This document shows positions 1 through 32,387 of a stretch of 32,387 bases of DNA, one piece after another. The notes under the pieces are model-generated. The model was given only the letters and a program-made list of their open reading frames with translations. It did not search any database and was not told the DNA's origin. This DNA comes from Bacteroidota bacterium. Its GTDB lineage: Bacteria > Bacteroidota > Ignavibacteria > T3Sed10-11. The stretch is taken from positions 1 to 32,387 of the forward strand of contig SKXH01000255.1 of the NCBI GenBank assembly GCA_007128495.1. The letters run 5' to 3'. Positions within the stretch are counted from its first letter, which is position 1; the number at the start of each line of letters is the position of its first letter. The translations under genes and the position numbers were made by a program.

Positions 1-298
1 CAACAGGAGTAACATTGTAGACAATTATTTGTGATGGATTTAATGTGTTCGCTATGTAATTGTCGAATGTTTTGGTCTTGGAGACAACAACATTGCAACA
101 CTCGGCATTTGTGTCGCCAATTATAACAGAGTAATTATTTGCAGTCTCGTGACCGGGATGACAACTATTGCATACCGGTTCCTCCATATCCATTCCCATT
201 GAGCAGATATATTCCACCGCCGCGAATCCGACGTGGAAGAAAGAGAACAGCAGCAGGAAAGCCACTACAAACAGACGATATGTAATTGAATCTTTCAT
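1..298 (-). CDS. Cys-rich membrane-anchored small protein, C-terminus cut by window edge
   Basis: Absent from the ORF track because it runs off base 1. Hand translation of the reverse strand from ATG (298-296) stays open to the edge: MKDSITYRLFVVAFLLLFSFFHVGFAAVEYICSMGMDMEEPVCNSCHPGHETANNYSVIIGDTNAECCNVVVSKTKTFDNYIANTLNPSQIIVYNVTPV. It has a hydrophobic N-terminal anchor followed by C-x-MGMDM, CxxCH and CC motifs. Preferred over the featureless + ORF 168..389. Confidence 0.5.
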   Translation of the reverse strand, partial: MKDSITYRLFVVAFLLLFSFFHVGFAAVEYICSMGMDMEEPVCNSCHPGHETANNYSVIIGDTNAECCNVVVSKTKTFDNYIANTLNPSQIIVYNVTPV

Positions 299-512
299 TG
301 TTAATAATATATACAACAAACGTGCCAATCGCAAGTTCCCGTCAACACTCGTTTTATCGGAAAGCTGTCCCTGGTATTCCAAAATATAAGAAACAACAGG
401 ATAAATACCATACATAATTTCTTATTTTTTGTATAAAATTATCTGTATTGCATTTTTTCATTCATTTGACTACTTTAATTTATTTAGAATTTGTTGAGGG
501 ACAACCTACTAT

Positions 513-1292
513 ATGAGTTATACCCATCTTGAGTACAGCGAACAGGAGCGGGTAGCATACATAACATTAAACCGTCCCGAAAAGCGAAATGCTTTCAACG
601 AGGTGCTCGTCAAAGAACTTGCACAAGCATTTGCCGCGGCGGAGAAATCCGGTAACGTCCGCGTAATAGTTCTTCGGGCAAACGGCAAAGTATTTTGTGC
701 CGGCGCCGATCTCGCCTATATTCAAAAACTGTCGAATTATACTTTTGAGGAGAATCTGGATGATTCTCAATCACTTATGCGTCTCTTTATGCAGATGCAA
801 AAATTAAAAAAGCCCATTATTGCCCAGGTGCAGGGACCTGCACTTGCCGGTGGCTGCGGCCTGGCTACGGTATGCGACATTGTCGTATCGTCGGACAAGG
901 CGATATTCGGATATCCGGAAGCACGAATCGGTTTTGTGGCGGCGCTGGTAATGGTGTTTCTTGTTCGAAAAATAGGTGAGGGGAGGTCCCGTGAGTTGTT
1001 GTTGACGGGTAAAACGATCACCGCGGAAGAGGCAAATTCGTACGGTTTGATTAACGCGGTGACATCCCCCGATGAACTTGAAACGGCGGTGAAAAAATAT
1101 TGTGAACAATTGTCGACGGAGGTGAGCGGTTCATCGATCGCCATTACCAAAGAGATCCTTGCAAAGATACAGGGGATGGATTTACACAATGCTTTGGAGT
1201 TTGCCGCCAGAATGAATGCGGCGACACGAATGACCGATGATTGCAAGAACGGTATAAACGCATTTCTAAATAAAGAACAAATAAAATGGTAA
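513..1292 (+). CDS. Enoyl-CoA hydratase/isomerase (crotonase) family protein
   Basis: 259 aa. Family-typical N-terminus YITLNRPEKRNAF. Oxyanion-hole segments VFCAGADL and GPALAGGCGLA, plus PEARIGF. An AT-rich promoter-like region lies at 390-512. Confidence 0.9.
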   Translation: MSYTHLEYSEQERVAYITLNRPEKRNAFNEVLVKELAQAFAAAEKSGNVRVIVLRANGKVFCAGADLAYIQKLSNYTFEENLDDSQSLMRLFMQMQKLKKPIIAQVQGPALAGGCGLATVCDIVVSSDKAIFGYPEARIGFVAALVMVFLVRKIGEGRSRELLLTGKTITAEEANSYGLINAVTSPDELETAVKKYCEQLSTEVSGSSIAITKEILAKIQGMDLHNALEFAARMNAATRMTDDCKNGINAFLNKEQIKW

Positions 1293-1312
1293 CATAAACG
1301 GAGATTATAACT

Positions 1313-1849
1313 GTGAAACACGATGAAGAATATTTGAAATCTACGATACGCAGTATCCCGAATTTCCCGAAGAAGGGTATTGTCTTTCGTGATATAACTA
1401 CGTTGTTAAAAGATCCGAAGGCCTTGAGACTGGTTATTGATCTTTTTTACGAAGAATACCGGGATAAAAGTATATCCAAGGTCGTGAGTGTCGAATCGAG
1501 AGGTTTCATATTCGGTGCAGCGCTTGCATACAAGTTACAGGCCGGTTTTCTTCCGATACGGAAAAAGGGTAAGCTCCCCGCTGATACGGTACAACAGCAA
1601 TATGCTCTTGAGTACGGTATCGATTCGATGGAGATTCATACCGACGCTATCCAGCCGGGAGACAGGATTATAGTACATGACGATTTACTCGCGACAGGGG
1701 GGACGATCGAGGCCGCCTGTAAATTAGTTGAACGGTTGGAGGGGGAAATAGTAGGATTATCATTTCTTATTGAACTTTCATTCTTGAACGGACGGGAACG
1801 CATTAAGCAATATCCGATCCAGACATTAATAACTTACGACAGCGAATAA
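1313..1849 (+). CDS. apt: Adenine phosphoribosyltransferase
   Basis: 178 aa with a GTG start. Motifs IRSIPNFPKKGIVFRDIT and ESRGFIFG, and the PRPP-binding loop VHDDLLATGGT, are typical of Apt. Confidence 0.9.
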   Translation: MKHDEEYLKSTIRSIPNFPKKGIVFRDITTLLKDPKALRLVIDLFYEEYRDKSISKVVSVESRGFIFGAALAYKLQAGFLPIRKKGKLPADTVQQQYALEYGIDSMEIHTDAIQPGDRIIVHDDLLATGGTIEAACKLVERLEGEIVGLSFLIELSFLNGRERIKQYPIQTLITYDSE

Positions 1850-1858
1850 ACATAGTAC

Positions 1859-2335
1859 ATGCTCTCTATTAATGAACCGGTGCCTGATTTTCCGGCTGAA
1901 ACAGCCGACGGCTCGTCGTTTAGATTATCTGATTTCAAAAATAAAAAAAACCTCGTTTTGTTTTTTTACCCGAAAGCATTTTCTTCGGGCTGCACAAAAC
2001 AAGCGTGTCAGTTTCGGGATGTATATGACGAATTATCGAACTTAAACTGTGAAATTATCGGCGTCAGTTATGACGCTGCAAACCGAAACCGTGATTTTAA
2101 AACCGCACACCGGCTGCCGTATCATCTTATTAGCGATAACGATAAATCCATTGCCCGGCTGTTCGGCGTAACCCGGTTCGGTGGTTTTCTGCCGTTCGTA
2201 AAACGGGTAACATTTGTTATCGATACCGGCGGTATTATCCGTAATGTTATACATCACGAATTCAACATCAATAAACATATTGAGCAAGCACGTCTGACGT
2301 TACAAAATATTATGGGAAAAAATTCTACCGAATGA
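1859..2335 (+). CDS. bcp: Bcp/PrxQ-type peroxiredoxin (cytoplasmic)
   Basis: 158 aa. Active site FFYPKAFSSGCTKQACQFRD with CxxxxC spacing. No signal peptide. Confidence 0.85.
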   Translation: MLSINEPVPDFPAETADGSSFRLSDFKNKKNLVLFFYPKAFSSGCTKQACQFRDVYDELSNLNCEIIGVSYDAANRNRDFKTAHRLPYHLISDNDKSIARLFGVTRFGGFLPFVKRVTFVIDTGGIIRNVIHHEFNINKHIEQARLTLQNIMGKNSTE

Positions 2336-3129
2336 GATGTAACTATACATTATTGACCGCATTTATAGTGTTGTCATTTTTTTACGGGGTGATTTATGCT
2401 GGTGTTGAAGTGGAACGAGTTGACCCTGAAACATTTTCATATGATGAACGGTTGCAATACGTTGTATCATATCTCGGTATTCGTATCGGAACAGTGGAGA
2501 TGCTGAACCGGTATGACGAGAACAACTCCGGTACTATTGACGAAACGGTAATCTCCATGCGAACATTTTCCGGGGTTCCGTTTTTATCAGTATATACAGA
2601 ATTTTTCAGCACGCGCGGCGACGACGGTTATTTCACAAAGTCTGCTACGTTCGACCGAAAGCGTAGCGAATGGGCCTATTATTACGCTTATCGCGATGTG
2701 AATTCAACGCGTATCATTGTTGACAGAGGATACAAAGATAGGAATGATGGAAGAATATCCGATGTCGAGATTGATACGCTCAATCCGGAAACATATGTTC
2801 ACGACGCTCTGACGTTTATTTCGATCCTCCGCGACTCGGCTCATACCGAGAATTTCTATGAGCTCGATATGCTTATCGACCGTGATGTGCAAACCCTGCG
2901 TGTCGAACCGGCCGGTGGAATAGAGAAAATTGAAGTACGTGCTTTTGAGAATGAAAAGGAAGCATATCATACTTCCGGCGTGTTGGAATTTGAAGGCATT
3001 CACGGGTTGAGCCGGAAATATCAAACCTGGATCAGTACAGACGAAAGACGAATCCCGTTAAAAGCCCGTGTGAGAATTGCTATCGGCTCGGTGAAAATTC
3101 GACTTGAGGAATATGAAAACAACAGATAA
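2332..3129 (+). CDS. Exported protein of unknown function, DUF3108-like
   Basis: 265 aa. N-terminal hydrophobic signal (LLTAFIVLSFFYGVIYA). The beta-rich body starting YVVSYLGIRIGTVEM resembles DUF3108 from memory. ATGA overlap with the bcp stop codon. Confidence 0.6.
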   Translation: MRCNYTLLTAFIVLSFFYGVIYAGVEVERVDPETFSYDERLQYVVSYLGIRIGTVEMLNRYDENNSGTIDETVISMRTFSGVPFLSVYTEFFSTRGDDGYFTKSATFDRKRSEWAYYYAYRDVNSTRIIVDRGYKDRNDGRISDVEIDTLNPETYVHDALTFISILRDSAHTENFYELDMLIDRDVQTLRVEPAGGIEKIEVRAFENEKEAYHTSGVLEFEGIHGLSRKYQTWISTDERRIPLKARVRIAIGSVKIRLEEYENNR

Positions 3130-4069
3130 TATAATCAACATACCGTTTGTAAAAATGTCGGCCGCGGGAAATGACTTTGTTCTTCTTGATGAGACACAAC
3201 TTTCGCTGCAGATAAAATATTATGAACTGCTTGCCCGGAAACTCTGTAACAGGAATTACGGGGTGGGTGCAGATGGTTTACTTGTATATAAACGGCATCA
3301 TACTGAGAAGTTCGAGATGGGGTATTATAATGCCGACGGATCGACCGGAGGTATGTGCGGGAACGGAGCGCGTTGTATATCCGCATATCATTTTGATGTG
3401 CACGGAAAAGAACGGCAGTTTGTAACGTTTACGGCATTCGGCCATTTTTATAAGGCAAAAAGGGATGGGAAAAAAATTTCGGTACACATGAAAGATCCAT
3501 CCCATTTGATTACGGATCTGACAATTAATGTAGAGGGGATCGAACTGGATTGTAATTTTATAGATACAGGGTCGCCGCATGTGGTTATTTTTTTCAATGA
3601 TTTACAGAGCACGTATCCGGATTTTAAATATGAAGATTTTAACATAAATCATCTCGGTAGCCGGATACGCCATCACGAAGCATTTCGTCCGCTGGGAACG
3701 AATGTTAATTTTGTGATGCCGGTTTCCGCCGGTACAATACGAGTGAGAACATATGAACGTGGCATTGAAGGGGAAACCCTCGGCTGCGGCACCGGTGCTA
3801 TTGCATCGGCCGTTATTTTTTCTGCAAAGTCAAAAAATGTTCCGCCGGTAGCCGTTCAAACAAAAAGCGGAGAAATTCTTGAAGTAAATTTCTCACATAG
3901 TGAGAAATTTAAAAATTTTTCGGATATTACGTTATCCGGTACTTGGCGATATCACTTTTGGGGTATCGCTTATATTGACGTCGAAGATGAGAAAAATAAC
4001 GGTATAGAATCCATACCCGACTCTACCATACAATCAATGCGTTCACTTACAATTAATCCGGATCGATAA
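3113..4069 (+). CDS. dapF: Diaminopimelate epimerase
   Basis: FVKMSAAGNDFVLLD, GGMCGNGARC (first catalytic Cys), IDTGSPHVV and ERGIEGETLGCGTGAIASA (second catalytic Cys). The track ORF starts at TTG 3104; I chose the in-frame ATG at 3113, and the start remains uncertain. Confidence 0.85.
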   Translation: MKTTDNIINIPFVKMSAAGNDFVLLDETQLSLQIKYYELLARKLCNRNYGVGADGLLVYKRHHTEKFEMGYYNADGSTGGMCGNGARCISAYHFDVHGKERQFVTFTAFGHFYKAKRDGKKISVHMKDPSHLITDLTINVEGIELDCNFIDTGSPHVVIFFNDLQSTYPDFKYEDFNINHLGSRIRHHEAFRPLGTNVNFVMPVSAGTIRVRTYERGIEGETLGCGTGAIASAVIFSAKSKNVPPVAVQTKSGEILEVNFSHSEKFKNFSDITLSGTWRYHFWGIAYIDVEDEKNNGIESIPDSTIQSMRSLTINPDR

Positions 4070-4971
4070 TGCGAACATATACGTTTATAGTTAATCCGAT
4101 AGCAGGAAAGGGAAGAGGGCGGAAATTATTACAAACACTCGACCGTACTATACGAAAGCATTTTCCAGAACCCGAAATCCTCATTACCCAGGACCGTCTG
4201 CATGCACTTGAACTTGCAAAGGACAGAAAAAATCAGCAGGATCGGATCGTTGTAGCTGTTGGAGGTGACGGTACGGTAAATGAGGTTTCAAATGGCCTCA
4301 TCGGCGGGAATGCAATGATGAGTGTTATTCCTATCGGATCGGGAAATGATTTTGTAAAAATGTTCAACATCCCGACCGATATTGAAAAGGCAATTGATAA
4401 AATTAAAAACGGAACGGTGCGGAATTCGGACGCGGGCAGTATTCAAATTGGCTCTTACGACGGCAGTAATCTCAAGCGATACTTTATTAACGGTATCGGT
4501 ATCGGATTCGATGCCGCAGTAGCCCATCAGACCACTAAGTTTAAACATTTGCGAGGCATCAGTTTGTATGCTTTTTCGGTTGCAGTTATTTTGTTCAAGT
4601 ATAAAACCCCGAATTTGCTTTTATCAATGAACGGATCATCAATGAACGGACAACATTTCCTGATAGCTATCGGCAACGGGAAATGTGCCGGCGGTGGATT
4701 TTACCTGACACCTGAGGCAAAAATTGACGACGGCCTCCTCGATGTGTGCTATATCGATAATGTTACTGTTCCCCAGGTTGTTAAAATATTTCCAAGCGTT
4801 ATGAAAGGGAAGCATAAAAAACATAACAAGGTACACTTTGAAAGGACCGATGCGCTCAGCGTCGTTGCACAGAAGGAAATCATGGTTCATGCCGATGGGG
4901 AAGTTCTCGCCACAAAAGCACGTACCATCGATATACAAGTAACCCCCAACGCACTACAGGTTATAGCATAA
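4069..4971 (+). CDS. Diacylglycerol/lipid kinase family protein (YegS/BmrU-like)
   Basis: 300 aa. FIVNPIAGKGRG, VAVGGDGTVNEV and GSGNDF motifs of the DAGK catalytic domain. TAATG stop/start overlap with dapF. Confidence 0.85.
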   Translation: MRTYTFIVNPIAGKGRGRKLLQTLDRTIRKHFPEPEILITQDRLHALELAKDRKNQQDRIVVAVGGDGTVNEVSNGLIGGNAMMSVIPIGSGNDFVKMFNIPTDIEKAIDKIKNGTVRNSDAGSIQIGSYDGSNLKRYFINGIGIGFDAAVAHQTTKFKHLRGISLYAFSVAVILFKYKTPNLLLSMNGSSMNGQHFLIAIGNGKCAGGGFYLTPEAKIDDGLLDVCYIDNVTVPQVVKIFPSVMKGKHKKHNKVHFERTDALSVVAQKEIMVHADGEVLATKARTIDIQVTPNALQVIA

Positions 4972-5038
4972 TCTTGTGGAACATAACCCGCCGTCGCTCT
5001 GTTAAACAATCAAATAGAATTGTAATACTTAAAAATTT

Positions 5039-5467
5039 ATGCAAAAGAAACCCGACAGACGTACCGTACTCAATCGTATTCTCTATCTTTGGGCGGCCGT
5101 GACATCGGTACCTATCATTTCATCCATCATCCGGTTTATTTTTCCACCCGCACGTGCATTCGTCGGATCGAAAGTCATCGGCACGGTAGATGAAATGCAG
5201 CCGAACACCGGTAAGGTCGTTCAGCTTGGTGAACGCCCGGTAATAGTTATTACGACGAAAGATGGTGAACCGATTGCATACGGAGCGAACTGTACACATC
5301 TCGGATGTGTCGTAAGATATCGGGAGGAACGGGGAGATATTTATTGCGCCTGCCATGGCAGCGTTTTTAACATCGAAGGACAGCCGGTTTCGGGACCGGC
5401 AAGCCGTCCGCTTGAGGAGATTCCAATTAAAATTGAGAACGATCAGGTATCAATCACTACTGCGTGA
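5039..5467 (+). CDS. petC: Rieske [2Fe-2S] subunit of a cytochrome b/Rieske complex
   Basis: 142 aa. Tat-like N-terminus (DRRTVLN) followed by a TM helix. Cluster ligand boxes CTHLGC and CACHGSVF. Confidence 0.9.
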   Translation: MQKKPDRRTVLNRILYLWAAVTSVPIISSIIRFIFPPARAFVGSKVIGTVDEMQPNTGKVVQLGERPVIVITTKDGEPIAYGANCTHLGCVVRYREERGDIYCACHGSVFNIEGQPVSGPASRPLEEIPIKIENDQVSITTA

Positions 5468-5486
5468 GGAGAGGAAAACCATAGTT

Positions 5487-6557
5487 ATGTTCTATATTAA
5501 CCGAGCCACCGTAGTCGAATGGTTCCGTAATAGACTCCCGGTTGATACCCTGATGGAGCATTTAACGTCAAAGCAGGTGCCGAGACACAGGCATTCGATC
5601 TGGTATTATTTCGGCGGGCTGACGCTTTTTTTCTTTATCGTTCAGGTGATTACCGGGATTCTGCTTATGTTTTACTACCGGCCGACTCCTGATCACGCAT
5701 ATGAAAGTATTCTTTTTATTATGAATGAAGTCCGATATGGCTGGCTTATCCGGTCTACCCATAGCTGGGCTGCAAATTTAATGATTGGTACGTTATTTAT
5801 TCATTTAATAAGTGTATTTTTTATGCAGGCCTATCGGCCGCCGCGTGAGATGATGTGGATATCTGGTGTTGTTTTATTGGGACTGGTTCTCGGATTTGGA
5901 TTTACCGGCTACTTGTTGCCGTGGGATGAAATGGCTTTTTACGCAACGCAGATCGGAACTGAAATACCTAAATCAATACCAATTGTGGGCGAATCAATAA
6001 TGGTATTATTGCGCGGCGGACAGGAGATCGGTTCGGCAACGCTCACGAGAATGTATTCATTACACGTAGTCGTTTTGCCCCTTGCAACATTGCTCATTGT
6101 CGGATTACACTTATTTTTAAATCAGTATTACGGAGTAAGTACACCGGTCAAGACCACAAAGAGAAAGAATTCAATACAATTCTTTCCTAATTACATGCTC
6201 CGTGATCTACGAGTATGGCTAATTGCGTTTCTGGCATTATTATCGGTTGCAATGATTTATCCATGGGGACTGGGGGAAGAAGCGGATATTCTTAAACCGG
6301 CACCGGAGGGTATCAAGCCCGAATGGTATTTCTTACCGTTATATCAAACATTAAAAATTGTTCCGCCCCGAATATGGTATTTTGACGGTGAGGCGCTTGT
6401 GAATATTGTGTTTTTATTCGGGGGAATTTTACTTATAGTCCTACCGTTCATTGACCGGAGATCACGAAATAAAGAAAGAAATATTTTCATCAAAGTAGTT
6501 GGTCTTATAATTCTAATTTACTTAATAGGAATGACAATATTTGCTTATATGGATTAA
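5487..6557 (+). CDS. petB: Cytochrome b (b6-like N-part fused to subunit IV-like C-part)
   Basis: 356 aa from ATG 5487, with a purine-rich GAGGAGAGG upstream. The track start at 5355 would overlap the Rieske gene by 113 nt. His-bearing helices RSTHSWAANLM, LFIHLISVFF, MYSLHVVVLPL and VGLHLFLN. Qo-site PEWY motif (KPEWYFLPLYQ). Confidence 0.9.
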   Translation: MFYINRATVVEWFRNRLPVDTLMEHLTSKQVPRHRHSIWYYFGGLTLFFFIVQVITGILLMFYYRPTPDHAYESILFIMNEVRYGWLIRSTHSWAANLMIGTLFIHLISVFFMQAYRPPREMMWISGVVLLGLVLGFGFTGYLLPWDEMAFYATQIGTEIPKSIPIVGESIMVLLRGGQEIGSATLTRMYSLHVVVLPLATLLIVGLHLFLNQYYGVSTPVKTTKRKNSIQFFPNYMLRDLRVWLIAFLALLSVAMIYPWGLGEEADILKPAPEGIKPEWYFLPLYQTLKIVPPRIWYFDGEALVNIVFLFGGILLIVLPFIDRRSRNKERNIFIKVVGLIILIYLIGMTIFAYMD

Positions 6558-6561
6558 AGCT

Positions 6562-6756
6562 ATGTCTGCCAACCTGATGTTTATTCTTACGATTGTAAAT
6601 TCAAATGTCGAGCGGGTTGCACTTGAACTGCCGGCTTTTGAAGAACGAATTAATTTATTATTAATAATCGGGGTTTTGATATTAGGGTTGATATTATTGA
6701 TATCGCTAAAAATATACCAGCTTGAAAGTCAGGGAGAAGGGAGAAAGAACGGATAA
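6562..6756 (+). CDS. Hypothetical 64-aa single-pass membrane protein
   Basis: ATG lies 5 nt after the cytochrome b stop codon. One clear TM helix (LLLIIGVLILGLILLISL) and a charged tail. No recognisable family and only a weak RBS. Confidence 0.35.
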   Translation: MSANLMFILTIVNSNVERVALELPAFEERINLLLIIGVLILGLILLISLKIYQLESQGEGRKNG

Positions 6757-6806
6757 ATAGCGGATGGAGGATATTTAGCCATAAGCCCTACTTAACATAA
6801 TATATA

Positions 6807-7703
6807 TTATGCGACATTTCCTTTTTTCAGCATTTGCTTGCGCTCACGGTACAGCTGCCCGATTGTGGCACCCAATAAGAACACGATTGATGAATAATAC
6901 AGCCACAATGCTGTCACTGCAAGAACGGTAAGTGCACCGTATATTCGTGTTATGTTGCTGAAGTTAGTCAGATATAATCCAAAAAAATATTTTGCTATCT
7001 CCCACAGTATCGCTGAAATTGTTGATGCAACAACAAGAACATCGAACGATAATTTAACAAACGGTAAAAATCTGTACAGAACCAGAAACATTGTCCACGT
7101 TAATACAAATCCTATTATGATTGGCAGTGAGCCCGGAATCCACACAGCTTCCAATATCTCAATATGATCAAATACTATTTGTTTAACAACATAGATCAGC
7201 GTGCTCCCGAACAATGTTACTAAAAATAAAATGCCCATAATTATCAGCACCTGAAAATCGCGCAATTTCTGTACAAAAATATTTTTTGTTACTGTAACTT
7301 TAAAGATTTCATTCAGAATGGTACGGGCGGCTCCAAATAGAAATGTGGCAATCCACAACACACCGACAAGTCCCACAATGCCGGCCGTTTGCCGGTAATT
7401 CACAAGATCGTCAAGCCGGGTTTGAATTTGATGTCTAATCTCTTCTTCATATCCGGGCAGCATAATAAACTGTCCGATGGTTTCCTCCACAAGATCCATT
7501 GACTCCTCGGTAGACAGAAAGAAACCGAATGCAGAAAATATCAAGACTAACCACGGAATTAAACACAGCATTACGCCGAATGCCAGACTTGCACCGTGGA
7601 TCATTAAATGTTCGGATGTAAAGCGTTCATATATTCCAACGATATAATATTTGAGCGCTAATAAGAACTTCCTCAGCCGTGGATCAATTATAAATATTTT
7701 CAC
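6807..7703 (-). CDS. YihY/BrkB family inner-membrane protein
   Basis: 298 aa and polytopic. The N-region [21 protein letters not shown] and overall topology match the YihY family. 4-nt overlap with the purL stop codon. Confidence 0.8.
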
Positions 7704-9982
7704 TGTACCGTATTCACTATTTGTTTGCTCTCAGCACGTTCCATTGTCTTTCGTATACTGTTAAAATATTGTTCAGACAATACATCAATAGGTAATGAGA
7801 TATTGCTATTGATTGTAAGTTTTTCACCGCCTACAACACCAATTTTTTCCAACATTATACTTGAATGATTTGTTTGTAATACTTTTATTTTATTTACGTT
7901 AGTTGCTTTAACTGAAACTAAAATCCTGCTTTGACCTTCTGAGAAATACAGAATATCCGGGCGAATGCCGCCGGATGGTATTTCAATTTTTGCACCAATC
8001 GCCTTATTATTACCGGTGATGCAACATTCAGCAAGTGCAACAGCTAATCCGCCTTCAGAGATATCGTGTGCAGACTCGATAATCCCCTGTTTAATTGCGT
8101 CTAAAATGAAATCCTGAAGTTGTTTTTCCAATTGAAGATCAATCGGTGGTGCATCTCCTGTAATTTGTTTATGAATTAACGCAAGATACTCAGATCCACC
8201 AAGATGTCCTCCTGTTGCGTTTCCGGCTATAAATATTTTGTCACCTTCATTTACAAATCCGGATTGTGTTATGTGCGACATATCTTCTACGACGCCAAGC
8301 ATACCGATTACCGGTGTTGGATATACCCGGTCGGCAGGGCTTTCATTATAAAAGCTAACGTTCCCCCCTGTTACGGGCGTATCGAATATTGTACAAGCAT
8401 CCCGCATCCCTGCAATAGCTTCGGAGAATTGGTAATATATTTCCGGGTCATAGGGATTGCCGAAATTAAGGCAATTGGTAATTGCGACTGGAGTTGCGCC
8501 GGAGCAAACTACATTTCTTGCCGACTCAGCAACGGCAATTTGTGCTCCCCGTCTCGGATTAAGATAAACATACCTCCCGTTACAATCCGTAGAAACAGCT
8601 ATCGCTTTATCCGTTTTCTTCACACGTACAACCGCAGCATCCGAGCCCGGTCCGATAATCGTATTTGTCTGGACCATTGAGTCGTATTGTTCATATACCC
8701 ATTGTTTGCTCGCAATGTTCGGTGTACCTAATAATTTCAGAAGAACATCATTGTAATCAGAAGGTTCATTGTAATGCTGCACGTTTATAGAGGTTAATTC
8801 ATTCAGATATTTCGGTCGTCTGGTTTCACGTTTATAAACCGGAGCATCACCTCCGAGCACAAGAGAACGTGCCGGCATACTTGCCTTTAAATCATTGTCT
8901 TTCCAAAAATGTAAATATTTATCATCGGTCACTGTGCCAATAGTAACGGCGTGCAAATCCCATTTTTTAAAAATATCATGTACACGGTTCTCGTATCCTT
9001 TTTTTACCACCATCAACATTCGTTCCTGTGATTCCGAGAGAAGGATTTCGTAAGCAGACATATTTTCCTCTCTGATGGGAACGAGGTCAAGATTAATATC
9101 CATCCCGGAACCGCCCCGAAAGCTCATCTCCGACGTTGAACAAATAATTCCGGCGGCGCCCATATCCTGTATACCTATCAGGTAGTTAGCTTTGATGACC
9201 TCAAGTGTTGCCTCTAATAATAGTTTCTCTGTGAAAGGGTCGCCAACCTGCACCGAGGGGCGTCTGCTTTCAGATTCCTCGCTTAAATCTTCCGAGGCAA
9301 ATGTTGCCCCGTGTATGCCATCCCGCCCCGTTGCCGATCCCACTATCATCACCGGGTTACCCGTCCCCTTTGCAACGGCTGAAGCAACCCGGCTGTGCCG
9401 AACAACACCCACTGCCATCGCATTCACAAGCGGGTTATCGGTATAAGATTTGTCAAAATAGACCTCCCCCCCTACCGTCGGCACACCGAAACAATTACCA
9501 TAATCTCCTATTCCTTTTACAACATTGCGGAAAAGATATTTTACCTGCGGGTTCTCGATATCGCCGAAGCGGAGAGAATTTAATGCGGCAATCGGCCGTG
9601 CTCCCATTGTAAAAATATCCCGCAGGATCCCACCTACTCCGGTCGCAGCTCCCTGGTATGGTTCTATTGCCGACGGATGATTGTGGCTTTCGATCTTAAA
9701 AGCGATTGCCTGACCATCACCGATATCGACTAAACCGGCATTTTCTTCACCTGCTTCAACAAGTAGTCGTTCTCCGGTTTTCGGTAGTGTTTTTAACAAA
9801 GCGATTGAATTCTTATAGCTGCAATGCTCGCTCCACATAACACTATAACATCCAAGCTCTGTGAAGTTCGGTTCCCTGCCGAGTAATTCGACGATTCTGT
9901 TATACTCCCACTCTGTTAAACCGTGTTCTTGTGTAAGCTCAAGTGTTACTTCAGGTTCTTTATAGGTTTCTGAATGCTTCAT
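7700..9982 (-). CDS. purL: Phosphoribosylformylglycinamide synthase subunit II
   Basis: 760 aa. Motifs [11 protein letters not shown] and [25 protein letters not shown], with the duplicated AIR-synthase-like architecture typical of small PurL. Confidence 0.95.
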
Positions 9983-10041
9983 AAATCTAAGGTATTGATT
10001 GTAAAAGTTTTACTTAATATAAAATACAAAATAGTAGGGAG

Positions 10042-10084
10042 AAATAAAAAGCCCGGAGGAAATACGACTGATCTCCAACCGGGC
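10042..10084 (-). terminator. Rho-independent terminator after the fadL-SGNH operon
   Basis: The minus strand reads GCCCGGttGGAG-loop-CTCCGGGC followed by TTTTTATTTC. It begins 29 nt downstream of the SGNH stop codon. Confidence 0.6.
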
Positions 10085-10112
10085 AGTATTGTATTATGAA
10101 ATTATGGACTCT

Positions 10113-11438
10113 TTACTGGAGATAAAGGTCGAGGATATTTGAAAATACTTTTGTATCAAGCTCCAGCAGATTTTTCATTGATTTAGAAGCTCCCCCCTCT
10201 GCAAGCCCGATACTCGGAGGTATTGTCCCGACCTGAATTTGCCGTATGCTTGCTCCAAACTCCTGATTAATAACGGAAATAAACTCGTTAGCAATAATTG
10301 CCTGTCCGCGAGATGTCGGATGAACACCGTCAAGACTGAAGAGTCCTCCGGTAACGAATTCCGTTGATAATGTCTGCTCGCCGAGCGTATATCCATCCTG
10401 GTCGAGCTGATTATATGTGGAATGGAGATCTACCAGGCCAAAATCGTGTTCATTGGCAATGTTTGCAATGATGGAATTAAAAGTTTGCACCACATCTTTC
10501 GCGAACTCCTGTTCCTCGACGGTTAATACAACATTCTCCGGTAACGGTTCGTTATTTCCTCCAAGATCAACCGGTCTGCCATATCCCTGATTGATATAAT
10601 CAAGTGCGGTTAATAATACTTTATCTCCGGGTGATACGCCTATGTAAAAAATAGGATTACCTTCGGGATCCGTAATTGGTTGTTCTGTTTCAGGGTTAAT
10701 AATTACCGGAGGGACGGTGTTCACAAATGGAATAAGGGTTACATCCGGGATGTTTGCCACAATTACCGGTACATTAGCTTCTGACAATACGCCACCAATC
10801 TCGGAATAAATAGCGGCAAAAAATTGTGGATTTTGTGCTGTTGGAAGTAAGTCGGTACCGCCACTGACAACATAACCCAATATATCATTATTACCCGTCC
10901 ACAAGGTGAGGAGTGTTGGCTGCAAATTTAATGCCTGGGCAAGTATTGATTCACCAAGTGCTTGGTTCCGTAAGATGAAGGCAAAGAATGGATTTTCCCG
11001 TTGCTCGGATTTTACGGCAAAGTCTTGCTGATCTACGACGTCAAATAAAACTGAAGCCGGAATACCGAGATTGTTGAACGGGCGTTCGAGTTGTGCATTG
11101 ACCGGCGGATTTATATTCGGTGGATCTACTACTAATGAACCATCTGTTGCCACACGCATACGTGCCGGTAAACCCGGTTCTTCAAAAATAGGTTGTTCGA
11201 ATTCATCAATGTTCAATTGTCGTGCGATGAGTGACGGATAGCTGTGTTGTTGCACGCTCTCGTAGAGTGCATTGTTTTGAAAACCTGACGTTATGCTGTT
11301 TCCTATCGCTACATACATCGAAGGGTCAAGTTCACCCGGATCAAGCGACGGCGGATCGAGTTCGCTGTAATCCTTACATCCGATAAAAGCAATGAGCAAA
11401 ATAAGCACGCCGCCGGCTATTTTCTTTATAGAAATCAT
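10113..11438 (-). CDS. SGNH/GDSL-family hydrolase lipoprotein
   Basis: 441 aa. Lipobox LIAFIGC (Cys21). SGNH block I VAIGNSITSG (Ser48), block III WTGNNDIL (182-185) and block V SLDGVHPTSRG (D370/H373). GAGG RBS. Confidence 0.8.
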   Translation of the reverse strand: MISIKKIAGGVLILLIAFIGCKDYSELDPPSLDPGELDPSMYVAIGNSITSGFQNNALYESVQQHSYPSLIARQLNIDEFEQPIFEEPGLPARMRVATDGSLVVDPPNINPPVNAQLERPFNNLGIPASVLFDVVDQQDFAVKSEQRENPFFAFILRNQALGESILAQALNLQPTLLTLWTGNNDILGYVVSGGTDLLPTAQNPQFFAAIYSEIGGVLSEANVPVIVANIPDVTLIPFVNTVPPVIINPETEQPITDPEGNPIFYIGVSPGDKVLLTALDYINQGYGRPVDLGGNNEPLPENVVLTVEEQEFAKDVVQTFNSIIANIANEHDFGLVDLHSTYNQLDQDGYTLGEQTLSTEFVTGGLFSLDGVHPTSRGQAIIANEFISVINQEFGASIRQIQVGTIPPSIGLAEGGASKSMKNLLELDTKVFSNILDLYLQ

Positions 11439-11472
11439 GATAATCCTCTTGGCAAATTAATTTCACATATGT

Positions 11473-12714
11473 TTAAAAATTGAATCTGAAATTTAATGAA
11501 AGCAAATTCGCTGATGAATTGTATCGTCCGTTCATCGGTGCGCCCGGGGCGAATTCGATCTGAGAATCTTCTATGTCTCTTTCAACGAATCGCAGGAACA
11601 TATAGCCGATGTCAACACCGATTGTTTCCGTAAAATTATAGCCGGCGCCGACAGTAAAGCCGTGACGGTCTGAGTCCGGAAGGCGCGGTGTTAAATATTC
11701 ATCTGGTGTAGGATTGGAATCAAATAAATATCCTGCGCGCAGGGCAAGGTCATCGCTCATTAAATATTCCAGACCGAATCTGACGATGTACCCGTCGGAA
11801 TAATTAAATTCAAGGGTTTGTGTTTCCGCACCGCCGTTGAATTCTATTTCAATACTTTCAACCGCTTCCCAGAAAATATACTGATAGCCGAAGCTAATTT
11901 CTAAATTTTCAATTCCCTTAAAAGTAATACCTGCGTGTAAATTTGCCGGCAGCTTTACGGAAGTGCTAACATCCTCACCGGGTAATTCACCGGTCAAAAA
12001 ATCAGGGACATTATCGTATTCGGCATCTCCATCGAGATCGACCGTGGCACTGCTGCGGTATGCCAGTCCTATCGTTACATTTGGATCCGGAGTTAAATAA
12101 ACTCCCAGATTCCATCCAGCGCCGGTACCGGAACCGGAGAGAGTTGCTGTTCCTTCAGCTGCTATTGGCGCGAATGAAATGGCTTGCGTCAATTCTACCT
12201 GGCCGATAACGTAATTAAGACCTCCTCCAATGCCTATGTAATCATTGATCTGATATGCCACTGTCGGATTAATAGAAAACGTTCTTAATACACTTTCTAT
12301 AGCCACAAAACGTCCTACCCAATCTGAAGGCCATTCCGTACCAAGTCCGTATGGATTGAAAACTCCTATACCGAACGAAAGCCGGCTGGGTAGTGTGTGA
12401 GAGGCATAAAGAACTGACGGATAAAACACGCCGCTCTCTATAGAGGTCTCGTCGATAGATGGTGCCGGTCCGCGGAACTTTGCATCCGGGAATATCAATG
12501 TTGATCCGAAAACAATGCTTGTACCGTCGATGTACCCTAACGCACCGGGATTAAAATATATTGCTGAAGCATCATTGAGGGTTGAAAAGACGGCACCGGC
12601 CATTGCAGTACCGCGTGCCCCGTGTTCATTTACTTGGAAACCACCCGCCTTCGCGGGAACGGTCAGGAGTAAAATAGTAAGCAAGGTCACTATAATTAAT
12701 AGAAGGGTTCTCAA
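11473..12714 (-). CDS. FadL/OmpP1/TodX-family outer-membrane hydrophobic-compound channel
   Basis: 413 aa. TTG start backed by a strong AGGGAGG 5 nt upstream. Signal peptide, family N-motif GGFQVNEHGARGTAMAGA, beta-strand periodicity and a C-terminal ...NFRFNF aromatic end. Confidence 0.85.
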   Translation of the reverse strand: MRTLLLIIVTLLTILLLTVPAKAGGFQVNEHGARGTAMAGAVFSTLNDASAIYFNPGALGYIDGTSIVFGSTLIFPDAKFRGPAPSIDETSIESGVFYPSVLYASHTLPSRLSFGIGVFNPYGLGTEWPSDWVGRFVAIESVLRTFSINPTVAYQINDYIGIGGGLNYVIGQVELTQAISFAPIAAEGTATLSGSGTGAGWNLGVYLTPDPNVTIGLAYRSSATVDLDGDAEYDNVPDFLTGELPGEDVSTSVKLPANLHAGITFKGIENLEISFGYQYIFWEAVESIEIEFNGGAETQTLEFNYSDGYIVRFGLEYLMSDDLALRAGYLFDSNPTPDEYLTPRLPDSDRHGFTVGAGYNFTETIGVDIGYMFLRFVERDIEDSQIEFAPGAPMNGRYNSSANLLSLNFRFNF

Positions 12715-12833
12715 AACGACCTCCCTAAATATATTTATGGTTTATAAATTGAGTGTTAATTGGTGGTTTGTGGTGAATATTTCGTTAAATGAATGTTTTA
12801 GATTTTACGATATTTTTTTTAAAAAAACAAGGA

Positions 12834-13349
12834 TCAGGACTTAATTGTAATCAACTTTTGCCCCTTTTCCACGGCCTGGCCTGTTTCTATGTGAATTGTT
12901 TGTATATCCCCTTTTATGATCGACCGGATTTCATTTTCCATTTTCATTGCTTCAAGAACAACAAGCGGTTGATTTTCATTTACCGTCTCGCCTTCAGTCA
13001 CTGAAATATCGATGACCATACCCGGCATTGGAGCGGTGATTTCAACCGGTCCGTCAGTGCCCGCCGTGTCTGCTATGAATTCCCGGAGCCGTTTACTTCG
13101 TTCATCTTCAACGGTACATTGATATTCTTTTCCATTGATGTTGGCGATGAATTTCCCTTCATTTTTCCGTTCCAGGGTCATACTATGCGAAGAACCATTT
13201 ATAAGAAGCGAATAGCGGTTTTTATCCACCTCGATTAAGTCAATCACATAGCCGGGCTTTCCCTGAACCGTGATCTCATTATTTCGATCGATTTGAACGT
13301 CGATCTCGGTTCCGTCAATTTGAATGGTATAGGTAGTTGTTCCGATCAT
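12834..13349 (-). CDS. Biotin carboxyl carrier-type protein (biotinyl domain)
   Basis: 171 aa. C-terminal biotinyl domain with the EAMKMENEI biotinylation motif. The N-terminal ~90 aa consist of Y-x-I-x-I-[DN]-G-type beta repeats. Confidence 0.85.
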   Translation of the reverse strand: MIGTTTYTIQIDGTEIDVQIDRNNEITVQGKPGYVIDLIEVDKNRYSLLINGSSHSMTLERKNEGKFIANINGKEYQCTVEDERSKRLREFIADTAGTDGPVEITAPMPGMVIDISVTEGETVNENQPLVVLEAMKMENEIRSIIKGDIQTIHIETGQAVEKGQKLITIKS

Positions 13350-13352
13350 AAT

Positions 13353-14855
13353 TTATTCACGCTGTCGCTGCTGATATTTCCATTGATTGTTATTTTCCGG
13401 TTTTGATTTGTGTACGACCGGTTGTTTTTTTTGCCGGTGCAGCATCGTCGCCGCTGCGATAGCAACCGCTGTTTGTTCATCATTCTCCGGTTTGCGAAGT
13501 TCTTCCGGATCGAAGTGACTGTCCATAAAATGAGTCGTGTAACTTCCATCCCGAAACAACGGATGGCGAAGAACATTAATACACGCCGGAATATTTGTAA
13601 TGACACCCTGGATCAAATACTCGTGCAAAGCCCGCTCCATACGTTTTATTGCTTCTTCACGGGTTCGTCCCCATGCAAGAAGTTTTGAAACCATCGGATC
13701 GTAATAAACAGATATTTCATTGCCCTGTTGTATCCCCCTGTCCTCACGAATGCCCGGACCCGAAGGTCCCTGCAATCGTTCTACCGTTCCTATTGAAGGG
13801 AGGAAATTATTGAGCGGGTCCTCGGCATATATCCGGCACTCGATTGCGTGGCCGTTTCTCTGTATATCGCTTTGTGAAAAAGAAAGTTGCTTACCGGAAG
13901 CAATTGCAAATTGTTCCTTCACAATATCGATGCCTGTTATCAATTCGGTAACGGGGTGTTCCACCTGCACGCGGGTGTTCATTTCAAGAAAATAAAAGTT
14001 ACGGTCGGCATCAAATAAAAATTCTATTGTGCCGGCATTTATATAACTGCATGCTTGTGCAGCTTTAATTGCCGCTTCGCCCATCTTGTTCCGTATGGTC
14101 TCGTCTATAGCAAGCGACGGGGCTTCTTCAATTATTTTTTGATGACGGCGCTGAATCGAACATTCGCGTTCTCCCAGGTGTACATAATTGCCGTGTGAAT
14201 CAGCAAGTATCTGAATCTCAATATGTTTTGGAGCACGCACGAATTTTTCAATGTAAATTCGGTCGTCACCAAATGCCGACCGCGCTTCGTTTTGTGCGGC
14301 CTTAAATGCCCCCTGTAGATCATTCTCCGACTCCACAACACGCATTCCCTTACCACCGCCCCCTCCTGCCGCTTTGATTAATAACGGGAAACCGATATCC
14401 CCTGCACTTGTATGTGCATCCGACACGCTTGTTAACGGCTGGACGGTTCCGGGAACAATGGGCACACCTGCCTGCTTCATAATTTTTCGGGCTGTCGTTT
14501 TATCACCCATTTTTTCAATAGCCGATGCTGGCGGACCAATAAAAATTAATCCTGCTTCAACGACCTTCCGGGCGAAAGATGGATTTTCAGATAGAAAACC
14601 ATAGCCGGGATGAATAGCATCTACGTTGGCTTTTTTTGCTACTTCGATGAGCTTATCCTGCACAAGATAACTCTGTGATGAAGGTGCAGGACCGATATGA
14701 TATGCCTCGTCTGCAAACAAAACGTGCGGGGCAGTCCGGTCTACATCGGAAAAAACGACGACCGAACGTATTCCTGTTTCATGGCATGCGCGGATAATGC
14801 GTACCGCTATCTCTCCCCGGTTTGCAATGAGTATAGATGTAATTTCTTTATTCAT
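13353..14855 (-). CDS. accC: Biotin carboxylase subunit of an acyl-CoA carboxylase
   Basis: 500 aa. ATP-grasp motifs AAGGGGGKGMRVV and EMNTRVQVEHPVTE. About 50 aa longer at the C-terminus than classical AccC. ATGA overlap with the mutS2 stop codon. Confidence 0.93.
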   Translation of the reverse strand: MNKEITSILIANRGEIAVRIIRACHETGIRSVVVFSDVDRTAPHVLFADEAYHIGPAPSSQSYLVQDKLIEVAKKANVDAIHPGYGFLSENPSFARKVVEAGLIFIGPPASAIEKMGDKTTARKIMKQAGVPIVPGTVQPLTSVSDAHTSAGDIGFPLLIKAAGGGGGKGMRVVESENDLQGAFKAAQNEARSAFGDDRIYIEKFVRAPKHIEIQILADSHGNYVHLGERECSIQRRHQKIIEEAPSLAIDETIRNKMGEAAIKAAQACSYINAGTIEFLFDADRNFYFLEMNTRVQVEHPVTELITGIDIVKEQFAIASGKQLSFSQSDIQRNGHAIECRIYAEDPLNNFLPSIGTVERLQGPSGPGIREDRGIQQGNEISVYYDPMVSKLLAWGRTREEAIKRMERALHEYLIQGVITNIPACINVLRHPLFRDGSYTTHFMDSHFDPEELRKPENDEQTAVAIAAATMLHRQKKQPVVHKSKPENNNQWKYQQRQRE

Positions 14856-17227
14856 TTTTTCTCGTGTTTCAATTCAACAACGGTTACTCCGCTACCGCCT
14901 TCATTCCAGTTACCCAGCCGCGAAACATTCACGGCCGGATGGCTTTTTAAAAACTCATTTATTCGTTTCCGAAGAGCTCCGGTACCTTTTCCGTGAATAA
15001 TTTCTACCTCTTTATACCCTGCAAGGACGGCACGATCCAGAAACGTATCAACGGTGCTTTCGGCTTCATCGCCGGTAAATCCCCGAACATCAATCGAGCG
15101 CGGGTAAAGATCTTCATTCAAAGTGGTGGTTGTATTCGCATATTCCTTTTGGCGTTTTTCACGACGTGTTTTTTTACGTAGCTGTTCACGGTGTATACGC
15201 ATCTTAACCGAACCGAACAATACCTGGGTATACCCTTCCTCATCGACCGGCAATAACACCTCCCCTTCTTCACGACCGTCTCCGAGAACCACAATATCAC
15301 CTTTCTGCAACGGTTCTGCTGATATCTGCGGTTTTTCCTCTTCCTTCGACTCGGCGCGATGCTTTTCGACTTCCTGTTTAAATGATTTAATTTCTTCGCG
15401 CCACCGGTGGGTTACCTGAGCGTCGGCTTCGGACTCGCGGATTTCTTTAACTGCCTGTTCGATAATCGCATTTGCACGCGCAACGATTTGTTTGGCATCC
15501 CCGGCTGCTTCGCGTTTTAGTTTTTTCATCTCCCGCGTTAGAGTATTCAACTTGTCTTCATATTCGCCGGTTAATTGTTCCAGTCTCTTCTTTTCCGAAG
15601 ACAATTCCCGCAGTTGTCCTTTGTATCGCTGACTTTGTTGTTCAAGTTCGATGAGCAGCTGTTCTATTTGTGATTTTGTCGTACCGAGAAAACCGCGCGC
15701 TCTGGTTATCAATTCTTCGGGGAAGTGTAAGCGTTGTGAAATTTCCAACGCATAACTGCTGCCGGGTATGCCGGCAGTGAAACGGTATGTGGGGGTGAGA
15801 TGCTCCTGATCAAATTCCATCGCCCCGTTCTCTATCCCGGGTTCCTGATACGCAAATGCTTTGAGGTCGCCATGATGAGTTGTCGCTACGGTAAGTGCAT
15901 TTTTTTCTGTAAAGTATTTGAGCAGGGATGCGGCTATTGCACTTCCTTCAACCGGATCCGTTCCGGCACCGATCTCATCGACCAAAACGAGCGAACTCCC
16001 GTTGACGCCATCTACAATTTTCTTTAATGCCATAAGATGGGATGAGAACGTACTGAGATCCTGTTCAACGGATTGTTCATCTCCCATTGATACGAAAACA
16101 TTTTCGAAGACCGGTAGTTCTGTCTCAGCCGAAGCCGGTATGTGTAATCCCGACTGATACATCAAACACATCAACCCGATGGATTGCATAGCGACGCTTT
16201 TTCCGCCGGCATTTGGACCGGTAATGATGAGCGTATTATATGAACCGCCGAGGGTTAACGAAAGCGGAACGACCTCATCACGTTTGTGATGCATCAGTAA
16301 AATAGGATGCCTTGCTTCAACGAGTTTTATTGTACTGGATGTATTTTCTTGAGGAGTCACCCCGATGATCTCGATGGAATATTGTGCTTTGGCGTATATG
16401 AAATCGATTTCGGTTAATACGTGGACGGTAGATAATATTTGATCTTTTTTTTCGGAAATTTTTTCGGTAGTTACTCTGAGAATGCGTTGGATCTCCCGTT
16501 GTTCACGTATCTGAAGATCACGCATTTCATTATTGATATCGAGGGTCTCGGCCGGCTCGATGAAAACCGTTGCACCGCTTGCACTGGAGCTGTGAATAAA
16601 TCCGGGTACCTGGTTTTTGTACTCTACTTTAACGGGCAGCACCATTCGACCATCGCGGGTTGTTATCAATTCCTCCTGTGCCATTCCTTCCGTCGAAAGC
16701 GTTTTCAGTATTCGTTCAAGCTGTTTTCTGAGGGTTTCCGAAATACTGCGAATAGAACGTCTGATCTTTTGTAATTCCTGGCTGGCACTATCCTTTACCT
16801 CCCCGTCTTCATTAACTATGCTGTCGATATGGTGTTCAAGAACTTTATCTGCAATTAAATTATCGGCAAGAGCTGCGAGGTTTTTGTATGTTGCCGATCT
16901 GCTGCCCAAATAATGGCGGAGTTCCCGTGAGGTACGCAGTGTTAACAAAATATGAAGTAATTGTTTGCCGGTAAGAATATTTCCCTCGATCGCTGCGCGG
17001 TGTATATCGGTTCGAACATCGTGTATATCGTGCAGCGGTACGGGATCGTCCGTCTCAAGAATCGATTTCATTTCATTGAGAACGGTGTGAGCTCGCTGCA
17101 CTTCGGAGCGTGATGCAGACGGTACACATTGTTCAATTCGTTCTTTTCCCAGCGATGATTGCGCATATCGTTGAACACGCTTCAGGATAACTGAAAATTT
17201 TAGTTTTTCTATTGCCTGTGTATACAA
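14852..17227 (-). CDS. mutS2: Endonuclease MutS2 (MutS domain V ATPase plus C-terminal Smr)
   Basis: 791 aa with a TTG start. Walker A ITGPNAGGKS and Walker B LVLVDEIGAGTDP. A coiled-coil E/K-rich linker and a C-terminal Smr domain (IDVRGFTGDEA...IIHGKGTGALR). Confidence 0.9.
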   Translation of the reverse strand: MYTQAIEKLKFSVILKRVQRYAQSSLGKERIEQCVPSASRSEVQRAHTVLNEMKSILETDDPVPLHDIHDVRTDIHRAAIEGNILTGKQLLHILLTLRTSRELRHYLGSRSATYKNLAALADNLIADKVLEHHIDSIVNEDGEVKDSASQELQKIRRSIRSISETLRKQLERILKTLSTEGMAQEELITTRDGRMVLPVKVEYKNQVPGFIHSSSASGATVFIEPAETLDINNEMRDLQIREQREIQRILRVTTEKISEKKDQILSTVHVLTEIDFIYAKAQYSIEIIGVTPQENTSSTIKLVEARHPILLMHHKRDEVVPLSLTLGGSYNTLIITGPNAGGKSVAMQSIGLMCLMYQSGLHIPASAETELPVFENVFVSMGDEQSVEQDLSTFSSHLMALKKIVDGVNGSSLVLVDEIGAGTDPVEGSAIAASLLKYFTEKNALTVATTHHGDLKAFAYQEPGIENGAMEFDQEHLTPTYRFTAGIPGSSYALEISQRLHFPEELITRARGFLGTTKSQIEQLLIELEQQSQRYKGQLRELSSEKKRLEQLTGEYEDKLNTLTREMKKLKREAAGDAKQIVARANAIIEQAVKEIRESEADAQVTHRWREEIKSFKQEVEKHRAESKEEEKPQISAEPLQKGDIVVLGDGREEGEVLLPVDEEGYTQVLFGSVKMRIHREQLRKKTRREKRQKEYANTTTTLNEDLYPRSIDVRGFTGDEAESTVDTFLDRAVLAGYKEVEIIHGKGTGALRKRINEFLKSHPAVNVSRLGNWNEGGSGVTVVELKHEKK

Positions 17228-17242
17228 TGTAATTGTATCTTG

Positions 17243-17773
17243 TTAAATTACTTGATCTGGAGCGTTTAATTTATCAATAAATATATCGAAAAATTCTCTA
17301 ACCTGCGGAAGAAACAGGTATAATGCTTCAAACACTAACGGTGCGAATCCATAAATAATCGGATAAAGAACAGATTCATTTCGAATTTCCTCTGCCGGCA
17401 CATCGAGTAGTACCAATATGTGCAGAAAAATACTAACAATAATCGCACCTTCCACAAAACCGAAAGCCGAGCCCGCCAATCTGTCCCACATTTTGTATAA
17501 TTCATTTCTCTTCCCTAATACGCGGTACAGCACATTTCCCAGTATAAGTACAAAAAGAAAAACGACAAGAAATGATAATATCGTTGAGAATAGGGCTGAC
17601 CACCCGAATCGCGTTTGCAGCCATTCAGTTAATACCGGATAGATGTGAATTGCTATAAAGAACGCTACGATTAAAACAATTAACCCGAATATCTTCTTGA
17701 TGAAACCCTCGAAGAAACCTAAAAAAACAAACACACCTATTCCGACTGCAATAGCGAGATCAGCCGATGTCAT
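17243..17773 (-). CDS. cvpA: CvpA-family membrane protein
   Basis: 176 aa with four TM helices. The family-like DRLAGSAFGFVEGAIIVS segment is present. Confidence 0.75.
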   Translation of the reverse strand: MTSADLAIAVGIGVFVFLGFFEGFIKKIFGLIVLIVAFFIAIHIYPVLTEWLQTRFGWSALFSTILSFLVVFLFVLILGNVLYRVLGKRNELYKMWDRLAGSAFGFVEGAIIVSIFLHILVLLDVPAEEIRNESVLYPIIYGFAPLVFEALYLFLPQVREFFDIFIDKLNAPDQVI

Positions 17774-17776
17774 ACT

Positions 17777-18244
17777 TTAACCGCCGAGAAGTTTTTTAAC
17801 AATATTTTGTACCTCTTTTCCATCAGCACGCCCCTTGAGTTCCGGCATAACCGATGCCATTACTTTGCCCATATCTTTCATTGATTCAGCGCCGGTTTGT
17901 TCAATTACTGCCCGGACTTTTGTTTCTATTTCTTCGGGCGAGAGCTGTTCGGGTAAATATTCCTCGATAATTTTCAGTTCTTTTCGTTCTTCCTCTGCAC
18001 GTTCAGTTCGTCCCGCTTTTGTAAATTCATCGATCGATTCCCGTCGCTTTTTTGCTGCCGACGTAATGGAAGCAAGTATTTCCTCATCGGAGAGTTTTTT
18101 GCCCTGTCCGCGGAGTGCAATTTCTTTATCTTTCAGAGCCGCACGTAGTGATCGCAAGGTTTCGAGTTTAACTTTATCCCCTGCCTTCATCGCTTGTGTG
18201 AAGTCAGCATTAATTCGATCCACTATATTTTTTTGTTCGGTCAT
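17777..18244 (-). CDS. yqeY: GatB/YqeY domain protein
   Basis: 155 aa. AMKAGDKVKLETLRSLRAALKDKEI...EYLPEQLSPEEIE...MGKVMASVMPELKGRADGKEVQNIVKKLL matches the YqeY consensus along its full length. Confidence 0.85.
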   Translation of the reverse strand: MTEQKNIVDRINADFTQAMKAGDKVKLETLRSLRAALKDKEIALRGQGKKLSDEEILASITSAAKKRRESIDEFTKAGRTERAEEERKELKIIEEYLPEQLSPEEIETKVRAVIEQTGAESMKDMGKVMASVMPELKGRADGKEVQNIVKKLLGG

Positions 18245-18265
18245 GAGTATTGTCTATGGTTGAAA

Positions 18266-18300
18266 CAAAAAAAGGCAGGGTGTCAACATATCCCTGCCTT
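18266..18300 (-). terminator. Rho-independent terminator after exbB-exbD-exbD
   Basis: The minus strand reads aaGGCAGGG-11 nt loop-CCCTGCC followed by TTTTTTT. It begins 68 nt after the exbD stop codon and its T-run ends about 22 nt before the yqeY ATG. Confidence 0.8.
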
Positions 18301-18366
18301 TTCGGTTAAATAAATTACACGCGTTCCATTTGATACACTACGTGTTTAGTATTTTTCCACTCGATA

Positions 18367-18792
18367 TTACAATCGATGTAATGACGAATAGTTAATTCGT
18401 AGCGCATCCGCCTCCCGAAGCTGTTGTTGGATATCCGTTACGATCCCCATTTCTGAATGTCTGTCTATTCGCATTGAAACAATCAAATTAGGGATCTCGA
18501 CTCGTTTCTGGTACATAATCGAGCGAATATCATCAATGTTAATGATATTATCGTCAATCTGTACCCGTCCGTCCCGGCCAACCCAGATATAGGAAATGAG
18601 CCGTTTGTTTTCAATACGTTCGATCATATACGCTTCGGGGAGCGTATACTCTACCTGAACATCGAACTCACGGAGTACTGTTGTCAACATAAAGAAAATC
18701 AACAGCATAAAAATAATATCCGGGAGCGATGCTGTCGGAATTTCCTGCTTCGTTGTGGCCTGTTTTTTTTTGAATTTCGTGTCTTTAGCCAT
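18367..18792 (-). CDS. exbD: ExbD/TolR-family protein (second copy)
   Basis: 141 aa. N-terminal basic stretch, then the TM segment LPDIIFMLLIFFMLTT and a periplasmic domain typical of ExbD. Confidence 0.85.
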   Translation of the reverse strand: MAKDTKFKKKQATTKQEIPTASLPDIIFMLLIFFMLTTVLREFDVQVEYTLPEAYMIERIENKRLISYIWVGRDGRVQIDDNIINIDDIRSIMYQKRVEIPNLIVSMRIDRHSEMGIVTDIQQQLREADALRINYSSLHRL

Positions 18793-18840
18793 TGAACCAC
18801 GTCCCTTATATCATCAAAAAATGATTACTACGGTGCTCTC

Positions 18841-19338
18841 TTATTCCGGCTCAGCAAGAGATATTCGTTGAGGAATTTCCCGCCTTATTTGCTGCATTTG
18901 CTCTTGTGTCACATCGTCAAGTCGCACACCGAAATTTTGCCGGGCATATGCTTCACGGAGTTCGTTGTAAGCCATCTTTAACTGATCGATTGTGTCGATG
19001 TAGACATTGTAGGGCGTTCGCCTGTCGGTTTTCACCGATACGATCAGCTCAGGGTTCTCACGAATTTTATCAGCAATTGTTCCCGATATTTGCGGGACAC
19101 TGATAATATCTCCGTCAAGCAACACTTCACCGGCTGCATTGACGAGTATGTTTGCAATATTTTCTTCCTCTACTTCGATTTCTTCGGCGTCTTCAACCGG
19201 AGGCGGTAACACAAGACCGATACCGGTATCGACATCAATCGTTGTAACTAGGAGGAAGAAGATAAGCAACAAGAAAGCAATGTCTGCCATTCCTGCAAGC
19301 GGAATGGTAGCACCTTCTTTTTTCTTACGCTTTAACAT
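18841..19338 (-). CDS. exbD: ExbD/TolR-family protein (first copy)
   Basis: 165 aa. TM segment ADIAFLLLIFFLLVTT. GGGAG RBS. Confidence 0.85.
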   Translation of the reverse strand: MLKRKKKEGATIPLAGMADIAFLLLIFFLLVTTIDVDTGIGLVLPPPVEDAEEIEVEEENIANILVNAAGEVLLDGDIISVPQISGTIADKIRENPELIVSVKTDRRTPYNVYIDTIDQLKMAYNELREAYARQNFGVRLDDVTQEQMQQIRREIPQRISLAEPE

Positions 19339-19356
19339 GAGGGGTTCTCCCTTTCG

Positions 19357-20112
19357 TTACTGTTTTTTCTCCGAGCCCTTATCTTTATCCTGATCTTTAC
19401 TCTCTTTAGCAGGAGTTTCGGCGCCTGCCGGGGCAATTTTCTTGCCTTGCTTTAATAGAATCAGAGAGTCGATTAATTCTATTGAGCTTTCTTCCATTTC
19501 GATAACGAGTTTATCGATCCTGGAAACAAAATAGTTGTAGAAAACCTGTAATATAACCGCGACGACAAGACCGAACAATGTCGTAAGCAATGCAACGGAA
19601 ATACCGCCGGCGACAATTTCAGGTGAAATGTTCCGTGCTTCACGAATAGCATCGAAAGCCGATATCATACCCTGAACCGTTCCGGTAAATCCGATCATAG
19701 GTGATATAGCGATAAACGTTGATATCCAGATAAGATTTTTTTCCAAAAATGCCATTTCAATGCCGCCGTAGCTGATAATAGCTTTTTCAGCTGCTTCAAT
19801 TCCTTCATCGGCACGAAGAAGACCTGCCTGAAATACACTTGCAACGGAACCACGATTTTTACTGCAAACTTCCAGAGCAGCGTCTACACCACCTTCATCA
19901 AGGGCTTTTTTCACATTGACGAGAAATTTTCTGGTATTCACCGTAGCTTTGCTGAGCGTCCATATACGCTCAAGTGAAAAGGCAAGGCCTAAAATTAAAC
20001 AGCCGAGAATAACGTGCATAAAGTGGCCGCCTTCAACATATTTTTCTTGCAACCAATTTAGTGCCCCAACATCGGCTTGAAGAAGGAAGGTGAAAATGCC
20101 AAATTGATCCAT
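19357..20112 (-). CDS. exbB: MotA/TolQ/ExbB proton-channel protein
   Basis: 251 aa with three TM helices. Conserved C-terminal channel region GGISVALLTTLFGLVVAVILQVFYNYF. GGAGG RBS. Confidence 0.9.
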   Translation of the reverse strand: MDQFGIFTFLLQADVGALNWLQEKYVEGGHFMHVILGCLILGLAFSLERIWTLSKATVNTRKFLVNVKKALDEGGVDAALEVCSKNRGSVASVFQAGLLRADEGIEAAEKAIISYGGIEMAFLEKNLIWISTFIAISPMIGFTGTVQGMISAFDAIREARNISPEIVAGGISVALLTTLFGLVVAVILQVFYNYFVSRIDKLVIEMEESSIELIDSLILLKQGKKIAPAGAETPAKESKDQDKDKGSEKKQ

Positions 20113-20227
20113 TAGTATAATTCCTCCTTAAAGGTTCGAGTTAATTTAATGTGTTATTAGTTTTAATGAATTTAAATTCCATTTTAAAAAGTAGAATAAC
20201 AATTTTTTAAAAGAAAGTCAAATTAAA

Positions 20228-20944
20228 TTACACACCCCCGTACACCTCAATAACCGCTCCGTTTACGCTTTTTGCGACATCGCTACATAAAAACACAATT
20301 GTATCGGCAAGTTGTTCCGGGGTAACCCAATTTTTCATATCCTCAGGATTGCCCCACAACTCATTTGCGGGTGTTTTTATAATACTCGGTGCAATTGCGT
20401 TGATCGTAATTCCGCTTTTCTTATACTCACTTCCGAGTATACGGGAGAGAAAAGCCACGCCTGATTTTGCCACACCATAGGCACCTCGTTCGGCTTCCGG
20501 ATAGATCCCGGGTTTAGCCGATATGTTTATTATGCGTCCGTAATTCTTATCTTTCATACGGCGAATAGCTTCACGGCATGTGAGAAAACAGGCGGTGAGA
20601 TTTCGATCCATCATTTCATTCCATTCATCGAGCGTCAAATCCGTGAATGGTTTCGTATCCATATAACCGCCCACGGCATTGCACAAAATAGCTACATCTG
20701 AAAACTTTTCAATTGCACTATTAAATATATGCGCTACCTGGTCTTCTTGTGTCACATCGGCTTGTACGGTAATGACATTGGATGTGTCATCGAGAATTTC
20801 TTGCGGGATTTGGGATAACTTTTTATCGGATTGGTATTGTAAAACAAGCTTGCAACCTTCGCTGTAAAGATGTTTGGTAACAACTGTTCCGAGTCCGCCG
20901 GTTGCACCGGTAATTATTGCAACTTTGTTTTGAAGTGCCATCAT
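20228..20944 (-). CDS. Short-chain dehydrogenase/reductase (SDR)
   Basis: 238 aa. Cofactor motif ITGATGGLG and catalytic YGVAKSG (YxxxK). Confidence 0.85.
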   Translation of the reverse strand: MMALQNKVAIITGATGGLGTVVTKHLYSEGCKLVLQYQSDKKLSQIPQEILDDTSNVITVQADVTQEDQVAHIFNSAIEKFSDVAILCNAVGGYMDTKPFTDLTLDEWNEMMDRNLTACFLTCREAIRRMKDKNYGRIINISAKPGIYPEAERGAYGVAKSGVAFLSRILGSEYKKSGITINAIAPSIIKTPANELWGNPEDMKNWVTPEQLADTIVFLCSDVAKSVNGAVIEVYGGV

Positions 20945-21012
20945 GTATGTTTTGTTAAAATAATTTATTGGGAAATATAATTTTATAGTTAATAAGATGC
21001 AAGGATTACTAT

Positions 21013-21048
21013 AAAAAAATCCCCAGGGTAGGCAATGCCTACCCTGGG
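21013..21048 (-). terminator. Rho-independent terminator closing the TonB-receptor module
   Basis: Perfect 12-bp stem CCCAGGGTAGGC / GCCTACCCTGGG (21022-21033 / 21037-21048) with a 3-nt loop, followed on the minus strand by a T7 run. It begins 67 nt after the lipoprotein stop codon. Confidence 0.85.
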
Positions 21049-21114
21049 AAATAATACCTTCTATTTGGAAGAATGTAATCTATCCAATAAAATTAATAAA
21101 ACCTGCAATCCAGA

Positions 21115-21588
21115 TTAATCGTGATCCTCAACTTCTATCGCCAATGCGGGAGTCGCCCAATCGACGTGATCTCCATGCCATAATTGAAATAGTATCTCGG
21201 TTTCCCCAACGCTTATCCCCTCGATATCAACATGGTCAATGTGATTGTCGATTTCTATTATTCCTTCAGGTGCTCCATCTGCAAGTTGGGCACGCACTTC
21301 GAATTCGTCACCCAACTGTATTTCATTATTATCTTCGTCGAGAAATCGTATATCAAGCTCGATTTCTTCACCTACGTGTAGATGGGGTAAAGCACCATCC
21401 CAATGCATACCGGCACCTGTTCCGTGTGTATATGCAAGAAGCTCTTCAGTTTCACGATCATATACTTCCGCTGCTACCGGTTCACCGTGTTGATCGTCGT
21501 GAGGGTCGGTGGAACGATCACAACCGGTAAACAATATAATAGCCGGTAAGATGAGGAGTAATCCGAGTGCAAGTATTTTTGAGTTCAT
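21115..21588 (-). CDS. Acidic His-rich lipoprotein of unknown function
   Basis: 157 aa. GGGAGG RBS and lipobox ILFTGC. The mature part has 11 His (PHDDQH, THGTGAGMH, PHLH, NHIDH, WHGDH, C-terminal EDHD) and is very D/E-rich. No family recognised. Confidence 0.7.
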   Translation of the reverse strand: MNSKILALGLLLILPAIILFTGCDRSTDPHDDQHGEPVAAEVYDRETEELLAYTHGTGAGMHWDGALPHLHVGEEIELDIRFLDEDNNEIQLGDEFEVRAQLADGAPEGIIEIDNHIDHVDIEGISVGETEILFQLWHGDHVDWATPALAIEVEDHD

Positions 21589-21642
21589 TACATACCTCCC
21601 TTTTTATTCAAAGAGTTTTTGTTTGTTAACTTTAAAAATTAA

Positions 21643-23997
21643 TTAAAATAGAATTTGATACGACAACTGAATATTTCGTCCCGGCTGCGGTGCGACATCT
21701 TTCACACGTGAAAGGTGATCGCGCCAGACATTATCGGTCGCGTTGTCAACATTCAGGGTTATCGTATGAAGAATATTAAATTGTGTCCATCTATATCCTA
21801 TGCCGGCCCGCAGTAAATTATAAGATGGTGTTGGTGATTGCGGCTTAATGGTTTCTCCCTCATTTATCGGATCGGGTATCGGTGATGGTACACGGTTCTG
21901 TGAATCCGCTCCGGTCCATCCAATTGATGCAAAAAGATGCTTTCCTTCATACCTGAAATTTACATTGCCGTTCAAGGGCGGAATGAACGGCAGCGGATCG
22001 TTGTCTGCTGTCCGGGTCGCGCGTACATAACTGATGGTACCGTCCAGCACGAATTCACCCCCGAGATGTATTTCAATCTGACCTTCAGTACCATAAAACA
22101 CGGCATTATCACTGCGTGCCTGGAAAACAGGATACCTTCTTAACCGGGGATCAATTTCTCCGGTCGGTTCATAGTAGATATAGTTTGAAACATAATTGTA
22201 GAAGAGATTAGCGTCGAATTTTAAGCTCCGCATTTCAGAGCGGATGAAAAGGTCTATACCCGTCCCCACTTCTGCATCCAATTCAGGATTACCGATATCA
22301 TAGGAGAAATCAGCAAGGTGTGGTCCGTCAGAGTATAACTCTTCAATTGCCGGATTTCTAAATGCACGCGCTACGCTCAGTCCTATTTTCCATCCCGGCC
22401 TTATATCATACAGCAGTGCAATTGAACCTGAGAATTCACCAAAAGTACGGCTTGTTACCGGGATTAACCGGTCACCCGATTGTATCGGATCGGTACGGTA
22501 TGGTTCAATTGAAGACCAATCATATCGGAGTCCCACCTGAAATCTGAGTACTCTCCATCCAAACTCTTCGTAAACGAAAGCCGATAATACTGTTTCGGTC
22601 GCCGATCTTGTACCGGTGAATCCTCTCACCGATAAAAGATCGCGATAACGAGCAGAGATGCCCGCCGCTCCTTCGAGAGGTAATATCCCGTTTTCATGTA
22701 TGTGTCGGGCAATTAAACTACCGCTTATAGTAAGCTGATCAAATTCCGCTCCGATGATAGGACGGCCTGCGCCTGTTTCCCCCTCTATTTCTTTGTGAAT
22801 GTAATGAGTCACGTGTCCGTCAAACTCAATATCGCTGAACGGACCGATACCTTCATAGTGGAGTGCGCGAAACCTACCTACACGACGCATGAATTCTGCA
22901 TCCACACCGCCGGCGTGAGCACCGGGAATTTGTATATCGTTAAATTCTCCTGGCACACCATACCGCATCTCATATTGTCTGAACGATGCTCCTGCATATC
23001 CCCAGTCGGTTATCCAGCTGGCACCGGCACTCGCATTATAGCCATCAAGATCGGTCGATGGAAACGTTCCTTCGGGCGTTCTGATATCACCGGCTGTCCT
23101 TCCGCTGATCTCACCACGTAGGGCAAACGAGCCGGCCGGTACGGTGATCATACCTCCTCCGCTTGCGCCGTCATTATATGATTCACCGCGAAGCATTAAA
23201 GTGCCGGATATCCGTTCGGGTATATCACGCGGGATTTCCTCCCTAATAATATTTATTACACCGCCAAGAGCATTACTTCCATAAAGCAAACCTGCCGGTC
23301 CCCGGACTACTTCTACTCTTTCAGTTGTAACAGGTTCTATTGCAACAGCGTGGTCTGCTGAGGTAGTGGATAGATCTCCCGTGCGCTGGCCGTCTTCAAG
23401 TACGAGCACCCGGTCACCTCCCATACCACGAATAACTGGTTGCGTGGCAGCGGCACCGAATGATTGCTGCGAAATACCCGGTAAATGCACCAGTGAAGCC
23501 GGTAACGTTGTTTGCATTTTTTGCTGGTATTGACGTCCACCGAGAACACTCGTCGGTTGATAGGTCTCTGAAACACCACGTTCACGGCCGGTACCGGTAA
23601 CGACTACAGATTCCGATATCTCGAAAACCGAAGGTACCAGGTCAACTGCTATTTGCACGGTATCGTCAGGGGTTACTTCTACTTCCTTTTCGACCGGTGT
23701 ATACCCGATATGCTGAATTGTAACGGTATATTTGCGTACCGGCATGTTGTCGAATTGAAACGTACCATCTTCACGGGAGATCCGGTATCGCCCCGTATCT
23801 TTTAGCCGGATATTAGCAAAAAGAATCGGTTCACCGGTCTCGACATCACGGATAATTCCATGAATGGCCCCGTAATCCCGCTGAAGGTATGGTGGTGAAG
23901 TATAACCATTTTCTCCTCCATAAACGGCAACGGTTATAAAAACAACGAGAGAAAGCAATATGAATATATGATTTCTCATATTGTGTTTGAACCTCAT
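21643..23997 (-). CDS. TonB-dependent outer-membrane receptor with N-terminal CarboxypepD_reg-like domain
   Basis: 784 aa. Signal peptide, then a beta-sandwich N-domain (IHGIIRDVETGEPILFANIRL...YTVTIQHIGYTP). Plug region (ESVVVTGTG...PVIRGMGGDRVLVLEDG) and a long barrel ending in ...LSYQILF. An alternative ATG at 23979 is possible. Confidence 0.9.
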   Translation of the reverse strand: MRFKHNMRNHIFILLSLVVFITVAVYGGENGYTSPPYLQRDYGAIHGIIRDVETGEPILFANIRLKDTGRYRISREDGTFQFDNMPVRKYTVTIQHIGYTPVEKEVEVTPDDTVQIAVDLVPSVFEISESVVVTGTGRERGVSETYQPTSVLGGRQYQQKMQTTLPASLVHLPGISQQSFGAAATQPVIRGMGGDRVLVLEDGQRTGDLSTTSADHAVAIEPVTTERVEVVRGPAGLLYGSNALGGVINIIREEIPRDIPERISGTLMLRGESYNDGASGGGMITVPAGSFALRGEISGRTAGDIRTPEGTFPSTDLDGYNASAGASWITDWGYAGASFRQYEMRYGVPGEFNDIQIPGAHAGGVDAEFMRRVGRFRALHYEGIGPFSDIEFDGHVTHYIHKEIEGETGAGRPIIGAEFDQLTISGSLIARHIHENGILPLEGAAGISARYRDLLSVRGFTGTRSATETVLSAFVYEEFGWRVLRFQVGLRYDWSSIEPYRTDPIQSGDRLIPVTSRTFGEFSGSIALLYDIRPGWKIGLSVARAFRNPAIEELYSDGPHLADFSYDIGNPELDAEVGTGIDLFIRSEMRSLKFDANLFYNYVSNYIYYEPTGEIDPRLRRYPVFQARSDNAVFYGTEGQIEIHLGGEFVLDGTISYVRATRTADNDPLPFIPPLNGNVNFRYEGKHLFASIGWTGADSQNRVPSPIPDPINEGETIKPQSPTPSYNLLRAGIGYRWTQFNILHTITLNVDNATDNVWRDHLSRVKDVAPQPGRNIQLSYQILF

Positions 23998-24078
23998 TTC
24001 AGTATGTATAAAATTTATTGAACCTGTACCGATATATCAGGCCGGTTCATATATTAGGAATAGTTTTTCGGATAAAAT

Positions 24079-24420
24079 TCAGGCAAGGAAAGGTGGTGAA
24101 CGGGGTTCGAAAAGCAGCAGGTAATCTTCACTACGATATGATATGGTATTCTCCGGAGTTACCTCATCAAGAACATAAACCTTCGTTATTATTATTTGCT
24201 CACCCTCAAAAATCGAGGATGTTGTAATACGTGAGCATTTTTGACAATATTGATTATTGGCAAGGTCGGGGTGATTTGCATGGTTACTGCAATGATGACT
24301 ATTGAGATATACAGTTGGATCATTGCTGAAATTATACAGCGCTTCATCGTGGTGATGAAATGCCCCCCCCATGCTCATAACCAGCAACAATGCAAGCAGG
24401 TATGTTGAACCTCTTTGCAT
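24079..24420 (-). CDS. Membrane-anchored/secreted His- and Cys-rich mini-protein
   Basis: 113 aa from ATG 24420 (the track ORF uses TTG 24450). Hydrophobic N-terminus STYLLALLLVMSMGGA, then HHHDE, SHHCSNHANH and YCQKC, with a C-terminal RSPPFLA. Weak RBS. Lies 81 nt upstream of the receptor gene. Confidence 0.55.
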   Translation of the reverse strand: MQRGSTYLLALLLVMSMGGAFHHHDEALYNFSNDPTVYLNSHHCSNHANHPDLANNQYCQKCSRITTSSIFEGEQIIITKVYVLDEVTPENTISYRSEDYLLLFEPRSPPFLA

Positions 24421-24499
24421 ATTTCCGTATGTATTAAATAATTTAAACAAGAAAATAGAAATTAATTAAATTACAATCGTCAGTTTTAATATAGTAAAC

Positions 24500-24530
24500 G
24501 GTATACGGAACTATGTTAGTTCCGTATACC
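24500..24530. repeat. Perfect 14-bp inverted repeat (hairpin) between the HMA gene and the His/Cys gene
   Basis: GGTATACGGAACTA (24500-24513), tgt loop, TAGTTCCGTATACC (24517-24530). The T-rich tract (TTAATTTTTT) follows on the + strand; on the - strand only GTTTACTATATT follows. Confidence 0.6.
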
Positions 24531-24538
24531 TTAATTTT

Positions 24539-24892
24539 TTATTTGCAGCAATCCGGCAGTTGTTCGTATGCCGCTTCGTCACGGTGTGTTTCGTTAGCGG
24601 TATAACCGGCTCTGGCTATTGCTTTCTCAATATCTTCGAGTGTTGTATAATCAGGATTAAAGCTCACTGTTGCAACTCTTTGGTCGAAGTCTATTCGCAT
24701 ACCTTCAACACCTTCAACCCCGGCAGCGGCTTGCTGGACATTAGCGACACACATTTGACATTGAACTCCTTCAAGTGTTATTGTCTCGGTATGTTGAGCT
24801 AAAGCAGCAGCTTCGTCGGATTTTTCCTCTGCTCCGCACCCTATGAGCAGGAACATACCAATAATCACCGGAATGACAGCTAATTTCTTCAT
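24539..24892 (-). CDS. Heavy-metal-associated (HMA) domain lipoprotein
   Basis: 117 aa. GGAGA RBS and lipobox FLLIGC. Ferredoxin-like HMA pattern with the metal-binding GVQCQMC motif and ...IEKAIARAGY. An extra C-terminal Cys pair (LPDCCK). Confidence 0.8.
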   Translation of the reverse strand: MKKLAVIPVIIGMFLLIGCGAEEKSDEAAALAQHTETITLEGVQCQMCVANVQQAAAGVEGVEGMRIDFDQRVATVSFNPDYTTLEDIEKAIARAGYTANETHRDEAAYEQLPDCCK

Positions 24893-25199
24893 AAATACAG
24901 TCTCCTATCACTTTAAAATGGTTAAAAAAATAATATACAATTTTTTAAACTGAAAATAAAGACAATAGAGTCGAATATTAAAAAACATCAGTACTCTTAT
25001 CCGCGTTCCAGGTAATTTTTTATGAGTGCATTTTTAATAATACCTCTGTTTTGAAAACGTATACAACAGACGGAATTTATAATTTCACAGCCGCGACCTC
25101 GCCTGTTTAGTGTTAAGAACGTTTGCCACATAGAGAGTGTTTTACTATATTTAAACATAACTACACCAAAAACCCCGGGTAAATATAGGAGTTATAAAA

Positions 25200-25751
25200 A
25201 TGAACGGACGAGTAATTAACGCAGCCGTTGTGATTTTTCTTCTTTTATCACCGTTAGCTGTTGCAGAAGAGATGAATGATGAACTCACCATAGGTGCAAA
25301 AGCCCCCGATTTCAACCTCCCCTATGCAACGAAGGATGAAATAGTTTGGGATGGATTACAATTATCAGATATTACCGGAGAATCGTTTATCGTACTTGCT
25401 TTCTATCCGGCAAACTGGAGCGGCGGGTGCACCGAGCAGTTATGTGCATACCGTGACAATTTCTCTGCTCTCCAGGATCTCGATGCCACCATTCTCGGTA
25501 TCAGCGGGGATTATGTATTTTCTCATCATGAGTGGGCGAAGCAGGAAAACTTTCCCTTTAAACTATTAAGCGATCATTTTCATAATGTGGGGAAATTATA
25601 TAACAGCTATAATGAAGAACGCGGTTTTAACAAACGAACTATATTTGTGGTCGATAAAGAAGGCAAGATTGCATATATTAATATGGAATATAGTGTTGCC
25701 GACGACAGGGATTTCATAGCATTAAAAGATGCATTGCGAAGTCTTCAGTAA
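25200..25751 (+). CDS. Exported Bcp/PrxQ-type peroxiredoxin
   Basis: 183 aa. GGAG RBS and signal peptide (AAVVIFLLLSPLAVAEE). Active site FYPANWSGGCTEQLCAYRD (CxxxxC). Confidence 0.85.
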   Translation: MNGRVINAAVVIFLLLSPLAVAEEMNDELTIGAKAPDFNLPYATKDEIVWDGLQLSDITGESFIVLAFYPANWSGGCTEQLCAYRDNFSALQDLDATILGISGDYVFSHHEWAKQENFPFKLLSDHFHNVGKLYNSYNEERGFNKRTIFVVDKEGKIAYINMEYSVADDRDFIALKDALRSLQ

Positions 25752-25837
25752 CCATTGTTGAAATTATTTAATATTTTAGTGTATATTGTATAAACCAAAT
25801 CAGTAAAACAACATCAATTTATTGAGGTTTTTTTGGA

Positions 25838-26896
25838 ATGAAACAAATCGCGCTCTGGTCATTATTTGTCATTATATCATTCGGTGTACTAACAACCACA
25901 ACTTCTACAGACCCTGTTGATTCCCCCCTCCCGTTTGAAGGTGAACAGCATTTGCAAAACATACGGCAATTAACGTTCGGGGGAACAAACGCAGAGGCAT
26001 ACTTCTCATTCGGTCAGGATCAATTGGTTTTTCAATCGACACGCGACGAGTTTGAATGCGATCAAATTTATACGATGGACCTGGACGGTTCCAATGTCGA
26101 GCTTGTGAGTACCGGAAAAGGACGCACTACGTGTGCTTATTTTCTTCCGGGCGATAGCTTGATATTATATTCATCGACACACGCTGCTTCCGATGATTGT
26201 CCACCGCCTGTTGACCGCTCTCTCGGTTATGTTTGGAAACTATACGATGAGTTCGATATTTTTCTGGCGCGGTTTGACGGTACCATTGAAAAGACCCTAA
26301 CAAGTAGTCCGATGTACGATGCCGAAGCTACCGTATCACCAACCGGCGATCGTATCATTTTCACCTCACTCCGTGACGGCGATCCAGCTTTATATACAAT
26401 GAACCTCGACGGCAGCGATCTCCGCAAACTCACCGATAGAAAGGGATATGAAGGCGGAGCATTTTATTCACTTGACGGGGAGCAGATTGTTTATCGTGCA
26501 AACTACCCCGAGACAGAAGAAGAAATCGCGGATTACAACCGGTTGATGGAAGACCGGATGCTTCGTCCGATGCGACTTGAAGTATATGTTATGGACGCTG
26601 ACGGTTCCAATGTTCGTCAGGTAACGGATCTGGGTGCTGCGAGCTTTGCCCCCTACTTTCATCCTGATGGTGAGCGTATCATCTTTTCTTCAAATTACGG
26701 CGATCCGGAAGGGAGAATATTTAATCTTTACATGATAAATACCGACGGAACTAATTTGAAACAAATAACTTACTCCAATTCATTCGACGGATTTCCGGTA
26801 TTCTCACATGACGGAAAAACGTTAGTTTGGGGTTCGGGTAGAAATGCACAAGCACCTCGTGAAGTTAACGTATTTATTGCAGATTGGGTTGAATAG
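25838..26896 (+). CDS. TolB-like PD40 beta-propeller protein (exported)
   Basis: 352 aa with an N-terminal signal. Four PD40-type repeats are visible: MDLDGSNVELVS, MNLDGSDLRKLT, MDADGSNVRQVT and INTDGTNLKQIT. Confidence 0.8.
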   Translation: MKQIALWSLFVIISFGVLTTTTSTDPVDSPLPFEGEQHLQNIRQLTFGGTNAEAYFSFGQDQLVFQSTRDEFECDQIYTMDLDGSNVELVSTGKGRTTCAYFLPGDSLILYSSTHAASDDCPPPVDRSLGYVWKLYDEFDIFLARFDGTIEKTLTSSPMYDAEATVSPTGDRIIFTSLRDGDPALYTMNLDGSDLRKLTDRKGYEGGAFYSLDGEQIVYRANYPETEEEIADYNRLMEDRMLRPMRLEVYVMDADGSNVRQVTDLGAASFAPYFHPDGERIIFSSNYGDPEGRIFNLYMINTDGTNLKQITYSNSFDGFPVFSHDGKTLVWGSGRNAQAPREVNVFIADWVE

Positions 26897-26917
26897 ATCA
26901 GTGAAGGAGCTATAACT

Positions 26918-28750
26918 ATGAATTATTTAAAAATCATCCCGGTTTTTATTTTTGTTGCAATCGTTTCGGTACTCCTGTTACAGAGCGATGAAACCGAAAT
27001 TCAACGTAGCGAAACGATAACAAAAGATGAATTATCACATCACGTTCATTATCTTGCATCGGATGAACTTGAAGGAAGACGTGCCGGCACACAGGGAGCA
27101 TATCAAGCCGCACAATATATTGCCGGAGAGTTTATCTCGTATGGATTACTTCCCTCCCCCGACGCTGAGTCCGTTGGAGAAACAGAAGATTATCTGCAAT
27201 CATTCGAATTTTCATCCGGTGTCGAATATGGCGAGGATAACACATTGACGGTGTCGGTGAATGGTGAGAAAATTTCATTTACAATAGATCAAGATTTTAA
27301 AACGCTGCCGTTTTCATCAAGTGCCTCTGTTTCGGGTGAATTGGTCTTTGCCGGTTTCGGTATCTCGGCAGCGAGCGATGATTACGACGATTATGAAAAT
27401 ATATCACTCGATGGCAAGATAGCGCTGATATTTCAGGGTTCTCCGGATATAGAAGACCCGCACGGCATACTGAATCAATATGCTACACCGAGGAATAAAA
27501 CATTTGCTGCCCGCGAGGCGGGTGCCGAAGGATTAATTATCATAACCCAGCCCACCGCTGGTGAAGAGGCACTTATGAGATTGCGGGATGACCGAAATCC
27601 CGCCCTGTCAGGATTGCCGGTTGTAAATATCACACCAAATGTTGCAGCAAAATTGCTCAAAGGATCAGATTACAATGTGGATGATTTGTACAATAAACTT
27701 ATTGAAACTCGCACCCCTAACTCCTTCATTATGAGTAGAGTAACGGCAGATATTCAAACCGATGTCTACACTGTATCTTCTACCGACAACAATGTGATTG
27801 GCTTTCTTCCCGGCAATCATCCTGATAAGAAAGATGAAGTGCTCGTTATCGGTGCTCATTACGATCATCTTGGCTGGGGCGGCCAGGGTTCGATGGCGCC
27901 GAACGAACATGCAATCCATAACGGCGCCGATGACAATGCATCCGGTACAGCCGGTATGCTCGAGCTTGCACAAAAATTTGCCGCAAACCGGGGAGAAATA
28001 GACCGGAGCATACTATTTATTGCGTTCGGCGCTGAAGAACTTGGTTTGATAGGTTCACAGTATTATGTTGAGAATCCATACATCCCGAATGAACAAACTG
28101 CTGCTATGATCAATCTCGATATGATCGGTCGTTTACAGAACGATGAGTTGACGATATTCGGATTCGGTACTTCGCCAATCTGGGATGACTTAATAGAGTC
28201 CTCCACTTATTATGACGACTTTGCTATCCGCACAAATCCCGATGGTTTAGGTCCGAGCGATCATGCATCATTTTATCGAAATGACGTCCCGGTGCTGTTT
28301 TTCCATACCGGTCTCCACGGCGATTATCACAGGCCTTCTGATACTGCGGATAAGATAAATTACGAGGGGATGGAACGAATAGTTACGTATGTATACGACA
28401 TTGCCCGCACAATAACTACCTATGAAGAACAGATAGCATTTACAAGAGCGGATTCACCCCGGCCGCAAGGCGGGATGGGTAATATCAAAGTGTATGTAGG
28501 AACTATGCCGGATTATGTGGGAGAATCCGGCGGGATGAAGGTTACTGAAGTGCGCAACGATTCCCCGGCAGAAAAGGCAGGTATCGAATCGGGAGATGTT
28601 ATTATTAAGTTCGGTGATAAAACTATTGAAAATGTTTATGATTATACGTATGCCTTGAGTGACTTTGAGCCGGGTGATGTTGTTGAGGTGGTAATAAAGC
28701 GAGACGATACCGAGATGATGCTTGAGGTAGAATTGGGTTCCCGCAGGTAA
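26918..28750 (+). CDS. M28-family metallopeptidase with PA insert and C-terminal PDZ domain
   Basis: 610 aa. AAGGAG RBS and a signal anchor. M28 zinc-ligand blocks HYDHLGWGG, GADDNASGTAGMLELA, AFGAEELGLIGS, NLDMIG and PSDHASF. C-terminal PDZ (GMKVTEVRNDSPAEKAGIESGDVIIKFGDK). Confidence 0.85.
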   Translation: MNYLKIIPVFIFVAIVSVLLLQSDETEIQRSETITKDELSHHVHYLASDELEGRRAGTQGAYQAAQYIAGEFISYGLLPSPDAESVGETEDYLQSFEFSSGVEYGEDNTLTVSVNGEKISFTIDQDFKTLPFSSSASVSGELVFAGFGISAASDDYDDYENISLDGKIALIFQGSPDIEDPHGILNQYATPRNKTFAAREAGAEGLIIITQPTAGEEALMRLRDDRNPALSGLPVVNITPNVAAKLLKGSDYNVDDLYNKLIETRTPNSFIMSRVTADIQTDVYTVSSTDNNVIGFLPGNHPDKKDEVLVIGAHYDHLGWGGQGSMAPNEHAIHNGADDNASGTAGMLELAQKFAANRGEIDRSILFIAFGAEELGLIGSQYYVENPYIPNEQTAAMINLDMIGRLQNDELTIFGFGTSPIWDDLIESSTYYDDFAIRTNPDGLGPSDHASFYRNDVPVLFFHTGLHGDYHRPSDTADKINYEGMERIVTYVYDIARTITTYEEQIAFTRADSPRPQGGMGNIKVYVGTMPDYVGESGGMKVTEVRNDSPAEKAGIESGDVIIKFGDKTIENVYDYTYALSDFEPGDVVEVVIKRDDTEMMLEVELGSRR

Positions 28751-28755
28751 AATTT

Positions 28756-29247
28756 TTAAACCATTTTCCGCATAACTTCGCGGAGTTCGTCTTTGGTCAG
28801 GAAGCGTTGCAGCATAGGGAAAAGAATATGGTTTTCTTTGTGAATATGGTTAACCATTATCTGAACAATGGTGCGGGCTATCAATAAAAATTGTTGTATC
28901 GCTTCCTGATCATTTTTATTTTTTGTGATGGCGTGTGCAGCATCCTGGAGGGTTTCAAAATGCCGGGCTAAGTGACGGTGGTCGTCTTTCAGCGATCTTG
29001 TTGGACCATCGACGTACCGTTCGACAACCGGAAACAGCGCTTCTTCCTCCCTTTTATTATGTACATCAACCTCCTCTTTTATGAAGTCCATCGATTGGTC
29101 GAGTGTTTTTAACAGCTCGTCGTCTACTCCCTTTTCTTTGATAGTTGCTGCGATCTTGTTGAGCGTACGAAGATGCCGGAGAACCTCTTCGTGCTCCTGG
29201 ATAAACATTGCAATCGGATCTATCTGGTGTATCGCTGGTTGTGCCAT
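28756..29247 (-). CDS. Hemerythrin-like (HHE cation-binding) domain protein
   Basis: 163 aa from ATG 29247. The track TTG start at 29316 runs through AT-rich promoter-like sequence. Paired His/Glu motifs FIQEHEEVLRHL, HNKREEEALFP, DDHRHL and HIHKENHILFP. Confidence 0.75.
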   Translation of the reverse strand: MAQPAIHQIDPIAMFIQEHEEVLRHLRTLNKIAATIKEKGVDDELLKTLDQSMDFIKEEVDVHNKREEEALFPVVERYVDGPTRSLKDDHRHLARHFETLQDAAHAITKNKNDQEAIQQFLLIARTIVQIMVNHIHKENHILFPMLQRFLTKDELREVMRKMV

Positions 29248-29312
29248 TGTTTTTGACCGGTTGTTAATTCCAGACTTATTATACTGAATATAATAAAAAT
29301 TTATGACAATTA

Positions 29313-29699
29313 TCAAATATAATCATCCATAGCAGCGCGAATTTCATCTTCATCCATACCAAAATAATGACCGAGTTCGTGAAATACGGTCGTAAGTACC
29401 TGGTAGCGCAGCTCATCCTTTGATTTGCATATTCTTTCAATATTTTGTTGAAATATTTGTATTTGATCGGGCATAACCGGGGTCATACCGTACCAGTACC
29501 CGCGTTCGGTCAGCGGAATTCCGGTATACAATCCGAGCAGTGATCTCCTCTCTGACGCTCCTGCCCGGTCAAGATCTTCATCGCCGGGTAGATCTGCTAC
29601 GATAATCTCAACATTATCCAATGCTTTTTGAAAATGTTGAGGAAGCATATGCAATGCATCTTCGACAAGCGCTTCAAATTCGTCTCGTGAAACTTTCAT
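29313..29699 (-). CDS. Minimal zincin-like metallopeptidase family protein (DUF1025/Zincin_1-like)
   Basis: 128 aa from ATG 29699 (GGGA RBS). The N-terminus FEALVEDALHMLPQHFQKALDNVEIIVADLP is typical of the family, and an HExxH site is present (FHELGHYFG). The track TTG start at 29756 would read through a terminator hairpin. Confidence 0.8.
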   Translation of the reverse strand: MKVSRDEFEALVEDALHMLPQHFQKALDNVEIIVADLPGDEDLDRAGASERRSLLGLYTGIPLTERGYWYGMTPVMPDQIQIFQQNIERICKSKDELRYQVLTTVFHELGHYFGMDEDEIRAAMDDYI

Positions 29700-29714
29700 A
29701 CTATTCCCTACCAT

Positions 29715-29742
29715 AGAAAAGACCCGCCAACAAAAAGGCGGG
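29715..29742 (-). terminator. Terminator-like hairpin abutting the zincin gene start
   Basis: The minus strand reads CCCGCC-TTTTTGTT-GGCGGG followed by TCTTTTCT. It ends about 15 nt before the zincin ATG and lies about 100 nt after the Yip1 stop codon. Confidence 0.6.
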
Positions 29743-29747
29743 AATTG

Positions 29748-29802
29748 TCTCCACAAATCTACACGAATTTATTAGTGGCGATTGGTAAAGATTTGTGGGA
29801 GA
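29748..29802. repeat. Imperfect 13/14-nt inverted repeat with a 28-nt loop
   Basis: TCTCCACAAATCT (29748-29760) pairs with AGATTTGTGGGAGA (29789-29802), with one bulged G. It lies in the Yip1-zincin intergenic region, directly upstream (in the minus sense) of the terminator hairpin. Confidence 0.55.
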
Positions 29803-29839
29803 TTTTTCCTTTTTATACATAAATATATCTTGTCAGTCA

Positions 29840-30556
29840 CTAATACATTGAAACTAATGAAGCTATCGCCATCACCGGTAACAGTGCAATGATAATGACT
29901 ATAACTGTTACCAAAAACGCCGCTCCCGTTTTCTCCGATAAAACTTTGGTGCCGACTATTAGTAAAGCAATCGACCAGAGTATGAATAACGTATCCAGCC
30001 CCAATATCATTCCGTACACCAAAGGATTTATTGTAAATGGCGACGGCTCATTGGTGAATAAATACATCCCGAAGATACCTACCTCCGCGGGAAATATAAA
30101 CACTACAGATACTATAATTGGAAATCCCGCATAGGATAAAACCGCACGGACGTTCCGGTATGATACCGGTATTTTCATCATCCTGAGCGTTAACATCGCA
30201 AATATAGATAGCACCATGACCGTTATTATTCCCGCTGCAGGTCCGAGAACCAGAACAAGCGCAAGAATAACCTGTAAATTGTCGATCAATACACCTATAT
30301 TTGCAAACCAAAAAATGAAAGATACGTATGCAAAGCCGAACAACGCCTGAAGCAGATAAATATAATTTTTCTGCTGTGCTAAAATAATGCGCTGCATTGC
30401 GGCTCCCGGAGATTCGACCAGCAGCCATAACGTTTGAAATAGGTCGAGTGATGCAACCCGGTCCTGTATATACCCGCCGCACGAACTGCACGTAACGTTC
30501 AGTCGTTGATTCTCGGTTTTACATACCGGGCAAATTTTTACGTCGGACATAGGCAT
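29840..30556 (-). CDS. Zinc-ribbon plus Yip1-domain polytopic membrane protein
   Basis: 238 aa. N-terminal CPVCKTENQRLNVTCSSCGG (CxxC...CxxC), followed by about five TM helices in a Yip1-like arrangement. The ATG lies 2 nt after the lyase stop codon. Confidence 0.75.
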   Translation of the reverse strand: MPMSDVKICPVCKTENQRLNVTCSSCGGYIQDRVASLDLFQTLWLLVESPGAAMQRIILAQQKNYIYLLQALFGFAYVSFIFWFANIGVLIDNLQVILALVLVLGPAAGIITVMVLSIFAMLTLRMMKIPVSYRNVRAVLSYAGFPIIVSVVFIFPAEVGIFGMYLFTNEPSPFTINPLVYGMILGLDTLFILWSIALLIVGTKVLSEKTGAAFLVTVIVIIIALLPVMAIASLVSMY

Positions 30557-30558
30557 GC

Positions 30559-31935
30559 TTAACCAATAGGTTCAAACAGTGCGGTGAAATGGCGAAGCAT
30601 CGGAGCTTCATAGGTTAATTTGTATCCCCGCAATGCATCACGTTTTTTAAATATTTCAATGATTACTTCAACGACGTAATCTACGTGACTCTGGGTATAT
30701 ACCCTTCGCGGAACTGCAAGCCGTACAAGTTCCATTGAAGCGGGAATGAATGCTCCCGTTTTCTTATCTTTTTTCCCGAACATTACACTGCCGATCTCGA
30801 CAGCCCGTATACCGCCGAAACGATACAATTCACAAACAAGGGCTTGACCGGGAAACTCTTCCGGTGGAATCTGCGGTGTAAATTCTTTTGCATTGATATA
30901 AATTGCATGTCCGCCTGGCGGCCGGAGAATCGGGACACCTGCGTCGATCAGTTTTTCGCCAAGATATTCAATCGAGCGAAGCCGGTAGCGAAGATAATGT
31001 TCATCGACTACCTCATCCAATCCCTGTGAGATTGCCTCAAGGTCGCGACCGGCAAGTCCGCCGTAGGTCGGGAATCCCTCGGTAACGATTAGTATATTCC
31101 GTGCTAATTGTGCCAACTTATCATCGTTCAAGGCAAGAAATCCACCCATATTGACCAGTGCATCCTTTTTCGCACTCATAGTACAGCCATCGGCAAGCGA
31201 GAACATTTCCTGCGCAATTTCTTTCACCGTTTTATCGCCGTACCCCTCTTCCCTCAACTTGATGAAGTATGCATTCTCGGCAAATCTGCAAGCATCCAGA
31301 AAAAACGGAATGTTGTATTTGTGTAGAACATCGCGCACCGCCCGCAGGTTTTCCATAGAAACGGGTTGTCCTCCTCCGGCATTGTTCGTAACCGTCATCA
31401 TACCGATTGGAATGTTCTCAACTCCGGTTTCGTGGATAAACTTTTCAAGTTTATCAATATCCATATTGCCTTTAAACGGATACAATGAGTTCGGGTCTTT
31501 TCCCTCTTCAATGACCAGATCGACCGCTTCGGCGCCCGAATATTCAATATTGGCACGAGTTGTATCGAAATGGGTATTGTTTGGAATTGATTTACCTTCT
31601 TTACCGAGAATAGTGAAGAGTATTTTTTCTGCCGCTCTTCCCTGGTGTGTCGGAATAATAAAATGATAACCGGTAATATCCTTGACCGCTTTTTCAAATC
31701 TATAAAAACTTCGTGCGCCGGCGTATGACTCATCTCCGTCCACAATGCCCGACCATTGCTTTGCACTCATTGCGGCCGTCCCGCTATCTGTTAATAAATC
31801 TATCAAGACATCGTCGGCGTGTATGAAGAACGGATTATAACCGGCATCCTTCAGAATATTTTCTCTTTCCTCTTCGGTTGTGAAACGAATGGGTTCGACT
31901 GTTTTGATACGGAATGGTTCGATTATTGTTTTCAT
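30559..31935 (-). CDS. tnaA: Tryptophanase/tyrosine phenol-lyase family beta-eliminating lyase (more tryptophanase-like)
   Basis: 458 aa from ATG 31935 (the track uses TTG 31938). EPFRIKTVEP, IDLLTDSGT and IPTHQGRAAE. PLP-lysine block CTMSAKKDALVNMGG. EGFPTYGGL, GIRAVEIGS and LRHFTA resemble E. coli TnaA more than Citrobacter TPL, from memory. Confidence 0.9.
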   Translation of the reverse strand: MKTIIEPFRIKTVEPIRFTTEEERENILKDAGYNPFFIHADDVLIDLLTDSGTAAMSAKQWSGIVDGDESYAGARSFYRFEKAVKDITGYHFIIPTHQGRAAEKILFTILGKEGKSIPNNTHFDTTRANIEYSGAEAVDLVIEEGKDPNSLYPFKGNMDIDKLEKFIHETGVENIPIGMMTVTNNAGGGQPVSMENLRAVRDVLHKYNIPFFLDACRFAENAYFIKLREEGYGDKTVKEIAQEMFSLADGCTMSAKKDALVNMGGFLALNDDKLAQLARNILIVTEGFPTYGGLAGRDLEAISQGLDEVVDEHYLRYRLRSIEYLGEKLIDAGVPILRPPGGHAIYINAKEFTPQIPPEEFPGQALVCELYRFGGIRAVEIGSVMFGKKDKKTGAFIPASMELVRLAVPRRVYTQSHVDYVVEVIIEIFKKRDALRGYKLTYEAPMLRHFTALFEPIG

Positions 31936-32025
31936 CAATTTTGAGTCGTATGTTATAGGTGAATGTTATTCAAGATTTTATTAAATTTACAAAAATTATT
32001 ATAGAATTACACGGAAATAAATACG

Positions 32026-32387
32026 ATGAAATATTTCAATTCAAAAACGATCCTCATTACAGGCGGAGCAAGCGGAATTGGCCGATTATTGGCATTAAAA
32101 CTAAGCAGATATAATGTAAAAATAATCTTGTGGGATATCGATGATGAACGGCTCAAAACGGTTGCGACTGAAGCGGCACAAAACAAAAGCGATGTATATG
32201 CATATAATTGCGATGTAACAGACCGTGAGAAGGTATATGAGACAGCAGAAAAAGTGCATTCAGAGGTCGGAAAAGTCGATATTCTCATAAACAATGCCGG
32301 CGTTACAACCGGGAAATTATTTCTGGATTGCACCGACGAAGAGCTTTTGCGAACGATGAATGTGAATGTAATTTCTCATTTTTGGAC
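32026..32387 (+). CDS. Short-chain dehydrogenase/reductase, C-terminus cut by window edge
   Basis: Not in the ORF track because it is open at the window end. ATG 32026: MKYFNSKTILITGGASGIGRLLALKL...DILINNAGV. It has the TGxxxGIG cofactor motif and the NNAG motif. It replaces the antisense ORF 32007..32333. Confidence 0.8.
   Translation, partial: MKYFNSKTILITGGASGIGRLLALKLSRYNVKIILWDIDDERLKTVATEAAQNKSDVYAYNCDVTDREKVYETAEKVHSEVGKVDILINNAGVTTGKLFLDCTDEELLRTMNVNVISHFW

Follow-up and report, generated by a model that had tools for sequence, protein, structure and literature searches.

Which process, and which metal, is served by a compact set of four genes that joins a TonB-dependent receptor to three small proteins with histidine or cysteine motifs? 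The genes, referred to as g1 to g4, belong to a Bacteroidota bacterium and lie within an analysed stretch of 32,387 nucleotides, hereafter the window (Table 1). A preliminary description of this DNA had proposed an outer-membrane, TonB-dependent capture and relay module for copper, zinc or another soft metal. Our analysis supports such a metal module, with zinc likelier than copper. On balance, we regard the cluster as a TonB-dependent divalent-metal acquisition module, most likely for Zn(II), organized around a ZnuD-type outer-membrane receptor.

Table 1. Features of the cluster and its surroundings, in window positions.
Feature	Position	Strand	Basis
g1, HMA lipoprotein, 117 aa	24539..24892	-	Pfam HMA, 3.3e-11
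g2, small His/Cys protein, 113 aa	24079..24420	-	ATG at 24420; orthologue alignments
g3, ZnuD-like TonB-dependent receptor, 784 aa	21643..23997	-	Pfam, NCBIfam and PDB matches
g4, acidic His-rich lipoprotein, 157 aa	21115..21588	-	lipobox; AF2 model
Divergent intergenic region, 307 bp, between g1 and a peroxiredoxin gene	24893..25199	.	sequence read
Copy of 9-mer AAAAGTTCT, reading AAACGTTCT	25124..25116	-	within the 307-bp divergent region
Perfect 14-bp hairpin between g1 and g2	24500..24530	-	sequence read
Intrinsic terminator at the cluster end	21020..21050	-	14-pair stem with 9 G-C pairs, then TTTTTTT
exbB-exbD-exbD, past an SDR gene	18367..20112	-	Pfam MotA_ExbB, ExbD x2

The four genes, their motifs and the divergent region were found as originally described, and reading of the open reading frames placed all four on the minus strand, at the positions first assigned. 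The divergent region is presumed to be the promoter region; the 9-mer AAAAGTTCT occurs with at most one mismatch in nine of nine orthologous upstream regions, while no Zur box was definable in the upstream regions of orthologous loci or in the window. The terminator at the cluster end proved real, and Pfam confirmed the exbB-exbD-exbD genes beyond the SDR gene. The downstream order SDR, ExbB, ExbD, ExbD is kept in all related loci. These genes are a possible energiser of the g3 receptor; their linkage to the cluster is one of within-lineage synteny alone, and in locus L011 they are not adjacent to the receptor and g4 pair. The remainder of the window consists of housekeeping genes. Genes for a P-type ATPase, an RND pump, an ABC importer or a regulator, metal sensors and Zur included, are absent from the whole window, in agreement with the earlier view that this is not a resistance island. 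The lack of an inner-membrane importer, a Zur gene and a Zur box in the window counts against a zinc function.

The receptor g3 comprises an N-terminal CarbopepD_reg domain, a plug and a TonB barrel according to Pfam. It had been placed outside the known metal receptors, which does not hold. The top NCBIfam match was ZnuD (2.3e-59, 201.7 bits, far under the model cut-off of 950), as was the top PDB match (4rdr; 2.6e-37, 131.7 bits, compared with 74 bits for PhuR and 40 bits for OprC). Zinc in ZnuD of Neisseria meningitidis is bound by Asp99, His100, Glu340 and His499 (PMC4557270). Asp215-His216 and His560 of g3 align to Asp99-His100 in the plug and to His499 in loop 6, so that three of the four ligands are identical, and all three residues are invariant in eight orthologues, down to 48% identity. 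The Asp before the plug His is shared with ZnuD only, PhuR having Thr at this position. The low score relative to the ZnuD cut-off speaks against zinc, as do three features of the alignment: Glu340 is not alignable to g3, the His cluster found in loop 3 of ZnuD is not retained by g3 at the aligned positions, and the two clamp histidines of g3 are common to haem receptors. The two proteins have a haem-receptor-like scaffold in common; however, the similarity amounts to only about 130-200 bits, and g3 has the additional CarbopepD_reg domain. We know of no dedicated lipoprotein, HMA or small-protein partners of ZnuD, whereas the receptor type found in the window is always followed by g4.

The g4 domain represents a large family not described before and is the most novel part of the cluster. 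The window protein has a lipobox (FTGC), 11 His, and 37 acidic versus 5 basic residues, with the motifs H55..H62-W-D64, H116-x-x-H119-x-D121 and H138-x-x-H141. Its AF2 model was confident (pLDDT 91.8) and consisted of a single Ig-like β-sandwich domain, for which Foldseek returned generic Ig-like matches only. The domain had no sequence match in Pfam, NCBIfam or PDB, and in Pfam none, the histidine-triad family included, even at E<=10. The two orphan proteins of the preliminary description, g2 and g4, are metal-type proteins lacking characterised relatives, as proposed, but they are not singletons. The g4 family has at least 389 cluster representatives and is tied to ZnuA: a ZnuA domain is fused in 15 of 62 long members, a g4-family gene (P0091) is followed by a ZnuA gene, and in an archaeon of the genus Natronorubrum a free g4-type copy precedes a ZnuA gene that carries an inserted copy, with genes for an ABC ATPase and an ABC-3 permease next in line. 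The domain thus occurs with ZnuA in monoderm bacteria as well as in archaea.

Most family members carry HGDHWHG and HGDHVHI, whereas the window copy has HxxHxD. Streptococcal Pht proteins bind zinc through the HxxHxH motif and hand it to AdcAII (PMC3842936). PhtD/PhtA with AdcAII, and also ZinT with ZnuA, resemble the g4 family as extracytoplasmic zinc scavengers that feed uptake, the likeness lying in the HxxHxH motifs and in the many members fused or adjacent to ZnuA. They differ in that g4 is an Ig-like sandwich of ~120 residues and Pht units are short three-strand repeats, in the missing histidine-triad match and the HxxHxD variant, and in the partner, which here is an outer-membrane receptor and not an ABC binding protein. 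A fusion with the cobalt chelatase CbiK in one family member is a further point against zinc. The Pfam ZnuA family itself includes Mn and Fe binders too. Because of this and the CbiK fusion, the g4 domain may not be zinc-specific.

The first gene, g1, has a lipobox (LLIGC), the metal motif GVQCQMC with CQMC as its CxxC, and the C-terminus PDCCK; CQMC and the C-terminal LPDCC[KR] are invariant in orthologues. HMA CxxC domains are best known as Cu(I) and Hg(II) binders, and the NCBIfam models nearest to g1, all matched below cut-off, are CopZ, MerP and the UxxU metal-binding protein. Both points run counter to a zinc assignment. The hairpin between g1 and g2 counts against a joint module: because it is terminator-like, g1 may be transcribed apart from g2-g4. 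Its role might be that of a partial terminator, a processing site or an operator. It had been missing from the first feature list. Locus L005 has a hairpin of another sequence at the equivalent position, followed by the identical GTTTACTATAT.

The small protein g2 contains 7 His and 3 Cys and begins with a hydrophobic segment, either a signal peptide or an anchor. A TTG at 24450 would give 123 aa, yet every orthologue begins at the ATG. Orthologue alignments revealed the invariant motifs G..FH.H, H.C, HP, CxxC and a C-terminal PRSPP. There was no match to g2 in Pfam, NCBIfam or PDB, and its AF2 model was not confident (pLDDT 43.6). Small proteins that resemble g2 and end in R[GSA]PP adjoin g4-family genes or receptors in four loci (L014, L015, L099 and L102). 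In architecture and gene context, g2 resembles the NCBIfam family HYC_CC_PP (NF047658), for which no literature was found; hhalign gave 51-62% probability over the N-terminus only, and homology is not proven.

Relatives of g1 with the HMA-LPDCC arrangement adjoin HYC_CC_PP small proteins together with other TonB receptors or RND pumps, a combination that recurs in many Bacteroidota-like contigs; in L057 and L065, a TonB receptor carries the HMA-LPDCC domain as a fusion at its periplasmic N-terminus. These cassettes contain the same trio as the window, namely an anchored His/Cys PP protein, an HMA-LPDCC protein with the CxxC and AYxxLPDCC motifs of g1, and a receptor. However, g2 falls below the NF047658 model, with HHH and CxxC in place of HYC and CC, and the gene order differs in that the HMA gene comes first in the window cluster. 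Furthermore, the receptor of the cassettes is of another type, with an AACCNLSESF plug, and has no g4 partner.

These relatives bear on copper, which, like haem, is a weaker rival of zinc. Uptake of copper, or of Ni, Co or another soft or borderline metal, would make g1 and g2 copper chaperones and g4 a Cu(II) binder, with g3 importing ionic copper for cuproenzymes. We consider this unlikely, although it draws on the nearest models of g1, on the CbiK fusion and on the related HMA and HYC_CC_PP cassettes, which are very rich in Cys and neighbour RND pumps or receptors with a CC motif. Mature g2 would begin with F-H-H-H if its signal peptide were cut after GGA, and the third-position His would then provide an ATCUN-like Cu(II)/Ni(II) site; this His is not invariant, since P0014 has FHSH. 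The g4 domain, in turn, is repeatedly linked to ZnuA and znuABC. The receptor is likewise unlike the copper receptors OprC and NosA, to which the preliminary description had compared the cluster and with which it would share TonB-dependent transport of an ionic metal: its similarity to OprC is weak (about 1e-9 to 4e-10, 40-42 bits), TIGR01778 scores 69 bits against a cut-off of 472, and g3 contains no Cys and hence lacks the OprC-type copper site, CxxxM-HxM (PMC11213822). Because g3 matches ZnuD best, keeps ZnuD ligands and has no Cys, zinc is likelier than copper.

At least nine distinct loci, metagenomic or from MAGs, carry all four genes in an unchanged order, with identities as low as 34% for g2, 51% for g1 and 68% for g3; the most diverged g4 copies within the lineage score only 59-68 bits. 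This arrangement exceeds chance. Since a wider synteny is common to all of these loci, they represent one lineage, and the complete order is confined to it. The co-occurrence of the four families across genomes therefore holds for sub-modules, which recur independently, and not for the full order. The g4 domain follows orthologous receptors in L011, L013, L099 and L101, which include Gemmatimonadota and Bacteroidota-like contigs, and a more distant receptor (150 bits) in L102. In Gemmatimonadota, the pair lies amid unrelated genes, with dnaA and dnaN upstream and a response regulator downstream, and in L011 it stands alone. Pairing of a g2-like gene with g4 was found in further contigs. The HMA gene is absent from every receptor and g4 locus outside the window lineage. 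Rather than being a single, indivisible new system, the cluster combines two gene sets, each recurring elsewhere: a core set made up of a ZnuD-like receptor and g4, frequently joined by a small g2-like RxPP protein, and an added set, the HMA lipoprotein g1.

The four genes might also not form a functional unit at all, being neighbours kept by lineage-wide synteny, with g1 separately transcribed and unrelated to g2-g4. The flanking genes common to every four-gene locus, the hairpin and a conserved A/T-rich element between g1 and g2, and the missing HMA gene in the receptor and g4 loci outside the lineage are consistent with this. We find it improbable, as every adjacent pair recurs independently elsewhere (receptor with g4; g2-like protein with g4; HMA with small protein and receptor), HMA-receptor fusions exist, and the gene order is kept while g2 falls to 34% identity.

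Haem uptake, with g3 as a haem receptor and g4 as a hemophore-like, bis-His haem lipoprotein resembling HmuY with HmuR, appears more doubtful still. ZnuD itself is structurally related to haem receptors (PMC4557270). In addition, g3 matches the TonB-hemin subfamily (172.9 bits), PhuR and ShuA, and has FRAP/NPNL-like boxes (FRNP and NPEL) with a His between them as well as the plug His; Bacteroidota haem receptors with lipoprotein partners are known. However, ZnuD clearly outscores every haem receptor, the TonB-hemin score is under its cut-off of 316.85, and the Asp preceding the plug His is the ZnuD residue. Moreover, the g4 domain is fused to the metal-ion binder ZnuA and not to haem proteins, and g1 and g2 are ion-type Cys/His proteins. 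Least probable is periplasmic buffering or detoxification, in which g4, g1 and g2 would sequester excess metal beside a merely neighbouring receptor: acidic His-rich periplasmic proteins can serve as metal sponges and HMA and HYC_CC_PP pairs also stand beside RND efflux pumps (L050, L059, L064, L080, L081 and L083), but neither an efflux pump nor a P-type ATPase or metal sensor is encoded in the window, g4 is partnered by an importer-type protein, be it a TonB receptor or ZnuA, wherever its context is informative, and the receptor and g4 pair occurs alone in L011.

Returning to zinc acquisition, the gene content, motifs, ligand conservation, modelled g4 fold, ZnuA fusions and recurrent neighbourhoods come from the analysis itself; which metal is carried, where g4 sits, which way the ion moves and what g1 and g2 do are inferred. 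The g4 lipoprotein would bind metal through its two HxxHx(H/D) motifs and one HxxH and hand it to the receptor. As a surface lid, it would take the place of the loop 3 of Neisseria ZnuD, a His/Asp-rich loop whose histidines are missing at the aligned g3 positions. A buried site of the receptor, formed by Asp-His and His where the plug tip faces loop 6, would hold the ion until TonB-ExbBD pulls on the plug and the ion is freed into the periplasm. Periplasmic g1, with its CxxC and terminal CC, and g2 would then accept the ion for delivery to an importer of the inner membrane whose gene lies outside the cluster and the window. If this is correct, zinc or a comparable metal ion enters through a ZnuD-like receptor with the aid of a lipoprotein from a family that is elsewhere fused to ZnuA.

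In this zinc scheme, g4 is probably surface-exposed and acts as a 'lid' that captures metal, although it could be periplasmic instead. Non-SusD lids (BtuG, XusB, HmuY, DUF4625 and DUF4876; Price et al., bioRxiv 10.1101/2023.03.17.533168) resemble g4 in gene arrangement: the lipoprotein gene comes immediately after that of a non-SusC receptor on the same strand, and this adjacency is kept in different families. For DUF4625, a receptor lid role was proposed from cofitness and AlphaFold-Multimer in the same study, and L102 encodes a fusion of DUF4625 with the g4 domain. Unlike these lids, g4, a putative lid, is another, unnamed domain that is found also with ZnuA in monoderms and archaea. In L104, the mature part of g4 has been swapped as a cassette, with backgrounds that are 97% identical, a pattern that would favour surface exposure.

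An open reading frame check placed all four genes on the minus strand, where the preliminary description had put them, and reading of the sequence recovered both proposed boundaries of the cluster, a 307-bp divergent region and a strong terminator at 21050..21020. The genes for an SDR protein, ExbB and two ExbD proteins are likewise present downstream. As had been stated earlier, the window encodes no P-type ATPase, RND pump, ABC importer or regulator; its remainder consists of housekeeping genes, and no importer gene for the inner-membrane step of uptake occurs in it.

Location and features of the four genes of the cluster in the window
Gene	Coordinates	Strand	Features
g1, HMA lipoprotein	24892..24539	-	117 aa; lipobox LLIGC, one HMA domain, GVQCQMC, terminal PDCCK
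g2, small His/Cys protein	ATG at 24420	-	113 aa; start common to all orthologues; 7 His, 3 Cys
g3, TonB-dependent receptor	23997..21643	-	784 aa; CarbopepD_reg, Plug and barrel domains
g4, acidic lipoprotein	21588..21115	-	157 aa; 11 His

In addition to the features described before, the g1-g2 intergenic stretch contains a perfect 14-bp hairpin (24530..24500). In the related locus L005, another hairpin, unlike it in sequence, occupies the position equivalent to window 24500-24530, and GTTTACTATAT follows both hairpins. Because the hairpin separates the two genes, g1 may be transcribed or processed apart from g2-g4. Footprinting upstream of the cluster for a Zur box or another operator yielded the 9-mer AAAAGTTCT as its sole find (window copy 25116-25124, minus strand). 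It is present with at most one mismatch in 9/9 orthologous divergent intergenic regions (the window, L002, L005, L006, L008, L010 and L019-L021), 100-230 nt upstream of the HMA start, and may serve as a binding site for a regulator or belong to the peroxiredoxin promoter.

The receptor g3 matched the Pfam domains Plug (9.8e-21) and TonB_dep_Rec_b-barrel (3.9e-37) and thus has the plug and β-barrel architecture. Its top NCBIfam model was ZnuD, the TonB-dependent zinc receptor (NF038289, 2.3e-59, 201.7 bits). Because this score lies far under the model's cut-off of 950 bits, we class g3 as a ZnuD-like receptor rather than a ZnuD orthologue. Scores against the TonB-hemin subfamily TIGR01785 (172.9 bits, cut-off 316.85) and the copper receptor model TIGR01778 (69.1 bits, cut-off 472.45) also remained under their cut-offs. 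Among solved structures, ZnuD of Neisseria meningitidis (PDB 4rdr) was the best match at 2.6e-37, followed by PhuR at 6.8e-20 and OprC entries at about 4e-10 to 1e-9. An OprC-type copper site (CxxxM-HxM) was rejected, since the protein contains 0 Cys.

The buried high-affinity zinc site of ZnuD consists of Asp99, His100, Glu340 and His499 (PMC4557270). HMMER aligned the PDH and KH segments of ZnuD with SADH and GPH of g3, that is, Asp215-His216 and His560; matching these to ZnuD Asp99, His100 and His499 uses an inferred 14-residue offset between chain and paper numbering. None of the three g3 residues varies among 8 orthologues, whose identity falls to 48%. The ZnuD Glu340 stretch was left unaligned, and His241 and His243 of ZnuD loop 3 stand opposite non-His residues in g3, which carries invariant Y.H.E.E and PG.H motifs near this region. 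According to the ZnuD authors, the two clamp histidines are common to haem receptors, and ZnuD also has haem-receptor features of the FRAP/NPNL type (PMC4557270). Boxes of this type (FRNP...H...NPEL) are present in g3, which does not reach the haem receptor cut-off. At the plug position, PhuR has Thr-His, in contrast to Asp-His in g3.

At least 9 loci carry all four genes in the order of the window. All of them share their flanks, with peroxiredoxin, PD40 and M28 peptidase genes on one side and SDR, ExbB, ExbD and ExbD genes on the other, and because of these shared genes they count as one lineage; the recurrence across FCB genomes raised in the preliminary description was thus not observed. 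The window is nearly identical to the NCBI MAG contig PXBR01000214.1, and several relatives come from soda-lake sediment, judged by sample names. The organism probably comes from an alkaline soda lake, a setting in which metals are poorly soluble. Its lineage was not recovered from species-representative genomes, and the taxonomic placement draws on the MAG contig and the sample names.

Parts of the module (receptor + g4, g2-like + g4, and an HMA cassette) recur independently. In the Gemmatimonadota MAGs L011 and L013, a receptor 48-50% identical to g3 is directly followed by a g4-family protein; in L011 the pair is flanked by dnaA, dnaN and a phosphoribosyltransferase gene and, at its other end, by response regulator and transaldolase genes. 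The same pair is present in L099 and L101. Adjacency of the receptor and a g4-type lipoprotein on one strand is kept in the window lineage, L011, L013, L099, L101 and L102. The Bacteroidota-like loci L102 and L103 have a distant receptor (150 and 134 bits, respectively), one small gene, and a fusion of DUF4625 with the g4 domain; the order at L102 2745-6843, also seen in L103, is a g2-like gene, the receptor, a second g2-like gene and the fusion lipoprotein. DUF4625 has been proposed, from cofitness and AlphaFold-Multimer, as a lid, or lipoprotein partner, of non-SusC receptors (Price et al., bioRxiv 10.1101/2023.03.17.533168), so the fusion connects the g4 domain with a previously proposed family of receptor lids. 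The conserved core is the receptor with g4, frequently joined by a g2-like protein.

A word-indexed search with g4 returned just 7 close relatives, and a genome-collection scan with a narrower alignment gave 6 loci only. An exhaustive profile search recovered 389 cluster representatives at E ≤ 1e-3 (170 at E ≤ 1e-10), many with 2-5 tandem domain copies. No Pfam, NCBIfam or PDB sequence match was found for g4, nor any Pfam match at E ≤ 10 for six relatives. Structure prediction, suggested earlier for this protein, was carried out with AlphaFold2 on a 57-sequence alignment and gave a confident all-β model (pLDDT 91.8). Foldseek yielded no functional lead: the top 50 matches listed were generic Ig-like, Rib and S-layer domains with TM of about 0.4.

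Consensus motifs of the family are H-G-D-H-W-H-G, H-G-D-H-V-H-I and W-H-x-x-H, represented in the window by H55...H62-W-D64, H116-I-D-H119-V-D121 and H138-G-D-H141. Most relatives carry HGDHWHG and HGDHVHI, both true HxxHxH motifs; window g4 has HxxHxD at 116-121. Streptococcal Pht proteins, which pass zinc to AdcAII, bind the metal through HxxHxH (PMC3842936). The Pfam histidine-triad family was matched by none of the six g4 relatives at E ≤ 10, and g4 had no sequence match to solved Pht structures; because the relatives match no Pfam family, Pht included, the likeness would be functional rather than a matter of family membership.

Fusion to ZnuA, the zinc-binding protein of the znuABC importer, is the decisive lead on the domain. 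A ZnuA domain is present in 15 of 62 longer family members. In Natronorubrum a free g4 copy is followed by a ZnuA with an inserted copy, an ABC ATPase and an ABC-3 permease, and on another contig a single-domain family member precedes ZnuA. Being repeatedly fused to ZnuA, the g4 domain is directly testable as a new zinc-binding module. Other fusions among the 62 long members were with CbiK, a cobalt chelatase (1), T2SS-T3SS_pil_N (4) and PD40/DPPIV_N (1), and one member had a Por_Secre_tail (T9SS) signal. The CbiK fusion calls for caution on strict zinc specificity, and the domain is used in several extracytoplasmic contexts, perhaps not for zinc alone. At L001 8001-12903, the gene for a two-domain homologue (P0003) adjoins that for PEP carboxylase; next come genes for a methyltransferase, a 172-aa protein and a TonB receptor that is no relative of g3, a looser association than at the other loci.

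The g4 lipoprotein is rather more probably a capture device on the cell surface than a periplasmic component. Such placement is suggested by its position downstream of the receptor, as in other partner lipoproteins of the FCB group, by the DUF4625 fusion, by the conserved stretch after the lipobox and by exchange of the mature domain as a cassette. The stretch, CDRS[TS]DP, is conserved in the window lineage and several distant family members, with a partial match in L013. The exchange was seen in L104, whose sequence matches the window at 97.3% identity up to and including the receptor gene and the initial 77 nt of g4, and at 97.4% again just beyond the terminator. Between these segments (window 21020-21511, L104 1770-2248), the mature g4 domain shows no detected DNA similarity and only 45% protein identity. 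Breakpoints lie just after the lipobox (CDR) and just beyond the g4 terminator, which is included in the swap, and the replacing allele is the subtype of L006, L008 and L010. Such swapping of cassettes is characteristic of exposed lipoproteins that partner receptors.

Sequence searches with g2 returned 9 clusters only, all in window-lineage synteny, and its AlphaFold2 model had a pLDDT of 43.6 (9-sequence alignment). Proteins of the same layout have a hydrophobic helix at the N-terminus, Gly, a His-His motif and a Cys pair, and carry R-[GSA]-P-P within a few residues of the stop. Their genes immediately precede g4 genes in L014 and L015; in L099 one lies upstream of the receptor gene, and L102 has one on each side of its receptor gene. 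In a joint alignment of g2 and these look-alikes, Arg107, Pro109 and Pro110 never vary, and Gly18 and His23 are almost invariant. Assignment of g2 to Pfam DUF6769 or DUF2321 was rejected (E of about 0.03, in 1/5 family members); true HYC_CC_PP proteins, small proteins of NCBIfam NF047658, also lack a DUF6769 match.

In size, N-terminal helix, N-terminal sequence (SMGGA-FHHH in g2, S.GA..H.HYC in the family) and terminal PP (RSPP in g2), g2 resembles HYC_CC_PP proteins. Their neighbourhood of an HMA protein with CxxC and a C-terminal LPDCC (HMA-LPDCC) and a TonB receptor, exemplified by L056, L066, L067, L073 and L082, is matched by g1-g2-g3. However, the motifs HYC and CC are replaced in g2 by HHH/HHC and CxxC. 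The NF047658 model, with a cut-off of 28 bits and scores of 41-46 bits for true members, gave no match at E ≤ 10 for g2, P0011 or P0015, and the hhalign match, with 51-62% probability, was confined to the N-terminal 25-33 columns. Since the family model was not reached and the profile-profile likeness is N-terminal only, homology is regarded as unproven.

The HMA domain of g1 (PF00403) scored 3.3e-11 and 43.8 bits against a gathering cut-off of 24.8, and its CxxC (CQMC) is invariant. Against the NCBIfam CopZ, MerP and UxxU equivalogs g1 reached 41-47 bits, under cut-offs of 62-95; it additionally has a lipobox and the LPDCC tail. A metagenome scan with the HMA alignment found 80 loci, none of which, outside the window lineage, adjoins a ZnuD-like receptor, g2 or g4. 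In at least 24 loci, an HMA-LPDCC protein is encoded close to, usually just downstream of, a model-passing HYC_CC_PP protein (41-46 bits), and these loci also hold a TonB receptor of another type (plug motif AACCNLSESF; L056, L066, L067, L073, L082) or an RND efflux pump (L050, L059, L064, L080, L081, L083). The pair may be a direction-neutral periplasmic metal-handling cassette. The HMA lipoprotein of the window is a lineage-specific addition, drawn from this cassette, which is widespread in Bacteroidota. At L057 5989-8553 and L065 5974-8481, single proteins consist of a CarbopepD_reg-Plug-barrel receptor (plug AACCNLSESF) whose N-terminus is joined to an HMA domain that has both CxxC and LPDCC, and an HYC_CC_PP gene precedes each. 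The N-terminus of TonB receptors is periplasmic.

The cluster is best read as a putative ZnuD-type metal uptake module with accessory proteins. Zinc is, on balance, the probable substrate, because the ligand set of g3 is ZnuD-like, the receptor has no soft ligands and the g4 domain is repeatedly associated with ZnuA. At the cell surface g4 would capture zinc for the receptor, and g1 and g2 would act as acceptors in the periplasm, where g1 is placed because of the HMA-receptor fusions. Copper or another metal, favoured by HMA chemistry and a possible ATCUN-like N-terminus of g2, is an unlikely substrate for a Cys-free receptor whose partner domain is fused to ZnuA. It is improbable that the four genes do not form one functional unit. 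Haem uptake is less probable still: g3 belongs to the haem-receptor clade, but its partner proteins are of the ion type. Metal buffering or detoxification is the least probable function.

A broader and more novel proposal is offered tentatively. The g4 protein would represent a widespread, previously undescribed Ig-like domain that carries a double histidine triad and binds zinc outside the cytoplasm. It would serve as a general shuttle delivering zinc to ZnuA in archaea and monoderms and to ZnuD-type receptors in diderms, and its small R-x-P-P partner would be likewise undescribed; recruitment of the HMA lipoprotein here would complete an outer-membrane-to-periplasm relay.

TonB-dependent zinc uptake and receptor-partner lipoproteins are already known, and HYC_CC_PP and HMA have database names. 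The novelty lies in the large and unnamed g4 domain family with its ties to ZnuA, in the pairing of this domain with ZnuD-like receptors, in the small R-x-P-P partner and in the combination with an HMA lipoprotein. To our knowledge, outer-membrane capture of free zinc together with a periplasmic recipient is well described for a few pathogens only, in which ZnuD acts alone or steals zinc from host proteins, and we know of no complete outer-membrane-to-periplasm zinc relay for Neisseria ZnuD. The present cluster suggests dedicated partners for zinc in environmental bacteria, namely a His-rich Ig-like lipoprotein, a small R-x-P-P protein and an HMA lipoprotein. Literature searches found nothing specific on HYC_CC_PP or on HMA, TonB receptor and zinc in Bacteroidota, and no papers on metallochaperone coupling to TonB receptors in this phylum. 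The HMA-receptor fusions and HYC_CC_PP cassettes show a physical coupling of periplasmic metallochaperones to TonB receptors in many Bacteroidota.

On the divergent side of the cluster (window 25200-29756) are genes for a secreted peroxiredoxin, a β-propeller protein of the PD40 type and an M28 peptidase that also has PA and PDZ domains, as well as for a hemerythrin-domain protein and a Zincin_1 protein. Enzymes of the M28 and zincin types depend on zinc. This arrangement is kept throughout the lineage.
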